Program-made: the position numbers and the translations under genes
In this document: positions 1 through 64,000 of the stretch, one piece after another
Position numbering within the stretch: position 1 is the stretch's first letter
Layout: each line of letters starts with the position of its first letter
Notes under the pieces: model-generated
Database searches by the model: none
What the model was told of the DNA's origin: nothing
Seen by the model: the letters and a program-made list of their open reading frames with translations, nothing else
From: a virus
Taxonomy: Duplodnaviria > Caudoviricetes
Virus record (IMG/VR): IMGVR_UViG_3300028601_000020
Reading direction: 5' to 3' (one strand)
Length of the DNA stretch: 64,000 bases

Positions 1-1
1 A

Positions 2-85
2 ATTATCAGGCTTTTAAAACCAGAATATCTTGATCAGGTAAAGAAAGAGCGTGATCAAATCACAAAACAAGGATTCATAATCTAA
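2..85 (+). CDS. 3' end of probable baseplate wedge protein gp53 (partial)
   Basis: Open frame IIRLLKPEYLDQVKKERDQITKQGFII* ends in a TAATG overlap with the next gene; 'I.LLKPEYL' resembles gp53 C-termini; lies upstream of hub/gp5. Confidence 0.55.
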   Translation: MIRLLKPEYLDQVKKERDQITKQGFII

Positions 86-1557
86 TGGCTTACAATTACT
101 TTGACGCAGAAATTGATCCAGGTGCGTATGACGTTGATTATTTAAAGATAATCGGAGATGAAGGAGAAGTAGATGTTACATACCTCCTTATTGAATTGAA
201 CATCATTGAAAATATTTTTGCAAAATGCATTACAGGATCTATTGTTTTACAGGATTCGTTAAATATCATAACGAATCTTCCAGTAAGAGAAGGTGATTTG
301 ATTGAAGGAAGACTAAAAACTATTGATACTGATCCTTATGTTTCAATGTTTGACCCTGACGGAGAAATTGAATTTACTTTTGAAATAATAAAAATTTCAC
401 ACCAAGAAAAAACCAAACAGGATGCCCAAGTTTGGTCTGCTTCTTTTGTATCATCAACATGGACAGACAACCTTGCAAATAGAATTTCAAGAGCATGGAA
501 GCAAGTTCAGTATAATACCATCATTGAAGATATATTTATGGATTACCTGAGCCACCAAGGATTAAAGAAAAAACTGCCGATTAAACCATTAGACGCAAAA
601 CCAACAGAAGGATTATGGAATGTTGTTATTCCTAATTGGAAACCTTATGATGCAATAACTTGGATTTCAAGGCGTTCGTTTGATGGACTTGCTGTTAATT
701 TTTTGTTTTATGAAGACAAAGAGCAGTTTTATTATGTTTCAATGAATGAAATTCTTGGCAAAGGTCCTGTTGAAGAATATTTTACATCTTCAGCGGATAG
801 ATTTGTTTCAGATGGAATGTCGGACGAACCAAACCCCGAATATCTTCGTCCAAGATACTTGAATATTGCTACGATGAAATTTCTTGGTTATCATGACATT
901 ACAAAAGCAGCAGCAAAAGGAATGATCGGAAACAGAATGATACGATGGGATCCTTTCTATAAAAGAGTGACTGACTTCTATCCTCATGGTCCAGAAGCAC
1001 CAAATTATACCCTTGACGAACCTTACAATTATATTGACGATTTTGAAGCATTAAACCACTGTGAAAAATTAAGAGAACTTATCAGGGACGAAGTAAGCGC
1101 AAAATTCAGCACAGAAGAGGCTAATGCTGTTTTAACGGTTGTTCCTGATCATAACCATTGTTGGGACGACCAAGAAACATTTGAGACAGAAAAATATGTT
1201 CGTCAAAGGCCGGGCCAAATTGAACAACTTGAATTCTTGTCGCTTGAAGTAACAATGCCGGGAAATTTCACCAGAAGAGTAGGCGAAAAAATAGAAATTG
1301 ACTTTAATTCTCCTGAGTTTAAATATAAAGGACCAGACGAAACGCCTGTTCCAGATGTTCGTTTTAGGGGAAATTGGCTTATTGCTACTTTAAGACGAAA
1401 ATTCACTTCAGACAGACATACGCTTGTCTGCGAACTAATAAAAGACAACTATCATACCTTGAGAATCAATCCAATTTGGGAGAAAATGCTTCCTCCTGAT
1501 TCAGATCCTCAAGCAGAACTCAAGTATGACGGTCAAGGAAAGGTTAGAGGTCTTTAA
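85..1557 (+). CDS. baseplate hub protein (gp27-like)
   Basis: 490 aa, directly before gp5; 'LNIIENIF..CITGSIVLQDS', 'FLFYEDKEQFYYVS' and 'GNWLIATLRRKF' are typical of T4-like hub proteins. Confidence 0.7.
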   Translation: MAYNYFDAEIDPGAYDVDYLKIIGDEGEVDVTYLLIELNIIENIFAKCITGSIVLQDSLNIITNLPVREGDLIEGRLKTIDTDPYVSMFDPDGEIEFTFEIIKISHQEKTKQDAQVWSASFVSSTWTDNLANRISRAWKQVQYNTIIEDIFMDYLSHQGLKKKLPIKPLDAKPTEGLWNVVIPNWKPYDAITWISRRSFDGLAVNFLFYEDKEQFYYVSMNEILGKGPVEEYFTSSADRFVSDGMSDEPNPEYLRPRYLNIATMKFLGYHDITKAAAKGMIGNRMIRWDPFYKRVTDFYPHGPEAPNYTLDEPYNYIDDFEALNHCEKLRELIRDEVSAKFSTEEANAVLTVVPDHNHCWDDQETFETEKYVRQRPGQIEQLEFLSLEVTMPGNFTRRVGEKIEIDFNSPEFKYKGPDETPVPDVRFRGNWLIATLRRKFTSDRHTLVCELIKDNYHTLRINPIWEKMLPPDSDPQAELKYDGQGKVRGL

Positions 1558-3176
1558 TGGAATCACAAAATTTAATGGGGTTGACAGGAAGATTTTTTCA
1601 CTTTGTTGGTGTTGTGGAATGTATTCTTGATCCTGAAAAACTTGGTCGCGTTCGGGTAAGAGTTTTAGGAGAGCATACACAAGACAAAGTTGAAATTCCT
1701 ACTGATCATTTACCGTGGGCAATGGTTGTTATGCCCGTGACTTCTGCATCCATATCAGGGGTTGGAGAATCTCCTCTCGGTCTTATGGTAGGTTCATGGG
1801 TTGTTGGATTTTATCTTGACGGGGAAAACAAACAACAACCTTGCATTCTCGGTTCTTTGGGTGGATTTCCTCTTGATCCTCCTTTTGGTGATGTTGGTTT
1901 TAATGACTTCACTGAATGTTTTCCGCAAGAGGACAAACTTGAAGAACCAGACACAAATAGACTTGCAAGAGGAATTGTCGGTGAACATGTTAAAGATCAC
2001 GTTGCCGTTACTGTCAGAAAAGAATCAGTAATGAACAATATTGCAACTGCCGCAGATCAATGGTCAGAACCAGAAACACCTTATGCTGCAATTTATCCTT
2101 ACAATTATGTATGGGAAGGTCCGTATAATCCAAAATGCGACGGTTGCGAGTGGGGACATTTAGAAGAATGGGACAGCACACCCGGAGCAGAACGATATTT
2201 CAGACAACACAAAACGTCACAAAACTTTCTTGAAATTCACCCTGACGGGAAAGAAGTACGAAAAATTTATGGAGATGGATTTGAGATTGACTTAGGATCA
2301 AAACATTTGTACATTGAAGGTGATTATCGGGTTACTGTCATGGGAAACAAAGATGAATACATTAAAGGAGACTATTGGCAACACATTGAAGGTGATTATA
2401 TCAGAGTTGTAGAAGGCGATAAGATTTGCATGACTGAAGGGAAAGACGCCTTGACTTCTCAAGATGAAATAATTCAAAGAGCAAAAGGAAATATATTCGT
2501 TGCCTCAGAACAAAACCTGATAAATCAAGCAAATATTGATATAAATATTCTTTCTGGTTCAAAAGTCAAAATATCTTCTGTTCAAGAATCAACAATAGGA
2601 ATTGGTACTTATTCTCCTATCACAATTGAACCCATCCCGCCAATTAACGTTGATTCAGATAGTTTTCCTTCTGTTACATTAAAATGCGATGAAATGAACC
2701 AAGAAAAGGATACCATTTCAAACACCATTATTCCAGAAATTCCTGCATTTTCATTAGAAGCATCCTCAACGTTTGACGCTCAAGTAAAAATTGTTCCGGA
2801 TAAAATTTATGTTGACGCCGACGATATTCATGAATTAGGTGAAACGTATTTTAAAGAAGACGTTCATTTTAACAAAAATGTTTTTGTTTTCAACACACTA
2901 AACGTCAATGATGATGTCAAAATTGACGGAGAATTGCATGTTGGAATGGACGCTTATATAGGCAACTTTCTTGAAGTAGTTGAAGAAATATGGGGTATTG
3001 TAGTAGAAACTCCGGGCATGCCGCCAGAAGAAGCAGACGTTCCAACAAAAGCAGAAGAAACAGAAAAAGCGACAATCGCAGAAACATCCGAAATACCAGA
3101 CAAAACTTATTCGCCTAATAATAAATCCACAACTCCGGTTGAGCCAGACGATTATTTTGAATGCGAAGAAAGCTAA
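1557..3176 (+). CDS. gp5: baseplate central spike gp5 (OB-fold + beta-helix, no lysozyme domain)
   Basis: N-terminal 'GVVE..DPEKLGRVRVRVLGEH..LPWA..P', 'GSWVVGFYLDGENKQQP', 'YPYN', 'DSTPGAER', then VxG/IxG beta-helix repeats. Confidence 0.9.
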   Translation: MESQNLMGLTGRFFHFVGVVECILDPEKLGRVRVRVLGEHTQDKVEIPTDHLPWAMVVMPVTSASISGVGESPLGLMVGSWVVGFYLDGENKQQPCILGSLGGFPLDPPFGDVGFNDFTECFPQEDKLEEPDTNRLARGIVGEHVKDHVAVTVRKESVMNNIATAADQWSEPETPYAAIYPYNYVWEGPYNPKCDGCEWGHLEEWDSTPGAERYFRQHKTSQNFLEIHPDGKEVRKIYGDGFEIDLGSKHLYIEGDYRVTVMGNKDEYIKGDYWQHIEGDYIRVVEGDKICMTEGKDALTSQDEIIQRAKGNIFVASEQNLINQANIDINILSGSKVKISSVQESTIGIGTYSPITIEPIPPINVDSDSFPSVTLKCDEMNQEKDTISNTIIPEIPAFSLEASSTFDAQVKIVPDKIYVDADDIHELGETYFKEDVHFNKNVFVFNTLNVNDDVKIDGELHVGMDAYIGNFLEVVEEIWGIVVETPGMPPEEADVPTKAEETEKATIAETSEIPDKTYSPNNKSTTPVEPDDYFECEES

Positions 3177-3219
3177 TAAATACTAAAAGAATGAATCAAA
3201 ATTTTTCTAATGGTCTAAA

Positions 3220-3645
3220 ATGGCAAACAGATATAACTATAGTTACATTGAATCAAATCCAAGCAGAACATACACGGATTTAAACTTTTCGTTTGCGAAG
3301 CATCCAATAACAAATGATGTTGCGAAAAAAACAAACGAGGAAGCAATCAAACAAAGCCTAAAATCTTTAATTTATCTTGGGAAAAATGAAAAACCCTTTC
3401 ATCCTGAAATAGGTGGAGGGATATATGATTTCTTGTTTGAAAACATTGCTGAAGAAAATCTTGATGTTATTTTAGAGAAAAAAATCCATCATGTATTAAG
3501 TGTTTACGAACCAAGAGCGGAAATTCGGGGAGTATCAGTAAAAGCCTCTCCAGAAAGAAATGGATTCAGTATTTCGGTTTATTTTGTCGTCCTCAACACA
3601 CTATCTCCAGTAACCCTAGACATGTTTCTTAAAACAGTCAGATAA
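3220..3645 (+). CDS. gp25: baseplate wedge subunit gp25
   Basis: 'YTDLNFSF..HP.T.DV', 'AIKQSL', 'EKPFHPEIG', 'YEPR'. Confidence 0.92.
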   Translation: MANRYNYSYIESNPSRTYTDLNFSFAKHPITNDVAKKTNEEAIKQSLKSLIYLGKNEKPFHPEIGGGIYDFLFENIAEENLDVILEKKIHHVLSVYEPRAEIRGVSVKASPERNGFSISVYFVVLNTLSPVTLDMFLKTVR

Positions 3646-3654
3646 GGAATTAAC

Positions 3655-5457
3655 ATGGCAAACAATCTTGCAGAAATAAACATTACGGAACTTGATTTTG
3701 ATCTTATCAAGAAAAATTTAATTGATTATTTCAAAGCCGATCCTACTTTTTCTGACTATGAATTTGAAGGATCAGCACTGAATATTTTGATTGATATTCT
3801 TGCATATAACACCCACATGAATGCAGTTATGGCAAACATGAGCGCAAATGAAATGTTTATTGACTCTGCCCAAATGCGGTCATCCGTCATTTCATTAGCA
3901 AAAGCTCTTGCGTATACTCCTAGAAGTGTACGAACAGCAAAAGCAGAAATTTCATTAACGTTCACGGGTGTTTCTGGTTCTCCTGCTTATATCACAGTTC
4001 CAGCAGGCACCCGGTTTTCATCTAACTCAAAATACATTTTTAGTTCAAAAGAACAGTGTTTTGCCTATCCCACCGACACTGTTGGAGTATATTCTTGTCC
4101 CAAACTTGAAATTTATGAAGGGATTATGAACGATTTTTCTTATATTGTCAACTATAATGATCCTAATCAGCGATTTATTATCCCGAGCATAAACGCGGAC
4201 ACTTCTTCTCTTTCTGTGAGAACATTATCTGGAGCAACCACAACCGCGTATTCGTTGAATCAGAATATCACTCTTTTGGATCCTTCTTCGCTTGTATTTT
4301 TCTTGCACGAAAATCCGTCTGGTTATTTTGAAGTTTCTTTCGGTGATAATATTTTGGGCAAGCGTCCAATTAATAACTCTAAAGTTATTCTTTCTTATAT
4401 TGTATCATACGGCAAAGAAAAAGCAATCAATTCTTCAATTTTTACTCCTTATCAGCCAATCAGTGGATATTCATCCTACACAATAAAAACGCTTATTTCT
4501 GCTTATGGAGCCGCCGAGAAAGAGCCAAAGGAAGAAATTGCGACTCGGGCACCAAGAATGTACAAGGCGCAACACAGGGCGGTTATTACAGAAGATTATG
4601 AAAATTTTATGTTACAAGAATTTCCGTTCATTGAATCACTTTCTGTTTGGGGAGGTGAACATAACGATCCACCGATTTATGGTAAAGTTTTCTTCTCAAT
4701 AAAACCTTCCCACACCGAATATCTTTCTGACAATTTAAAAGCAAAGATCAAAGAAGAACTTATTAAAAAATTTAATGTAGTCACCGTTATTCCTGAAATA
4801 GTTGATCCGACATATCTTTATATTTTGTCGGATGTTAGCGTAATGTTCAACAAAGCAAAAACAGTTCTGGCTGAATCAGGAATCCAAAGCAGAGTAAGAG
4901 AAGAGATTTTAAAATATTCAAATTCTTATCTCCAAAAATTTAACTCAACGTTTTATTTTTCAAAACTTCTTGGAATCATAGATGATATTGATTCAAGTAT
5001 TTCTGGTTCTTTGATGGATTTAACTCTTATGGCAAAAATATTTCCAAGAACTGGAGTTGAAGAGCAATTCACAATAAATTTCTCAAATGCAATTGTACCG
5101 GGTTCCGTGTTTTCAACATATTACAACACTGGTGTTACTGGATCAACTGCAAAACAAGCAATTTATGATGATGGGAAAGGAAATCTTTTGACAAAGGATG
5201 CATTGTTAAATATGCCCGTGTTTAATAATATAGGAACGGTTGATTATACAACAGGAAAAGTTCAATTTTCTGTTCTTCCTTATTCAGTTCCATCTGATAC
5301 ATTTGATATAAGAATTCATGCGACTCCTGTTTCTGAAAATATTCATTCAGAAAACAATCAAATCATCATGATGGACGATTCAGCAGCAAAACAAGATTTT
5401 AATCGGAAACAAGGAATTGTTACCCATGTAACCGCGATCAATCTTGATTACAAATAA
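3655..5457 (+). CDS. gp6: baseplate wedge subunit gp6
   Basis: 'ELDFDLIKKNL', 'FSDYEFEGSALNILIDILAYNTH', 'QHRAVITEDY', 'WGGE.NDPPIYGKVF'. Confidence 0.95.
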   Translation: MANNLAEINITELDFDLIKKNLIDYFKADPTFSDYEFEGSALNILIDILAYNTHMNAVMANMSANEMFIDSAQMRSSVISLAKALAYTPRSVRTAKAEISLTFTGVSGSPAYITVPAGTRFSSNSKYIFSSKEQCFAYPTDTVGVYSCPKLEIYEGIMNDFSYIVNYNDPNQRFIIPSINADTSSLSVRTLSGATTTAYSLNQNITLLDPSSLVFFLHENPSGYFEVSFGDNILGKRPINNSKVILSYIVSYGKEKAINSSIFTPYQPISGYSSYTIKTLISAYGAAEKEPKEEIATRAPRMYKAQHRAVITEDYENFMLQEFPFIESLSVWGGEHNDPPIYGKVFFSIKPSHTEYLSDNLKAKIKEELIKKFNVVTVIPEIVDPTYLYILSDVSVMFNKAKTVLAESGIQSRVREEILKYSNSYLQKFNSTFYFSKLLGIIDDIDSSISGSLMDLTLMAKIFPRTGVEEQFTINFSNAIVPGSVFSTYYNTGVTGSTAKQAIYDDGKGNLLTKDALLNMPVFNNIGTVDYTTGKVQFSVLPYSVPSDTFDIRIHATPVSENIHSENNQIIMMDDSAAKQDFNRKQGIVTHVTAINLDYK

Positions 5458-5487
5458 TTTTTTGATCAACAAAACGAGAGACAATAA

Positions 5488-7410
5488 ATGGATGGTATGA
5501 ACGATAAAAAAATAACAGCATTAATTGAAAATTCTATCCCAAAATTTGTCACGATAGAATATCCTCGTTTTGTTGAATTTCTTAAAGTTTATTATTCTCA
5601 GCAAGAAAATCAAGGCCAGCCTTATGAATTTTTGGCGAACTTATTAAATTATGCAAACATTGACGAAACAACACTTGAGTATCTTGAAAATTTCAGTGAA
5701 CAATTCTTATCCGGCCTTCCACATGAAAGACTTGCAGCACTTGATAAAAGGAATCTGATAAAGAATATTAAACAATTTTATCAATCTGTGGGGACTGAAG
5801 CATCAGTAAAATTCTTATTCAGGATTCTTTTCAATGAAGACGTTACATTATATTATCCTACTGTTGACATTCTTCGTGCCTCAGACGGAAAATGGCAGAA
5901 TGATTTTGTTATTAAAGTGACAAATTCACAGCAAAACGATGAAATTAAAAGACTTGAAGGCTCAGAAATATACGGTTTCTCTTCTGGAGCTAAAGCACTG
6001 GTTGAAAAAGTCAAAACTTATATTGCTTCAAATGGATATTATGTTGCTGAATTGTTCTTAACGCAATACGACTTAATGAATCCAATAACAAATTTCCAAG
6101 TCAACGAAAGTGTTATTGGAACATCTTATGATGGATATAGATTTAATGAGAAAATTTATTCAATCATTAGTGATTATGAAATTCTTGTTCCCGGTTTAAA
6201 TAATTTGCCGGGCGACTTCATTAATATCCAAAGCAACACGGGTGTGGATGCTTTTGTTCTAGTTGATGAAGTCCAAAAAGGAAGCATAGAAAACATTGAA
6301 ATTATCACTGCTGGAGAAAACTATGAAATAAACGACGAAATTGTTTTTACTTCTGAATCTGGCCTGAAAGCAAAAGCAAGAGTTTCAAATATTGATGTTA
6401 ATGGCGGAATTACAGAAATTAAAATACTTAATAATGGGTATGACTATCAAGAAATTCCACGCATTGATATTGATACTGAAAATGGAACCGGCGCTGAACT
6501 TTATCCGGTATCATCTACTATCGGAGCAATCAAGAAACTAAAATTCATTTCTTTTGGTGTTAATTATTCAAACAACGAATCGGTTTCATTCCCTTATTCG
6601 TTTCCTATTAATTTTTCATCTGTTCCTTCTGAAATAAATCCATTTCAGAACATTTTTGTTTATAATGTTATAGGAGGATTTGCTGTAAATGATGAAATTG
6701 AAGGTTCAATTTCTGGAGCAACAGGGACGATTAGACGATATTCAAATAATATAATGGGCATTGCATTAATTGATGGAACTTTTATTGAAGGAGAAACAAT
6801 TACTGGTCCATCAGGAACAGGAATAATTTATAAACAATCAATTGCAATGATAAATTTTCTTTATGGTGCTATTGGAAACTATAAAGGATATTTCAGAAAT
6901 ACAGATGGTTTCCTAGACTCTAATAAATATCTACAAGACTCTTATTATTATCAGGATTTCTCTTATGTTATCAATACAACAAAAGATAAATCTCTATGGA
7001 TTAACCCGTTAAAGAATACAATTCATCCAGCGGGTTCTATTGTATTTGGATTGATGGAAAAAGGAAGCGAACTTTATTCTTCTTCTATTGGTGGTATTAT
7101 TTCTCCGTGGCTCAACACGACAGAATTTTATAAATTCAGATTTGAGTATCAACCATTTGATGACGGATTCTTGTCAGAATTTGGAAATACTCAAATATCC
7201 TCATTTGAAGATTTTTATCTTTATGAACTTGGTTGGCTCAGTCCTAATGATTACACAGAAGATCCTGATCATTTGACTTTAAATGCTTCAAGAAAATCTA
7301 ATATTTGTCTTGGTTCTGATATAAAAATAGGAGATTTTGAAGGCCCTCTTAATATTGATTTAGTGAATTATTTTCTTATTGATGAAGACAATCCTTTAAA
7401 CACAATTTAA
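5488..7410 (+). CDS. gp7: baseplate wedge initiator gp7-like
   Basis: 'FVEFLKVYY', 'IKNIKQFYQSVGTEASVKFLFRILFNE', 'LQDSYYYQDFSYVI', 'HPAG'; follows gp6. Confidence 0.8.
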   Translation: MDGMNDKKITALIENSIPKFVTIEYPRFVEFLKVYYSQQENQGQPYEFLANLLNYANIDETTLEYLENFSEQFLSGLPHERLAALDKRNLIKNIKQFYQSVGTEASVKFLFRILFNEDVTLYYPTVDILRASDGKWQNDFVIKVTNSQQNDEIKRLEGSEIYGFSSGAKALVEKVKTYIASNGYYVAELFLTQYDLMNPITNFQVNESVIGTSYDGYRFNEKIYSIISDYEILVPGLNNLPGDFINIQSNTGVDAFVLVDEVQKGSIENIEIITAGENYEINDEIVFTSESGLKAKARVSNIDVNGGITEIKILNNGYDYQEIPRIDIDTENGTGAELYPVSSTIGAIKKLKFISFGVNYSNNESVSFPYSFPINFSSVPSEINPFQNIFVYNVIGGFAVNDEIEGSISGATGTIRRYSNNIMGIALIDGTFIEGETITGPSGTGIIYKQSIAMINFLYGAIGNYKGYFRNTDGFLDSNKYLQDSYYYQDFSYVINTTKDKSLWINPLKNTIHPAGSIVFGLMEKGSELYSSSIGGIISPWLNTTEFYKFRFEYQPFDDGFLSEFGNTQISSFEDFYLYELGWLSPNDYTEDPDHLTLNASRKSNICLGSDIKIGDFEGPLNIDLVNYFLIDEDNPLNTI

Positions 7411-7422
7411 AATAAAGACTTC

Positions 7423-10419
7423 ATGATCAATTACGATAAACCAAAACAATTACATGAACTTGATAATGTCTCTTTTTCAATAACAGAAAATTCTTTACTC
7501 CCTTGTCAAAGTGATATTACCGATAGATTAGGAAATATCCGAATTGTTGATGTTATCAGGAACATTTCTCTTGATGATATCAGAGATGGTGTTTTTTATC
7601 AAAAATTCACAGTTGATGAAAAAAATTATTGGAATACCCATGCAGCATCAAAAAACAATCCTCATACAGTAACAAAAGAACAAATTGATTTAGGATTTGT
7701 TGATAATACAAGTGACTTGGATAAACCTCTTTCAACAGCAGTTATTGGCGCATTAGCTTTAAAAGCAGATAAAATAACAGTTGATAATTTAATATCAGAC
7801 GTTGAACAATACGCAATTGCAGCAGCAGCAAGCGCGGGTTCCGCTTCAACCTCAGAAACGAATGCAGCAACCTCAGAAATTAATGCGGCAGAAAGCGCAA
7901 ATAATGCTTCAATTAGTGCTTCTAATGCTTCAATTAGTGCTTCTAATGCTTCAATATCCGAAACGAATGCGGCGGCAAGTGAATCAGCCGCGGCTTTGTC
8001 AGAAACGAATGCGGCAACAAGCGCAACAAACGCAGCAACCTCAGAAACAAATGCGGCTTCTTATGCTGCGGCCGCCAATGCATCAAAAACAGCGGCAGCG
8101 ACAAGTGCAACGAATGCAGCAGCAAGTGCTTTAGCGGCGGCAACATCAGAAGACAATGCTGCCACATCCGAAACAAATGCAGCATCAAGCGCAAGTTCCG
8201 CAGCGACAAGTGCAACGAATGCGGCAGGATCAGCAACGAATGCAAATAATTCAAGAATAGCAGCAGCAACCTCAGAAACGAATGCGGCTAACTCAGCAAG
8301 TGCCGCCAATGCGTCAAAATTAGCCGCTGCCGCATCCGAGAGCGCAGCAGCATCATCAGCAACGAATGCGGCGACCAGCGCAACACAGGCTGCTTCCTCC
8401 TCTTCCTCGGCTGCTTCCTCAGCAAGCGCAGCAGCTTTGTCGGAAACAAATGCGGCAGCAAGCGCAAGTTCCGCTAATTCGTCAAAACTTGCAGCAGAGA
8501 CAGCCGAAACGAATGCGGCGGCAAGTTCCGCCAGTGCAGCGACAAGCGCAACGAATGCGGCAAATAGCGCAACAGCAGCAAACACGTCAAAACTTGCGGC
8601 TGCGGCAAGTGCAAGCGCGGCAGCCACATCCGAAACGAATGCGGCAGGATCAGCAACAGCGGCAGCGACAAGCGCAACGAATGCGGCAACATCGGAAACG
8701 AATGCGGCAGGATCAGCAACAGCGGCAGCGACAAGCGCAACGAATGCGGCCAATAGCGCATCAGCGGCAGCGACAAGCGCAACGAATGCGGCAGGATCAG
8801 CAACGGCAGCAAACAATTCAAAACTTGCGGCGGCAGCAAGCGAATCAGCAGCGGCTTTGTCTGAAACGAATGCTGCCAACAGTGCATCAGCAGCTTCTTT
8901 ATCCGAAACGAATGCGGCAGGATCAGCAACAGCGGCAGCGACAAGCGCAACGAATGCGGCAACATCGGAAACGAATGCAGCAGGATCGGCATCATCGGCG
9001 GCAAGTTCTGCAAGTGCTGCAAACACTTCAAAGTTAGCAGCCGAAGCAGCCGAAACGAATGCCGCAGCAAGCGCCAGTGCTGCAAATTTGTCCCGCATTG
9101 CAGCAGAAACAGCAGAAACTAATGCTATTGGAGCATCACAAGCTGCGGCATTGTCTGAAACGAATGCTGCCAACAGTGCATCAGCAGCCTCTTTATCTGA
9201 AACGAATGCTGCCACATCCGAAACAAATGCAGCAGGATCAGCAGCAGCGGCCTCTTTATCTGAAACAAATGCTTCCACAAGCGAATATAACGCGGACCAA
9301 GCTAGAATTTTAGCAGAAGCAGCAGCAGCAAATTTACCTAATGCTGTTACTGCCGGACCTTCTAAAATTCCCGTTACAAATGCAACAGGAGATGGATGGA
9401 ATTATCCAACATACAATGAAGTAGCACAAGATATTGTCAGTTTAATTCCTTTGCAAGGAAAAAATTATATAATTAATGGTAATTTTAGATTTTGGCAGAG
9501 GGGGACAGCACAATCATCTATAGTAAATTCTTATGGAAGTGATGATAGATGGATAAATGAATTTAACGGAATCACAAGATCACACGGATTGGGAACTTTT
9601 CCTTTAGGTCAAACCGAGGTTGAAGGGAATCCTACATATTACAGTTCAACAAATGTACAATCATTAGGAACATTATCCTCTCATTATTGTATAAAAAGAC
9701 ATAGAGTTGATAGAGTTCAATATTCTTCTGGAAAAACAATGACATTAAGTTTTTGGGCAAGAACGTCTGTTCCCGGAAACAATTTATCAGTTTCTTATCA
9801 ACAATCAACGGGAGTTGGAGGATCAGTTGTAAATAATGAACATATAACCAAAGTTACATTGAGCGGTTCATGGACAAAATTTACAGCAACTTTTACTTGG
9901 CTGAGTATTGCTGGAGAAACACTAGGATCAAATCATTATTTTGGTATTGATTTTTGGTTTTCTTCTGGAAGTAATTTTAATGATAGAACTGATTCATTGG
10001 GATTTCAAACAGGAACTTTTGAAATTGCTCAAGTTCAACTTGAAGACGGTACAGTTGCAACAGATTTTGAAAACATAGGAGAAGACTTGCAATTTTATCA
10101 ATGTTTAAGATATTATCAAAAGACGACTCCTTATGGAACTTCCCCTTATTATCCTTCGGGTGGTATTTATATTAGAAATTGTTGGCCAAGCGCGCTTGCT
10201 TCATATTTAAAATACAATTTTTTTGTTCCTATGAGAGTTGTTCCAACTGTTACATTTTGGAACACAGCAACAGAAACAAGTGGTTCATGGAGAACCACTT
10301 CTTCAACTAACCTCGTAGTGAATTATACTCATTTAACAGAAAAATCAATTTTATTATACCCAACATTAGAAACGGGATCGTTGTTATACGGGCAATTAGA
10401 AATGGACGCGGAGTTATGA
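7423..10419 (+). CDS. tail fibre protein with long Ala/Ser/Thr-rich repeat stalk and C-terminal carbohydrate-binding-like domain
   Basis: 'NPHTVTKEQIDLGFVDNTSD..KP' fibre motif, about 500 aa of SETNAA/ATSATNAA repeats (lambda Stf-like), C-terminal 'KNYIINGNFRFWQRG...VQLEDG..AT.FE' module. Confidence 0.8.
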   Translation: MINYDKPKQLHELDNVSFSITENSLLPCQSDITDRLGNIRIVDVIRNISLDDIRDGVFYQKFTVDEKNYWNTHAASKNNPHTVTKEQIDLGFVDNTSDLDKPLSTAVIGALALKADKITVDNLISDVEQYAIAAAASAGSASTSETNAATSEINAAESANNASISASNASISASNASISETNAAASESAAALSETNAATSATNAATSETNAASYAAAANASKTAAATSATNAAASALAAATSEDNAATSETNAASSASSAATSATNAAGSATNANNSRIAAATSETNAANSASAANASKLAAAASESAAASSATNAATSATQAASSSSSAASSASAAALSETNAAASASSANSSKLAAETAETNAAASSASAATSATNAANSATAANTSKLAAAASASAAATSETNAAGSATAAATSATNAATSETNAAGSATAAATSATNAANSASAAATSATNAAGSATAANNSKLAAAASESAAALSETNAANSASAASLSETNAAGSATAAATSATNAATSETNAAGSASSAASSASAANTSKLAAEAAETNAAASASAANLSRIAAETAETNAIGASQAAALSETNAANSASAASLSETNAATSETNAAGSAAAASLSETNASTSEYNADQARILAEAAAANLPNAVTAGPSKIPVTNATGDGWNYPTYNEVAQDIVSLIPLQGKNYIINGNFRFWQRGTAQSSIVNSYGSDDRWINEFNGITRSHGLGTFPLGQTEVEGNPTYYSSTNVQSLGTLSSHYCIKRHRVDRVQYSSGKTMTLSFWARTSVPGNNLSVSYQQSTGVGGSVVNNEHITKVTLSGSWTKFTATFTWLSIAGETLGSNHYFGIDFWFSSGSNFNDRTDSLGFQTGTFEIAQVQLEDGTVATDFENIGEDLQFYQCLRYYQKTTPYGTSPYYPSGGIYIRNCWPSALASYLKYNFFVPMRVVPTVTFWNTATETSGSWRTTSSTNLVVNYTHLTEKSILLYPTLETGSLLYGQLEMDAEL
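7817..9330 (+). repeat. degenerate tandem coding repeats (21-nt/7-aa based, including longer near-exact units) in fibre gene
   Basis: Recurrent GAAACGAATGCGGCA and GCGACAAGCGCAACGAATGCGGC; tandem TAATGCTTCAATTAGTGCTTC at ~7902-7954; visibly more GC-rich than the flanks. Confidence 0.9.
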
Positions 10420-10420
10420 A

Positions 10421-10963
10421 ATGAAATATAAATTTGCTAACAAAGAAAACACTACTGTAAATGACAATGAAAATAATGTTATGAACATTACCCAGCATAA
10501 TTGGAGATGGCAAGAATATCAAGATTGGCTTGCAGAAGGAAACGTCACTGAACCTTATCAAACAGAAGAAGAAGAATTAAATGAAGCATTAAATCAAAAA
10601 ATCAGTGAAATTTTAATAATGAATGACGCAAAAGATAAAGAACCAATTCTTTTCAAAGGAGAATTGTTCAAAAATACAAATGCAGTAACCGAAACCATCA
10701 AAGTAGGTGAAATGATGGGACAGCAAGACACTGATCCTTTATTTGTCAATGGAGGTTATTGGGACAACTTTGATGGATCTATTTCTGTTCCCTTTACTTT
10801 CAAAGACTTGAAGGATTTATATACCACTGATTATATGAAGTGCGCCGTTCATTATGCAGTTGCTAAATATCATATAGATACAGTCAAATCTTTTTCCACT
10901 CCAGAAGAAATACTAAATTATGATATAACTGTCGGTTGGGATGGTAGTATACTCAATAATTAA
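10421..10963 (+). CDS. tail fibre assembly chaperone-like protein (DUF4376-like)
   Basis: Directly follows the fibre gene; 'WQEYQDWLAEGN..EP' N-terminus and 'EEILNYDITVGW' C-terminus. Confidence 0.65.
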   Translation: MKYKFANKENTTVNDNENNVMNITQHNWRWQEYQDWLAEGNVTEPYQTEEEELNEALNQKISEILIMNDAKDKEPILFKGELFKNTNAVTETIKVGEMMGQQDTDPLFVNGGYWDNFDGSISVPFTFKDLKDLYTTDYMKCAVHYAVAKYHIDTVKSFSTPEEILNYDITVGWDGSILNN

Positions 10964-10982
10964 AATCTCGGATTAAAATAAT

Positions 10983-12299
10983 ATGTCAGCAACTATTTCA
11001 ACGGCAACACGAATTCATTCTGCAAAAAAATTCATTGAATCATTAAGTGAATTATATTTTTTCGCTTCAAAAATTTCTCCTTGGGAAGATGAACAGTCTC
11101 CAGACGTAGCGACAAATGAAGTGGATGTTATCAACAAAACAAGACGAGGTTTGATTTTCATGAAAAAAAGTGATCCTGTCGGCGTTCTTGGATTGAAACG
11201 CTTTGAATGGGATGCCGGTATTGTCTATACTCCATGGGATTCAAAACATGATTTACATTTTGCAAGAAATTGGCTTGGTCCAGAGCAACCTTTTTATGTT
11301 TTTGTACAAGACAATTCTTCTGGGGTGTTCCAATATAATGTTTACCTCTGCATTGACAACAATCAAGGGTCTCCTTCATTAGATACTCCGACTGGCCAAT
11401 CAACAGATGTTTTTGAAACAACAGACGGGTATATATGGAAATTCATGTATAATATTCATTCTGATTACCTTGAATATGTAAACACTGCTTTGATTCCTTG
11501 TCCGATGAACGATGAACAAAAAACACAAGCGCACTTGACAGTTGAACAAACTGTTACGCCTGGGACAATTAATCGTTATGAAATCGTTAATCCGGGTTCT
11601 GGATATTCAGGAGCAACCATTTCAATTGATGGTGATGGAACAGGAGCAACAGCAATTATTGACATTGAGAACAATGAAATATCAAAAATTACTGTCACTG
11701 ATCCGGGTTCTGGATATACTTTTGCGAATATTACAATTTATGGTGATGGAGAAGGTGCAGAAGTGAGAGCCGTTCTTTCTCCTGCAAAAGGACACGGTAG
11801 TAATGCAGCGGCACAATTAGGTGCAACCCACGCAATGACAAAACAAACTTTCATGGGAAGCGAACTTGGGCTTTTTACTGAATTAAATGCTTACAGAAAA
11901 ATTGGACTTATAAAAGATATCAAATATTTATCTGGTGAACCTTTAACTGGAAATGCTTACTCTCTTATGGATTCCATTGAAGTGATAAACATTACTTCGG
12001 AATTTCCGTATGTTCAAAAAATATTAGGTCTATCTTCTAATGCAGAAGCAAGAATTTTTGAAATTGAACCACCTAATTCACCAACAGCAATTTTTTACAT
12101 AAGCGATAGAATTGGAAATTTTGCTATGAATGAATTCGTTCAGCTTGAAAATTCGCCAAGCACGATTGCACAAGTAACAGACGTTATAAATAATGTTGTA
12201 GACAAAAACAGCGGAGAAATCGTGTATCTTGAACATTTACAAGCTATTTCTCGTTCTGCTGGTCAATCCGAATCGTTCATTTTTTCAATTGAATTTTAA
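10983..12299 (+). CDS. gp8: baseplate wedge subunit gp8
   Basis: 'R.EWDAGIVY', 'YNVYLCIDNN', 'TTDGYIWKFMY', 'SGEIVYLE...ISRSAGQSE....IEF'. Confidence 0.88.
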   Translation: MSATISTATRIHSAKKFIESLSELYFFASKISPWEDEQSPDVATNEVDVINKTRRGLIFMKKSDPVGVLGLKRFEWDAGIVYTPWDSKHDLHFARNWLGPEQPFYVFVQDNSSGVFQYNVYLCIDNNQGSPSLDTPTGQSTDVFETTDGYIWKFMYNIHSDYLEYVNTALIPCPMNDEQKTQAHLTVEQTVTPGTINRYEIVNPGSGYSGATISIDGDGTGATAIIDIENNEISKITVTDPGSGYTFANITIYGDGEGAEVRAVLSPAKGHGSNAAAQLGATHAMTKQTFMGSELGLFTELNAYRKIGLIKDIKYLSGEPLTGNAYSLMDSIEVINITSEFPYVQKILGLSSNAEARIFEIEPPNSPTAIFYISDRIGNFAMNEFVQLENSPSTIAQVTDVINNVVDKNSGEIVYLEHLQAISRSAGQSESFIFSIEF

Positions 12300-12346
12300 T
12301 TGATCTCTGAAAGAAAAAATAAAATTTTATAGGATACTAAATTCAA

Positions 12347-15300
12347 ATGGCAATAAATTTCGAGAAAAATCCGTTTTTTGATGATTATAAGGAGTCAAAG
12401 AATTTTCACCGAATTCTTTACCGTCCATCTATTGCTGTTCAAGCAAGAGAGTTGACACAACAGCAGACCATTTTACAGAATCAAATTGCCCGTTTTGGTA
12501 ACCACATTTTCAAAAACGGAGCAATGGTCATTCCCGGTCAGATAACGTTTGACAACAAATACCATTATGTTAAAATAAATCAACTTTATGATTCGGAAGA
12601 AGTTGTATTAAGTAATTTTGTTGGTTCAAAAATCACTGGTTTGACTTCTGGGGTTATTGCGGAAGTCATTAATGCTGTTGATATTGAAGGAGATGATCCA
12701 AAAACACTTTATGTAAAATATATTCAATCAGGAATTTCCGATATTCAGACATTTCAAGATGGTGAAATTCTTCAACGAACGGATAATGCTCTTTTTGCAT
12801 GTCAAGTACAAGGATCCACTGACGTAACCTCATTTTCTTCTATCGGTATAGGTTCAGCATCGTCAATTGAAGCTGGTGTTTATTATATTGATGGTTTTTT
12901 TGTTAATGTTTACAAACAAACACTAATTCTTTCAAAATATTCAGACACTCCAACATGTAAAGTCGGATTGAGAAATTACGAAAGAATCATTACCCCAGAA
13001 GATGATCCGACGCTTAATGATAATGCTATTGGTTCGTATAACTATGCTGCTCCGGGTGCGTATCGGTATAAAATTGATCTATTACTTGAATACATCAACG
13101 TAAATGACGAAGTTCCTGAGGATTTTGTTGAATTACAACGAATTGAAGTTGGAACAATCATTAATGAAATCAGAACTTCAGAGTACAGTGAACTCGAAAA
13201 GACTTTTGCACGAAGGACCTATGACGAATCAGGAGACTATACAGTTTCTCCTTTTAATATTTCAATCAGAGAACATCTTAAAGATGAATCAATTCCTAGA
13301 TTTGCAGACGGTAAGTATCTTGCAACAGACTCTCCTTCTGGTGATGAATCAAAACTTGCAATTGGCATTGAGCCGGGCAAAGCATACGTTCGTGGTTACG
13401 AACGACAGAAATTAGCGACCACTTGGATTGAGACAAACAAAGCACGATCAACAGCAGTTTATAATAATGCCGTTTTGAACTTTAATATCGGGAATTATAT
13501 TTACGTCACACGGTGTTACATGATTCCTGATTGGTCAACATTTGAAACTCTTTATCTTTGGCATTCAGATCCTCTTCCATTAGACGGCAATATTCCAGCA
13601 TCAGGAACTCCTATTGGCACAGCAAGAGTCAGAGGGATTGAGTTAATTGATAACTCTGCTGGTGCCGCGCATGAAGAATACGTTTATAAACTGTATCTTT
13701 TTGATATTAACCTAAATGATGGTGAAACATGGAGTTCAGTATCATGGATCACGGATTCTAATTCTTCAGCACAATTTACTTGCACTCCTAATGTTGGTGG
13801 TGATTATGCAGATTTAGACAAAATGATTATCAATCCAACAAAAAAATCAAGTATCTTTAAACTTCCACACCAATATGTAAGAACACTCAAACCAAACGGA
13901 ATAAATGATACTTCATATACAGTAAACAGATATTATCCTTCTGTTCCTGTATCTTCTGAATCAATTGAAATTGACGTTGGAACCAATGCTGTTCCTAATG
14001 CATTCACAGGAAGAAACTATATTATTATGGACCTCGCTGCTTCAACTTCAGCGGCTTCTTTTGTTCCAATAAGCGACGGTGATGTAACCATTAACGGATC
14101 AGTTGTAACCATTACAGGTTTGACTGGACTTTCTGGATCAAATGTTAGTATTAGTTTGCCAATAGTGAAAACAATCTCAGCAGAAAGAACAAAGTCTATT
14201 ACTGAAATCACCCAAGTTATTTCATCCCCTAATACAGTGCCAGGTGAATTTGACGATTTATCAAGAGCAGACGGTTATAGATTGATTTCTGTAACTGATG
14301 GCGGTGATTCTGATAGAGATATCACCGAACGATATTTATTTGATAATGGACAAAGGGATTCATTTTATGATCTTTCACGAATTCAATTAAAATCAGGTTA
14401 TAGCGCACCAAAAGGAAGTCTCACAGTAACATTTTCGTTCTTTTCTCATACAACTGGCGATTTCTGTTCTGTTGATTCTTACTCTTCTTTGGGCACTTCT
14501 TTAGATGAATATTATTATGACATTCCTGCATATTATTCAGAAGATGGACAATATGATCTTGCTGATTGTATTGACTTTAGACCAGTAATCAATTCAACCG
14601 GTAATTCATTTATAGGAACTGGTTCGCGTACATGCGAAATGCCTGTTGCGCTGTCAAATATTAGAATGGATTATGAACACTACTTGAGCCGTATTGACAA
14701 ACTTTACATTGATTACACTGGAAGATTTGGTATTATTGAAGGTAATCCAGATGTTTATCCTTCTCCTCCTAAATCTCCTTCTGACGGCATGGTTCTTTAT
14801 GAAATCTTCATGACTGCATACACATATTCTCCGAAAAATGCAAAACCAAAGTTTATTGACAATAAGCGTTACACAATGAGAGATATTGGCCGTCTTGAAA
14901 AGCGAATTAGTAATCTTGAATATTATACTTCGTTGTCATTGCTTGAAAAAGAAACCGCTCAAATGCAAATCAAAGATGTTTCTGGTTTTGAAAGATTTAA
15001 AAATGGTTTCTTGGTTGAACCATTTAAGTCTCATGGTATTGGCGATTCTTTGAATCCTGATTATCGTTGTTCAATTGATCCAAGATTGGAACAAATGAGA
15101 TCAACCTTTTCAACTGATTCAGTGAATCTTGAATTTGACGAAACAAATTCAACCACTGTTCAAAAAACAGGGCCGCTTGTCACGCTTCCTTATACCTCTG
15201 TGCCTTTCATTTCTCAAACTTTAGCAAGTATGACAGAGAATGTCAACCCTTTTGCTATTCGTTTGTTTGAGGGGAAAGTAAATTTTCAGCCTGATTCAGA

Positions 15301-18064
15301 TAATTGGTACGACACGAAGAAAAACGGCGATTTGATTGTAAATGATGATGCTCATTTCCAAGCACTTGAATTCATCGCAACTTACGGTGAAGGACTTAAT
15401 GGAATTTCTTGGAATGATTGGGAAACAACGTGGTCAAGTTCATCAACTCAGGTTACTTCAAACACAAGTCGTGAAATTGACAGAACAAGAGATCATGATA
15501 CAGAAAAGCAAGTTAGAGCAATTATTACTGCAACAGCTACAACCACAACAACCGCAAAACAAACACGTTCTGGCACAAAAACAACTTTCTCTGAGGAAAC
15601 AATTAACAAATTCCTTGGAGATAGAACAGTAGGAATAAATTATATTCCTTACATGAGAAGTATTCCTGTTCTAGTTAAAGTTGAAGCAATGAAACCGTCA
15701 ACTGTTGTTTATCCTTTCTTTGATGATATTAATGTTTCGGCGCACTGTACTCCTGCAATTCGCATTCCTATTACCGGCAAAACTGGTTCATTCTTGACGG
15801 CAGTAGGCAAAGAAGAAACTATTACTACATCAGGCAACGGATCTGCAATTGTAGTTTTTGAGTCTGATACTGAATTAACAATCGTCAATTGGAACCAATC
15901 AGCTTTCACTGATGGACAAGTTGTTACAGGATCCACTTCAGGAGCAACAGCAACACTGGCTGATAGTGCAAATATCCTTGCAACTACAGCAGGAGATGAA
16001 TTAAAGACTGACGAAAAAGGAAGAATTTCTCTTATTTTCAAAATTCCTAATAATGACAATCTGAAATTTAGAACTGGCGAAAGAAAGTTTATCCTTAATG
16101 ATCAACAGAACAATGCAGAAGCGAACCAAACAAAAGCAGAAGGATTTTTCAAGTCCCTTGGTTCAATGCTTCAGCAAGAAGGAACTGTTCTTTCAACAAA
16201 GACTATTAGATTTAACCGTGAACCGCTCAATCAACAAAGAACTGTTAGATCAACCACTTCAACAACCACGACAAGTGCAACTGAATGGTATGATCCTCTT
16301 GCACAAACTTTCCTTGTTCAAGAGGAAGGTGGTTGTTTTGTAACGTCATGTTATCTGTATTTTCAGAAAAAAGATGCTTCTGGTTTACCTATTACATTTC
16401 AAATTCGTGAAGTTGTAAATGGATATCCCGGTCAAACCATTGTTCCATATTCAGAAGTAACACTTTATCCCGAAGATGTTAATGACACACCCGAAGGAGA
16501 ATTAGCAACCATATTTGAAATGCAAGCTCCGGTATTTTTGCAACAGGGAGTTGAATATTGCTTTGTTCTCTTGTCTGATTCATTTGATTATAATGTCTGG
16601 ATTGCAAACATGGGCCAGCTTGATATTAGAACAAAACAAATGATTTCAAAACAACCTTATAATGGTGTTCTATTTAAATCACAAAATGCTTCAACTTGGA
16701 CAGCAAATCAAGATCAAGACATGAAGTTTATCTTGAATAAAGCAAGATTCCAAATTGAAACCGCTGAAGGTTCTGGTATTCCTTATATTGGTCAAGCATT
16801 TTTCAATAATCAAGAACTTACAACTGATATTCTTGATATTAATTCAATTGAAACTTTCATTGATTCAACAAAGGTCAGAGTTCACCAGTTCGCACATGGT
16901 TTTGTTGAAAATTCAAAAGTAACATTAAGTGGATTCAGCGAATTATCTACATATAATGGAATTCCCGGATCAGAATTGAATGGATCGTTTTTGATTGATA
17001 GCATTGAATTTGATTCTTATCAAATTGAAGTGATTACCCCAGCAACTGATACTGGATTGACGGGTGGATTAGGAATTGAAGCGACAAGAAACATTCAAAT
17101 GGATGTTCTTCGCCCGAACATTTCGGAACTCGTTCTGCCTGGGTCGTCTTCTCTTTGGGGCTCAAAGACAACAACCAAAGATTATTCAATTGTTCCTATT
17201 GGTTCGTATTCTGGATTGAGTATTGTTGAAAATAACTTCATGAAAGAATCAATGAGAATTTGTTCTTATGAGAATGAATCTTTCAATTTAAGCAACGAAA
17301 AATCACTTCAATTGATAAATATCATAAACAGCACAAACAGGAACATTTCTCCTGTTGTAGATATGAATAGATGTTCTGTCATTACTGTTGCGAATAGAAT
17401 TGATAATCACACTACACAAACAGCCAATTTTAATTGTTCTGTAACTATAAATGAATCTTTATTAACTATTACGCATTCCGAACATGGTATGGCAACAGGA
17501 GCGGCTATTTATATTGATTCAGACGTAACAATTGGTGGTGTTTCTACTTCCTCACTGACTGGTTATTATACAATATCTCGAATTGACGATAATTCATATT
17601 TTGTTGATGTCAATGAAAATGCAACTTCAACGGCGTCTGGTACAATCAGTGTAACATGGTGTAACACACAATACAAATATATTCCTGAGAATTTTGCTCA
17701 AGGTGGAACTGCTATTTCAAAATATCAGACTAAAAAAGTAACAGTTGAAGAACCCGCGATTGCAGTAAAAGTCTTAGTAACTGCGGTGGTCATGAATGGT
17801 TCAGACATTGAACTTTGGTATAAAAAACAAGGTCCGTATGATACTTCACGTTTTGCTGATCTTGAATGGAGCCTCTTGGGCGACCCTGATATATTTGTTC
17901 CTGTTTCTGAAAATGAAGAGGATTTCAAAGAATATGAATTCACAAGAGAATTTGAAGACGGAGAAGAATTCACTTCGTTTGCAATCAAAATTGTTTCAAA
18001 ATCTTCAAGTACAACCATTGTTCCTATAATTGATGATTTGCGAATCATTTGCTTAGGAACCTGA
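12347..18064 (+). CDS. large virion structural protein, VrlC/DUF4815-like
   Basis: 1905 aa; 'PFFDDY....FHRILYRP..VQARELTQQQTILQNQI', 'ARRTYDESGDY', 'DNKRYTMRDIGRLEKRI', 'DPLAQTF'. Confidence 0.85.
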   Translation: MAINFEKNPFFDDYKESKNFHRILYRPSIAVQARELTQQQTILQNQIARFGNHIFKNGAMVIPGQITFDNKYHYVKINQLYDSEEVVLSNFVGSKITGLTSGVIAEVINAVDIEGDDPKTLYVKYIQSGISDIQTFQDGEILQRTDNALFACQVQGSTDVTSFSSIGIGSASSIEAGVYYIDGFFVNVYKQTLILSKYSDTPTCKVGLRNYERIITPEDDPTLNDNAIGSYNYAAPGAYRYKIDLLLEYINVNDEVPEDFVELQRIEVGTIINEIRTSEYSELEKTFARRTYDESGDYTVSPFNISIREHLKDESIPRFADGKYLATDSPSGDESKLAIGIEPGKAYVRGYERQKLATTWIETNKARSTAVYNNAVLNFNIGNYIYVTRCYMIPDWSTFETLYLWHSDPLPLDGNIPASGTPIGTARVRGIELIDNSAGAAHEEYVYKLYLFDINLNDGETWSSVSWITDSNSSAQFTCTPNVGGDYADLDKMIINPTKKSSIFKLPHQYVRTLKPNGINDTSYTVNRYYPSVPVSSESIEIDVGTNAVPNAFTGRNYIIMDLAASTSAASFVPISDGDVTINGSVVTITGLTGLSGSNVSISLPIVKTISAERTKSITEITQVISSPNTVPGEFDDLSRADGYRLISVTDGGDSDRDITERYLFDNGQRDSFYDLSRIQLKSGYSAPKGSLTVTFSFFSHTTGDFCSVDSYSSLGTSLDEYYYDIPAYYSEDGQYDLADCIDFRPVINSTGNSFIGTGSRTCEMPVALSNIRMDYEHYLSRIDKLYIDYTGRFGIIEGNPDVYPSPPKSPSDGMVLYEIFMTAYTYSPKNAKPKFIDNKRYTMRDIGRLEKRISNLEYYTSLSLLEKETAQMQIKDVSGFERFKNGFLVEPFKSHGIGDSLNPDYRCSIDPRLEQMRSTFSTDSVNLEFDETNSTTVQKTGPLVTLPYTSVPFISQTLASMTENVNPFAIRLFEGKVNFQPDSDNWYDTKKNGDLIVNDDAHFQALEFIATYGEGLNGISWNDWETTWSSSSTQVTSNTSREIDRTRDHDTEKQVRAIITATATTTTTAKQTRSGTKTTFSEETINKFLGDRTVGINYIPYMRSIPVLVKVEAMKPSTVVYPFFDDINVSAHCTPAIRIPITGKTGSFLTAVGKEETITTSGNGSAIVVFESDTELTIVNWNQSAFTDGQVVTGSTSGATATLADSANILATTAGDELKTDEKGRISLIFKIPNNDNLKFRTGERKFILNDQQNNAEANQTKAEGFFKSLGSMLQQEGTVLSTKTIRFNREPLNQQRTVRSTTSTTTTSATEWYDPLAQTFLVQEEGGCFVTSCYLYFQKKDASGLPITFQIREVVNGYPGQTIVPYSEVTLYPEDVNDTPEGELATIFEMQAPVFLQQGVEYCFVLLSDSFDYNVWIANMGQLDIRTKQMISKQPYNGVLFKSQNASTWTANQDQDMKFILNKARFQIETAEGSGIPYIGQAFFNNQELTTDILDINSIETFIDSTKVRVHQFAHGFVENSKVTLSGFSELSTYNGIPGSELNGSFLIDSIEFDSYQIEVITPATDTGLTGGLGIEATRNIQMDVLRPNISELVLPGSSSLWGSKTTTKDYSIVPIGSYSGLSIVENNFMKESMRICSYENESFNLSNEKSLQLINIINSTNRNISPVVDMNRCSVITVANRIDNHTTQTANFNCSVTINESLLTITHSEHGMATGAAIYIDSDVTIGGVSTSSLTGYYTISRIDDNSYFVDVNENATSTASGTISVTWCNTQYKYIPENFAQGGTAISKYQTKKVTVEEPAIAVKVLVTAVVMNGSDIELWYKKQGPYDTSRFADLEWSLLGDPDIFVPVSENEEDFKEYEFTREFEDGEEFTSFAIKIVSKSSSTTIVPIIDDLRIICLGT

Positions 18065-18080
18065 AAATAGAGGACACTGA

Positions 18081-19130
18081 ATGATCCCACAAGTTTCAAT
18101 AACAGATAAAGTCATTGACTTTATTGAAAAATCAAATCAAATTTCTGAAAATGTAGGAGATCCTTCTGATCTACTAACAAATGAAAAAGATATTCTTATT
18201 TTATCTGTTAATGAAATTATTGTTTCAATGAATGAAATTGATTTTAGAATAGGAGATTTGGAATCTCTTGTCACGACAGAAAAAGGAACGTTGGTTGGTG
18301 GCATCAATGAAATGAGAGCCACCAACTATTCCACTTTTGGTGCTGTTGAATCTTATTATGATCTTGAAGTTCAACGATTGGATGGAGAAATTGATAACAA
18401 TGACAATTATATAATACATACAAATAATTTAATTGGTTCTCTTGGTTCTCTTGAAACGACAGCCAAAACCTCCATTGTTAATTCATTAAATGAACTTGAT
18501 TCAACGTCTTCTGTTGTGTTTAAAATTGAAGATTATCCAGACTTAGGCGTTGAACAGTTTATGGGATTTCTTAATGCAAGCAATTTTATTGGATCAAATA
18601 AAGAAAATTATCTAAAACTGCCTTCATCTTCGGGTCAGCTTCTTTTTAGTGATTTAGACGGAAAAAGATATTGGGGATCAATTACTGGTTTTTCAAACTA
18701 TATTGAAGCGCAATATGATTATGCAGAGGCATTAAATGATAAAGATAATATTGAGACATATTTAAGTATGATAAAAGATAATACCAATTTAACTGTTGAT
18801 TATGCTAATATGGTTAGCGCAAAAGTTCCATATCCCATTGATACTCTTGTAGGAATTACAGTAGGAACCACCACCGTAATTGATGCATCTCTCGGGGATT
18901 CGTTTTTTGTTGTTTTGGATAGAAATACTACTTTGTCTTATATAAATTTCAATTCTGGAAGAAGCATTACTATATATATTGCTTATGGAAATTCTTATAC
19001 GATAACTTGGCCAGCAAACACATATTTTCCAAAAGGTCTCAAACCAACACTAAGAACCGCTGAACGGGTTTCCGTTCAAAGATATTCAACGGTGTATTTT
19101 ACAACCCTTGATACAACATATTTTGCCTGA
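18081..19130 (+). CDS. putative fibre/whisker structural protein
   Basis: Repeated 'GDL.SL.TT.K..LV..INE' motifs; shares modules with 19323..22049. Confidence 0.6.
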   Translation: MIPQVSITDKVIDFIEKSNQISENVGDPSDLLTNEKDILILSVNEIIVSMNEIDFRIGDLESLVTTEKGTLVGGINEMRATNYSTFGAVESYYDLEVQRLDGEIDNNDNYIIHTNNLIGSLGSLETTAKTSIVNSLNELDSTSSVVFKIEDYPDLGVEQFMGFLNASNFIGSNKENYLKLPSSSGQLLFSDLDGKRYWGSITGFSNYIEAQYDYAEALNDKDNIETYLSMIKDNTNLTVDYANMVSAKVPYPIDTLVGITVGTTTVIDASLGDSFFVVLDRNTTLSYINFNSGRSITIYIAYGNSYTITWPANTYFPKGLKPTLRTAERVSVQRYSTVYFTTLDTTYFA

Positions 19131-19138
19131 TATTAATT

Positions 19139-19330
19139 ATGGATTTTAGAAAAAAGCCATCGGGTGTAGTCATAAATACAAATAAAGAAGGATTTTTGAA
19201 AGCAAAGAAAATGAAAGAATTGATTCAGAAAGACAGAAATCGCCTTTCTGATTTAGAAGAAAGAATGAATCGGCAAGAATCAATTCTTAATGAAATTTTA
19301 ACAATACTTAAAGAAAACAAACATGGCTAA
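19139..19330 (+). CDS. small coiled-coil hypothetical protein
   Basis: 63 aa, 'SGVVINTN', C-terminal heptads; fills the gap between fibre genes with a coupled overlap. Confidence 0.65.
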   Translation: MDFRKKPSGVVINTNKEGFLKAKKMKELIQKDRNRLSDLEERMNRQESILNEILTILKENKHG

Positions 19331-22049
19331 ACCAATTGTCACAAAGAAAGATACATTTGATCAATGGCGTTTAAAAGTAAACCAAGTTTCTGAAAATATC
19401 GGTGACATTGGTTTTTTGAATACCACTGACAAATCTTCTCTTGTCGCCGGAATCAATGAAAACAAGACTAATTTAGATAATTCAATTTCAAATATTGGTA
19501 ATCTTGCTGATCTTGATACGACAGACAAATCCTCTGCGGTTGCAGCAATCAATGAAATCAACACCGACATAACAACAGAGTCAACCAGAATTTCTGGAGA
19601 ATTTGATATTGAGGTTGCCCGGCTTGATGGAGAAATTGACGCAAACACTTCTGATATTGACGATATCAATACCACAATCGGACCACTGGCTTCATTAACA
19701 ACCGATGATAAAACCTCTGTTGTCAATTCAATCAACGAAATCACACGAAGGCTTTTAGCGAATTATGATGTTTCAGAAGTTTCGTTTGATTTTCTGGTGG
19801 CTACGGATATTTTAGATATTTTCCTTTATGACACTTCGCAGGACACAGATCGTGGTATTTGGCGTTTTCAAACACATACACTTAATTGGTATAACGAGAC
19901 ATTAAACACTGTTTCCCGTGGTCAAACGAAAGAATTTCCGGCTGTTGCGCTTATTGTGACAAGAGACAATGCAGATAGCGCAGTAACAATTTATGACGCA
20001 ACTGATACTGATTTTCCTATGTGGATGAATTTTCCAAGAGGATCAATCTTCACTTCTACAACAAAAATGCCAATTTCAATGCTGAATGGTGTTTTGTGTG
20101 TAGGCAATTATGGAGAAGGATTGATCAAAATTGATTTCTTGAAAGAAATATCAATAAAAATAATGGATGACGGATATTATAAACCAATTGACGAATTGAT
20201 TGCTAACAGATACACAACCTCATGGTCCGTTGTAAATTATGAACCAACTTATGATCTTGTAAGCAACGATATCAATGATGTTGCTTTGACTTATTTAAAA
20301 GATTCTGTTCCTGATCCTATTACTGGTCTTCATCCTGTTGTTATTGGTGTTTCAACCGATTCTGGTGTAACAATTCTTGATGGACCTGCTGGTTCAGGAA
20401 CCGCTGTTGATATTACTGGAGGAAGTTCAAATAATGTTGGATTTGCAACCAATAAAAGATTAATGCTCACTGTTGCTCCTGTTTCATCACCCGATGATGT
20501 TTTTAAAATCGGAGAAATACCTTCTGTTGATATTGATCAAAATTCTTTTGGTACATTTTATACCATAAGTTCTAAAGTAAAAACTTCAAATATTACTCCA
20601 GGAAACAGTGGATTCAATAATGATGTTATTTTCTTCAAAAATGATATTATAGCAGGAGCACATTATATTGACGCAAATTATCAGAATCCTGCACTTGTTT
20701 TCATAAAAGAAAACCAAAATCCTGATTTAGGGATGAATTGTTTTATTGATTACACATATAATACTGGATGGATGGTCGGTGATATTAGAGGTTGTTATCT
20801 TGCTGATACAGTTGAAGGAATTTTGACTTCTCCTGACGTTGAAAAAGACAGAACAGTTAAAGCAAACAACCTTACTATAACAGGATCATTGGTCAAGTCA
20901 AAAATTTATCCTGGTTCTGATTTAGTAAAATATTCAGGATTCAGTTATGAAAATTATCTTGAATTGAATGATGCAGATTTTTCCGGCGTTCTTTATGTTT
21001 ATGGATGGCAATATAATGGAGTTGTATGGGAATTCAAATCAGGATTGGCTACAACGAACCCAATTGAAGGCGTTACAATCACTTCTTCAACATTAAAAAT
21101 TGCCGGTTCTTATCCAAAAGCTCTTATTAGAGTGACAGCAACAGGACCACAACAAACCCAATTACAACACATTGAATTAACCGAATCAAAATTGTTTTTG
21201 CCTGACGCAAAATGCACAATTCAAGGAACAGGCGGACATATTACTTCACTGTCTTACGACAAAATAACAGATATTCTTTCTTGCGCCACAAGTGATGGTG
21301 TAACAGAATTTCAAGACCTAGTAGCAATTAATCATCTTCATGATAACGTTTCAATCAAAAAAGTTTCAACAATTAACAAAAAGAAAGCGACTCTTAAAAC
21401 AAGTGGAGCCCATATTTATCTTCCTGAATCATCATTGCTTGATAAATTCAATGAAATGAGTTCAGCATTAGCAATAGAAGACACGAAAGAAGATTATTTG
21501 GGACTTCCTTCTGAAGATGGTATGTTACTTGCGTCTTCAACAACAGGTATAAGAACATGGGTTACTTCGCCTTCTGCAAGTGATGTTACATCATTAACAA
21601 ATGCTGTTAATGATCTAAAAGCAGAAATTGAAGCAAAAGAAACGGAGCTTCAAAATTTAGACAGCACATATATTGGTCTTCATTCCCAAATAGGAAGTGT
21701 CAATTTAAAAATTCCTTATCCAATTGATACTATTAGAGGTTTTGGCGCAATTGCAAACGGAGGAAATGTTTCTATTGATGCAACACTTTATGACTCATTT
21801 ATTTGGAATTGTCCTTCTGGTTCAATGACTGTTTATATAACAGATTTCCCTATTGGTAGAACCATACATTTACTTTTCTCGAATGGAGGAAACTGTTCAA
21901 TCACATGGAGCGGTTTAACAATATGGTGGCCAAGAGCAGTTATTCCTTCATGGACAGCAGCAAGTGGTTATGACCGTGTAGTATTTTATAAAGTTAATAG
22001 TACCACCATTCAAGCAGCAGTTGCGGGAATGGATTTCAGACCATCTTAA
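19323..22049 (+). CDS. tail fibre / fibre-like structural protein
   Basis: 'DTFDQWR.KVN' N-terminus, 'L.TTDKSS.V.AINE' repeats, beta-rich middle, coiled coil and C-terminal beta domain. Confidence 0.7.
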   Translation: MAKPIVTKKDTFDQWRLKVNQVSENIGDIGFLNTTDKSSLVAGINENKTNLDNSISNIGNLADLDTTDKSSAVAAINEINTDITTESTRISGEFDIEVARLDGEIDANTSDIDDINTTIGPLASLTTDDKTSVVNSINEITRRLLANYDVSEVSFDFLVATDILDIFLYDTSQDTDRGIWRFQTHTLNWYNETLNTVSRGQTKEFPAVALIVTRDNADSAVTIYDATDTDFPMWMNFPRGSIFTSTTKMPISMLNGVLCVGNYGEGLIKIDFLKEISIKIMDDGYYKPIDELIANRYTTSWSVVNYEPTYDLVSNDINDVALTYLKDSVPDPITGLHPVVIGVSTDSGVTILDGPAGSGTAVDITGGSSNNVGFATNKRLMLTVAPVSSPDDVFKIGEIPSVDIDQNSFGTFYTISSKVKTSNITPGNSGFNNDVIFFKNDIIAGAHYIDANYQNPALVFIKENQNPDLGMNCFIDYTYNTGWMVGDIRGCYLADTVEGILTSPDVEKDRTVKANNLTITGSLVKSKIYPGSDLVKYSGFSYENYLELNDADFSGVLYVYGWQYNGVVWEFKSGLATTNPIEGVTITSSTLKIAGSYPKALIRVTATGPQQTQLQHIELTESKLFLPDAKCTIQGTGGHITSLSYDKITDILSCATSDGVTEFQDLVAINHLHDNVSIKKVSTINKKKATLKTSGAHIYLPESSLLDKFNEMSSALAIEDTKEDYLGLPSEDGMLLASSTTGIRTWVTSPSASDVTSLTNAVNDLKAEIEAKETELQNLDSTYIGLHSQIGSVNLKIPYPIDTIRGFGAIANGGNVSIDATLYDSFIWNCPSGSMTVYITDFPIGRTIHLLFSNGGNCSITWSGLTIWWPRAVIPSWTAASGYDRVVFYKVNSTTIQAAVAGMDFRPS

Positions 22050-22060
22050 TAAGGGATAAA

Positions 22061-23113
22061 ATGCCAGTTTCAGCATTAATAAGAGCAAACGGAGCAGTAA
22101 AAGCTCCACCAGGAATGATTGTTGGAATCCCAACAGACGATACTATTCCACCATATTGGGCTGTTTATAACAGAGCCCAAGATTACTTTATTAGAGGAAC
22201 AACAAGTGATTCTTTAGTAAATACTGTTGCAAGTAGCAGTTCAATATCATTTTCAACCCTTTCTGCTGGATCACATTTAGGATCCCGAGCCAGGGATTGT
22301 GAAATCGGATACACATCAGCTTGTACAACAAGTTGTCATTCTCCTTCAACTTATAATGGTGCATTAAGCGGTCACGGACATAGTGTTGGTTTTTCTTATA
22401 GACCAAATGGAGTTAGACTAAAATTGATTTATGCATATAGTAGTTATTCTTATTTGTATCCCGGCATAATAATGTTTTCCATGGCAAATCTTCCTAATCA
22501 TACAAGCTATTCTTATCTTGATGGTGCTGGAAGTCGTCTTTTGCTTTCTCATGCAAGTAAAACAGAATATTATAATGGGTGGATAACCCCAAACGCAAAA
22601 ACCGGCAGCACAAGTGATAGCCACATTCATACAACAGCAGTAAACAAACAAGTTTATTATCTCAAATCAAATAAATGGACAACTGTTGGTGCAGCCGGTG
22701 GGGCACATCCCCATACAATTGCAGCACCAACATCTTTGACATATAGTCCTAAATATGTAACTTTAAGATCGTACCGCCTTACAGACATTTATAATCCTCG
22801 TGATTTAATAGGTATATGGCCTTATACTGGTGCAATTCCAGCCGGATGGCAAGTTGTTGGAGAAGTGAACGACAGATATATACGTTTTGCCTCCGTATAT
22901 TCTGCCGGTGGAGGGAACGACTCTCTTGAATTTTCTGGCGTAACAGGAACCGCCTCTCATGTTCATCCTTATGGTTCAAGTACTTTAATATCAAGAGCAG
23001 TAACGCCATCAGGACATTGGGACGCTGAAAGTCATGCTCATCAATATTATAGATCTCAAACTTTTAAGCCATTAACTCTTTATTTAAAATTCATCAGATA
23101 TGTAGGAATCTAA
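22061..23113 (+). CDS. receptor-binding fibre-tip-like protein with HxH motifs
   Basis: Three collar-like repeats ('PGMIV..P..W', 'PGIIM', 'LIGIW..IPAGW') and multiple HxH motifs (GHGH, SHIH, AHPH, SHVH, SHAH). Confidence 0.65.
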   Translation: MPVSALIRANGAVKAPPGMIVGIPTDDTIPPYWAVYNRAQDYFIRGTTSDSLVNTVASSSSISFSTLSAGSHLGSRARDCEIGYTSACTTSCHSPSTYNGALSGHGHSVGFSYRPNGVRLKLIYAYSSYSYLYPGIIMFSMANLPNHTSYSYLDGAGSRLLLSHASKTEYYNGWITPNAKTGSTSDSHIHTTAVNKQVYYLKSNKWTTVGAAGGAHPHTIAAPTSLTYSPKYVTLRSYRLTDIYNPRDLIGIWPYTGAIPAGWQVVGEVNDRYIRFASVYSAGGGNDSLEFSGVTGTASHVHPYGSSTLISRAVTPSGHWDAESHAHQYYRSQTFKPLTLYLKFIRYVGI

Positions 23114-23114
23114 A

Positions 23115-23795
23115 ATGAAAATATTTCTCCTCCAAGAAGACAATTTAATTTACATGCAAAATGGCGATAAGAAATTATCGTTCATTAACATTGACGAATT
23201 CACAAAATACACAGGAGAAACTTTACCTGTATCCGATTTCATTGACTATGAGCCTAACAGCAATATATTCATTGTAGGGAAAAATGAAGGAATTCCTGTT
23301 CAAGGTGAATCTCATAATTCGTTTTTTGAGCAATTGTTAAATAATATTGACATATACATTGAACGTTATGAAAATCCTTTTTGGGGAATGGATGAATCCC
23401 AACAAACCAATCAAGCATATATAATGAAAATGGCAGAAATCGTCTCAAGACGACAAATTGAAAACAGCAAAGATTTTTATTATAATAATGTTCCTTATAA
23501 GTCAGATGAAACTAATATTCAAGGAGTTCGTCTTGCAACAGAACGAATGATGGATAATACCAAGATTCCAACTTTCAAAGGAACTGAAATTGAAGGGACT
23601 TGGGCAACAGCAGACGAACGTTTTATTCCTTTTACTGTTGGAGAGTTCAGAAAATTCTCTAATTATTATTTTGAAATGAGAAACAAGAATTTCACAAACT
23701 ATACGTTGTTGGCTATTGCTTTGACAAAAATTTATAATAATGGTGCAACAAAAGAACAGATTTTAAACTTCAATATAGAAGATGGATGGGTATAA
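23115..23795 (+). CDS. tail fibre assembly chaperone-like protein (DUF4376-like)
   Basis: Follows a fibre gene; 'WATADERFIPFT' and 'EQILNFNIEDGW' parallel 10421..10963. Confidence 0.6.
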   Translation: MKIFLLQEDNLIYMQNGDKKLSFINIDEFTKYTGETLPVSDFIDYEPNSNIFIVGKNEGIPVQGESHNSFFEQLLNNIDIYIERYENPFWGMDESQQTNQAYIMKMAEIVSRRQIENSKDFYYNNVPYKSDETNIQGVRLATERMMDNTKIPTFKGTEIEGTWATADERFIPFTVGEFRKFSNYYFEMRNKNFTNYTLLAIALTKIYNNGATKEQILNFNIEDGWV

Positions 23796-26651
23796 ATGGC
23801 TTTTATTACGATTCCGACGAAAAATTTCAATGCTAGTCTTACAGCAACAGAATTCAACCAAATTCTTTCAGCACTGAAAGATGGAACACTTGATATTAAT
23901 ACTGGTTTGCTTATTTCTTCTGGTATTACTGTCAATGGAGACTTGACAGTAATAGGAAATTCATCATTCGGTGGTCAGTCTGGTCCTTTTGCACGTTTTT
24001 ATGAACACGACCATATAATTTATGTAGCCAAAGATGGCGGTGAATATGACGGTGATGTATACGATGGAAAATCACCGGGAAGGGCACTAGGATCGTTTCA
24101 GAACGCAATTAACAATGCAGTTAATGTCTTGGGTAGTTCTCCTTCAGAAACGTCTAGGATCGTCATTGTGTGCCTTGACGGGGGCACATATTCAGAAAGC
24201 ATTTTCTGTTCTGATTTTGTGGACATTTATGCGCCTAATGCTGTTCTTCAACTTGGCGGCGCAAGTAATTTTTCTGTTACACTTGCCCAGAACAATTTTG
24301 TCTTTAGAAAAGTATTTCGTGAAACTGGTTCAGGGCCGATGATTGTCAATAATGCGACAACTGGTTTGAACCGAATTGAAATTTACACTCTTAGTGATAA
24401 TTCTTCAGGAACTATTATTGAGAATCGTTCAAACAATATTTTTTATGTCAACTCCGAACGAATCTTTGTCAGTGGCGGTGGTATTGCGTATGCTGAAACT
24501 ACTGCGACAAATAAACACGTTCATTTTTCTATCAAAACGATTGCTCTTGATTCAAGCAATGCCCGTGGTCTTGTAATGACTCAACCGGGTTCAGCACACG
24601 GTTCGTTTGACGGAATTTATAAAACCTCTTCTGGATATTCAAACACGAAAGGTATTGTTATTTCTGCTGGAAATCTTGACGTTTTCATGAACCAATTAGT
24701 GGCAGACGTTGCTTATGAACAATCCGGAACATCTTCAATTAGTGCATTCGTGACTGAACTTTCTGGCACTGAAACCGCTGCAATTCCTAATAATGTTTCT
24801 TTTGTTTCTCCACAGAATCTCAAAGCAGACATTTCAGAAATTTTCACGAAAGAAGATTCTCTTGGCAACCCAATTTCTTCTGGTTATCTTCTTACGTCAA
24901 CGTCTTCTGGAACACGTTCATGGATTCCGATTCCGGGAAACATGCTGAAGTCAACTTATGATCCAACAAACAAAGCCGTTGACGCTTTTAAACATGAAAA
25001 CCACATCGGTGATTATATTGATTTCTCAAACACTGCACCGGTTCCTAGTCAAGAAAAACGAATTTCTTGGAATGAAAATGACAACACAATTAATATTCAT
25101 ACTGGTCTTGATGGAACCATTATTCAAGTAGGGCAAGAACATGTTGTTAAAGTTTACAACCCTAATGTTTATCCTTTGTTAAATGGAAAAGCTGTCAAGA
25201 GTCTTGGCACCGCAACAAACGGATTTCCTAATGTTGATTTAGTTATTGCCAATTCTTTTGAAGAAATTTCAAAACCAATGGGAGTTATTACAGGAACAAT
25301 CAATCCCGGAGAATATGGTTTTGTCACAACAAACGGAAAAGTAAGAAATATTGATACATCTTCTTTGTCTGCTGGGCCAGTTTATCTTTCTGCAACGAAT
25401 GCAGGAGAAATAACAAACGAACGTCCTTCTATTCCTAATTATGCAATTTTCATTGGAACGGTTTATACTGTTGATGCAGTAAACGGAGAAATTTTTGTTA
25501 ATATTCGTGGATCTCAATATGACACAATTCTGAATTATTGGAATGGTTCAATTCGTGAAGAATTTATTTTTATTGCTTCAAGCAATGGAACAACAATTAC
25601 AGGATCGCTTGAAAAAGAAAGTGGTGGAGACTTAACGGCGATTTTCTCTTCTGGTATGTATAGACTTGATTGCACTCCGGCACAAACCATTACACTAACT
25701 CCAGGGACAAACACTGTTCCTGTGAAAAATTATGTTTATATTCCTTATTCAACAAAAAATCTTACGGTTTCAACTGTAAGTTGGCCCTCTGAAGAACACA
25801 TTAAAATTGCAGATTTGGTTTTACAAACTGCTTCAACAGTTCAATCACAAGGCCCATTGCAATTAAGAAACTGGAATGATTCTCTTCAAAATGAAACAAA
25901 CATGGGAGAAAATTCCCATATTGGTGAATGGATACGTTCAAAACATGCTGCATGGGAATCTGGGTGTTTTGGTACAATGACAGTTGCTTCTCCGACTCAA
26001 GTTTATTTTTCTAATACTTCTGGATATGTTTATCAGAAACATTTACATTCGTTCTCTGCTTTTGATACAGCGACCGGAGATTTGATTAATGTTTTCAACC
26101 ATCCAACAAATCCATATGTTGGGATCACGAACATTGCAACACTAACAACAGACGCAACAAATACAGCAATACCAAACGGCAATTTTTTCAATATAGTTGT
26201 TTGGGGAATAAACAACAAAAACGGTTCGCCTGATAAAATTCTTCTGAATCTTCCTAATGGAACATACGGAACACTTGCAAATGCAATTGCTGATTCAAGT
26301 AGTTTTGACGTTTACTCTATTCCGCAAGCATACAGAGGTTGTGCATTTCTAATTGGAAGATACACTTTCCAAAGATCCACAACACCATCTGTTGCATGGA
26401 CACTTCAGAACTCTCAAGATTTGCGTGGAATTACTCCTTCAGCAGGAGGCGGAATTAGTGTTTCTGGTGTGTCTGAATTTACTGCATTAAGCGATGTTCC
26501 TAATTCTTATCTTGGTAAAGAATATGATGTTGTCAGAGTTAACGGAACTGCTAACGGATTAGAATTCGTTAATGGTGTTTCAGGGACATTCACAAGCGCA
26601 GACGGAAAAACTATAACTGTCACTTACGGTGTGATTACGGGAATCTCTTAA
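23796..26651 (+). CDS. fibre/spike-like structural protein
   Basis: 951 aa; 'IYVAKDG..DGKSPGRA' beta-helix start, capsid-cement-like 'GEYGFVTTNGKVRNIDTS...YLS' segment, 'FTALSDVPNSY' repeat. Confidence 0.6.
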   Translation: MAFITIPTKNFNASLTATEFNQILSALKDGTLDINTGLLISSGITVNGDLTVIGNSSFGGQSGPFARFYEHDHIIYVAKDGGEYDGDVYDGKSPGRALGSFQNAINNAVNVLGSSPSETSRIVIVCLDGGTYSESIFCSDFVDIYAPNAVLQLGGASNFSVTLAQNNFVFRKVFRETGSGPMIVNNATTGLNRIEIYTLSDNSSGTIIENRSNNIFYVNSERIFVSGGGIAYAETTATNKHVHFSIKTIALDSSNARGLVMTQPGSAHGSFDGIYKTSSGYSNTKGIVISAGNLDVFMNQLVADVAYEQSGTSSISAFVTELSGTETAAIPNNVSFVSPQNLKADISEIFTKEDSLGNPISSGYLLTSTSSGTRSWIPIPGNMLKSTYDPTNKAVDAFKHENHIGDYIDFSNTAPVPSQEKRISWNENDNTINIHTGLDGTIIQVGQEHVVKVYNPNVYPLLNGKAVKSLGTATNGFPNVDLVIANSFEEISKPMGVITGTINPGEYGFVTTNGKVRNIDTSSLSAGPVYLSATNAGEITNERPSIPNYAIFIGTVYTVDAVNGEIFVNIRGSQYDTILNYWNGSIREEFIFIASSNGTTITGSLEKESGGDLTAIFSSGMYRLDCTPAQTITLTPGTNTVPVKNYVYIPYSTKNLTVSTVSWPSEEHIKIADLVLQTASTVQSQGPLQLRNWNDSLQNETNMGENSHIGEWIRSKHAAWESGCFGTMTVASPTQVYFSNTSGYVYQKHLHSFSAFDTATGDLINVFNHPTNPYVGITNIATLTTDATNTAIPNGNFFNIVVWGINNKNGSPDKILLNLPNGTYGTLANAIADSSSFDVYSIPQAYRGCAFLIGRYTFQRSTTPSVAWTLQNSQDLRGITPSAGGGISVSGVSEFTALSDVPNSYLGKEYDVVRVNGTANGLEFVNGVSGTFTSADGKTITVTYGVITGIS

Positions 26652-26661
26652 ATTTATGAAG

Positions 26662-26669
26662 TATAAATA
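26662..26669 (+). promoter_or_regulatory. T4-type late promoter
   Basis: Exact TATAAATA in the intergenic gap before the envelope cassette; gp55 is encoded in the window. Confidence 0.8.
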
Positions 26670-26709
26670 AAAGAAAGGTTCAAAAATAATGTTGAAAAAG
26701 GAGAAAGGA

Positions 26710-27351
26710 ATGAAAACATTTAAAGGATTAGTATTGCCGGTTGTATCATCATTTTTACTGGTTGGGTGTGCTGGTGACTACAAAGATTATTCAACTTCAA
26801 TTGAACGATCAAATACTGTTAATTCGGCATTAGGTGCGTCATATTTTGAAAATCAAAGCAAGATCATGAAAGAAGTTGCAAATAATCTTAAAGGCAACGA
26901 AACAGCACTTGTTTTGTTCGCAATAATGAGCCAACAAAATAACAATGAAATTGCAAAAACATTTAAAGCAGAACGTCCAGTTAAACCGACAACAGGAAAC
27001 GATGTTCTTAATACTGTTGTTGGAACAACAGTTCCGACTCTTATTCAATGGGGTGCAGGTGCATTTCTTGGAAACGAAATTGTTAAGGGCCTATCAAAAG
27101 CAGGGAAAGTTACTGTTAAAGGTGACGGAAATAACATGAATTATAAATCAGGAAATGCTTATCAGGACGGTAATGCAAAACTTGATGCTTCAAGACCTGA
27201 TAATTCTGGACAGACACACAATGAATATCTTGCTCCTGAAGAACCAGAAATTCCTGAAGGTGAGGTTCCTGAAGGTGAGTTTGTTCCAACTGAACCGCCG
27301 GCAGAATTTGATGATTTACCAATAGACATTCCAGAAATTCCAGCAGAATAA
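26710..27351 (+). CDS. putative lipoprotein with Pro/Glu-rich tail
   Basis: AAGGAG upstream of ATG 26710; signal peptide ends in lipobox LLVG-C; C-terminal PEEPEIPEGEVPEGE. Confidence 0.7.
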   Translation: MKTFKGLVLPVVSSFLLVGCAGDYKDYSTSIERSNTVNSALGASYFENQSKIMKEVANNLKGNETALVLFAIMSQQNNNEIAKTFKAERPVKPTTGNDVLNTVVGTTVPTLIQWGAGAFLGNEIVKGLSKAGKVTVKGDGNNMNYKSGNAYQDGNAKLDASRPDNSGQTHNEYLAPEEPEIPEGEVPEGEFVPTEPPAEFDDLPIDIPEIPAE

Positions 27352-27363
27352 ACGGACAGTAAC

Positions 27364-27906
27364 ATGAAAAAACTTTTTTTACCAATATTCTTATCACTCT
27401 TTTTGGTTTTTTCTTCAGGATGCTCTCAAAAACATGTTGATTATTCTATTGATATGGCAATGATCAATGCTGATTATAATCTTTTAGTTGAAAGATATGA
27501 TGTTTTGCGAGCATTCGTGATTTCTAAATGGGAGATTTTTTCTGAAGCAGACAAGATGAAACTTTCTACCATTAATGATAATGTTGAACGAATCATTAAT
27601 AAAATAGATGTTTTAAGGTCTTCAAGGGCTTATGAACTTTCTCCAGCAGATATTGGATACATGTATACTCTTGGAAAACAATCTTATATTATGTCCAAAG
27701 AAATTTATATGAATTATGAACCACAATTGTCTCAATATGAAATTTTATCAATTAAAATGTTTGATGATAGAGTGAAGGATCTTGATAAACAAATGAACGA
27801 TCTTATGTATGACCCACAAAACGCAGATATCAATTATACCTTGGTAAGTATTTTGACTGTTGTATCTGTTGGTCTCAAATTAATTCTACCATTATTGGTG
27901 CCGTAA
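27364..27906 (+). CDS. lipoprotein with C-terminal transmembrane helix (u-spanin-like architecture)
   Basis: MKKLFLPIFLSLFLVFSSG-C lipobox; hydrophobic C-terminus LVSILTVVSVGLKLILPLLVP. Confidence 0.6.
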   Translation: MKKLFLPIFLSLFLVFSSGCSQKHVDYSIDMAMINADYNLLVERYDVLRAFVISKWEIFSEADKMKLSTINDNVERIINKIDVLRSSRAYELSPADIGYMYTLGKQSYIMSKEIYMNYEPQLSQYEILSIKMFDDRVKDLDKQMNDLMYDPQNADINYTLVSILTVVSVGLKLILPLLVP

Positions 27907-27907
27907 T

Positions 27908-28210
27908 ATGAAAAAGGGGAGAAAAACCAGCGAATTTGTTGTAACTATTGTTACAGGTGTTTTATCTGCCGGTATTGGTCTTGGTCTTATTGATCCAAAT
28001 ATTCTTGATATTTCTGCAAAAGTTATTTCAGACGCAAGGGAGGCTTCAACAGGAATGGATGGTTCAAGTCTTCAAGCGATTCTTGATACCATCTATAAGA
28101 TGTTTGCTTTGGGTGTCGGTGGATATACTGTTGGGGCTTATTCAAAGTCAAGAGGGGTTGCCAAAAGCAACACAAACATAAAAGAGGATTCTGATGAGGA
28201 AGACGGGTAA
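27908..28210 (+). CDS. small two-TM membrane protein, holin-like
   Basis: Basic 'KKGRKTSEF' N-terminus, two hydrophobic segments, charged C-tail. Confidence 0.5.
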   Translation: MKKGRKTSEFVVTIVTGVLSAGIGLGLIDPNILDISAKVISDAREASTGMDGSSLQAILDTIYKMFALGVGGYTVGAYSKSRGVAKSNTNIKEDSDEEDG

Positions 28211-28565
28211 AGTTGCTTTATTTGCATTTTTTTCGTATATATTCATATTCACAACTGTTGCACTAAGCGCAAATTTTTCTGCAAAATGGGATTTTCCTAA
28301 AGATTATGAAGGTGTTATTCATGGGTATAAAATTTATCACAATGGAAAAAATATAGCAACGATTGCTGATCCTTCAAAAAGAACCAGTAAATTTGAAGCA
28401 GAACTTGATGAACACACAAAAAATGAATTTTATATGCGGACATACAAGACACACGGAGAAATAAAAGGGGAAAAGTTCACTGAATTTTCAGCACCAAGTG
28501 AAATCAAAGAATTAGAACAATTACCACCAGTTACTAACTTTTATTTCTACAGGCTAAACGAATAA
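28194..28565 (+). CDS. secreted beta-sandwich (Fn3-like) protein
   Basis: Signal peptide ending ALS-A; 'AKWD', 'GYKIYH', 'F.MRTY', 'SAPS' Fn3-like pattern. Confidence 0.5.
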   Translation: MRKTGKVALFAFFSYIFIFTTVALSANFSAKWDFPKDYEGVIHGYKIYHNGKNIATIADPSKRTSKFEAELDEHTKNEFYMRTYKTHGEIKGEKFTEFSAPSEIKELEQLPPVTNFYFYRLNE

Positions 28566-29117
28566 ATGGAAAAACCATCAAAAGATTATGCAGACATAGA
28601 CATATCTCCGATTCCTTTTTTGATAAAGGAACGGGGAATTTTTGGTTTCTTTAAATGGAGAATTTCACAGAGACATTGGGTTCTTAATGAAGACTTTATT
28701 TTCTGGTGCGAAACTTCAAAATTGTGGATAAAAATTCCTAAAGGATTTGTTTCTGATGCTGCTTCTATTCCAAAAATTCTCCATTTCGTTATAAACCCTA
28801 TTGACGCAATTCTTTTTGGCTCTCTTGTTCACGACTTCATTTATAGATTTGATGCATTAATTGTCTGTGATGATGAAAATTTTGGTGATTGGACAATTGT
28901 TGAAAACATTTCAAGAAAATATGCAGACAAACTACTGAGAGAAATTTCAATGCAGTATGACAAAATTCCATGGGCGGCCGAGATTTGTTATTGGACAATC
29001 ATCCCATTCGGATATTTTGCTTGGGAACGTGCAAGAGGCAGAAATTATAAATTAACCTCAGTGAATCCTGATCCTCATGATGTTTATTTAAACAAAGGAA
29101 TATCGGTTAGGATATGA
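28566..29117 (+). CDS. DUF1353 family protein
   Basis: 'IPKGFVSDAASIP', 'LVHDFIY', 'SRKYADKLL'. Confidence 0.8.
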   Translation: MEKPSKDYADIDISPIPFLIKERGIFGFFKWRISQRHWVLNEDFIFWCETSKLWIKIPKGFVSDAASIPKILHFVINPIDAILFGSLVHDFIYRFDALIVCDDENFGDWTIVENISRKYADKLLREISMQYDKIPWAAEICYWTIIPFGYFAWERARGRNYKLTSVNPDPHDVYLNKGISVRI

Positions 29118-29875
29118 GTATACCAACAACAAAAACAGAATTTGCAGAATATTGTTTACGAAAACTTGGAAAACCAGTCATTGAAATAAACGTTGACGCA
29201 ACACAAATTGATGATAGAATAGACGAGGCAGTTCAACTTTTTCAAATGTTTCATATGGACGCTGTTGAACGGGTTTTTCTTGGACATGTTGTGACAGAAG
29301 ATGATGTTGCAAACGGATACTTGACTCTTGACGCTCCTGTTATCTCTGTTACAAAAATTGTATTTTCTGGTTCTGGGTTTGGCTCTGCTAACTTTGCAAC
29401 AAACATATGGCAATTTCAGTATGATGCGTTTTATGAAATGGGGTTCACTTCAACTGGTGGAGCTTCAACCTCAATGTCTGATTATATTATGAGAATGAGC
29501 CATCTTAAAATGGTTGAAGGAATTATTGCAAGTTATCCGACAATTCATCATTCAATGCACGGGAACAAGATTTATATTGACGATGATTGGTCAAAACTTC
29601 CTGTTGGAGCTTCGGTAGTTTATGAAGCGTATATTGCTCTTGATCCATCTGTATACACGTCAATATGGAGTGATATATGGCTTTCGTCATACACAGTCGC
29701 ATTAATAGGACGACAATGGGGCGAAAATTTAAGCAAATTCCAAGAAGTTCAATTGCCCGGAGGAATTACGTTAAACGGCGATGCCATTTATGAAAAGTTT
29801 GATGCAAGACTGAAAGACCTTATGGAAGATTTAGACACAAGATGGTCATATCCTCCTGACTTTTTTGTAGGATGA
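29114..29875 (+). CDS. gp13: neck protein gp13
   Basis: 'YCLRKLGKPVIEINVD..QIDDRIDEA', 'QWGENLSKF..VQLPGGITLNG'. Confidence 0.95.
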   Translation: MSIPTTKTEFAEYCLRKLGKPVIEINVDATQIDDRIDEAVQLFQMFHMDAVERVFLGHVVTEDDVANGYLTLDAPVISVTKIVFSGSGFGSANFATNIWQFQYDAFYEMGFTSTGGASTSMSDYIMRMSHLKMVEGIIASYPTIHHSMHGNKIYIDDDWSKLPVGASVVYEAYIALDPSVYTSIWSDIWLSSYTVALIGRQWGENLSKFQEVQLPGGITLNGDAIYEKFDARLKDLMEDLDTRWSYPPDFFVG

Positions 29876-29879
29876 AAAT

Positions 29880-30500
29880 ATGACAATATCACCACATTTC
29901 TTTCATATTTCATCTTCCGCTGAACAGAAATTGATGCAAGACCTCACAAGAGAAACAATCCAGTTAAAAGGTCTTGATCTGAAATACATTCCAAGGGATT
30001 CAAGCGATGCTGATTTTCTTTTTGGTGAAGACGTTCAAAGCACTTTTTCGTCGGCAGTTGTTCTTGAAATGTATTGTGAAGAACAAACAGGATTCGGCGG
30101 AGAAGGCGATTTCTTGTCTAACTTCGGGCTTGATATCAGAGATGAAGCAAAATTCATAATTGACAAAGTAAGGTTCACAGAAGAGGTAACAGACGTTTAT
30201 CCAGCAATAAAGCGACCAAGAGAAGGCGACTTAATTTTTTATGATCTTGCAAATTCTCTCTTTGAAATCACTTTCGTTGAAAACGAACGTCCTTTTTATC
30301 AAAGAGGTATTCAAACTGTTTGGGATTGCAGCGCAAAGAAAGTTGAGTACAACCACGATATCCTTTCTTCTGGTGATATAAAAGTTGACGCTCTTGAGGA
30401 TAAAGTTGATACACTTGATGATGGAAACGATATCCAGACTGAAGGAGACGAATTCATTGATTTTTCTGAAGCCGATCCTTTTAGCGATAATGATTACTAA
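29880..30500 (+). CDS. gp14: neck protein gp14
   Basis: 'EQKLMQDL..E.I...G', 'GFGGEGDFLSNFGL', 'RPREGDLI', 'DFSEADPF'. Confidence 0.95.
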   Translation: MTISPHFFHISSSAEQKLMQDLTRETIQLKGLDLKYIPRDSSDADFLFGEDVQSTFSSAVVLEMYCEEQTGFGGEGDFLSNFGLDIRDEAKFIIDKVRFTEEVTDVYPAIKRPREGDLIFYDLANSLFEITFVENERPFYQRGIQTVWDCSAKKVEYNHDILSSGDIKVDALEDKVDTLDDGNDIQTEGDEFIDFSEADPFSDNDY

Positions 30501-30512
30501 TAAGGAAATAAG

Positions 30513-31301
30513 ATGGCACTAACTTCTTTTTATTACAACAAATCCCTCAGAAGAATCGTCGTTCTTTTTGGCACTCTTTTTAATGGATACACAATCCAAA
30601 AAACAAGCGGAGCGTTCATTGAAGTTCCGTTGTCTTATTCTTCAAAGAAAAAGTGGTACGTTCAACTTAAACAGAATTTAGACAAGACTAATCTTGAAGC
30701 AATCATTTTTCCAAGAATGGGGTTCCTGCTTACCAGTATTGGAATTGATTATGAAAGAAAAACGTCAAGTCTAAATTATTTTGCGTCAAAACACGTTGAT
30801 CCTAATCAGTTAAATAAAATTCATGTTCCAACGCCAGTCACGTTGACCTTTTCTCTTTTCATTGCGTCAAAAACAATGGATGAAGGACTTCAACTCATTG
30901 AACAAATTGTTCCTTATTTTGATCCAACTTTCGTAGTTGAGATTGATGAATTAGATTCTTTTGAAACTCCAAGAGATATTCCGGTAACTTTAAATTCCGT
31001 TTCTTTTGATAATGATTTTGTAGGAGCCTTTGACGGAAACGATTTATACACATGGGACTTGCAATTTACAGTGGAAACTTATCTTTATAAAAACATTACT
31101 CCTTCAAAGATTATTAAGAAAGTTGTCGTATATACCCATATTGATGCGGCAGACGGAGTAGAAGAAAATTATAAAGAAAAATACACAGCAGAAGTTGATC
31201 CATTCACGGCTGTCATTGACGATGAATGGGCTGTCTTGGAATCTTGGGGATTAGTTGATAAAGACGAAGAAGCATTCCCAGAGCCTGAACCAACCCCATA
31301 A
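30513..31301 (+). CDS. gp15: tail sheath stabilizer/terminator gp15
   Basis: 'FYYNKSLRRIVVLFGTLFN', 'VPLSY', 'PRMGF', 'QLIEQIVPYFDP'. Confidence 0.95.
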   Translation: MALTSFYYNKSLRRIVVLFGTLFNGYTIQKTSGAFIEVPLSYSSKKKWYVQLKQNLDKTNLEAIIFPRMGFLLTSIGIDYERKTSSLNYFASKHVDPNQLNKIHVPTPVTLTFSLFIASKTMDEGLQLIEQIVPYFDPTFVVEIDELDSFETPRDIPVTLNSVSFDNDFVGAFDGNDLYTWDLQFTVETYLYKNITPSKIIKKVVVYTHIDAADGVEENYKEKYTAEVDPFTAVIDDEWAVLESWGLVDKDEEAFPEPEPTP

Positions 31302-31304
31302 AAT

Positions 31305-31343
31305 AAAAACGACAGCGGAGCATTGTCTTCCGCTGTCGTTTTT
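31305..31343. terminator. bidirectional intrinsic terminator between convergent genes
   Basis: AAAAACGACAGCGGA / TCCGCTGTCGTTTTT perfect inverted repeat with A and T tracts on either side. Confidence 0.85.
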
Positions 31344-31352
31344 CGTTCTTTT

Positions 31353-31658
31353 TTAGAACGAGAGATACAAACCAGTTTCCCTTTCAAAAACCGGCTTCAA
31401 CTGGTCCCAAAACAGACCGTCAATTTCACTGATCTTTTTGAGTTCCATTTTCTTCGGCATGAGCTTGTAAAGAGTCATGGTATAAGTATCAGACGGGTCA
31501 AGAGTGATTCTCACGCAGTTCATTTTCCGCGAACCTTTGAACTGAAACGAAACGCCGTTTTCACTCACCATAAACGTTTTTACTCCTACCATAGCGCGAA
31601 TTTTACCAGCGCCGCCCATCTGTTCAATGATAGTCTTTGCAATCGTCGGATCAGTCAT
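31353..31658 (-). CDS. conserved phage hypothetical protein
   Basis: GAGG RBS; 'IIEQMGG', 'ITLDPSDTY', 'DQL..VFERETGLYLS' pattern common in phage early genes. Confidence 0.8.
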   Translation of the reverse strand: MTDPTIAKTIIEQMGGAGKIRAMVGVKTFMVSENGVSFQFKGSRKMNCVRITLDPSDTYTMTLYKLMPKKMELKKISEIDGLFWDQLKPVFERETGLYLSF

Positions 31659-31732
31659 TTTTGTTACCTCATGATTTTTGTTTGTCTTAAACGCCTCACT
31701 TAACCTTCACTTTCTTTATAACATACTCTGAA

Positions 31733-32047
31733 TTATTCGCAAAGGTTTTTCGCGCCTTTATGAAAAATTATTTCCTTGGCAACCAATCCAATTGGAACGT
31801 AAAAATAAATTTCATCTTCATCCAAAGATTCAAACTCCCACAGATACTTCGGTTTACGCCCTTTCGGAAAACCAATTTCAACGTGACTGTACGGACCTTG
31901 ATTCCCTCTTGGATGGCAGCAATGAATGATGCTTGCTTGTACGGACATACTAAATCCGTCATTGCAAACAATACGAGGAGCTAATCCGGCTTTATGAAAA
32001 GCGAGGTAAGAATTCAATAACAGAACGATTTTATTAATTTCATCCAT
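31733..32047 (-). CDS. conserved phage hypothetical protein
   Basis: GGAG RBS; 'IVCNDGFSMSVQAS..H.C.PR', 'VEIGFP', 'YVP'. Confidence 0.75.
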   Translation of the reverse strand: MDEINKIVLLLNSYLAFHKAGLAPRIVCNDGFSMSVQASIIHCCHPRGNQGPYSHVEIGFPKGRKPKYLWEFESLDEDEIYFYVPIGLVAKEIIFHKGAKNLCE

Positions 32048-32068
32048 AATATTACTCCGTAATCAGTT

Positions 32069-32332
32069 TTATTTTTTCGTCAATTCAATAATTTTGTCGG
32101 CGATTTCTTTCATGGAACCAGTCATTGCGTCAATTGAATGAACCTCTTCTCCTTTGAACTTGACACATAAAGTGTCTTTATGATTCCAAATATGATGATA
32201 TTCAATTGAAAAATTAGGATATTTTGGGCTCTTCCAAATTTCAGTGAAATAATCATTAGGAAATTCAACATTCACGGAATTTTTTTCATAATCAGTGAAA
32301 GATTCAAAAATGCTCTGGTCATTATTAGACAT
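32069..32332 (-). CDS. hypothetical protein
   Basis: GGAG RBS, coupled to the upstream ORF. Confidence 0.65.
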   Translation of the reverse strand: MSNNDQSIFESFTDYEKNSVNVEFPNDYFTEIWKSPKYPNFSIEYHHIWNHKDTLCVKFKGEEVHSIDAMTGSMKEIADKIIELTKK

Positions 32333-32561
32333 GTTTCTCTCCCAAAAGTTTAATCTTACAAAGAATCTTGTCTATTATATTACTTTCAAAAATTTTTCTG
32401 TCAACGAAAAAGAAGATACATCCACCAATAAAATTTGCGATAACGGTTTGCCAAAATCCATCTCCAAGTGAATAGATGACGAACCATAACAGCGGAGTAG
32501 AAAGTTGCCAACGGAACAAATAAATCAAAAACCTTGGTGAGAGTTTAGCCGACTTTAACAA
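32325..32561 (-). CDS. small membrane protein
   Basis: AAGGAG RBS; hydrophobic 'YLFRWQLSTPLL...IANFIGGCIFFFVDRKIF'. Confidence 0.7.
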   Translation of the reverse strand: MLKSAKLSPRFLIYLFRWQLSTPLLWFVIYSLGDGFWQTVIANFIGGCIFFFVDRKIFESNIIDKILCKIKLLGEKHV

Positions 32562-32749
32562 TGTTAGAATCTCCTTAAAATGATAGGCAAGCCTAAAACG
32601 CGGAACATTTTAATTTATTGGTGCTGAAAACGTCTTAAATTCGTCTGTAATGAAATATTGCTTCAATGCATAGTCTGACATGAGTGAATGGTTAAATCTT
32701 GCTTAGAATCAATCCTGCTTATTCCTAGATGATATAATTATATATTCCT

Positions 32750-33111
32750 CATAAACTCCGTTCAATATCCTATAAACCTCTTCAATGAAGTATAAAATAA
32801 AGACCAATCGGAGCGCAGCGGAGATTGTGTCTTATTCGGCGACAGCCGAATTATAATACAACCCGTTGAACGAGATTTATGCTTTTCTGCAATGAAGTCT
32901 TCAATGAAGATCAACTAGGAAAAGTTGATATAGGTATCCAAATTAATTTTTAAATGGTTTGTATAAAGTTAATCAAAATTTTTCATCCTTATTAGCTCTA
33001 TACAAACCATTCAACGATTTAGTGTTTCAACCTGTTCATATATCGTCAAGATAAATTCGGCTACGCCTCATTGATACATTCAAGCTCCGCTCCGCTACGC
33101 TTGAAGTATCA
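32750..33111. repeat. dyad-symmetric hairpin array (candidate replication origin)
   Basis: Hairpin 32800-32833 (loop GGAGCGCAGCGGA) is mirrored by hairpin 33072-33111 (loop TCCGCTCCGCTAC); AGCCGAATT/AATTCGGCT mirror; central 13-bp stem 32953-65/32999-33011; TCTTCAATGAAG occurs twice. Confidence 0.6.
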
Positions 33112-33208
33112 TATTCAATAATTTATATGGTTTTGATTATTTGGAATTTTTTATTTGAAGATTAAAACTTGAAAACTACTTGATAGGATCAAAAGACACA
33201 GGTTACCC

Positions 33209-34020
33209 CTGTCAAGAATTTTAAGGTGACAAAAGAGGCTTATTTTATAAAACAACGATATTATTAAGACATAAAATTCTCACAAAATTGTATCAGATAA
33301 ACAACAGCAAAATAATTTTCAAAAAATGTTGTTTTTTAAAATAAACCTCCCCATCGTCTTAAAATTCCCGACAGAGCATTTTGGTTAATTTTTTTGTATA
33401 AGCGGAATTCTCTCAGCCACGGACATTTTGAGATTTTTTCTTTGTCTCAAATATGGAGAGTTTTTATTTTGATTTTCTATACTATTAGAAAATCCCCCTA
33501 AAACTCTCGGCTTACCTATTGTCGTCTGTCGGTCAGGGTCATCTTTCCAGACCCACCAAAAACCAACTCTTGTTAAGAGCTAGACCGATCATCAGACACG
33601 CGCCGGGGAGGTCTACTGAACCTGCTTAATCAAAAGTCTGCAATCCTCAAACTGCAACCCTTTGATTTCATGCTCAACGCGCCCTTGCTTATACTGTCTT
33701 TTCCCTTTTCCGGTTTTATGACAATTAATGTCTATAGGTAAAACCGTCGCGTTGGTTAAAAAGGTGCCAACTAAGCGATAGGTGCCATGAAGCGATACAA
33801 AAAGAGCATTATACCTTATTGGCTCTTCATGTTTCTTCAGCGGGCATGAAACTGATCAATGAAATCAAGCAACACGGATAAATGTTGTAGTACCTTGAAA
33901 GCATTGAGGTTTCTTTACTTTATACATAACTAAGTTGAATTTTACTCTGTCCGGGTTCCTAAGTGAGTCTTGAATATAAAAACATTTCTTCGCCGGTCAT
34001 TTTTCAAGATTCACAAATAT
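33209..34020 (-). ncRNA. candidate large structured non-coding RNA (~0.8 kb), family unassigned
   Basis: No ORF of 60 aa or more; many nested helices, with G-U pairs in the core favouring the minus strand; sigma70-like promoter at 34057-34029. Confidence 0.55.
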
Positions 34021-34028
34021 TATTTTAT

Positions 34029-34057
34029 ACATTAAAGCATTGGCAAACTTTTGTCAA
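34029..34057 (-). promoter_or_regulatory. sigma70-like promoter pointing into the non-coding tract
   Basis: TTGACA-17 nt-TAATGT on the minus strand. Confidence 0.55.
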
Positions 34058-34397
34058 CACTTTTATTTAGTATTTCTGGATTTTGTAAATAAGATTTTTG
34101 GCATTCAATGCATAAACATACTTCAGTTGAAACCAGTTTTCTTTTCACTTTTTCTGTGAATGTCAATGATCTACCGTGAAATTCTGCTCCGCACTTTTCA
34201 CAAATCAAGTCAGATTTTGGGATTTTGGAGTATTCTTCCCTTTTTAACCTCGTTAAATCTTCTATACGATTTGGTTTTCTTGGCTTTCCGGATTTAAGTG
34301 GTTTGGTTTTATCTTTGCAGTTGCTACAAAGATACATCAAAGTATAATTTCTTTTGCTTACGCCTGTGCCGGGACCATAAACAAAGGGGGGTTCCAA
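34032..34397 (-). CDS. Cys-rich putative zinc-finger protein
   Basis: CSNC, CEKC and CIEC motifs; basic; start codon uncertain. Confidence 0.55.
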   Translation of the reverse strand: MEPPFVYGPGTGVSKRNYTLMYLCSNCKDKTKPLKSGKPRKPNRIEDLTRLKREEYSKIPKSDLICEKCGAEFHGRSLTFTEKVKRKLVSTEVCLCIECQKSYLQNPEILNKSVDKSLPML

Positions 34398-34432
34398 AAA
34401 ACATCAAACTACAATGTTCACACCTATAAGTT

Positions 34433-34651
34433 TTAGGGGTTCTCCCTTTTTTCATTGATTTTCTCCTTGTATTCTGCAACATTTATAATTTCATCTGGCT
34501 GCTCCCAATCAATATTTAGTTCACGGTAATCGGCTACTTTTTTTGTGGGTTTCCAGATTTTGACTGTTGCAGAAGGAGCCACTGCTTTATTGTCATAAAA
34601 AGCAAGATACGGAAGAGATTCGGACAGGGAAGAGTTATCAATAATGTTCAT
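34433..34651 (-). CDS. hypothetical protein
   Basis: GGAG RBS upstream, 72 aa. Confidence 0.6.
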   Translation of the reverse strand: MNIIDNSSLSESLPYLAFYDNKAVAPSATVKIWKPTKKVADYRELNIDWEQPDEIINVAEYKEKINEKRENP

Positions 34652-34726
34652 TTCATAATCTCCAAAGTATTGTTTAATGTATGGAAGAACTATACCCTTT
34701 TTATGGTCTGAACTGTAACAATTAAT

Positions 34727-35422
34727 TTAATTTTTATTCCTATTTTTTAATGTTATAGCCAATCCAAACAATCCAACACCAAACAAAAACATAGTGGATG
34801 GTTCAGGAACAGGATTATGTGGCTTATCAGGAATATCACACGAGACGCAACATGTTTTGCATTCAGTATAATTTTCTTCAAAATATCGTATTCCTTCATT
34901 TACAGTTGACATATCAGTTTTTATTAGGTACGGTTTTAATACCGTCTCCCAATAACCATTATTAAATGAAGGTGGATTTCTATGATTTGATGGTTTACTC
35001 TGTTTGTTCGGTTTACTTACAATATCGTTTGGATCGCCGCATCGTAACCAAGATTTTCCAAATCCATACAATTTTGAACTGATCCTTGTGTAGTCTGTTT
35101 TTTCTCCAAGTTCAATTGATTGTGCGATTATATCCCATTCCTTATAATCCATGCAATCATATTTTATTTCCTTTGGATGTTTGGATGGATTAGGATGATT
35201 AGAAGGTGGTAGGACCGGTTTATATGGTTTCCAGACGTATTCAGGATGATATCCTGTTGTCACTATCGTTTGTGTTGAAACCTCATAAAACGCTTCCGTA
35301 TTGGTCTTTGTGTATGAACTGCATTCGTTAGAGCAACAATCAATGGACAATGCTCCAGCAGTCTCCACAGTTCCAAGAATAATTCCTAAAGATATTAGTG
35401 CAACTGAGAGACGTTTATACAT
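34727..35422 (-). CDS. PEP-CTERM sorting-domain protein (231 aa)
   Basis: AGGAG RBS before ATG 35422; signal peptide MYKRLSVALISLGIILGTVETAGA; C-terminal NPVPEPSTMFLFGVGLFGLAITLKNRNKN (PEP + TM + basic tail). Confidence 0.88.
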   Translation of the reverse strand: MYKRLSVALISLGIILGTVETAGALSIDCCSNECSSYTKTNTEAFYEVSTQTIVTTGYHPEYVWKPYKPVLPPSNHPNPSKHPKEIKYDCMDYKEWDIIAQSIELGEKTDYTRISSKLYGFGKSWLRCGDPNDIVSKPNKQSKPSNHRNPPSFNNGYWETVLKPYLIKTDMSTVNEGIRYFEENYTECKTCCVSCDIPDKPHNPVPEPSTMFLFGVGLFGLAITLKNRNKN

Positions 35423-35435
35423 GTTTATTCTCCTT

Positions 35436-36212
35436 TTAGCGGCTGATTTTGATACGGGCAACGATGTTGTTTTTCTTGCCCTTGTATTCGGAATGTTCTT
35501 TGATCGTGAAAGTGAAAGACGCTTTTTCGCCTTTCGTTCCCTTCGGAGCGGAACCCTTGTAAACAAACGTGTTTCCTTCATCATCGTTGTAAATTGCGAT
35601 GTAAAAGGGGCCGAAATTTCCTTCGTAAACATTCACGACTTTCAATGTCAATTCGCGGGTTACCCGTTCACCTACCTTACCGAAATAATCAACGGCGGCT
35701 TTCTTTTCTTCGGTGTTGATCCATTTCTGGGTAGTGGCGAACGCCTTGATCAAAGCAGATTCCTGCTTTTCAGACATTTCCTGCTTACCAATCACTGTTT
35801 CAAGAACAGAAGCAACGAACGAGTTCCGCGAGGCGTAGTGTTTCGCGGCTTCAATGATTTCGCCGTATTCAGAGAAGAAAGTTTCTTCTTTTTCGGCAAT
35901 TGCGGCCGCTTTCTTCGCTTCTTTCTTTGCTTTTGCTTCGTTCAGTTTGTTGAGTTTTTCTTCAGTGTAAACAGAAACTTTCTTCGGGCTTGTCGGGTCA
36001 GCGAAACCGCGCCCCGGAAGAATTCGAGTTTTACCACCGCAGCGATAACAAGTGTAACCGGTGTGATTCCAAACATGGTTACCGCCTTCGCCTCCGCAGC
36101 GAGTGCAAGCAAAATGCTCAAGGACAGTACCGGTTACGGACGTTTCTTTTTTAAGGGAGATTTTGGTATCTGCGGAAACTGGGGCACCGTTGCGATAGAA
36201 AAACTGAGTCAT
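35436..36212 (-). CDS. zinc-finger + OB-fold-like phage protein
   Basis: 'CTRCGG...CYRCGG' and C-terminal 'G.VGER....L.V...G.FG...DDEGN..VYKG...FTIKEH.EYKG' OB-like module; GAGG RBS. Confidence 0.7.
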   Translation of the reverse strand: MTQFFYRNGAPVSADTKISLKKETSVTGTVLEHFACTRCGGEGGNHVWNHTGYTCYRCGGKTRILPGRGFADPTSPKKVSVYTEEKLNKLNEAKAKKEAKKAAAIAEKEETFFSEYGEIIEAAKHYASRNSFVASVLETVIGKQEMSEKQESALIKAFATTQKWINTEEKKAAVDYFGKVGERVTRELTLKVVNVYEGNFGPFYIAIYNDDEGNTFVYKGSAPKGTKGEKASFTFTIKEHSEYKGKKNNIVARIKISR

Positions 36213-36262
36213 TTTGTAACCTCATGATTTGTGTTGTTCTCATTCACTCAACTTTCAAAAAT

Positions 36263-36291
36263 AGATTAAACTATTCTGTGTTCATCGTCAA
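36263..36291 (-). promoter_or_regulatory. sigma70-like early promoter for the minus-strand island
   Basis: TTGACG-17 nt-TAATCT followed by ATTTTTGAAAGTTGAG, matching the 62738 promoter. Confidence 0.55.
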
Positions 36292-36325
36292 CAAAAAAGA
36301 TCATTTATCTCGAAAATAATTTTTG

Positions 36326-36333
36326 TATAAATA
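36326..36333 (+). promoter_or_regulatory. T4-type late promoter
   Basis: TATAAATA upstream of gp16. Confidence 0.8.
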
Positions 36334-36376
36334 ATAGTGAGATATAAACGATTTACCAGAATTATGAGGGAATAAT

Positions 36377-36748
36377 ATGGAAAAAGATATCACTCTTTAT
36401 GAACAGACAACGGAAATTTCAAATTCTGAATCAGAAATGATCCAAGATTTAGAAGAAGCAAGAGAAACGTATAAAAATTTGATTGAACAGGGGAAAAACG
36501 GACTTCAATTATCTTATGACTTGATAACTGCCACGGAACATCCAAGGGCGATTGAAGTTTTTGCGAATTTAATTAATTCTGTTGCGAATATTAATGGAAA
36601 ACTTGTTGATCTTCAGTCAACCAAAAATGAAATCATAAAAAAGAAAGTTGAAAAACAAGAAAGTGTTGGTGGAAATAATGTAACAAATAATTTATTTGTG
36701 GGTTCTCCTGCGGAACTCCAGGAAATGATTGCTTCAATGAGGATTTAA
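36377..36748 (+). CDS. gp16: terminase small subunit gp16
   Basis: 'EHPRAIEVFANL', 'NNVTNNLFVGSPAELQ'. Confidence 0.92.
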   Translation: MEKDITLYEQTTEISNSESEMIQDLEEARETYKNLIEQGKNGLQLSYDLITATEHPRAIEVFANLINSVANINGKLVDLQSTKNEIIKKKVEKQESVGGNNVTNNLFVGSPAELQEMIASMRI

Positions 36749-36749
36749 A

Positions 36750-38378
36750 ATGGAGTTTGACGAGAAAGGATACCGTGGTAATACTAACATTCGCCCTAAA
36801 GGGCTGAAACAAGAGTGGACCAAAGAACAAGTATTTGAATTTGTAAAGTGTTCAAAGGATCCTGTATATTTCATTAAGAAATATGTAAAGATTGTCCATG
36901 TTGATAAAGGCATCATTCCTTTTGAACTATGGGATTTCCAAGAAGAATTCGTTGACATTCTTCATAACAATAGAAGAGTTATAGGGCTTTGGGCTCGCCA
37001 GCAAGGAAAGTCAACATCAATTGCTGCATATATGCTGCATTTTGTTCTTTTTAACTCTAATAAATTTTGTGCAATACTCGCAAACAAAGCCGATTCAGCA
37101 AGAGAAATTTTAGGAAGAATTCAACTTGCGTATGAATTGCTTCCTTTTTGGCTTAAACAAGGAGTTATTGACTGGAACAAAGGCTCATTTTCATTAGAAA
37201 ATGGATCAAAAATTATCGCAGCGGCTACAAGTTCAAGCGCCATTCGTGGCCGTTCAATTTCTATGTTACTATTGGATGAATTTGCATTCGTTCCCAAAAA
37301 CATGGCAGATGAATTTTTTCGTTCTGTTTATCCTACAATTTCTTCGGGTAAAGAGTCAAAGATTGCGATTATTAGCACTCCTTATGGAATGAATCATTAT
37401 TATAAATTGTGGAATGAAGCAGTGACAAACAAAAACGATTATGTTGCTCATCATGCTGATTGGACTTGTGTTCCTGATAGAGATGAAGCATGGAAAATTG
37501 AAACAATACGGAATATTGGTGAAGAAGCGTTTAATCAAGAATTCGCTTGTGAATTCCATGGAAGCGCGGGAACGCTTATATCTGCAAACAAACTTAAATC
37601 AATGACATATCGTGATCCTATTTTCCAAGATAGTGATGGGTTGAAAATTTATTACACTCCAGAAAAGGATCATTCTTATATAATGACAGTTGATGTTTCA
37701 GAAGGAACTGGATTAGATTATCATGCAATAAATGTTATTGATATTACCGACTATCCTTATCAACAGGTAGCGGTTTTCAGAAATCAATTTCTTGATACTG
37801 TTTTGCTTCCCGATGCAATACTTTCTCTTGGAGAAAAATATAATGACGCTTTCGTAATGATTGAAATCAATTCAATTGGTCAGACTGTTGCGGAAATATT
37901 GTTTACTGATCTTGAATATGAACATTTGATGTTTACAACAATGTCAGGAAGAAAAGGACAAGTTCTTGGTGGAGGTTTTTCTGGCAAGACACAATATGGT
38001 CTTAAAATGACGAAACAATCAAAAAGAATTGGCTGTTCATTATTGAAAACTCTTATTGAAAACGACCAGCTTATTATAAATGATTATGATACTTATTCTG
38101 AATTGACAACTTTTGTTAGAAACAAAGGAAGTTATGAAGCGGAAGTTGGATGTAACGATGATTCTGTTATGTCTCTTGTTTCTTTTGCTTGGATAACTGG
38201 ACAACAGTATTTTAAAGAAGATATGGAGCAAGACCTAAGACAAAATATTAACAGAAAAGTAGTTGATCATTTGGAAGAAATGCTGGTACCATTCGGAGTG
38301 ATTGATGATGGAACTGAGTATATGTCTAATGAAGATTTAATTAGAAAATCAATGGAAATCAATTATGATGATTTTTAA
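36750..38378 (+). CDS. gp17: terminase large subunit gp17
   Basis: 'ARQQGKST' Walker A, 'LLLDEFAF' Walker B, 'STPYG', 'VDVSEG', 'DDSVMS'. Confidence 0.97.
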   Translation: MEFDEKGYRGNTNIRPKGLKQEWTKEQVFEFVKCSKDPVYFIKKYVKIVHVDKGIIPFELWDFQEEFVDILHNNRRVIGLWARQQGKSTSIAAYMLHFVLFNSNKFCAILANKADSAREILGRIQLAYELLPFWLKQGVIDWNKGSFSLENGSKIIAAATSSSAIRGRSISMLLLDEFAFVPKNMADEFFRSVYPTISSGKESKIAIISTPYGMNHYYKLWNEAVTNKNDYVAHHADWTCVPDRDEAWKIETIRNIGEEAFNQEFACEFHGSAGTLISANKLKSMTYRDPIFQDSDGLKIYYTPEKDHSYIMTVDVSEGTGLDYHAINVIDITDYPYQQVAVFRNQFLDTVLLPDAILSLGEKYNDAFVMIEINSIGQTVAEILFTDLEYEHLMFTTMSGRKGQVLGGGFSGKTQYGLKMTKQSKRIGCSLLKTLIENDQLIINDYDTYSELTTFVRNKGSYEAEVGCNDDSVMSLVSFAWITGQQYFKEDMEQDLRQNINRKVVDHLEEMLVPFGVIDDGTEYMSNEDLIRKSMEINYDDF

Positions 38379-38400
38379 AAATTCTCTGTTTTCTCTATAG

Positions 38401-38408
38401 TATAAATA
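38401..38408 (+). promoter_or_regulatory. T4-type late promoter
   Basis: TATAAATA upstream of gp18; leader hairpin ATAATGCAA/TTGCATTAT at 38432-38456. Confidence 0.8.
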
Positions 38409-38500
38409 AATATACAATAAACTTTGCTGGAATAATGCAATCTGAATTTGCATTATGCTGAATTTAAGATTACCACAAACAAAGAATAAGAGGTACAAAT

Positions 38501-40426
38501 ATGTCAATGGCAACACAACTTTCTCCGGGTATCGTCGCCCGAGAATGGGATTTGACCCAAATCGTTCCACAAATTGCTACTGCTGGCGCGGCTTATGTTG
38601 GTGCATTTCAGTGGGGACCGGTAAACAAAGTCAAACTTGTTTCTTCTGAAGAGAACCTTGTAAATATTTTTGGTACTCCAGACTCGGACACTTTTCTTCA
38701 CTGGTTCTCTGCAAAAAACTTTCTTGATTATTCTCGAAATTTGAAGCTGGTTCGTGTGGTTGAAGCAACTGCATTGAATGCGACTTCAAACGGAACCGGC
38801 GTCCAGATTATTAATGAAGCAGAATGGATTGATCAGCACTCGGCAGGAACAAACACTGTCGGTGAATTTGCTGGTCGTTATCCGGGTGAGATGGGCAATT
38901 CAATTAAAATTGAGATGGCTGACGGCAAGTCATTCGGTGCTGTTACTTCTGTGACGCTTACTAATGTTGGTTCTGGATATACAACTGTTGATGATGGTGC
39001 AACTGTAACCTTTTCTGCTCCCGGTGGAACCGGTGTAACTGCAATAGGAACCCTTACTGTTGTGGCTGATGTTGTAACTGGAATTGAAATTACAGAAAAT
39101 GGTTCTGGTTATCGGGTCGCCCCGACTGTAACAATTCCGCCCCCTTCTGGTGGTGGCACTGCTGCAACAGCAAAAGCAAATCTTTGGGCTTATCGTAATC
39201 AGTTCTTGACTAATCCGGGAACTTCTGACGAAGCCGCTTCAATGGGTGGCGCGAATGATGAAATGCATATTGTTGTCCTTGATGCAGATGGAAAAATTAC
39301 TGGTGAGGCCGGTAATGTTCTTGAACGTTTCTCGTTTGTTTCTAAGGCAAGTGATATCAAGTATTCTGATGGAACAACTGCATATTATGTCAGTGTTCTC
39401 CGTGACCGTTCAAAATATGTTTTTTGGATGGACCATCTTGAATCAGATTGGGGACAGACTGCATCTAATATCACTTTTACACAAATGGATACTCCGCATT
39501 CAGTAACTCTTTCTGGAGGAACTGATGGTAATGATGTAACAAATGATGAACTTATGCCTGGTTGGGATATGTTCAAAAATGTTGAAACAATTGATATCGG
39601 TATCCTCATTTCTGGTGCTGCTGACAATGTTCTGAAAGAATATCTTATCCAGAATATTGCAGAACACAGAAAGGACTGTGTTGCTTGTATTTCTCCTAAT
39701 CTGGATGATGTTGTTCATAACAACACAAATGAAGTTTCAGACGTTCTTGCTCTGAGAAACGTTCTTACTTCATCTTCATATGGTTTCTTTGATTGTAACT
39801 GGAAATACATGTTTGACCGTTACAATAACACCTTCAGGTGGATTCCTTGTAACCCTGACACTGCTGGTCTTATTGCATACACTGATGAAATTCGGGATGC
39901 ATGGTGGTCTCCTGCTGGTTACAATCGTGGCCATCTTAAAAACGTTGTTAAACTTGCATGGAATCCTGATAAGACTGATCGTGATGAACTGTATCAGAAT
40001 GGCGTGAATCCGATTGTTACTGTTGCTGGTGAAGGAACGATTCTTTTAGGCGACAAGACAATGTTGACCAAACCCTCTGCTTTTGATCGTATCAATGTCC
40101 GTAGACTGTTTATTACTCTTCGGAAGGCGATCACGAAAGCAAGCCGTTATGCACTCTTTGAATTCAATGATGCATTCACCCGTCTTCGCTTTATTCAGAT
40201 TGTTGAACCGTATCTCCGTGATGTTGAGGGCAGACGTGGTATTATTGGTTCCAGGGTGGTGTGTGATGAAACAAATAACACTGGTTATGTAATTGACAGT
40301 AATGGATTTGTCGGTGATATTTACGTGAAACCGGCAAGGTCAATCAATTGGATAACTCTTAACTTTGTCGCAACTCCGACAGGAATTGACTTTGACGAAA
40401 TTATTGGAACATTTGGTGATTTCTAA
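38501..40426 (+). CDS. gp18: tail sheath protein gp18
   Basis: 'LSPGIVAREWD', 'FQWGP', 'WWSPAGYNRG', 'SAFDRINVRRLF', 'KPARSINWITLNFVA'. Confidence 0.97.
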   Translation: MSMATQLSPGIVAREWDLTQIVPQIATAGAAYVGAFQWGPVNKVKLVSSEENLVNIFGTPDSDTFLHWFSAKNFLDYSRNLKLVRVVEATALNATSNGTGVQIINEAEWIDQHSAGTNTVGEFAGRYPGEMGNSIKIEMADGKSFGAVTSVTLTNVGSGYTTVDDGATVTFSAPGGTGVTAIGTLTVVADVVTGIEITENGSGYRVAPTVTIPPPSGGGTAATAKANLWAYRNQFLTNPGTSDEAASMGGANDEMHIVVLDADGKITGEAGNVLERFSFVSKASDIKYSDGTTAYYVSVLRDRSKYVFWMDHLESDWGQTASNITFTQMDTPHSVTLSGGTDGNDVTNDELMPGWDMFKNVETIDIGILISGAADNVLKEYLIQNIAEHRKDCVACISPNLDDVVHNNTNEVSDVLALRNVLTSSSYGFFDCNWKYMFDRYNNTFRWIPCNPDTAGLIAYTDEIRDAWWSPAGYNRGHLKNVVKLAWNPDKTDRDELYQNGVNPIVTVAGEGTILLGDKTMLTKPSAFDRINVRRLFITLRKAITKASRYALFEFNDAFTRLRFIQIVEPYLRDVEGRRGIIGSRVVCDETNNTGYVIDSNGFVGDIYVKPARSINWITLNFVATPTGIDFDEIIGTFGDF

Positions 40427-40452
40427 TTGAAATAAACGATAAATAATGATAT

Positions 40453-40529
40453 AAGAGGGATAGGCTGATCACCGAAAAGAAGAATAGTCCATCTTCCTTC
40501 CCTCTTTATTTTTTGGACTTTCTAAGGAC
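40453..40529 (+). promoter_or_regulatory. structured 5' leader (stem plus possible pseudoknot) of endonuclease gene
   Basis: AAGAGGGA.AGG pairs with CCT.TCCCTCTT; loop AGTCCA is complementary to downstream TGGACT. Confidence 0.45.
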
Positions 40530-40533
40530 ATGA

Positions 40534-42015
40534 ATGAATAAATTACGACCATGGGTTTTGAAAAATTGTTTTTCAAAATCAGGAAAGCAAATTCTTTCTG
40601 ATAATTTTTTAAAAAAGAAGTTTCCGCTAAAAATAGAAGAAATTTTTAAAGAAACCTCTTTTTTAAAAGAAGATCAATCATTGAAAATTCGTTTATGGTA
40701 TATTTTAAACGGAGAGAACGAAAAAAGGAAATGTCCATTATGTGGTTCTATTATTAATGATGATTCAAAATATGATTTTTCAGTTTTTTGTTCTGTGAAT
40801 TGTAGGGCGAAATTTATTTCAAATAATGAAATTATTAAAAATAAAAGGAAGCAAACTTGCAAAAAAAGATATGGAGGTGAATCTCCATTTCATTCTTCTA
40901 CTGTTCAACAAAAAGTGAAAGATTCTGTGTTTGAAAAATATGGAGTTAATAACATTTCACAAGTTGAAGAAATTAAGGAAAAATCTGCTGTTTCTTATTC
41001 CTTGACATATCAAAACAACAAAAAAGAAACGCTCGAAAATTATAAACAAAAACACAACGAATTGTTTGAATTTTGGAATAAAACTAAAAGCATTGATGCA
41101 GTAAGCAAGAAATTTAATATATCATTTCATCATATTTATAAAATTCTTGGAAAATTTGATGTTGAATTTAATGTTAATAATGTTTCTTCTTATGAAATAG
41201 AATTACAAGAAATTCTTAAAAGTTGGAATGTTGATTTTGTTGCAAACGATAGACGAATCATTAAACCAAAAGAACTAGATATTTTTATTCCTTCAATAAA
41301 TCTTGCTATAGAAATAAACGGGATATATCATCATAGTATAAAAACGGTTGACCGTTTGATTGCAAAGAAAAATCATTTTAATAAAACGGAACAATGTGAA
41401 TCTCAAGGCATACAATTGTTTCATATTTTTGACAATGAATGGATTGAAAAGAAGGATATATGGATTTCAATGATAAGAAACAAACTTAATCTTGGAGAAA
41501 GAATTTTTTCAAGAAAGTGCAAAATTGTTAAACCAGAAAAATCTGAAGTTTTTCCTTTTTTAGAGAAAAATCATATACAAGGAAAACTTGGATATTTTGA
41601 TTGTATAGGTTTAGAATATAAAGGGGAATTGGTGTCTATAATGACGTTCATTAAAAGACAAAATAGAATTGAACTTGGTAGGTTTTGTTCTAAACTTAAT
41701 ACCAATGTTATTGGATCATTTTCAAAATTATTAAAAAATTCTGGTTATACAGAAGTTTATTCTTTTGGAAATAGACGATGGACAAATTCTTTGAACAATG
41801 TTTATGAGCATAACGGTTTTGATTTTCTGAGAAAAACTCAACCTAATTATTTTTATACAAAAAATGGAAATATATTTTCAAGAATAAATTTTCAGAAACA
41901 TAAATTAAAGGATAAGTTAGAAACATTCAATTCGGAATTGTCGGAATTTGAAAATATGTTTAATAACGGATATTCTATCATTTTTGATTCTGGCAACTTG
42001 CTTTACAAGAAATGA
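40534..42015 (+). CDS. Hef-like free-standing homing endonuclease
   Basis: Zn-binding CPLC..FCS..C, 'KRYGG/KYGVNNISQ' repeats, 'ELDIFIP..NLAIEINGIYHH' PD-(D/E)xK-like core, 'FLEKNHIQG', 'IFDSG'. Confidence 0.8.
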   Translation: MNKLRPWVLKNCFSKSGKQILSDNFLKKKFPLKIEEIFKETSFLKEDQSLKIRLWYILNGENEKRKCPLCGSIINDDSKYDFSVFCSVNCRAKFISNNEIIKNKRKQTCKKRYGGESPFHSSTVQQKVKDSVFEKYGVNNISQVEEIKEKSAVSYSLTYQNNKKETLENYKQKHNELFEFWNKTKSIDAVSKKFNISFHHIYKILGKFDVEFNVNNVSSYEIELQEILKSWNVDFVANDRRIIKPKELDIFIPSINLAIEINGIYHHSIKTVDRLIAKKNHFNKTEQCESQGIQLFHIFDNEWIEKKDIWISMIRNKLNLGERIFSRKCKIVKPEKSEVFPFLEKNHIQGKLGYFDCIGLEYKGELVSIMTFIKRQNRIELGRFCSKLNTNVIGSFSKLLKNSGYTEVYSFGNRRWTNSLNNVYEHNGFDFLRKTQPNYFYTKNGNIFSRINFQKHKLKDKLETFNSELSEFENMFNNGYSIIFDSGNLLYKK

Positions 42016-42500
42016 ATATATTTTTAAAAATCATTAACTTTTTCAAATCAAAAAACAAAATGGAATCCATTCCTTCAAAAATTATTGAAATAAACGATAA
42101 GTGGAATAAGTCAAAAACAGTTCGTTATTGGAGCGATGAACTTATTTTTGGTAAAGTAGATTATTGGCAAACACCAAAAGAATTCATCAAAAATGGATTA
42201 GGTGATTGTGAAGATTTTGCAATAGCAAAGTTTTTTGACTTAAAGAAAGAAGGTTATGATCCTTGGATTGTTTATTGTATGGATAAGACTTCTGGTCATG
42301 CTGTCTGTGTGGTTGACGATTATATTCTTGATTTGGATCGTATATATGATTTACGAAAAGATAAATATTGGAAATATGCTTCTGTGTATGGTTTCAATCT
42401 TGATGAATTTAAAATTTTCAAAGAATTCAAGCCAACAGGAAGAAATCTTGGTGTACATAATTTGAAATCATGGACAAATCTTTTAGAAAGGATGAAATGA
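42012..42500 (+). CDS. transglutaminase-like cysteine protease (BTLCP/C93, LapG-like)
   Basis: 'Y.SD...G..DYWQTP.EF...GDCEDFAIAK', 'GHAV', 'ILD' give a Cys-His-Asp triad. Confidence 0.8.
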   Translation: MNIFLKIINFFKSKNKMESIPSKIIEINDKWNKSKTVRYWSDELIFGKVDYWQTPKEFIKNGLGDCEDFAIAKFFDLKKEGYDPWIVYCMDKTSGHAVCVVDDYILDLDRIYDLRKDKYWKYASVYGFNLDEFKIFKEFKPTGRNLGVHNLKSWTNLLERMK

Positions 42501-42787
42501 CGTTGACAGAAAAAGTTAAAACATTTAAAAAAATGATGGAAGAACTGGAAAAATATCGGAGAAAGCCAAATATTGTTCATTCTGCTCAATATACAGGAGA
42601 TGTTGATAAACTTCCTGATGAAATAAAAAATCATAAAATGTTTAAGACAGACAAAGATGGTCCGTATATTGAAACCCTTGAAGGTAATATGCGGATCTCA
42701 AAAGGCGATTTCATTGTTATTGGTATAAAAGACGATATGTTTCCAGTTAAGCCATCTATTTTTAAACAAAATTACACAAAAGAATGA
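42497..42787 (+). CDS. PGDYG-like phage protein
   Basis: ATGA overlap; 'KYRRKP..V.', 'IETLEGNMRISKGDFIVIG....FPVKPSIF..Y'. Confidence 0.75.
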   Translation: MTLTEKVKTFKKMMEELEKYRRKPNIVHSAQYTGDVDKLPDEIKNHKMFKTDKDGPYIETLEGNMRISKGDFIVIGIKDDMFPVKPSIFKQNYTKE

Positions 42788-44361
42788 AAGACTTTAAAAC
42801 ATTTATTTTTGAAGCTCCAAGAGGCCGTCCTCCAAAACCCAAACAATCGTTTGACGAAAAAACCCACGGCCAAAAACTAGAATCATTTAAATCTGGTCTT
42901 CGCAGATTGAACAAGATTTATCGTGACGTTAATCCAGAAAGAATTGATACTGGAAACAGATGGGAAGTCAAGTATTCAGCCAAATCATATAGCCAATATG
43001 AAGAGGCGAGAAAAATATTTTTGAATTTCGCAGATAATTTTGAACATTGGGTTTATAAAGAACTTATTGACCCAACATTAGGTAGATCCAGCGAGTCAAA
43101 AAACAAAGAACCAGAATTACAAAAAAGAGTTAGAAGCACTGCATGGACTGCTTTTATAGGATTGTCTGGCGGTAGTGCTTTTCCTACAAGTGGTATGGAA
43201 GATTCTCCTGATTTTCATAGATTCATCAAAGAGAAAGACACAAACGTTAGAAGGTGGAACGAGAACTTTAAACAAGCCTTCCGTGCAATACAAGATTATA
43301 TTGATGATATGGGAAAGGCAGACATAATTCCCAAGAAAGACGAAATCCTTTCAGTAAAGGGCGTCCGTGTTATTATTCCTGCTGCTGAACGAACATCCTT
43401 CCATGAAAAATATATCAAGAACTATATTCAATATGAAATTCCGTTTGTTGTGGATTTATTGAATAAAAATGGTTTCAAGACATTAACCAGACAATTAGAA
43501 ATTGAATTTAATTTTGACAATAGAAGTATGCTTGGTGGAGAATTTCACCACACAGAAAAAGGCAAAGTGATGATTTATGTTCTTGGAATGAGTGAGGGAA
43601 ATATTGCAAAGCAAGTTTTGCTTCATGAACTAGCGCACAGATTTTATTATAATAATTTGAAAAAAAGCGTGCGGGATTTATGGGATGATGTTATTATTAG
43701 TCGTAAGTTCGTTGTTACTCGTGATCATGTTAAAACGATGGCAAAAATAACCGATGAAAATGGTCAACTTCCCAAAAACATCAACAAAGTCCTTGACTCA
43801 ATTCATGATCCGTTAGAATATGTTTCTATGTATTTTATAGCTCAAGAATTAAGCGGCGGAAAAATACGGAACAAAGATCAGTTGTGGCGGCGTCTTTGGG
43901 AATTAGAAGGAAAGCAAACATATAAAGAATACATTTCTGCCTATGCCGGAAAAAATGCGGCAGAGGCTTTTGCAGAAGCATTATCATTGTATTTGCTTGA
44001 AGGGCCAAGAAGACTTCAGCCTTTCACCCGAAAATTTTTGAAAATGGTTGTTGGGACAACAGGAATTTATTTAAAAGAAAATAATCAAACACAGGAAAAA
44101 ATGAAAACATTCAAAGAATACACCGAGAGTATCAACGAAACGTCCTCTAATATTTCGTCTTATACAAAATCTCCACTAAAAGTAATTGTGAAAGGAGTAG
44201 ATTTTGATTTGTCTTTTAAGAAAGGAAAAATGGGATTTGATGCCATTCTTTCTAACCAACATGGAAAGAAGGTTATTTCAAAACTAAACAAAGATCAGGA
44301 CATTGATGCTTTTATTACACGAATGAAAGAAGTTTATAAAATTGATATCAAAAAGAAATAA
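42784..44361 (+). CDS. putative capsid-internal protein with zinc metallopeptidase motif
   Basis: N-terminal MKDFKTFIFE (T4 capsid-targeting-like), HELAH, downstream 'SAYAGKNAAEAFAE', second MKTFKEY..INE at 44101. Confidence 0.65.
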   Translation: MKDFKTFIFEAPRGRPPKPKQSFDEKTHGQKLESFKSGLRRLNKIYRDVNPERIDTGNRWEVKYSAKSYSQYEEARKIFLNFADNFEHWVYKELIDPTLGRSSESKNKEPELQKRVRSTAWTAFIGLSGGSAFPTSGMEDSPDFHRFIKEKDTNVRRWNENFKQAFRAIQDYIDDMGKADIIPKKDEILSVKGVRVIIPAAERTSFHEKYIKNYIQYEIPFVVDLLNKNGFKTLTRQLEIEFNFDNRSMLGGEFHHTEKGKVMIYVLGMSEGNIAKQVLLHELAHRFYYNNLKKSVRDLWDDVIISRKFVVTRDHVKTMAKITDENGQLPKNINKVLDSIHDPLEYVSMYFIAQELSGGKIRNKDQLWRRLWELEGKQTYKEYISAYAGKNAAEAFAEALSLYLLEGPRRLQPFTRKFLKMVVGTTGIYLKENNQTQEKMKTFKEYTESINETSSNISSYTKSPLKVIVKGVDFDLSFKKGKMGFDAILSNQHGKKVISKLNKDQDIDAFITRMKEVYKIDIKKK

Positions 44362-44491
44362 ATGCCAGCTTCAATTGTAAAATCATTTGCTCAAAAGACG
44401 GGAAATCAAGCAATGAATTAGTGATGCTGTTAAGATCGCAAAGAAATGGGCCGCAGAGAAGAAATTATTTCGGGTTTATGTGGCATCATAA
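44362..44491 (+). pseudogene. probable gene remnant(s)
   Basis: Short MPASIVKSFAQKTG... (stop at 44421), followed by out-of-frame SDAVKIAKKWAAEKKLFRVYVAS*. Confidence 0.35.
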
Positions 44492-44567
44492 ATACTAATG
44501 AAGAATTTTCATTTTAAAGAAACACTTACAACATTAAGAGGATAACATTTACTCTATTCAAAATAAA

Positions 44568-45407
44568 TTGGGGTCTGAATATATCTATATAGTATATAAA
44601 ACGACTAATATAATTAACAATAAATATTATGTTGGGGTTCACAGACAAAATAAAAATGACCTTGAATTTGACGGATATTATGGTTCTGGTATGTTATTGC
44701 GTTCTGCTATAAATAAATATGGAAAAGAAAATTTTATTCGTGAAACTCTTTTTGTTTTTGATAAAGAAAATGATGCTTATGATAAAGAAGCCGAAATCGT
44801 GAACGAAACGTTTATCCAAAAAAACATGGTTTATAATCTTTGTGTTGGTGGAGGACACCCGCCAACTTTGTCAGGATCTGAAAATTATATGTATGGTAAG
44901 ACTCACACAGAAGAAGCTAGAAAAAAGATAAGCGAAAAAAGAAAAGGAAAATCGGTTTCAAACGAAACGAAGAAAAAAATAAGTGATTCAATGAAAGGTG
45001 AGAATCATCCTCTTTTTGGAAAATACGGAAAAAATCATCCGAATTATGGAAAACGCCATTCTGAAGAAACTAAACTAATATTGAGAGAAAAGAATAAAGG
45101 TAAAATTATGAGTGACGAATCAAAAGCGAAAATGAGCATGAAAGCAAAAGAAAGATTGAAGAATAAAGAAAATCATTGGAATTACGGAAAACACCATTCT
45201 GAAGAAACCAAACAAAAAATAAGCGAATCACAACGTGGCGAGAAGGGAAATTTTTATGGAAAACAACACTCTGAAGAATCAAAACAAAAAATGAAGAAAC
45301 CAAAAATAAAAGTTGTTTGCCCTTATTGTGGAAAAATCGGTGGGTTGCCCGTAATGAAAAGGTTTCATTTTGATAAATGTAAACATAAAATAAACACTAC
45401 AATATAA
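44568..45407 (+). CDS. GIY-YIG (Seg-like) homing endonuclease with NUMOD3 repeats
   Basis: 'IVYKTTNIINNKYYVGVH', 'YYGSG', 'YGKENFIRE', repeated 'YGK.HSEE.K.KIS', C-terminal CPYC; start uncertain. Confidence 0.9.
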   Translation: MGSEYIYIVYKTTNIINNKYYVGVHRQNKNDLEFDGYYGSGMLLRSAINKYGKENFIRETLFVFDKENDAYDKEAEIVNETFIQKNMVYNLCVGGGHPPTLSGSENYMYGKTHTEEARKKISEKRKGKSVSNETKKKISDSMKGENHPLFGKYGKNHPNYGKRHSEETKLILREKNKGKIMSDESKAKMSMKAKERLKNKENHWNYGKHHSEETKQKISESQRGEKGNFYGKQHSEESKQKMKKPKIKVVCPYCGKIGGLPVMKRFHFDKCKHKINTTI

Positions 45408-45421
45408 AAATAGGAGACAAA

Positions 45422-45928
45422 ATGGATTTGTCAATTAACGCTTTCAAAGGCGCATTTATTTCAGGCGCAAGACCAAACCTGTATGCTGTTACAATTGCAG
45501 AACTCGGCAGTACGCTTGAATTCGTTTGTCGCGGTTCTCAACTTCCATCAAGCTCAATGGGTATGATTGACGTTCCTTATATGGGTCGTCAACTCAAGGT
45601 TGCTGGTAACCGTATTTTTGCAGACTGGACTATTACTGTACTCAATGACACGAATTTTGCTGTTCGTCAAGCAGTTGAAGCGTGGTCTTCTCTGATCAAC
45701 GGACACGAATCAAACGTTGGTCCTGTTGATATTAATGCTTATTACAGAAACGCAACCGTTCAGCAACTTGATCAGGCCGGCGGCATTCTGTACACTTACG
45801 AATTCAAAGACATTTGGCCGACAGAAATTTCTGAAATTGAATTGGCTTTTGACTCGAATGATCAAATTGAAGAATTTACAATAACCTTCGCCGTGGGTTC
45901 TTATTGGCTTTCTAACGGCGCAGCATAA
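45422..45928 (+). CDS. gp19: tail tube protein gp19
   Basis: 'GARPNLY', 'VPYMGRQLKVAGNRIFADWTITVLND', 'IEEFTITF'. Confidence 0.95.
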   Translation: MDLSINAFKGAFISGARPNLYAVTIAELGSTLEFVCRGSQLPSSSMGMIDVPYMGRQLKVAGNRIFADWTITVLNDTNFAVRQAVEAWSSLINGHESNVGPVDINAYYRNATVQQLDQAGGILYTYEFKDIWPTEISEIELAFDSNDQIEEFTITFAVGSYWLSNGAA

Positions 45929-45933
45929 TAATT

Positions 45934-47538
45934 ATGTTTGAAAGACTTTTTGAGGCCTTCGGGCTTGATCTAAAAAAGAATAAACTTGACTCTCCACAGA
46001 TCGTCAAAGATACATACGATGACGGTGCTGTGGAGGTCATTGATTATGGTGGTGTGTACTATGACGGATATACTGATGTTCTAAAAGCAATTTCCAACGA
46101 ACGTGAACTAATTCTTTTGTATCGGGAAATCTCGTTTATTCCGGAAGTGGATCAAGCAATAAATGAAATTGTCAATGATGCCATTGTTTATTCAAAATCT
46201 GAACATTTCCCAGTCAAAATAAATCTTGATGGAGTTGAACTATCTGACAATATCAAGAAAAAGATTTTTGAAGAATTTGAAAATATTCTTGGTCTTCTAA
46301 AATTTGACAACAAAGCAGATGACACTTTCCGTCAATGGTATATTGACGGAAGAATGCCTTTTTATTTGTACGTTGACGAAAATAAGAAGAGTAACGGCAT
46401 TACAAAAATTATAGCAATTGACCCAACGAAAATCAAGAAAATTCGTGAAATAAAAAAGAAAATGATTGATGGGGTAGAAAAAATTTATGAAATAGATGAA
46501 AAATATATTTATTTTCCTGATAATAACACCCCTGTTGAATTTGTCAATAAACCGTTACAGTCTTATAATATTTCTGGTGAAATGCACAGGGGTATTGAAT
46601 TAACTGCTGATTCGGTTGTTTTTTCTACGTCTGGTCTTATGGACGAAATGAGAATTTCGGTTTTGTCGTATCTCCATAAAGCGATTAAACCAGCTAATCA
46701 GTTGAATCAAATGGAAGATGCTATGCTTATCTATAGAATTTCTCGTGCTCCTGAGAGACGGGTTTTCTATGTTGATGTGGGCAATCTTCCTAAAAATAAA
46801 GCAGAATCTTACCTTCAGTCATTAATGGCGAGGTTCAGAAATAAGTTGTCTTATAATGCGTCTACTGGAAAAGTGAGGAATGAAAGCCACATTAAGTCAA
46901 TTCTTGAAGACTTTTGGCTTCCTAGGCGTGAAGGTGGTAAAGGAACGGAAATATCAACAATTGGTGGGAACACTACTTTTGCTGGGATTACTGAAGAGAC
47001 AAATTATTTTAAACAAAGACTGTATAGATCGTTGAACGTTCCTATCGGTCGTGTTGATCCTGAAGCAACCTTTGTTTTTGGTAAATCAGGTGAAATTACC
47101 CGCGATGAAATAAAATTTTCAAAGTTCATCAATAATCTACGGAATCAGTTCGGTCAAACGATTTTTGATGATATTTTGAAAACTCAACTCGTTCTGAAGA
47201 AAATTATTAAGTTCAATGAATGGGAAACGATTCAGAAAGGAATTTTTTATCAGTGGGAAGACGATTCTCATTTTTCAGAAATGAAAGAACTTGAGACGTT
47301 GAATCTTAGAATGGAAACTCTTGATCTTGTCAACAATCATCGGGATAATTATTTCTCGAAAGGATGGATCAGGCGGCATGTTTTATTCCAAACTGAGGAA
47401 GAAATCAAAGAACTCGAAAGAGAGCGTGATAAAGAGCAAGAGACAGAACCAGAGGAAGAACCTCAAGAAAAAGAACCACGTCCCGTCCCTGTTGTCTTAC
47501 AACAGCCCGATGAAGAGGACGAAGAGGATCAAAAATGA
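45934..47538 (+). CDS. gp20: portal protein gp20
   Basis: 'SYLHKAIKPANQL..MEDAMLIYRISRAPERRVFYVDVGNLP', 'EDFWLPRREGGKGTEI'. Confidence 0.97.
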   Translation: MFERLFEAFGLDLKKNKLDSPQIVKDTYDDGAVEVIDYGGVYYDGYTDVLKAISNERELILLYREISFIPEVDQAINEIVNDAIVYSKSEHFPVKINLDGVELSDNIKKKIFEEFENILGLLKFDNKADDTFRQWYIDGRMPFYLYVDENKKSNGITKIIAIDPTKIKKIREIKKKMIDGVEKIYEIDEKYIYFPDNNTPVEFVNKPLQSYNISGEMHRGIELTADSVVFSTSGLMDEMRISVLSYLHKAIKPANQLNQMEDAMLIYRISRAPERRVFYVDVGNLPKNKAESYLQSLMARFRNKLSYNASTGKVRNESHIKSILEDFWLPRREGGKGTEISTIGGNTTFAGITEETNYFKQRLYRSLNVPIGRVDPEATFVFGKSGEITRDEIKFSKFINNLRNQFGQTIFDDILKTQLVLKKIIKFNEWETIQKGIFYQWEDDSHFSEMKELETLNLRMETLDLVNNHRDNYFSKGWIRRHVLFQTEEEIKELERERDKEQETEPEEEPQEKEPRPVPVVLQQPDEEDEEDQK

Positions 47539-47702
47539 AATATAGAGAAATTGTAATAGGCGCAATTGACGGCAGTCCGTCTGAAGTTGAAAAATCTTTT
47601 GACTCTGCCATTAAGAGGGAGGTTATGGATCGCATTGAAGCAAAACGGGCAGAAGTCGGGTCAAATCTTTTAAAACAAATTAGAAAATCTGCGGACGATT
47701 GA
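47535..47702 (+). CDS. gp67: prohead core protein gp67-like (55 aa, below ORF-track cutoff)
   Basis: MKYREIVIGAIDGSPSEVEKSFDSAIKREVMDRIEAKRAEVGSNLL...; ATGA overlap with gp20, in the gp67 position. Confidence 0.7.
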   Translation: MKYREIVIGAIDGSPSEVEKSFDSAIKREVMDRIEAKRAEVGSNLLKQIRKSADD

Positions 47703-47986
47703 TGAAAACAAAAGTAGTTCCGCTTAATAACGGCTCAAAAGTAATTTTGTATAAAAATGAAATGACCGGTGAATGGCTTAGAGACAAATCTAAAGCATCG
47801 GATAACTTCCAAAAATACATCATTGAATCAAATGAGAAGAAAGCAAGAACCATTCGCCAATATTATAGCGGAATTACAATTTCATATACAAGAAATAAAA
47901 TTCGTGAAATGATAAATAATGATATCAAAAATATTGATTTACTTTATGACACTATTGTAAATGAGATAATTTTAAAGAGGAAATAA
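47702..47986 (+). CDS. hypothetical protein in the gp68 position
   Basis: Coupled ORF between the gp67-like gene and gp21. Confidence 0.55.
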   Translation: MKTKVVPLNNGSKVILYKNEMTGEWLRDKSKASDNFQKYIIESNEKKARTIRQYYSGITISYTRNKIREMINNDIKNIDLLYDTIVNEIILKRK

Positions 47987-48664
47987 ATGGCAAAGTTAAT
48001 TATGGATATCATTTTTGATAATTCAACAATGGTATCCGAGTCAAGAGACGGAACAAAAGAACTTTTCATTGAAGGAATATTTCTTCAAGCAGAAAAGAAA
48101 AATAGGAACGGAAGGATTTATCCTATTGACGTTCTTAAACCAGTTGTAGAAAAATATATTGATAATTATGTTACTCCAAACAGAGCAATGGGAGAACTTA
48201 ATCATCCAACCTCTCCTTCTGTTGATCCAAAAAATGCAAGTCACCTTATTACTTCATTGAAACTTGAAGGACATGATTATATTGGAAAGGCAAAGATTTT
48301 GAATACTCCTGTTGGTAATATTGTAAGAGGTCTCATTGAAGGTGGAGTAAATCTTGGAGTTTCTAGTAGGGGTCTTGGATCCCTCAAAGAAGGAACCGGT
48401 CCTTATAGAGGATCAAAAGTCGTTAATCGTGATTATCATATGGTCACTGTTGATATTGTTTCCGATCCTTCTGCTCCTGATGCTTTTGTTAATGGTGTTT
48501 ATGAATCCGTTGATTATGTCATTGAAGCTGGTGTTATAAAGCCGGTAAACGTTGCTGAAATCAAAAAAGCAAGAAATTTGCTTTATAAGAAAAAACTTTC
48601 TGAAGCAGAAAAAATTGCTAATGCTCAGTCATTGATGGCAACAATTCTTAAATTTTCAGAATAA
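47987..48664 (+). CDS. gp21: prohead protease gp21
   Basis: 'IEGIFLQAE.KNRNGRIYP', 'AMGELNHP', 'GVSSRGLGS', 'DIVSDPSAPDAFV'. Confidence 0.96.
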   Translation: MAKLIMDIIFDNSTMVSESRDGTKELFIEGIFLQAEKKNRNGRIYPIDVLKPVVEKYIDNYVTPNRAMGELNHPTSPSVDPKNASHLITSLKLEGHDYIGKAKILNTPVGNIVRGLIEGGVNLGVSSRGLGSLKEGTGPYRGSKVVNRDYHMVTVDIVSDPSAPDAFVNGVYESVDYVIEAGVIKPVNVAEIKKARNLLYKKKLSEAEKIANAQSLMATILKFSE

Positions 48665-48685
48665 TTGATTACAATTTCTGTGAAG

Positions 48686-48693
48686 TATAAATA
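48686..48693 (+). promoter_or_regulatory. T4-type late promoter
   Basis: TATAAATA upstream of gp22. Confidence 0.8.
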
Positions 48694-48771
48694 ATAGTAG
48701 AAAAATAAGACTGTTAGTAATTTGCAATTTGCTAATAAAAAATAAAATTTTGAACACAATAGGAGTACCAT

Positions 48772-49650
48772 ATGTCAGTTCTGGAAACAATCAAAAAAAA
48801 GTTGCAGGAATCGCTGGACGAAGAAAAACTTGCTATTCTTGAAGCAGTAGAGGTTGAACTTACTGAAGAAGAAATGGAAGGACTGTCAGAGGAAGAGATT
48901 GCTGCTCTGATTGAAGCAAAGAAAAAGGAAATGAAGGAAGAAGATGACGAAGAGGATGATGATGACGATGATGAAGAAATTGATGTAAAAGAGTCCTTAG
49001 CAAAAATCTTTGAAGGCGCAAAAATTGATGAAAAGGTAAAATCTGACCTTGAAACTCTTTTTAATGCCGTTGTAGCCGAAAAGGTTATTCGTAAGTGTGA
49101 TGAACTTTCGGACAAATACGAAAGTGAACTTGAAGAGGCTCTTGAGAAAATTGAAGAATCCATTGACAAATATATTTCTTATGTTGCTGATGAATGGATG
49201 AACGAGAATGAGCTTGCAGTAGAAAAAGGCATTCGTCAAGAAATTTCTGAAAACGTTCTTGCTGGTATTCGGAATCTGTTCGTTGAGAATTACATTGATG
49301 TTCCAGAGGAAAAAATTGATCTGGTTGCAGAGGCAGAAGATACTATTGAAGAACTTACCAGCAAACTTGACGAAACCACAAACACAATTCTTTCTCTCAA
49401 GAAAGAAATTGATGAAATGAAAACGGAAAAAATCGTCAATGAACTTGCTACAGAGTTGACTGAAACAGAAAAAGAAAAACTTTCTGACCTTATTTCTGAA
49501 TTCAAATATGAAGACGATTCAAGCTATAAAGAAAAGGTTTCTCTTGTCATTGAAAAATATTTTGGTAAGCCCGAGGATAAAGAAAAGATTGATGAAAGCA
49601 AGATTGATGACCGTATGAAACTGTACATTAATCATTTCAAAAAGAAGTAA
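48772..49650 (+). CDS. gp22: prohead core scaffold protein gp22
   Basis: Very acidic; 'YISYVADEWMNENELAVEKGIR', 'LFVENYIDVPEEK'. Confidence 0.93.
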   Translation: MSVLETIKKKLQESLDEEKLAILEAVEVELTEEEMEGLSEEEIAALIEAKKKEMKEEDDEEDDDDDDEEIDVKESLAKIFEGAKIDEKVKSDLETLFNAVVAEKVIRKCDELSDKYESELEEALEKIEESIDKYISYVADEWMNENELAVEKGIRQEISENVLAGIRNLFVENYIDVPEEKIDLVAEAEDTIEELTSKLDETTNTILSLKKEIDEMKTEKIVNELATELTETEKEKLSDLISEFKYEDDSSYKEKVSLVIEKYFGKPEDKEKIDESKIDDRMKLYINHFKKK

Positions 49651-49681
49651 AAAACCACAATTTGACGCAATTTCTTGAAAT

Positions 49682-49689
49682 TATAAATA
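49682..49689 (+). promoter_or_regulatory. T4-type late promoter within a 14-bp inverted repeat
   Basis: TATAAATA flanked by GCAATTTCTTGAAA (49667-80) and TTTCAAGAAATTGC (49708-21). Confidence 0.8.
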
Positions 49690-49763
49690 ATAATACAAAA
49701 GATTTATTTTCAAGAAATTGCCAAGAAATTTAACAAACACTAAATGATCTAAGAGGTAAAAAT

Positions 49764-51062
49764 ATGTCTGTTTACACAAACAATGTTGGTTTTGAAGAAC
49801 TTTCGGAAAAGTGGAATCCTATTCTTGAAGCAGAGTCAGAGACTCCGATTAAGGATGATTGGAAGAAGAAAGTAACTCTTCGTATGCTTGAGAATCAGGA
49901 AAAAGCAATGATCACTGAGGCTCCTACTAACGTCACTGGTGGCGTTGACAAATGGGATCCAGTTCTCATTTCAATGATTCGTAGAAATGCTCCGAAAATG
50001 ATCGCTTTTGACATTTTTGGTGTTCAGCCAATGTCCGGTCCTACTGGACTTATCTTTGCGATTCGTTCGCGTTATGTAGACGGGGACAAAGATCAGGCGG
50101 GTCCTGAAGCATTCTTTGATGAAGCAAATTCTGGCTTCGCTGGTGTTCGTTCTGACATGACCACTGCTGCATCTACTCCTACATGGACTGGTAATAGTGG
50201 CGGTACTCCTGACGGTACTTTGACTGATCCGACTTCTGTTGATTACGGTTATGGTACTGGTATGACAACTGCTGCTGCTGAATTGCTTGGTTCTACTAAT
50301 GCATGGAACGAGATGGCATTCAGCATTGAGAAAAGTTCTGTAACTGCTACTTCACGCGCATTGAAGGCAACTTGGACCCATGAACTGTCACAAGACCTTA
50401 AAGCGATTCATGGACTGGATGCTGATGCTGAACTTACCAATATTCTGTCTACTGAACTTCTGTCAGAAATCAACCGTGAACTTGTTCGTCGGTGCTACGT
50501 TCTTGCAAAACAGGGTGCATTGATCACTTCTGGTACAACCACAAACGGTGTATACGATCTTGACACTGACTCAAACGGTCGTTGGTCGGTTGAACGTTTC
50601 AAGGGTCTTATGTTCCAGATTGAAAAAGAAGCAAACCTTATTGCTATTCAGACTCGGCGCGGTAAAGGTAACTTCCTTATCGTTTCTGCTGATATCGCTT
50701 CCGCTCTTGCAATGACTGGTCTGCTTGACACTGGTAAGGGTTCTGATTATATGTCTCCGAACATCGTTGATCCTACTGGTATGACTTATATCGGTATGCT
50801 GAATGGTCGCACTAAGGTATTCATTGATCCTTATACTTCAATCAATTCTGTACTGGTTGGGTTCAAAGGATCAAATCAGTATGATGCTGGTGCTTTCTAT
50901 TGTCCTTACGTTCCATTCACTCTTTACAAGTCTCAGGGTCAGGATGACTTCCAGCCACGAATCGGCTTCAAGACTCGTTTTGGTTTTGCTGCTAACCCAT
51001 TCGGTGGCGGTATTGGAGCGAATCCTTACTTCCGTCTGTTCAAGGTTACAAACCTCGGTTAA
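49764..51062 (+). CDS. gp23: major capsid protein gp23
   Basis: 'GVQPMSGPTGLIFAIRSRY', 'EMAFSIEK', 'ELSQDLKAIHGLDADAEL.NILSTE', 'FYCPYVP', 'FQPRIGFKTR'. Confidence 0.98.
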   Translation: MSVYTNNVGFEELSEKWNPILEAESETPIKDDWKKKVTLRMLENQEKAMITEAPTNVTGGVDKWDPVLISMIRRNAPKMIAFDIFGVQPMSGPTGLIFAIRSRYVDGDKDQAGPEAFFDEANSGFAGVRSDMTTAASTPTWTGNSGGTPDGTLTDPTSVDYGYGTGMTTAAAELLGSTNAWNEMAFSIEKSSVTATSRALKATWTHELSQDLKAIHGLDADAELTNILSTELLSEINRELVRRCYVLAKQGALITSGTTTNGVYDLDTDSNGRWSVERFKGLMFQIEKEANLIAIQTRRGKGNFLIVSADIASALAMTGLLDTGKGSDYMSPNIVDPTGMTYIGMLNGRTKVFIDPYTSINSVLVGFKGSNQYDAGAFYCPYVPFTLYKSQGQDDFQPRIGFKTRFGFAANPFGGGIGANPYFRLFKVTNLG

Positions 51063-51067
51063 TTTTA

Positions 51068-51096
51068 TTGACAAAAATTAACCTTTGAAGTATGCT
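51068..51096 (+). promoter_or_regulatory. sigma70-like promoter abutting the gp23 terminator
   Basis: TTGACA-17 nt-TATGCT. Confidence 0.5.
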
Positions 51097-51128
51097 AAGA
51101 GGGTTGGGTAAAACCAACCCTCTTTTTT
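51097..51128 (+). terminator. intrinsic terminator after gp23
   Basis: AAGAGGGTTGG / CCAACCCTCTT stem followed by a T tract. Confidence 0.88.
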
Positions 51129-51181
51129 GTTGTAAAATTTTGCATGGATATCCAACATGATTTTTTGTAATTTTTCAAAAG

Positions 51182-51189
51182 TATAAATA
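51182..51189 (+). promoter_or_regulatory. T4-type late promoter
   Basis: TATAAATA with no ORF before the next terminator. Confidence 0.75.
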
Positions 51190-51192
51190 ATA

Positions 51193-51266
51193 GTATAATA
51201 ATGATCATTATGCAGTTTCTCCTTTCTCCTTGCGGGACCGGTCCTCCTTCCGGTCCCGCATTTTTT
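51193..51266 (+). ncRNA. candidate small RNA with three anti-Shine-Dalgarno (CUCCU) motifs
   Basis: Late promoter, then TTTCTCCTTTCTCCT, then 11-bp GC stem TGCGGGACCGG/CCGGTCCCGCA with loop TCCTCCTT and T6. Confidence 0.6.
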
Positions 51267-51314
51267 GTTTGACTTCCAAGATAAATACATATATATTGTG
51301 CGAATAGTTTAACA

Positions 51315-51620
51315 ATGTACCCCATAAGGAGTCCCATGAAAGAAATCATAACAACCTTGGATATTTTCGGAAAATTTGAAGAATACGAAGAGGATAGATC
51401 CATAGAATCGGGTATGTTTCAACTAAGTGAATATTCTCTTTATAACGAAGATGACGGTAAAGTTTATATCACCGATGATCTTGGAAGAACTCTTGCGCTT
51501 TCATTTACAAATGGAGGGTATGTGATTAATGATCTCATGAAACACAAACAATATGACACGGTAACCGATGTGCTTGATATGCTTATTTCTGCTGACTTGG
51601 TTGCCCCAGGAGAAAATTAA
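51315..51620 (+). CDS. hypothetical protein
   Basis: ORF coupled to gp3; AAGGAG precedes the second Met, so the start may be later. Confidence 0.65.
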   Translation: MYPIRSPMKEIITTLDIFGKFEEYEEDRSIESGMFQLSEYSLYNEDDGKVYITDDLGRTLALSFTNGGYVINDLMKHKQYDTVTDVLDMLISADLVAPGEN

Positions 51621-52141
51621 TGCCAGATTTAGATTTAGGTAAAAAATTAAATATCACAAAAGACGCAAATTTTCATTTCGGTATTCCAGAATTACCGTTA
51701 TTCTCTCTGTTCTGTCAAACTCTTGATCTTCCAAGTGTAACTCTAGGGGTTGCAGAACAGCCAACTCCTTTGGTTGAAGTGAAGCATCCCGGAGATAAAA
51801 TTGTCTTTGAGGATCTTATGGTTTCGTTTCTTGTAGACGAAGAATTAACAAATTATCTTGAAGTTTTCAAGTGGATAATGCACTTAGGATATCCAAGAAG
51901 CACTGCACAGTATAGAAAACTTGTTCAACAAGATACTGTTTACACGCGAAAGCATGAATTACAATGTTCATTATTGACAAATAAAATGAATTTTAGACAG
52001 AGGGTTGTTTTTGTTGGTGCTTTTCCAACAAATCTTTCAACTTTGCCATTTATGACAAACAATGAAGGAGTTGGGCATTTAACTGCAACAGTAACTTTTG
52101 CCTACGATTATTTTTATTTTGAAAAAGACACGACGATTTAG
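51620..52141 (+). CDS. gp3: tail completion / tube terminator gp3-like
   Basis: 'FCQTLDLPSVTLG', 'PGDKIVFEDL.V.FLVDEELTNY.EVFKW', 'FPTNLS', 'ATVTFAY'. Confidence 0.85.
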   Translation: MPDLDLGKKLNITKDANFHFGIPELPLFSLFCQTLDLPSVTLGVAEQPTPLVEVKHPGDKIVFEDLMVSFLVDEELTNYLEVFKWIMHLGYPRSTAQYRKLVQQDTVYTRKHELQCSLLTNKMNFRQRVVFVGAFPTNLSTLPFMTNNEGVGHLTATVTFAYDYFYFEKDTTI

Positions 52142-52149
52142 GAGGATGA

Positions 52150-52584
52150 ATGAGTCTTTATGAACTTACAAGCGAAGCAGAAAAAGACCTTGAAATTGAC
52201 AGGTCGCAACTTGATGTTGAGGCATTGCGAACCCCAAAAATCCATAATAGATGGCTCAAAAAGTTATATCAACGAAAAGACAAAATATTTGCGCTTGAAC
52301 TGAAGAAAAAAATTCTCATGAAAGAGAAGTGGCTTTATTATACTGGTAAAGCCAGCAATGAAACGTATGTTAAAGATGGCTCTTTTCATCTTAAATTGAT
52401 GAAGCAGGAAGTTCCCATGTTTGTTGAAGCTGATGAACAGATACAGGAAATTGATGTAAAAATTCATGTTGTTAAACAGGAAGTTGAATTTATTCAAAAG
52501 ACGATTGAAGAAGTGAACCGGCGACAATGGACTATTGGAAATGCGATTAAAGCATTAAAATTCATGAATGGTGAGTTTTCTTAA
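52150..52584 (+). CDS. uvsY: recombination mediator UvsY
   Basis: 'DLEID...LD.E.L..PKIH', 'KWLYYTGKA', 'RQWTIGNAI'. Confidence 0.9.
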   Translation: MSLYELTSEAEKDLEIDRSQLDVEALRTPKIHNRWLKKLYQRKDKIFALELKKKILMKEKWLYYTGKASNETYVKDGSFHLKLMKQEVPMFVEADEQIQEIDVKIHVVKQEVEFIQKTIEEVNRRQWTIGNAIKALKFMNGEFS

Positions 52585-53356
52585 ATTTACAGTTATTAAA
52601 ATGCCACCTTTGCATGATGCCGCTTCCACCAATCTTACCACAATGAGGGCATATTAGTTTGGGTTTGGGTTTTCCTTTAGAAGCAATGCTCATTCTTTGT
52701 TTTGTTTCTTCTGATTTTTGTTTACCTTTATTAGCATTACTTATTTTTAGTTTTGTTTCTTCAGAAGGTTTTCTTCCCACACAAAGCATTCTCATCTTGT
52801 TTCTATATTCTTCATCTTTCCATTTTAACTTAGATTGTTCACTTATTTTTTGTTTTGTTTCATCGTTATGATGTTTTCCAAACAAAGGATGGCTTTCTTT
52901 ATTAGAAAGCCTTTCTTTTGCTTTAATGCTTAAAACGATTTTTTCATCTTCTGTTTTAGAAATTCCCTTATTCCATGCTTTTTTCCCTTTCATTCCAGAA
53001 GGTTTACCTTTATGATATTCTCCTATTTTTCTTTTTGATTCTTCAGTGTGAAATGTTATTCCCAAACCACCAATCATAAGATTATAAGTGTCTTTGCTAT
53101 TTACAAATTTCTCATTGACTATTTCTTTCTCTTTGGCGAATGCTTCTTCTGGTGTGTAGAAGACATGAAGTGTTTCACGAATGAAATTCTTTTTACCGTA
53201 CTTCTTTATTGCATTGATGAGAAGAATGCCTGAACCGAAATATCCATCAAATAAAATGGGGAAATGAAATTTCTGTTTATGTTTGCCAATATAAAATTTT
53301 CCGTTGACAAGATTGGTAGTTTTGTATACAATATAAATATGTTTAGATTCTGACAT
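52562..53356 (-). CDS. GIY-YIG (Seg-like) homing endonuclease with NUMOD3 repeats
   Basis: 'IVYKTTNLVNGKFYIGKH', 'YFGSG', 'YGKKNFIRE', 'HTEESKRKI', C-terminal CPHC; paralogue of 44568..45407. Confidence 0.9.
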   Translation of the reverse strand: MSESKHIYIVYKTTNLVNGKFYIGKHKQKFHFPILFDGYFGSGILLINAIKKYGKKNFIRETLHVFYTPEEAFAKEKEIVNEKFVNSKDTYNLMIGGLGITFHTEESKRKIGEYHKGKPSGMKGKKAWNKGISKTEDEKIVLSIKAKERLSNKESHPLFGKHHNDETKQKISEQSKLKWKDEEYRNKMRMLCVGRKPSEETKLKISNANKGKQKSEETKQRMSIASKGKPKPKLICPHCGKIGGSGIMQRWHFNNCKFKKTHHS

Positions 53357-53429
53357 GCTATACCTCGAATATAGATGTTGGGGTTTAGGTTCGCAAGAGA
53401 ATTGGCGTTCTCTTGCGAACTGCTTTTTG

Positions 53430-53443
53430 TATAAGTATTTATA
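53430..53443. promoter_or_regulatory. overlapping divergent late promoters
   Basis: TATAAGTA (+, 53430-37) and TATAAATA (-, 53443-36). Confidence 0.55.
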
Positions 53444-53472
53444 CTTTTAACAATTTTAAACGGGATGAATGT

Positions 53473-53715
53473 ATGAAAACATACAAGGAAATAACGGAAG
53501 AAACTTGCCCTAACATTAAAGCAATGGATATCGGTATTGTTGAAGAGGAAAAAGCAGTCAAATTGTATTCAAAATTAATGTTAGAAGCGACAAATCCTCA
53601 TGTTAAAAAACTCTTAAAGCATATTATTGAAGAGGAAGAACACCACATTGAAGAATTCAAAAAGATGAAAAATGAACTTCAAGGAGAAGTGGTAATTCCA
53701 AGCGTTGAGCATTAA
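53473..53715 (+). CDS. small ferritin/rubrerythrin-like protein (80 aa)
   Basis: 'EEEKAVKLY....ATNPHVKKLLKHIIEEEEHHIEEF' is a ferritin-like helix pair with ExxH; N-terminal MKTYKEITEE. Confidence 0.7.
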   Translation: MKTYKEITEETCPNIKAMDIGIVEEEKAVKLYSKLMLEATNPHVKKLLKHIIEEEEHHIEEFKKMKNELQGEVVIPSVEH

Positions 53716-53735
53716 ACAAACTGAAAGGAGAAAGA

Positions 53736-55313
53736 GTGAATTCTGATGAAATTCATGTGGCATTATTAAATGCCACATACATGCAAATTGCGGCCGATGA
53801 AGGGATACTTCGGGAACTTCATGAATATTTTACTTTTGATGTTCCCGGAGCAAAGTTCATGCCGCTTTATAAACACAAGGTTTGGGACGGGAAAAAACGT
53901 CTTTTTAACCTTGCCAATCAAACTTTGTACACAGGGTTGTTTTTTAAGCTGGAGGAATTCGCAGGATCGCGCCAGTTAAAGATTATTTCTTATGACGAGT
54001 CTCTAGTTGCGCTTGATAAGAAATGCAATACAAGCGATTTTAAGGCGTTTCTAGGGGATTTGTCTCCTCAGTCAAAAAATGAAGACATTAAACCTCATTT
54101 GTATCAAGAGGAAGCAATCCTTTATTGCATAAACAATCCTCGTTCAACTGTTGTATCCCCAACATCTTCCGGAAAGTCTCTTATCATCTATTCATTGATT
54201 CGCTGGTATCTTAATCAGAACCCGTCAATGAATATCCTTCTGGTCGTTCCTACTGTTTCTTTGGTTCTTCAGATGTATTCTGATTTTCAAGATTATTCAA
54301 CAAAAAATGGTTTCAATACAGAAAAACATTGCCATAAAATCTATAGCGGACAAGAAAAGAACACCAACAAGCCTGTTATTATTTCAACGTGGCAGTCCAT
54401 GCAAAATATGAAAAAGCAATATTTTCAGCGTTTTGATATGGTAATTGTTGATGAAGTTCATGGAGCAGCATCAAAAGAGTTGTCCAGCATCATGGAATCC
54501 TCTTCTAATGCTTATATTCGCTATGGGTTTACTGGGACCCTTCAAGACACAAAATGTCATAAACTTGTTATCCTCGGTCATTTTGGTGCAGAAAAGAAAG
54601 TAATTGAAACAAAGGAATTGATGGATAAAGGATTTATCTCTCAATTAATGATAAACTGCATCGTTTTTGAGTATACAGAAGAAAGTGCAATTGAATTAAG
54701 GAAAAAAATTACTGCCGCGAAGAAAGGCAAAAATAAAAAATCTGTCGCTGCAATAGGATATGCAACGGAAATTGACCATATTGTTTCTCATGAAGACAGG
54801 ATGAATAATCTTGTAGCCTTGTCTTTGTCTTTGAAAAATAATTCTCTTATATTGTTCAATTTAGTTGACAAACATGGAAAAGTGATTTACAATAGAATAA
54901 AATATGAAATAGAAAATCGCAAAATTGATAAAAAGGTGTATTTTATTGATGGAAGTGTGAAAGCAGAGACAAGAGAAGATTACAGAGCCTTGATGGAAAA
55001 GAATGATAACATTATTTTAGTGGCATCATACGGAACAACGTCAACTGGCGTTTCAATAAAAAATATCCACAACGTTATTTTTGCAAGTCCGTCAAAGTCA
55101 AAAATCAAAGTTTTACAGTCAATTGGCCGTGGGCTAAGAAAAAACGAAAATAAAGACAGAGTGGTACTTTATGACATAGTTGATAAGATTTCATATACGA
55201 CTAGACAAGGGAACGAAAAAACAAATTATGTGTTTCATCATTTTTTAGAAAGGTGGAAAATATATAAACATGAAGGGTTTAACTATAAAATTCATTCACG
55301 AAAGATTAAATGA
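53736..55313 (+). CDS. uvsW: DNA helicase UvsW
   Basis: 'FTFDVPGAKFMP.Y..KVWDG', 'SPTSSGKS', 'DEVH', 'TGT', 'LQSIGRGLR'. Confidence 0.96.
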   Translation: MNSDEIHVALLNATYMQIAADEGILRELHEYFTFDVPGAKFMPLYKHKVWDGKKRLFNLANQTLYTGLFFKLEEFAGSRQLKIISYDESLVALDKKCNTSDFKAFLGDLSPQSKNEDIKPHLYQEEAILYCINNPRSTVVSPTSSGKSLIIYSLIRWYLNQNPSMNILLVVPTVSLVLQMYSDFQDYSTKNGFNTEKHCHKIYSGQEKNTNKPVIISTWQSMQNMKKQYFQRFDMVIVDEVHGAASKELSSIMESSSNAYIRYGFTGTLQDTKCHKLVILGHFGAEKKVIETKELMDKGFISQLMINCIVFEYTEESAIELRKKITAAKKGKNKKSVAAIGYATEIDHIVSHEDRMNNLVALSLSLKNNSLILFNLVDKHGKVIYNRIKYEIENRKIDKKVYFIDGSVKAETREDYRALMEKNDNIILVASYGTTSTGVSIKNIHNVIFASPSKSKIKVLQSIGRGLRKNENKDRVVLYDIVDKISYTTRQGNEKTNYVFHHFLERWKIYKHEGFNYKIHSRKIK

Positions 55314-55879
55314 AAAAATCATCCAAGAAAAATCATTATGTTGACAACAAACTATTTACGGAGACTCTTTCCGCGTATATCAAAGAAAAAGAAACAAATC
55401 AAAATCTTTCTTTGAATAAATTTAAGGGCGGGGAATATATTGGTCAGTGTATTCTTGATATTTGTTATAATTTAGCGAATAAAACCAATTTTATAGGATA
55501 CACGTTCAAAGAAGAAATGATTGAAGACGCTGTTGAGAACTGTGTCAAAGCGGCGATTAATTTTAAACCAGAGATTTCAACGAATGCATTTGGGTACTTC
55601 ACCCAAGTTGCTTTTCATGCTTTTGTGCGAAGAATCAAGACAGAAGCCCGCCATCAAGAAAAATTTCTTCGCGTCCTTTCTGATGATGATCAAATCAGTG
55701 AATTGATGGATCAACATTTTGACGGTAATACAGATATCCCTGTTGATTCTAGGCAGTTTATTGAATCAATACACGCTTTGCTTGCAGAAAATAACCAATT
55801 GATTGAATTTGTGCAACCAACAATTAAGCAAAAAGAAAAGCAGAGAATTATTTCTGTTTTTGATGATTTCATGGGTTAA
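55310..55879 (+). CDS. gp55: late transcription sigma factor gp55
   Basis: 'HYVDNK', 'YIGQCIL.I...LA...NFIGYTFKEEMIEDAVENC', 'NAFGYFTQ'. Confidence 0.95.
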   Translation: MKKSSKKNHYVDNKLFTETLSAYIKEKETNQNLSLNKFKGGEYIGQCILDICYNLANKTNFIGYTFKEEMIEDAVENCVKAAINFKPEISTNAFGYFTQVAFHAFVRRIKTEARHQEKFLRVLSDDDQISELMDQHFDGNTDIPVDSRQFIESIHALLAENNQLIEFVQPTIKQKEKQRIISVFDDFMG

Positions 55880-55881
55880 AA

Positions 55882-56919
55882 ATGGCCATCGTTGCGATAA
55901 TCGGAGATACCCATTTTGGTGCGTCAAATTCAAATGATTTCTTTCTTCAGTATCAGGAAGGTTTTTTCAGAGAACTTATTCCAGTTCTCAAAGAAAACAA
56001 TGTTACTGATTTTATTCATTTGGGTGACGTTTACGATATTAGAAAAGCAATAAATTACAAAACTCTCAAAAAGACCCATAAATTTTTTACTGAAATTTTA
56101 CAAGAATCCGGCTTCAATATTCATCTTATTGTTGGCAATCATGATTCGTATTATAAAAGCTCTCTTGAAATAAATGCAGTTAGAGAACTTTTAGGATGGA
56201 CTGGATTTAATATTTATGACGCTCCGGAAGAAATTTCAATTGATTCATCTAAATTTTTGATGGTTCCTTGGATTTGTCCTGATAATCAAGAAAAATGTCT
56301 TTCAATGATTGATAATTCTTTGGCTGATGTGTGTTGTGGTCATTTTGATATATCCGGCTTTTATATGATGAAAAATGTTATTAATCAGACAGGTCTTGCA
56401 TCCTCTTTATTTGATAAATTCAAACGTACTTTTTCAGGTCATTTCCACATACCAAGTAATCATAGCAAAATAATTTACGTCGGAAGTCCTTATGAATTGT
56501 CGTGGAATGATTATAATGATCTAAAGCGGACTGTCCTTTATGATACAGAGACAGACAAGATAACCTTTCTTGAAAACCATGAAACAATTTTTGAAAAGGT
56601 GTTTTATGGCGAAAAAAGTTCTATCAAAATACTGGAAGAGACTGATTTTTCTAATAAAATCCTGAAAGTTTATGTTGATCAGAAAAATAATGGATACGAA
56701 TTTGATATTTTCTTGAAAAAAATCAAAGACTCGAATCCTCACTTGCTTACTGTGGTTGAAAATGTTAATATCGTGGAAGATGAACAAATTCACGAATTCA
56801 TAAAAAAAGACACTCTTGAATTTTTGACCGAATACATTGATGAATCTGAATTAGAAAATGGGTATGAACTAAAAATGCTTATGGGCGAACTTTACAACCA
56901 AGCTCAAGAAATTAAATGA
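55882..56919 (+). CDS. gp47: recombination endonuclease subunit gp47 (Mre11/SbcD-like)
   Basis: 'GDTHFG', 'HLGDVYD', 'VGNHD', 'SGHFH', 'YVGSPYEL.W.D'. Confidence 0.95.
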   Translation: MAIVAIIGDTHFGASNSNDFFLQYQEGFFRELIPVLKENNVTDFIHLGDVYDIRKAINYKTLKKTHKFFTEILQESGFNIHLIVGNHDSYYKSSLEINAVRELLGWTGFNIYDAPEEISIDSSKFLMVPWICPDNQEKCLSMIDNSLADVCCGHFDISGFYMMKNVINQTGLASSLFDKFKRTFSGHFHIPSNHSKIIYVGSPYELSWNDYNDLKRTVLYDTETDKITFLENHETIFEKVFYGEKSSIKILEETDFSNKILKVYVDQKNNGYEFDIFLKKIKDSNPHLLTVVENVNIVEDEQIHEFIKKDTLEFLTEYIDESELENGYELKMLMGELYNQAQEIK

Positions 56920-58622
56920 TTAAAATACAGAAAGTAAAATTCAAAAATTTATTCTCGTTTGGTAACGTGCCAACTGTAATTGACATTGAAAAAGCACAAA
57001 AAACCATTATTACTGGAATAAACGGGCATGGTAAGTCAACCCTCATTACTGCTATTTGTTTTGGTCTTTTCGGAAAAGCATTTAGAGATATCAAGAAAGG
57101 CGGATTGATAAACAATATCAACAAATCTGATCTTTTGGTTGAAATTGATTTTTCAATCAAAACAAATCAATATAAAGTCATTCGTGGTATTTCTCCTAAT
57201 ATTTTTGAAATCTATACTAATGGAGTTCTCCTTCAGCAAGAGGCTTCCACAAAAGACTATCAACGGATTCTTGAAACCGAAATTCTTAATCTGAATTACA
57301 AGACGTTTACCCAAATTGTTGTTCTTGGATCGTCTAATTATATTCCGTTTATGAAGTTGCCTTCTGCTCATAGAAGGGAAATCATTGAAGACATTTTGAA
57401 CATTTCAATATTTTCAAAGATGAATGAATTGTTGAAACAACGTTTGAAAGATAATGAAATTGAAATGAATTTACAGGAGAATAAAAAGGAGTTCACGAAA
57501 AAACAATATAAAATTCTTTTTGAAAAATATAAATGTTCAGCTAGGTCAAAAGAAGAAAGAATAAGAATAAGAAAAAATGGTATTGAAGAAACAGAGCAAA
57601 AAATTTTTGATATATCTGAACAAATAAGTTTCAATAAACTTTCTTTGAAAGAAGTCCAAGACTATAAATCTCTTTCTCGTTCAAAGAAAGAACTTGAAGG
57701 ATTCCTTCATAAAATAGAAAGCAATCTTTCAAGAGCAAAAAAAGAAATTGAATTTTATGAAAATAATGATAAATGCCCAAAGTGCAACAAAGACTTGGAT
57801 GAAAACCACAAAGACAAACACCTAAAAATTCTTATTGCAGCAAGAGAAAAATATCTTGCTGCTTTGGAAGAGTTAAATTCTCGAATTTTGAATATTGACA
57901 ATCAAATAAAAGCAGAAAAGAACAAAGAAAAAGAGAATACACGGATTGAACAAGAGATTACAAAATTGAAGTACCAGTTATCCTCTCAAAAAGATCATTT
58001 GGTTATCCTAAAAAGAGATGTGAAAGACATAAAAGAGGAAACAAATGAAATTATTAGTTACGATGAACTTGAAGCACTGAAAAATGACGTAAAAAGTATT
58101 GACGCGGAAGTTAAATCTCTGTACACTAAACAAAACATTATGAAACAGGGATTGTTTATTCTGAAAGATTCTGGGGCAAAAACAAGGATCATTAATTTTT
58201 ATCTTCCGTTGATTAACAAGACAATCAACGAATATTTGGAGAAATTCAACTTTAATATTTTGTTCAATTTTGACGAAAATTTTGATGAATCTTGTAAGGC
58301 ACGGAATTATGATTCGTTTCAATACGGTAATTTTTCTGAAGGAGAACGTTTGCGAATTGATCTTTCTCTTATGTTTACATGGAGAGAAATTGCTAAAAGA
58401 AAAAATTCTGCATCGGTAAATCTGTTATTTTTTGACGAAATTCTTGATTCTGCGATGGATGTAAACGGCATTGAAAATTTCTTGGAGATTATTTCTGAAT
58501 ATGAAAAGGACGTTTCGTTTTTTGTCATATCTCATAGAGAAGGAGTTGATTCGTTTTTTGATCGTCATATAGTAGCAGAAAAAACTAACGGATTTTCAAA
58601 ATATATTGAAAAGGACAGATAG
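56916..58622 (+). CDS. gp46: recombination endonuclease subunit gp46 (Rad50/SbcC-like)
   Basis: 'GINGHGKST' Walker A, CPKC zinc hook, 'FSEGE', 'FFDE', 'ISH'. Confidence 0.96.
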   Translation: MIKIQKVKFKNLFSFGNVPTVIDIEKAQKTIITGINGHGKSTLITAICFGLFGKAFRDIKKGGLINNINKSDLLVEIDFSIKTNQYKVIRGISPNIFEIYTNGVLLQQEASTKDYQRILETEILNLNYKTFTQIVVLGSSNYIPFMKLPSAHRREIIEDILNISIFSKMNELLKQRLKDNEIEMNLQENKKEFTKKQYKILFEKYKCSARSKEERIRIRKNGIEETEQKIFDISEQISFNKLSLKEVQDYKSLSRSKKELEGFLHKIESNLSRAKKEIEFYENNDKCPKCNKDLDENHKDKHLKILIAAREKYLAALEELNSRILNIDNQIKAEKNKEKENTRIEQEITKLKYQLSSQKDHLVILKRDVKDIKEETNEIISYDELEALKNDVKSIDAEVKSLYTKQNIMKQGLFILKDSGAKTRIINFYLPLINKTINEYLEKFNFNILFNFDENFDESCKARNYDSFQYGNFSEGERLRIDLSLMFTWREIAKRKNSASVNLLFFDEILDSAMDVNGIENFLEIISEYEKDVSFFVISHREGVDSFFDRHIVAEKTNGFSKYIEKDR

Positions 58623-58623
58623 T

Positions 58624-59352
58624 ATGAAGTTGATAAGTAAATTCCATGATTATTATGATTCTGTTGCGTATTCAGACGAACCAATTTTTATCAGAAAAAT
58701 GGAAATTGTTGGCCATGCCAATGTTTCTGGTGATTTAGTTGATAAATCACTTATATTGATGGATGATTTTCATTCAATGTCATATTTTAGAAATGAAGGC
58801 ATAGGAACAATAAGTGAAAGAATTGTTTCTGATATATTGTGTTTTTGTGGAAAAATGTATCCAATTATGAAAATAGGAGATCAATATATTTGCGATCCTT
58901 ACAAACTTCAAAAATATTGTGATGAAAAGGGATATAAAATAAGTAAATATTTCTGGCCGATTAACAAACGAAATAAAAGTGATGCAATAGAACAACTAAT
59001 TACTGATATTGTAAAAACAAACAATGGAGATAATCTTGCATATAATTTGAACGTTGTCTTGAATTCTCCTATTGTTATTATTTCAAAATGCAAAAATTTG
59101 AAATATCCGACAGATCGGAGACAATATATTCAATATGAAATAAATTCTAAACTTGAATTATTGAATTTTCAGACAATCAAGACGCCTTGGCAGACATATC
59201 AAGAAATAGAAATGTTTTTGGGTACGATTTTAGTTGAAAATCAGGATAAACCTGCTATAATGAACGATGAATTAAAACGGGACTCGAAAGGGTTTAATGA
59301 ATGGTCATTCAAACAAGTTGGGCCTAAGAAAAGGAAAAGGAGAAAAAAATGA
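58624..59352 (+). CDS. conserved phage hypothetical protein
   Basis: 'MKLISKFHDYYD', 'FCGKMYP', 'YQEIEMFL', 'KGF...SF'; ATG directly after the gp46 stop. Confidence 0.75.
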   Translation: MKLISKFHDYYDSVAYSDEPIFIRKMEIVGHANVSGDLVDKSLILMDDFHSMSYFRNEGIGTISERIVSDILCFCGKMYPIMKIGDQYICDPYKLQKYCDEKGYKISKYFWPINKRNKSDAIEQLITDIVKTNNGDNLAYNLNVVLNSPIVIISKCKNLKYPTDRRQYIQYEINSKLELLNFQTIKTPWQTYQEIEMFLGTILVENQDKPAIMNDELKRDSKGFNEWSFKQVGPKKRKRRKK

Positions 59353-60014
59353 GACTGACAAAGAACACCATGCAAATTTTGCAGAATTACACGATGATCA
59401 ATCCGAGTATTTTGATTGAACCCGGAAATGTTATCAGGACTGTTGATGCTGGAAAGACTGTTATTGGTCGGGCAGAAGTTGAAGAGAATTTTCCTCAGGA
59501 ATTTGCAATTTATGATCTTCCTAATTTTCTGCAAGTTATCAAGATGTTTGACGGAGCAGATATCCAGTTTGAAGATAATCACTGTTTAATCAAGTATGAT
59601 GATTCAAACACAATTGTCCGTTATATGTTCGCTGTTCCTGAAGCGGTTGAGACAGTAAAAAAAGATATTGTTATGCCGCAGACAGAAATCAATTTTCAAT
59701 TGACCGAATCACAGTTAGCCAGTATCATTAAAGCAGCAACCACAATGTCTTTGAATCAGTTGGTTATTTCTCCGGACGAAAATGCGGTTATTCTGACTGT
59801 AACGGATATTGATAATTCGCACTCGAATAACTTCCGTATCAAGGTTCAAGCTGAACTTGAAATCACTGATTTTGATGTGGTAATTGAAATGTCCAAACTT
59901 GTGAATCTCTTTCCTGGATCGTATAACGTAGGAATTTCGTCTAAAAAACTTTCCCACTTTCTTGGTGATAATCTTCAGTATTGGGTTGCTTTGAATACAA
60001 ACAGCAAATTTTGA
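59349..60014 (+). CDS. gp45: sliding clamp gp45
   Basis: 'L.NY..INPSI...GN..RT', 'FAIYDL..FL', 'YWVAL'. Confidence 0.93.
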   Translation: MRLTKNTMQILQNYTMINPSILIEPGNVIRTVDAGKTVIGRAEVEENFPQEFAIYDLPNFLQVIKMFDGADIQFEDNHCLIKYDDSNTIVRYMFAVPEAVETVKKDIVMPQTEINFQLTESQLASIIKAATTMSLNQLVISPDENAVILTVTDIDNSHSNNFRIKVQAELEITDFDVVIEMSKLVNLFPGSYNVGISSKKLSHFLGDNLQYWVALNTNSKF

Positions 60015-60027
60015 TTAAGGAATAAAT

Positions 60028-60984
60028 ATGGCTGAATTGAACGAAGACCTTAAAAATATGCTATGGGAGGAAAAATACAGACCACAGACGGTGGACGACT
60101 GTATTCTTCCTAAAAAAACAAAGGCGTATTTCATTAAACAGCGTGATACTGGATCAGTTAATAACATGTTGCTTGCTGGCTCTCATGGAGTCGGCAAGAC
60201 GACAGTTGCACGGGCACTATGTAACGAACTGAAAGCCGATGTTCTGTTCATGAACTGTTCTAAGGATAACTCAGTTGAAGACGTTCGGACAAAGATCAAT
60301 TCATTTGCCTCTTCAATGTCTTTGACTGGAAACGCAAGAGTGTTTATTGGAGACGAGTTTGATTATGTAAGCCCGAACGGACAAGCAGCATTGCGTGGGC
60401 TTATTGAGCAGACAAGCAATTCTTGTCGGTTTATCTTCACTTGTAACTATCTTCACAAGATTATTGATCCGCTTAAATCGTCAAGGCTTGACGTTGTAGA
60501 TTTCAAAATTGCACCGAAAGACAAACCGGATTTGGCTATGCAGTTCATGAATCGTTGTATGATGATTCTTGATTCTGAAAAAATCAAATACGACAAGAAA
60601 ACTCTTGCGTTGCTTATTCAAAAAAACTATCCTGATTATAGAAAGACACTGAAGCAACTTCAGAAGTCGGCAATGATAATCGGTGAAATTAACGAAGAGA
60701 TTTTTTACCAAGAAAACGTTGAAATTACTGATTACATTAAAGCACTAAAGGCAAAAGATTACAAAACAGCCAGAAAGTGGATTGGAGAAACGTTTATTTC
60801 TCCCGAGGATTTCTTTTCTATTCTGTTTAAGAATATTACGCTAATTGTCAAAGACGATTCTCTTGCACAAGCAATTTTGACGCTTAATGATTATCAATAC
60901 AAACATGCCTTCGCAATTGATCCTGAACTCAATTTGTCTGCATTGACTGTACAGTTAATGGCTCAATGTAACATGAGGGACTGA
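60028..60984 (+). CDS. gp44: clamp loader large subunit gp44
   Basis: 'LWEEKYRPQTVDDCILP', 'GSHGVGKTT', 'DEFD', 'CRFIFTCNY'. Confidence 0.95.
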   Translation: MAELNEDLKNMLWEEKYRPQTVDDCILPKKTKAYFIKQRDTGSVNNMLLAGSHGVGKTTVARALCNELKADVLFMNCSKDNSVEDVRTKINSFASSMSLTGNARVFIGDEFDYVSPNGQAALRGLIEQTSNSCRFIFTCNYLHKIIDPLKSSRLDVVDFKIAPKDKPDLAMQFMNRCMMILDSEKIKYDKKTLALLIQKNYPDYRKTLKQLQKSAMIIGEINEEIFYQENVEITDYIKALKAKDYKTARKWIGETFISPEDFFSILFKNITLIVKDDSLAQAILTLNDYQYKHAFAIDPELNLSALTVQLMAQCNMRD

Positions 60985-60985
60985 T

Positions 60986-61246
60986 ATGGAAAAAGCGAAA
61001 AGATTTTGCGCTGTTCTTTCGGCTCTCATGGAAGGGAAAACCCTTAAAAAAAGAAATGGACAGTTATATTATATCAAATGGCAATATGGGGTTCCAATAA
61101 TATATGCGTTTATGCGTAAATCTGACCATGGTAGTATTCTTTCGTATATGGTCAGTTCATCATTAGATGAATTGTATCCTTTTCTTTCTGAGGAGAATTC
61201 TGTTATAATTGATTCTTCTATTGAAGATATAGTAAAAGATGAATAA
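60986..61246 (+). CDS. hypothetical protein inserted between gp44 and gp62
   Basis: GAGG RBS, coupled on both sides. Confidence 0.6.
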   Translation: MEKAKRFCAVLSALMEGKTLKKRNGQLYYIKWQYGVPIIYAFMRKSDHGSILSYMVSSSLDELYPFLSEENSVIIDSSIEDIVKDE

Positions 61247-61670
61247 ACAAAAGAACGATAGCAAGACGATATGGGACTATATAAATATGATTTCTTCATC
61301 AAAAGAATTTCCTGATTTTAATGAAGAATTTAATAAAGTGTACTCTCCATTTGTTGTGAATAGATTTTTTTCATTGACAGGTGAAGCGAATATCATTATA
61401 ATTAATGAAATCAACAAAATGCCTCAAATTGGCAAAAAAGAACATTTTTTATTTCTTCATTCTGTGGTACCTAAATCAAGACGGAGAAATTCTTGGCCTA
61501 AACGAAAAAAAGACGAAAAAATTGAATTGTTGATGGAGGTGTTCCAATGTAAATATGAAAACGCAAAATCGTTTGTTGACTTAATCAAAGAAGAGGATTA
61601 TACGAAAATTGTAGCCTTGACCGACAAAGGCGGGGCTGATGTTATCAAAAAAAGAAAGAGGAAAAGTTAA
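61239..61670 (+). CDS. gp62: clamp loader small subunit gp62
   Basis: 'YSPFVVNRFFS', 'NEINK', 'DKGG'; synteny. Confidence 0.88.
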   Translation: MNKQKNDSKTIWDYINMISSSKEFPDFNEEFNKVYSPFVVNRFFSLTGEANIIIINEINKMPQIGKKEHFLFLHSVVPKSRRRNSWPKRKKDEKIELLMEVFQCKYENAKSFVDLIKEEDYTKIVALTDKGGADVIKKRKRKS

Positions 61671-61673
61671 AAC

Positions 61674-62099
61674 ATGAAGAAAATTAAAATGAGTACCGAA
61701 CAGTGGTTTGATCAGGCAATTGAAATTCTTCTTCCTGAAGACGATTCGTTTCTGATTGTCAAGGAAACGCTCACCCGAATTGGTATTGCGTCAATGAAGG
61801 AAGGTCAGAAACGCCTTGCACAGACATGCCATATTCTCCAGAAGCGTGGAAAGTTTTATATCGTTCATTTCAAGGAACTGTTGCTGCTTGACGGAAAAGA
61901 GGCGAACTTTTCTGAAGAGGATGCTATGCGCCGCAACACCATTGCTCAGATGCTTGAAGATTGGGGACTTGTAGAAGTGGTTGATATTGACAAGATTCAG
62001 GATCAGTTGAAACATTCCTCTGTCAAGGTCGTTCCGTTTAAAGAAAAAGATAAGTGGGAACTTGTTCCCAAGTACAATATTGGCGGACGCAAGAATTAA
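61674..62099 (+). CDS. regA: translational repressor RegA
   Basis: 'FLIVKETLTRIGIAS', 'CHILQKRGKFYIVHFKEL..LDGK', 'RRNTIA..L.DWGL', 'W.LVPKYNIG'. Confidence 0.96.
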   Translation: MKKIKMSTEQWFDQAIEILLPEDDSFLIVKETLTRIGIASMKEGQKRLAQTCHILQKRGKFYIVHFKELLLLDGKEANFSEEDAMRRNTIAQMLEDWGLVEVVDIDKIQDQLKHSSVKVVPFKEKDKWELVPKYNIGGRKN

Positions 62100-62124
62100 T
62101 TTTTGATTTTTGAAAGGAGAAGCA

Positions 62125-62673
62125 ATGCATATTAATATAAAAATTGTTCCTGTCGGTAATGCTGAATTCGTTGTTCCAGAAGTTCAAACCGCCGAATCCG
62201 CTTGTGCTGATGTTGCTGTTTGTCTAAATCATGTTGATAAAGTGAAAATGTACGATTCTGATAACAATGAATATTTTCAGCCAGTAGAAAATCGTGATGG
62301 GGTGATGATGTTTGTTATTCTTCGCCCTAATCATCGGGCATTGATTCCTACAGGAATGCGATTTATTATCAAGCATGGTTTTCAGTTCAAAATGATTCCT
62401 CGGAGCGGTCTTTCTCTGAAGCACGGGGTGACTCTTATTAATTCTCCAGGCACTATTGATTCTGATTACACGAATGAAACCATGATCCTTCTTCATAATA
62501 CATCAAATGTTCCGTTTATATGCTCCCATCATGAGCGTGTTGCACAACTGGAACTTCGGGAAAATACAATGCGAAATATGTTTTTCAGTAGCGGAACGGA
62601 AGAAGAAATTGAGAAACACAAAGCATCGTCAAACAGGAAAGGTGGGTTTGGTTCTACAGGACGAAAAGCCTAA
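62125..62673 (+). CDS. dut: trimeric dUTPase
   Basis: 'SACAD', 'PRSGL..K.G', 'NSPGTIDSDY', 'RVAQ', 'RKGGFGSTG'; AAGGAG RBS before ATG 62125. Confidence 0.95.
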   Translation: MHINIKIVPVGNAEFVVPEVQTAESACADVAVCLNHVDKVKMYDSDNNEYFQPVENRDGVMMFVILRPNHRALIPTGMRFIIKHGFQFKMIPRSGLSLKHGVTLINSPGTIDSDYTNETMILLHNTSNVPFICSHHERVAQLELRENTMRNMFFSSGTEEEIEKHKASSNRKGGFGSTGRKA

Positions 62674-62700
62674 ATCGTAAAACTTTTTTGTGATTTTTGA

Positions 62701-62736
62701 AAAGAGGACAGAGATTCGTTTCTGCCCTCTTTTTTT
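62701..62736 (+). terminator. intrinsic terminator after dut
   Basis: AAAGAGGACAGAGA / TTTCTGCCCTCTTT stem followed by a T tract. Confidence 0.75.
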
Positions 62737-62737
62737 A

Positions 62738-62766
62738 TTTACAAGTACGATAATTTATAGTATTGT
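62738..62766 (+). promoter_or_regulatory. sigma70-like early promoter
   Basis: TTTACA-17 nt-TATTGT followed by ATTCTTGAAAGTGAG. Confidence 0.5.
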
Positions 62767-62813
62767 ATTCTTGAAAGTGAGCGTAAACATAAAATTTTGA
62801 TGAAGGAGAAAAA

Positions 62814-63011
62814 ATGAAGCCCAAATATGACATTTCTGTGCAGTTGATTGGTGAGAACGGTAATGCATTTTATATTATCGGAAAGGTTCGCAAAGAAATG
62901 AAGCGAAACGGTGTTCCTAATAATGAAATTGATTTGTTCATAAACGAAGCAATGTCAGGAGATTACAATAACCTTCTCCGTACTTGCATGAAATATGTCA
63001 ACGTTGAATAA
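62814..63011 (+). CDS. conserved small phage hypothetical protein
   Basis: 'VQLIGENGNAF.IIG.V...M...G......F..EAMSGDYNNLL'; AAGGAG RBS. Confidence 0.8.
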   Translation: MKPKYDISVQLIGENGNAFYIIGKVRKEMKRNGVPNNEIDLFINEAMSGDYNNLLRTCMKYVNVE

Positions 63012-63021
63012 GGAGAAAAAT

Positions 63022-64000
63022 ATGGTTCATATAGTTCAAGGTATCCATGATTGTAATTTTGTCATGACAGATGGGGATCCTACAAACGCAAAATGTATTG
63101 TTTGTGGGAAATCCATTCTTGCTGATGTTGTTCTTCCGCCTCCGAAGGAAGAAAAAGAACTTCAGTTCATGAAGTATCCAAGCATTGAAAACACTTATCG
63201 TGTAAAGACAATTCAAGAGATTGAAAAGCAAGGTCTTAACAGTGGGGTTTGGGTTGCGACAAACAAACTTCATGGATCTAATTTTCAAGTATGTGCCGAT
63301 GCCGAAAAGGTGAAGTTTGCAAAGCGAACTTCATTTATTGAAGAGAATGAGAATTTTTATGGGCTGCATTCAAATCTTTCTAATATGAAAGCATTTCTCG
63401 TTGATCGTATCAAGAGAATGCAGAACTATTTTGGAGAAACCCTGAATGTTTTCTTTGAAATTTATGGTGGTAGTTATCCACATCCTGATGTAAAGAAATT
63501 TCCTGTATCAAGAATTCAAAAAGGCGTATGGTATACTCCATCTGTTGATATCAGGGTGATTGATGTTGCTGTGGATTTTGAGTTTTTGCCGTTTGATGAA
63601 ATGTCAGCAATAGTAAAACACTATAACCTCAAACCGGCAATGGAACTTCATCGTGGATCGTTCAAAGAAATGATTGATCTTGATCCTGTTTTTGAAGATC
63701 CTACTTATAAAGAATATAATCTTCCGCCACTCGAAAATAACTATTCTGAAGGGCTGGTTATTCGTCCTGTTGAAGAAAAAATGTTTGGCAACGGAAGTCG
63801 GGTTATGATCAAAAAGAAAAACCCTAAATTCTCAGAAAAACAACGATCGCCAAAAGTTCACAAACAACCATTGGTGCTTGCTGAAAACGTCAAAGAAATT
63901 TATGAAGAACTTTCACAATCAATTACTGAAAATCGGTTGAGGAATATTCTTTCACACGGAGAAGAAATCACAAACAAAGACTTTGGTAAACTTCAAGGAA
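63022..64000 (+). CDS. rnlB: RNA ligase 2 (Rnl2 family), runs off window end
   Basis: Hand translation: 'FMKYPSIEN', motif I 'KLHGSN', 'AKRT', 'FEIYGGSYPHP', 'IQKGVWY', 'SEGLVIRP', 'IKKKNPKFSE'. Confidence 0.88.
   Translation, partial: MVHIVQGIHDCNFVMTDGDPTNAKCIVCGKSILADVVLPPPKEEKELQFMKYPSIENTYRVKTIQEIEKQGLNSGVWVATNKLHGSNFQVCADAEKVKFAKRTSFIEENENFYGLHSNLSNMKAFLVDRIKRMQNYFGETLNVFFEIYGGSYPHPDVKKFPVSRIQKGVWYTPSVDIRVIDVAVDFEFLPFDEMSAIVKHYNLKPAMELHRGSFKEMIDLDPVFEDPTYKEYNLPPLENNYSEGLVIRPVEEKMFGNGSRVMIKKKNPKFSEKQRSPKVHKQPLVLAENVKEIYEELSQSITENRLRNILSHGEEITNKDFGKLQG

Follow-up and report, generated by a model that had tools for sequence, protein, structure and literature searches.

A predicted large structured non-coding RNA with a fixed gene neighbourhood in a group of T4-like phages

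The DNA analysed here, a stretch of 64,000 nucleotides referred to below as the window, comes from an uncultured T4-like phage whose large terminase is at most 54% identical to those of isolated phages. The A/T content of the window is ~65%, and the T4 late promoter octamer occurs in it 15 times, compared with 4.3 expected. The genes between gp15 and gp16 form a minus-strand island, which constitutes a transcription strand switch, and within this island a first-pass annotation had delimited an ORF-free gap at 32562-34031. The gap is indeed present and is the sole one of at least 450 nt without a 70-aa ORF in the 64 kb. The features of the locus are as follows:

30513-31301, plus strand: gp15, the tail sheath stabiliser, which bounds the island on the left (Pfam PF16724, E 1.8e-61)
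32750-33180, no strand assigned: A/T-rich block with DNA-type hairpins and short direct repeats, origin-like and separate from the RNA (from inverted repeats)
33184-33961, minus strand: conserved body of the predicted large ncRNA, ~780 nt (alleles align only from ~33961 to 33184)
33186-33212, minus strand: 3' end, a weak terminator-like hairpin and U-run (pattern scan; conserved between alleles)
33207-33376, minus strand: long A/U-rich 3' stem, with the least sequence conservation of the element (about 55-65%)
33428-33508, minus strand: pair of hairpins on the 3' side of the core (shared by both alleles, 7 double changes)
33524-33681, minus strand: G+C-rich core (from folds and allele comparison; order and motif also in L042, L055 and L221)
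33687-33701, minus strand: 5' strands of two stacked long-range helices (from base pairing and allele comparison)
33747-33913, minus strand: 5' domain with helices a-d (double changes in helices a, b, c and d)
33963-34014, minus strand: allele-specific 5' leader hairpin (folds in the window; missing in the L003-type allele)
34029-34057, minus strand: sigma-70-type promoter candidate, 9/12, whose -10 element overlaps the ORF-B stop codon
34032-34482, minus strand: ORF-B, immediately upstream of the RNA, encoding a basic C4 zinc-ribbon protein (in seven homologues four Cys are invariant)
34433-34651, minus strand: ORF-A, which precedes ORF-B and has a 72-aa product that belongs to no known family (some residues invariant across five lineages)
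36377-36748, plus strand: gp16, small terminase, right anchor of the island (Pfam PF11053, PHROG 445)

The order ORF-A, ORF-B, RNA on one strand is fixed in six lineages, while the other island genes vary; in six lineages, too, an A/T-rich hairpin block resembling an origin comes after the RNA. ORF-A ranges from 72 to 101 aa across lineages, has homologues only in this phage group and gave no Pfam or PHROG match; its structure model is poor. The predicted structure of ORF-B is a confident small model (pLDDT 80), for which fold searches returned nothing above Z 2.9 or below E 0.04. In the window, ORF-B is split by an extra C in a run at ~34386-34391 (C6, vs. C5 in L035 and L052, where the frame is intact), which is either an assembly error or a real slippage variant; the conserved C-terminal ribbon remains in a 121-aa frame. 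Elsewhere in the island, a PEP-CTERM protein gene (34727-35422; Pfam E 2.6e-07) is shared by the window, L043, L049 and L052 and is missing from L002 and L003. The large terminase of L052 (6413-10303) is split, with NUMOD3 endonuclease genes on both sides, as it is in two distant relatives; that of the window is whole.

The predicted ncRNA would be ~840 nt long if counted from its likely start near 34022. Its two ends are able to pair, with duplex energies of -13.9 kcal/mol in the window, -15.3 in L003 and -17.3 in L043, and such 5'/3' pairing is possible both in the clade of the window and in that of L055 and L221. In place of the leader hairpin, L003-type alleles have 40 or ~200 nt of other sequence. 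The 5' domain contains two near-invariant loops, 33821-33808 and 33766-33756, which are complementary over 5 bp; L221 and L055 have loop partners of 5 and 6 bp at comparable places, and the duplex, of different letters in the window, L221 and L055, is worth -4.7 to -6.1 kcal/mol. Judged by eye, the two loops are a candidate kissing loop. Loop 33821-33808 also looks like a ribosome-binding site plus AUG; a conserved leader peptide in the RNA tract was rejected, since the reading frames differ between alleles.

Of the two long-range helices, that between 33701-695 and 33198-192 (7 bp) is invariant and stacks on the core-closing helix, while that between 33694-687 and 33403-396 has two double changes. 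The core itself consists of helix f, with a long, variable hairpin and a smaller one inside it, then a C-run and an irregular stem, which leads to a three-way junction with two hairpins. A k-turn reading of a core loop was dropped, as it fits only partially, in L055. At the 3' end, the terminator-like hairpin overlaps the closing helices and competes with the long 3' stem; in the pattern scan that found it, the overall terminator count is not above chance. An alternative long-range pairing of ~12 bp, 33746-33734 with 33519-33508, would run across the core-closing helix, and at matching places 6-7 bp can pair in the other allele; it is possibly a pseudoknot or a second conformation. Among the 13-mers in the 64 kb, no antisense target stands out.

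All of the helices named in the first-pass annotation are recovered. Those at 33963-74/34003-14, 33628-33667, 33524-33597 and 33456-33508, as well as the long stem, have pair probabilities >0.5, and 33711-17/33740-46 and 33396-403/33687-694 pair perfectly, with double changes in a second allele. The tract that it had outlined is real; its limits need adjusting, as the body reaches ~33184 and the hairpin at 33963-34014 is unconserved in the other allele. Its reading of the locus is supported, but neither the closing helices at the 3' end nor the conserved linkage of the genes had been noticed.

Close relatives of the phage (terminase or gp15 95-100% identical) carry one of two RNA alleles, namely: a window-type allele in L002, L035, L052 and L225 (99% identity) and an L003-type allele in L003, L043, L045, L049 and L050, which is 67-69% identical to that of the window. 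Two deep RNA alleles circulate among near-identical phages. In L043 and L049, identity to the window is 94-100% over 32231-33130 and drops to 54-80% in the RNA and ORF-B, with a sharp mosaic boundary at ~33230. The downstream block is 96-99% identical across RNA alleles. Since the alleles swap at this boundary against a constant downstream block, the RNA need not co-evolve with the block.

Relative to shuffled sequences, the element folds at z -6.8 on the minus strand and -5.6 on the plus strand, the former being the lowest value among the element and the control windows. The controls (seven 826-nt windows, 10 shuffles each) span +3.4 to -5.4, so the folding z alone is not decisive. The lowest of them is a stretch of the tail sheath gene, 39001-39826, at about -5.4 on the plus strand, a noisy value. 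More telling is the comparison of alleles. The L003 allele, folded independently, adopts the same architecture (z -5.9), and in a sequence-only alignment of window-type and L003-type alleles 31 of the 135 consensus pairs differ at both positions. When 20 helices (126 pairs) were matched by hand, 82 pairs were unchanged, 40 had double changes, 4 had single changes, all to or from G-U, and none was broken; the matched helices contain 14 G-U cells and no A-C. If four helices whose register is uncertain are left out, double changes make up 18 of 88 pairs. The helix table represents one phylogenetic contrast, with helices taken from minus-strand folds, and no p-value is derivable from it; with that of L055 and L221 (see below), the covariation comprises two pairwise contrasts, too few for a phylogeny-aware test. 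We regard selection on the RNA fold as a firm result, of which there is little doubt.

The assignment to the minus strand had been argued from a promoter upstream of the tract and from G-U pairs. The promoter hexamers are where they had been placed, but the site scores only 9/12 and is unlisted by the promoter pattern scan. By a strand-neutral count, a G-U bias for the minus strand holds in the sister alleles (9 G-U vs. 4 A-C, and 7 vs. 5) but not in the window (4 vs. 6), and the G-U argument is weak on its own. The call nevertheless stands on other grounds, because sister alleles have perfect promoters and distant ones have late promoters, and because the orientation of the upstream genes, GAAA tetraloops found in the homologues and a folding energy lower on the minus strand in 6 of 7 sequences agree with it. 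Specifically, L001, L003, L043, L049 and L050, all of the L003 type, have a 12/12 sigma-70 site in the same interval, pointing into the RNA, and in L042 and L055 an exact T4 late promoter precedes a common 5' motif by 37-46 nt. An octamer scan of the window's clade found no exact late promoter upstream of the RNA. The promoter region of L003 (8700-8830) is tandemly duplicated, 65 nt apart, and in L001, L043, L049 and L050 the ~200-nt leader separates the promoter from the RNA.

Searches with gp15 led to L037, L042 and L055, at 73%, 55% and 45% identity, and to L221, a relative of L055. In all four, a non-coding stretch directly after gp15 contains a minus-strand G+C-rich core and is followed by an A/T-rich hairpin block; related RNAs occupy an unchanged position and point the same way where the identity of gp15 is 45-55%. 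L055 and L221 have an RNA in common (BLAST E down to 1e-21) which covaries separately, in 35 of 115 pairs, some of them in misaligned columns, and has the same helix order as the window. Their folding z is modest (-2.3 and -1.7, respectively), and that of L042 is -5.5. A profile of L055 and L221 matches the L042 core at E 0.0035 in a small search.

A core descriptor comprising the small hairpin, C-run, irregular stem and closing motif, written post hoc after the sequences had been seen, matches all window-type and L003-type alleles, L042, L055 and L221, always in this gap and on the minus strand, with one background site in 4.86 Mb. The covariance models are clade-specific: R1, built from the window and L003-type core, does not match the distant cores (L055 only at E 3.1), R2, built from the L055, L221 and L042 core, does not match those of the window, L003 and L037, and whole-length alignments between the clades are at chance level. 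On the strength of synteny and the post hoc motif, we think it quite probable that the RNAs of the window, L042, L055 and L221 form one family. L037 is a possible member: it has no match to the core descriptor, the 12 nt that it shares with L221 are no longer than a chance match to ICP1, also a 12-mer, and the motif of loop 33821-33808 recurs in it and in L221. In L227 (2250-2900), gp15 is followed by a minus-strand promoter-like site, ~250 nt of partly structured sequence and a hairpin block, the large RNA being missing; an 18-nt stretch there is like the L221 core entry, and the locus is possibly a minimal form of the element. No matches to isolated phages were obtained by BLAST with the RNAs of the window and L055, and a metagenome scan with a gp15 alignment found distant T4-like phages only, none of which has the RNA. 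When viral and genome contigs were scanned with motifs, the known members and chance matches in G+C-rich DNA came up, with no copies outside this phage group.

The novelty that had been claimed for the RNA holds up against Rfam, in which neither the window nor its homologues match any family; across the window and nine loci, the scans gave chance-level matches only. The models of GOLLD and ROOL have no match at gathering score in the window, none at E<=10 on 32300-34500, and none in L003, L037, L042, L055 and L221. Equally, no group I or group II intron matches at E<=10, and the flanking genes are not halves of one gene; RNase P RNA and tmRNA models do not match at E up to 10. Two short stretches that look like RNase P pair with each other, unlike in RNase P. 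We found no description of this RNA in the literature, with subscription journals outside the coverage.

By length (>500 nt), non-coding nature and many covariation-supported helices (from two pairwise contrasts), the element resembles the large ornate phage ncRNAs in kind. The genes of GOLLD and ROOL often adjoin tRNA genes, which GOLLD may even contain, as a tendency rather than a strict rule; no tRNA genes were found in the window or in seven loci. ROOL is likewise a large, ornate phage or prophage RNA with long-range contacts; the present RNA differs in having no match to its model, in being longer and away from tRNA islands, and in belonging to a different phage group. It resembles OLE RNA in being a large structured RNA kept beside the gene of a possible protein partner. 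OLE RNA is encoded on chromosomes and has a membrane protein as its main partner, whereas the RNA described here does not match the OLE model and its neighbours are an unfamiliar 72-aa protein and a zinc ribbon, both small and soluble-looking; a Pfam search found no OLE partner family among the upstream ORFs.

GOLLD is a phage-encoded RNA of ~800 nt with many covarying stems, candidate kissing loops and unknown function, which has been pulled down with ribosomes and, like ROOL, forms RNA-only cages in vitro (PMC12286853). The predicted RNA shares with it the length, phage origin, covarying stems, variable and conserved regions and candidate kissing loops. Unlike GOLLD, it matches no Rfam model, has no tRNA neighbours and lies in the gp15-gp16 island of T4-like phages behind two conserved small ORFs. 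The closest precedent in life style is found in ICP1, where an ORF-less RNA of ~800 nt between gp139 and gp140 is the most abundant phage transcript (PMC7567579). Both have this length, occupy an ORF-less kilobase gap in a lytic myophage without tRNAs and fall in no Rfam family. They differ in context, the ICP1 gap has neither a profile match nor the core motifs, and the expression of the ICP1 RNA has been demonstrated, while that of the present RNA is predicted.

These comparisons, together with syntenic homologues and covariation in two separate clades, support the original proposal of an unclassified large minus-strand phage ncRNA. We take the RNA to represent a real and uncatalogued family of large structured RNAs, predicted by sequence comparison in one group of T4-like phages and occupying a fixed gene neighbourhood.

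As to what the RNA does, we give barely better than even odds to a stand-alone, trans-acting large ncRNA that serves as a scaffold or decoy, probably with ORF-B. On this view the RNA gene, which follows ORF-A and ORF-B on the minus strand, would be driven by a sigma-70 promoter in the clade of the window and by a late promoter of the T4 type in two or more distant phages. The transcript would adopt a compact, end-paired, multi-domain fold, in which stacked long-range helices close the G+C-rich core and a loop-loop contact joins two 5' hairpins. During infection it may then act in trans, providing a structural scaffold or a decoy, as has been proposed for GOLLD and ROOL, probably in complex with the co-inherited basic zinc-ribbon protein ORF-B. 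This reading is favoured because of the paired ends, the terminator-like 3' end and the late promoters of distant members, and also because the alleles swap against a constant block, which exists without the RNA in L227. Several observations count against it: the clade-specific covariance models miss the other clade and inter-clade alignments are at chance, tRNA neighbours are missing, unlike at many GOLLD and ROOL genes, and the window ORF-B is frameshifted while the RNA is intact. In addition, the constant place just upstream of the origin-like block also fits a role in cis.

The main rival builds on that place. The block at 32750-33180 is 66-72% A/T, in a window that itself is ~65% A/T, contains hairpins and repeats and lies behind a promoter; five of the window's 14 GCGNAGC sites fall within it. 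Comparable blocks, unrelated in sequence, follow gp15 in L037, L042, L055, L221 and L227, and perfect GNA-loop hairpins are present in the matching block of L003, L042, L055, L221 and L227. The block may be a replication origin, into which the RNA would read in cis, with an R-loop priming replication. The fold would then control priming as in ColE1 RNA II, and the products of ORF-A and ORF-B would serve as initiators or accessory proteins, in the manner of RepEA and RepEB of T4. Such an arrangement recalls T4 oriF, oriG and oriE with repEA/repEB, where small genes likewise precede a promoter that is aimed at an A/T-rich block with repeats, located at a transcription switch. A T4 origin consists of a promoter and a downstream A/T-rich unwinding element, often where transcription changes strand (PMC3016281), and the island is one such switch. 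The RNA points into the block and its GNA-loop hairpins in all lineages, with direct repeats in some, and the weak terminator, in competition with the long 3' stem, is consistent with read-through into it.

Divergent alleles that share one fold, as the two alleles here do, are also known from plasmid incompatibility RNAs. ColE1 RNA II needs its fold and has an antisense partner, of which the window gives no sign. T4 origin transcripts, on the other hand, need no fold: R-loop formation in T4 is sequence-independent and requires ~100 bp (PMC3016281), and would therefore not select 800 nt of structure. A cis role is further disfavoured by the pairing of the RNA's two ends with each other, by the promoter and hairpin block that L227 has without the large RNA, and by the inferential nature of the origin activity itself. 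Moreover, the promoters of L042 and L055 are late ones, and T4 oriF and oriG are shut off at the late stage. On this balance we consider origin coupling unlikely, at something like one chance in a handful.

A narrower proposal, a decoy for ribosomes or translation factors, has only a small chance of being right. Here, loop 33821-33808 would mimic a ribosome-binding site and start codon and capture host 30S subunits or a translational regulator. A pattern derived from the loop matched eight unrelated phage sequences resembling translation starts, the motif recurs in L037 and L221, and GOLLD co-purified with ribosomes in a pull-down (PMC12286853). The spacing to the AUG is short, however, no peptide is conserved, the loop of L055 differs, and the loop can be explained by its partner loop of 5-6 bp.

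A shade less probable still is a ribozyme or the remnant of a mobile element, such as an ORF-less group I or II intron. The size, nested long-range helices and paired ends of the RNA would suit it, the element segregates as a block, and relatives have homing-endonuclease insertions in their terminase. Against this, the searches for group I, group II, RNase P and tmRNA matches (E up to 10) were empty, the element interrupts no gene and has no copies elsewhere, and it keeps one position and the same neighbours across gp15 identities of 45-98%.

DNA-level structure or chance intergenic folding without a functional RNA, for which the coding control at z -5.4, the wobble count of the window, which does not favour the minus strand, and the DNA-hairpin-like character of the adjacent block may be cited, is the least credible explanation, given long-range multi-branch helices that survive many double changes, matched helices with G-U and no A-C (chosen, it should be noted, from minus-strand folds), GAAA tetraloops in the homologues and dedicated promoters.

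To our knowledge, only a few classes of very large structured phage RNAs are known, and their functions are open. The stand-alone, trans-acting RNA that we favour would be a further family of this kind, from T4-like lytic phages, in which natural alleles already mark the helices. Unlike GOLLD and ROOL, it has a fixed neighbourhood of two small conserved genes and an origin-like block, which points to possible partners and to a process in which it may take part. Structure probing or imaging can be carried out on RNA transcribed in vitro, with no need to culture the phage. It is conceivable, though rather improbable, that the locus is a three-part module, in which a complex of the RNA and the zinc ribbon controls the adjacent origin, and the RNA alleles are specificity types between co-infecting phages. 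If true, this would give a large ornate RNA of phages both a defined partner and a defined process.

Follow-up and report, generated by a model that had tools for sequence, protein, structure and literature searches.

Trans-acting small RNAs of the RsaE/RoxS and LhrC type, which occur in Firmicutes, carry C/U-rich seeds that bind Shine-Dalgarno (SD) sites. A related concept of a trans-acting RNA is the c4 RNA of phages P1 and P7 (PMC12197685). In phage T4, the RegB protein cuts GGAG and the RegA protein binds translation initiation regions (PMC3014915, PMC1702504), and the genes e, soc, 49 and I-TevI are subject to transcript-specific occlusion of their ribosome-binding sites, or RBSs (PMC3014915). 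According to the T4 reviews, no trans-acting sRNA has been characterised in this phage (PMC3014915), and a trans-acting RNA in one of its relatives would therefore matter. T4-type phages also contain PeSLs, composite cassettes made of a terminator and an early promoter (Arbiol et al. 2010, PMC2839356; Comeau et al. 2014, PMC4122927).

The locus studied here belongs to an uncultured T4-like myovirus with 35% G+C, of which one stretch of 64,000 nucleotides (hereafter named the window) was analysed; all features lie on the plus strand unless otherwise indicated. The genes of the scaffold protein (48772-49650) and of the major capsid protein gp23 (49764-51062) are followed by a gap, by ORF94 (51336-51620), by a gp3-like tail protein gene (51620-52141; phrog_45, E 4e-31), by UvsY, by a GIY-YIG/NUMOD3 endonuclease encoded on the minus strand and by UvsW. 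The original prediction for this region had placed in the gap behind gp23 a stand-alone late unit, consisting of a late promoter, three CUCCU motifs, an 11-bp hairpin and a T6 run, and had assigned to its RNA the function of blocking RBSs in trans. All of these elements are present in the sequence at the positions it had named. The anatomy of a stand-alone unit held up, whereas the function of blocking RBSs in trans did not.

Directly behind gp23 there is a first putative intrinsic terminator (51097-51130), formed by an 11-pair hairpin (51097-51124) plus a T run, and alignment to relatives identified positions 51142-51160 as the final 19 nt of a DUF559/Vsr-like gene of 212 aa. A TTGACA-17-TATGCT sequence, also kept in the related genome G001, was observed at positions 51068-51096, between the gp23 stop and the first terminator, with its -10-like hexamer abutting the hairpin; as the window shows no enrichment of sigma-70-like sites, this match is probably fortuitous. 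The T4-type late promoter motif TATAAATA follows at positions 51182-51189. Its extended context of 17 nt, AAGTATAAATAATAGTA (51179-51195), is identical to positions 48683-48699, located 86 nt before the scaffold gene (blastn-short, E 8.5e-4), and contexts of the same type precede gp23 and other late genes of the window. On the basis of this consensus sequence and structural-gene context, the motif at 51182-51189 is a credible late promoter.

A credible late promoter combined with a strong terminator makes a late RNA of ~72 nt reasonable to expect, and a pyrimidine-rich RNA of about this size (51195-51266) is probably made from the 51182 promoter. Its predicted 5' end was set by the spacing of T4 late promoters and its predicted 3' end by the T run. 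Folding of positions 51195-51266 gave one hairpin preceded by an unpaired 5' arm of 36 nt (-24.5 kcal/mol, z = -5.7). The very start of the predicted RNA contains a perfect palindrome of 14 nt, ATAATGATCATTAT (51198-51211), detected as a match to its own reverse complement, with GATC at its centre. This palindrome, which is largely kept in the relative L086 (IMGVR_UViG_3300039184_000103), might bind a protein or form a weak hairpin.

The hairpin at 51231-51260 has 11 pairs, nine of them G-C, and an 8-nt loop, UCCUCCUU, and is followed by T6 (the whole element spanning 51231-51266). Of the terminator-like hairpins in the 60 kb that were scanned, it ranked first and was the richest in G-C, and only four terminators with perfect stems were counted in the whole window; the ranking covered 60 kb, whereas the count of perfect stems and the blastn-short self-search covered all 64 kb, including positions 60001-64000. 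In the relative L087 the stem differs by A51237G plus T51254C, a compensatory change from A-U to G-C that represents a single event. The loop change C51243T in G001 keeps CUCCUU, and this genome has T5 in place of T6 and an A-to-G substitution at position 51210. With a G+C-rich stem, a U run and a compensatory change, the sequence at 51231-51266 fits an intrinsic (Rho-independent) terminator. A search of the unit against Rfam 15 returned no significant family, the best scores being 24-26 bits as compared with gathering thresholds of 50-52. The description of the unit as a stand-alone one, which the original prediction had put forward, is thus consistent with a consensus late promoter in structural-gene context, with a top-ranked terminator and with promoter-like sites of their own in front of the downstream genes. 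At a separate locus on the minus strand (53357-53445), TATAAATA at 53436 is followed by a hairpin of 14-15 pairs before the GIY-YIG/NUMOD3 gene, which makes this, next to the unit behind gp23, the second late promoter of the window that leads into a strong hairpin.

The unit was found in only four contigs of IMG/VR, all of them close relatives, with ORF94 proteins 89-99% identical. Among metagenome contigs searched by ORF94 alignment, no unit was present beyond one of the same four contigs; scans of viral contigs with the tract, with the ORF94 protein as anchor and with the DUF559 gene as anchor recovered the same small lineage only, and two exact-pattern scans of a bacterial collection of 185,579 species genomes gave no match. 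The DNA of the window and that of G001 (locus L085) are about 91-96% identical in most shared blocks. Despite this closeness, the gap has three architectures among genomes whose ORF94 proteins are 98-99% identical, represented by L087, the window and L086. The gene of 212 aa (Pfam DUF559, E 1e-4; 881-1519 of locus L082) is intact between the first terminator and TATAAATA in G001, L084 and L087, and gone from the window except for the 19-nt remnant. Similarly, the first terminator is kept in G001, L084 and L087, and the 51182 promoter is present in the window, L084, L085 and L087. In L086 a 31-nt deletion between TAAT repeats has removed the late promoter, and the tract and the hairpin stand directly behind gp23. 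A palindrome without a T tail takes the place of the first terminator in this genome, so the tract and hairpin must act there as the terminator of gp23. This perfect palindrome, TTTTTAGGGCGAG-CGCAAAA-CTCGCCCTAAAAA, comes directly after the gp23 stop, and since an A run follows the stem on both strands it is not an intrinsic terminator in either direction. The next relative, L002 (75% gp23 identity), has a terminator and a sigma-70-like promoter in its gap, and lacks the unit. A gene in the L002 gap looks HNH-type endonuclease-like as judged by eye. From these layouts, endonuclease-type genes seem to use the gap between gp23 and gp3 as a landing site.

In the wider family, 63 loci with 50-55% gp23 identity were compared. 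A layout common among them comprises the gp23 stop, a terminator hairpin, TATAAATA soon after it, a short leader and the next late gene; roughly one half of the 63 loci have a TATAAATA no farther than ~100 nt from the gp23 stop, and gp3-uvsY comes after gp23 in most of the loci checked. Judged by its place in this layout, the promoter at 51182 corresponds to the late promoter that gp3 has in the wider family. We favour, tentatively and with a rough probability of 0.45, the explanation that the late promoter of gp3 has been orphaned and now fires into a terminator with an insulating role, the small RNA being a by-product. This places it above both the trans-acting sRNA and the masking of RBSs in cis that are considered below, each of which we regard as unlikely. 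According to this explanation, the unit would be a real non-coding pair of promoter and terminator in an indel-prone gap behind gp23, of which the constant, selected part would be the pyrimidine tract plus the hairpin, in the role of terminator or insulator. The hairpin would end late transcription coming from gp23, as the second terminator in the window and as the only one in L086, and would shield the ORF94-gp3-uvsY block, which has its own promoter-like sites just behind the hairpin. A cassette of tract, terminator, promoter and ORF94 would part the late promoter from gp3, an insertion history that we infer from the layout rather than from a donor sequence; with the cassette in this position, the promoter would fire into the terminator and yield the late RNA of ~72 nt as a by-product.

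The orphaned promoter accounts for the layout, for the turnover by indels and for a promoter that is dispensable. In its favour are the confinement of ORF94 to this lineage, the three gap architectures, the small number of strong terminators and the compensatory change in the stem. The unit is identical to that of G001 at 82 of 85 positions (96.5%), which was judged no better than the adjoining blocks (94.5% and 90.7%) and was counted for the by-product reading as well.

No Pfam or PHROG family was found for ORF94. Only three protein clusters, with 84-98% identity, correspond to it among 5.8 billion proteins, and it is absent between gp23 and gp3 in the wider relatives. Between the hairpin and ORF94, a sigma-70-like TTGACT-17-TATATT sequence (51269-51297) adjoins the terminator and is kept in all relatives. 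Sigma-70-like matches are not above shuffles window-wide, and the promoter call behind the hairpin is therefore weak. The sequence GATAAATA, a variant of the late motif, lies inside this site at 51280-51287; it occurs at 40438, 47911 and 51280, in each case 56-96 nt before a plus-strand gene, and two of the three sites share the context GATAAATAATGATAT. It may represent a variant form of the late promoter in which the first position is G. As it precedes late-type genes at 40438 and 47911 and is also found at 51280, gp3 does not have to rely on the 51182 promoter, in line with the loss of that promoter in L086.

This part of the locus resembles the PeSLs. Here too a stem-loop stands directly before a sigma-70-like promoter and an ORFan, at an indel-variable spot among close relatives, in the conserved core beside plastic, non-essential genes. 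PeSLs, however, are present as repeated, similar copies across the genome, whereas the hairpin-promoter pair studied here is single-copy in the 64 kb: neither a second copy nor any other strong hairpin-promoter pair was found in the window. The unit also differs from them in that its hairpin is preceded by a late promoter and by a pyrimidine tract.

The position of a promoter-like site between the tract and ORF94 is also relevant for the possibility that the tract acts in cis. The CUCCUU motifs of a read-through RNA, begun at gp23 or at 51182, would in that case pair with the AAGGAG SD of ORF94 (51326-51331), and possibly with AGGAGAAA of gp3, and ORF94 and gp3 would be translated only from short transcripts begun at the promoter behind the hairpin. 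The SD of ORF94 is the exact complement of each CUCCUU, and the full AAGGAG is present in only about 8 of 74 genes, ORF94 among them. For each of the four sequence variants, among them G001, which carries an insertion of 48 nt, the minimum-energy fold of the long RNA pairs this SD with the tract (P(paired) ~1.0), whereas the SD is only weakly structured (P 0.5-0.7, -2 to -6.5 kcal/mol) in short RNAs that begin at 51290-51303. The tract, the hairpin, the promoter behind it and ORF94 are, in addition, linked in all five genomes. Nevertheless, the helix consists of no more than 6 bp, formed over a distance of 95-140 nt, and between its two strands lies a terminator that is expected to stop most transcripts. 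Shuffled leaders reached a mean P(paired) of 0.82, with values of at least 0.95 in 18% of them, and an RNA starting at 51267, free of the tract, also masks the SD (0.97). As in the T4 genes e, soc, 49 and I-TevI, a complement of the SD would be confined to the longer transcript that starts upstream, and a promoter would separate this complement from the RBS (PMC3014915). The known T4 cases, in contrast, use short local hairpins that silence early read-through so that the late transcripts are translated, while the pairing proposed for the window acts over a long range and across a terminator, and late read-through is what it would silence. Masking in cis would give the motifs a role but is doubtful.

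The three CUCCU motifs that the original prediction had reported were found exactly at 51219, 51226 and 51244 (the last one in the loop). Each of them is part of a CTCCTT hexamer, and the three hexamers lie within 31 nt. The first two form the pyrimidine tract TTTCTCCTTTCTCCTT (51216-51231), in which a 7-nt unit is present twice as a result of one tandem duplication of TTTCTCC, and the third is contained in the loop of the hairpin. In the predicted fold all three are unpaired, two in the open 5' arm and one in the 8-nt loop. CTCCTT is found 24 times per strand in the 64 kb. Among 300 first-order Markov sequences simulated from the window, none contained three CTCCTT within 30 nt, and two within 30 nt were present in 13%. 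As one duplication produced two of the motifs, the cluster represents no fewer than two and no more than three independent events, and its true significance falls between the two corresponding estimates. The tract is identical in all five sequences, while the spacer just downstream varies, with the 48-nt insertion of G001. Three exposed CUCCUU, which are unlikely by composition alone, are left unexplained if the RNA is a by-product of the orphaned promoter, and the invariance of the tract next to a variable spacer also speaks against that reading. Elsewhere in the window, three CTCCT within 40 nt were observed just once, at 14763-14779, inside a gene for a protein of 1905 aa (12347-18064); such clusters therefore also arise in coding sequence.

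A trans-acting regulator would give these motifs a role. In that case, which we consider improbable, the late RNA of ~72 nt would mimic through its CUCCUU motifs the anti-SD of the 16S rRNA and occupy RBSs of the AAGGAG type in phage or host mRNAs late in infection. A more specific version, in which the mimic comes from its own late promoter or, in genomes of the L086 type, from the 3' UTR of the capsid mRNA, and titrates the AAGGAG RBSs of uvsW, dut, ORF94 and others, appears slightly less probable still. A consensus late promoter, a strong terminator and the absence of a conserved ORF are compatible with this function, as are motifs that are unpaired or in a loop and a triple motif that is rare by chance in the simulations. 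L086 lost the promoter together with the first terminator, and in this genome late transcription would continue to produce the tract, as the gp23 3' UTR. In addition, the niche is open in T4, for the reason given above (PMC3014915).

The complementarity to RBSs was examined in several ways. The five RBS complements quoted in the original prediction are exact in the sequence, but as evidence for targets they are at chance level or represent generic anti-SD pairing. Matches of 9-13 nt are expected by chance: those of 11-13 nt between the gap and the window had E values of 0.2-3 (blastn-short), and unrelated parts of the gap give matches that are equally long. The tract matches no non-self sequence over more than 13 nt, and this longest match (at 13254, minus strand) is not at an RBS. 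The best of the RBS matches, 12 nt at 26698, belongs to a late gene with its own late promoter and falls to 10 nt in G001. When the tract was paired with 74 predicted translation initiation regions (TIRs), the mean duplex energy was -7.87 kcal/mol, as compared with -7.82 kcal/mol for shuffled pyrimidine tracts, and the energies correlated (0.69-0.78) with those of plain 16S 3' tails. Only the number of very strong duplexes was raised: four TIRs (those of the 26710 gene, uvsW, the 59349 gene and dut) formed duplexes of -16 kcal/mol or below, against a mean of 0.95 with shuffled tracts, 1% of which reached four. This modest excess argues for a trans-acting RNA and against a by-product. Most structural genes use GAGG or AGGA sites, and no early-versus-late logic is apparent. 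With an invariant tract and with target RBSs that are conserved, as expected at such divergence, co-variation between the two is uninformative.

Further observations are unfavourable to a trans-acting RNA. Two of its motifs are the product of one slippage duplication, its promoter is dispensable in L086, and it matches no Rfam family. As for conservation downstream of gp23, to which the original prediction had also pointed, the tract is identical in the five close sequences but the unit is absent beyond about 10% divergence, L002 included. A scan with the pattern TATAAATA..CTCCTT..CTCCTT detected more than 118 stretches, and the 78 matches on new loci were read. No analogous terminator-bounded unit was present among the 78 matches listed. 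Outside the lineage of the phage itself (L084, L085), a loose hairpin test was passed among them only by the near-identical L104 and L128, in which the second CTCCTT lies in a stem, paired with the upstream sequence AAGGAGATAAG. About 25 of the listed matches represent one conserved stretch on contigs of ~50-100 kb from one metagenome (L102, L103, L106, L109 and ~20 more). A near-identical sequence of 39 nt, TATAAATAACAGGTTATAGTAGTCAGCTCCTTTCTCCTT, recurs in those contigs, nearly all of which come from IMG metagenome 3300045988; it is unrelated to the phage studied here and is probably coding or antisense to an RBS. Taken as computed from sequence, the RBS-blocking function was supported by none of the tests run.

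The unit shares with RsaE/RoxS, LhrC and c4 a short predicted RNA, an intrinsic terminator and several SD-complementary motifs, unpaired and in a loop. It differs from them in that its RNA is a predicted one and that neither homology (Rfam scores of 24-26 bits, below gathering) nor a specific target nor conservation of the seed across diverged relatives was seen. If it did act in trans, the outcome would be the same as with T4 RegB and RegA, namely an SD-directed shut-off of some phage messages; these, however, are proteins, as opposed to the predicted RNA of the window.

The remaining readings concern coding and the minus strand. The absence of an ORF from the unit, claimed in the original prediction, is correct for conserved ORFs; a frame of 23 codons (51201-51272) does exist, but it has no SD and is not kept in relatives. 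That this frame encodes a peptide, MIIMQFLLSPCGTGPPSGPAFFV, translated from a nearly leaderless late mRNA, is very improbable. The frame is open and its start lies ~7 nt from the predicted 5' end of the RNA; however, the T5 run of G001 shifts it into a read-through of 80 codons, three of the four substitutions in relatives would be non-synonymous, and the frame crosses the stem of the terminator. Even less credible is a function of the minus strand, either as a GGA-rich RNA resembling a CsrA sponge or as the RBS of a minus-strand gene (AAGGAGAAAGGAGAAAC, 6 nt, ATG). Three GGA motifs are found on this strand, including one in the loop of the hairpin, together with a hydrophobic frame of 37 codons that begins 10 nt past the second GGAG. 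Against this, there is no promoter-like site nearby, the hairpin lacks a T run in that direction, and the frame ends after 10 codons in G001 and differs in L086, in agreement with the original prediction, which had already regarded the antisense sponge as less likely. Both readings were rejected, as relatives do not preserve the frames and the minus strand lacks the corresponding signals.

If the RNA were shown to block RBSs, it would add an RNA layer on top of the protein-based translational shut-off of T4-type phages; it would be the RNA equivalent of the shut-off by RegA and RegB, and the T4 group would have its first regulatory RNA that acts in trans. With the orphaned gp3 promoter as the favoured explanation, the locus mainly illustrates what is already known, the effect of indel-prone gaps by core genes that are visited by endonuclease-like genes and ORFan cassettes. 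Such gaps can strand a promoter before a terminator and give rise to small transcripts that resemble designed sRNA genes, which calls for caution with candidates for anti-SD sRNAs.
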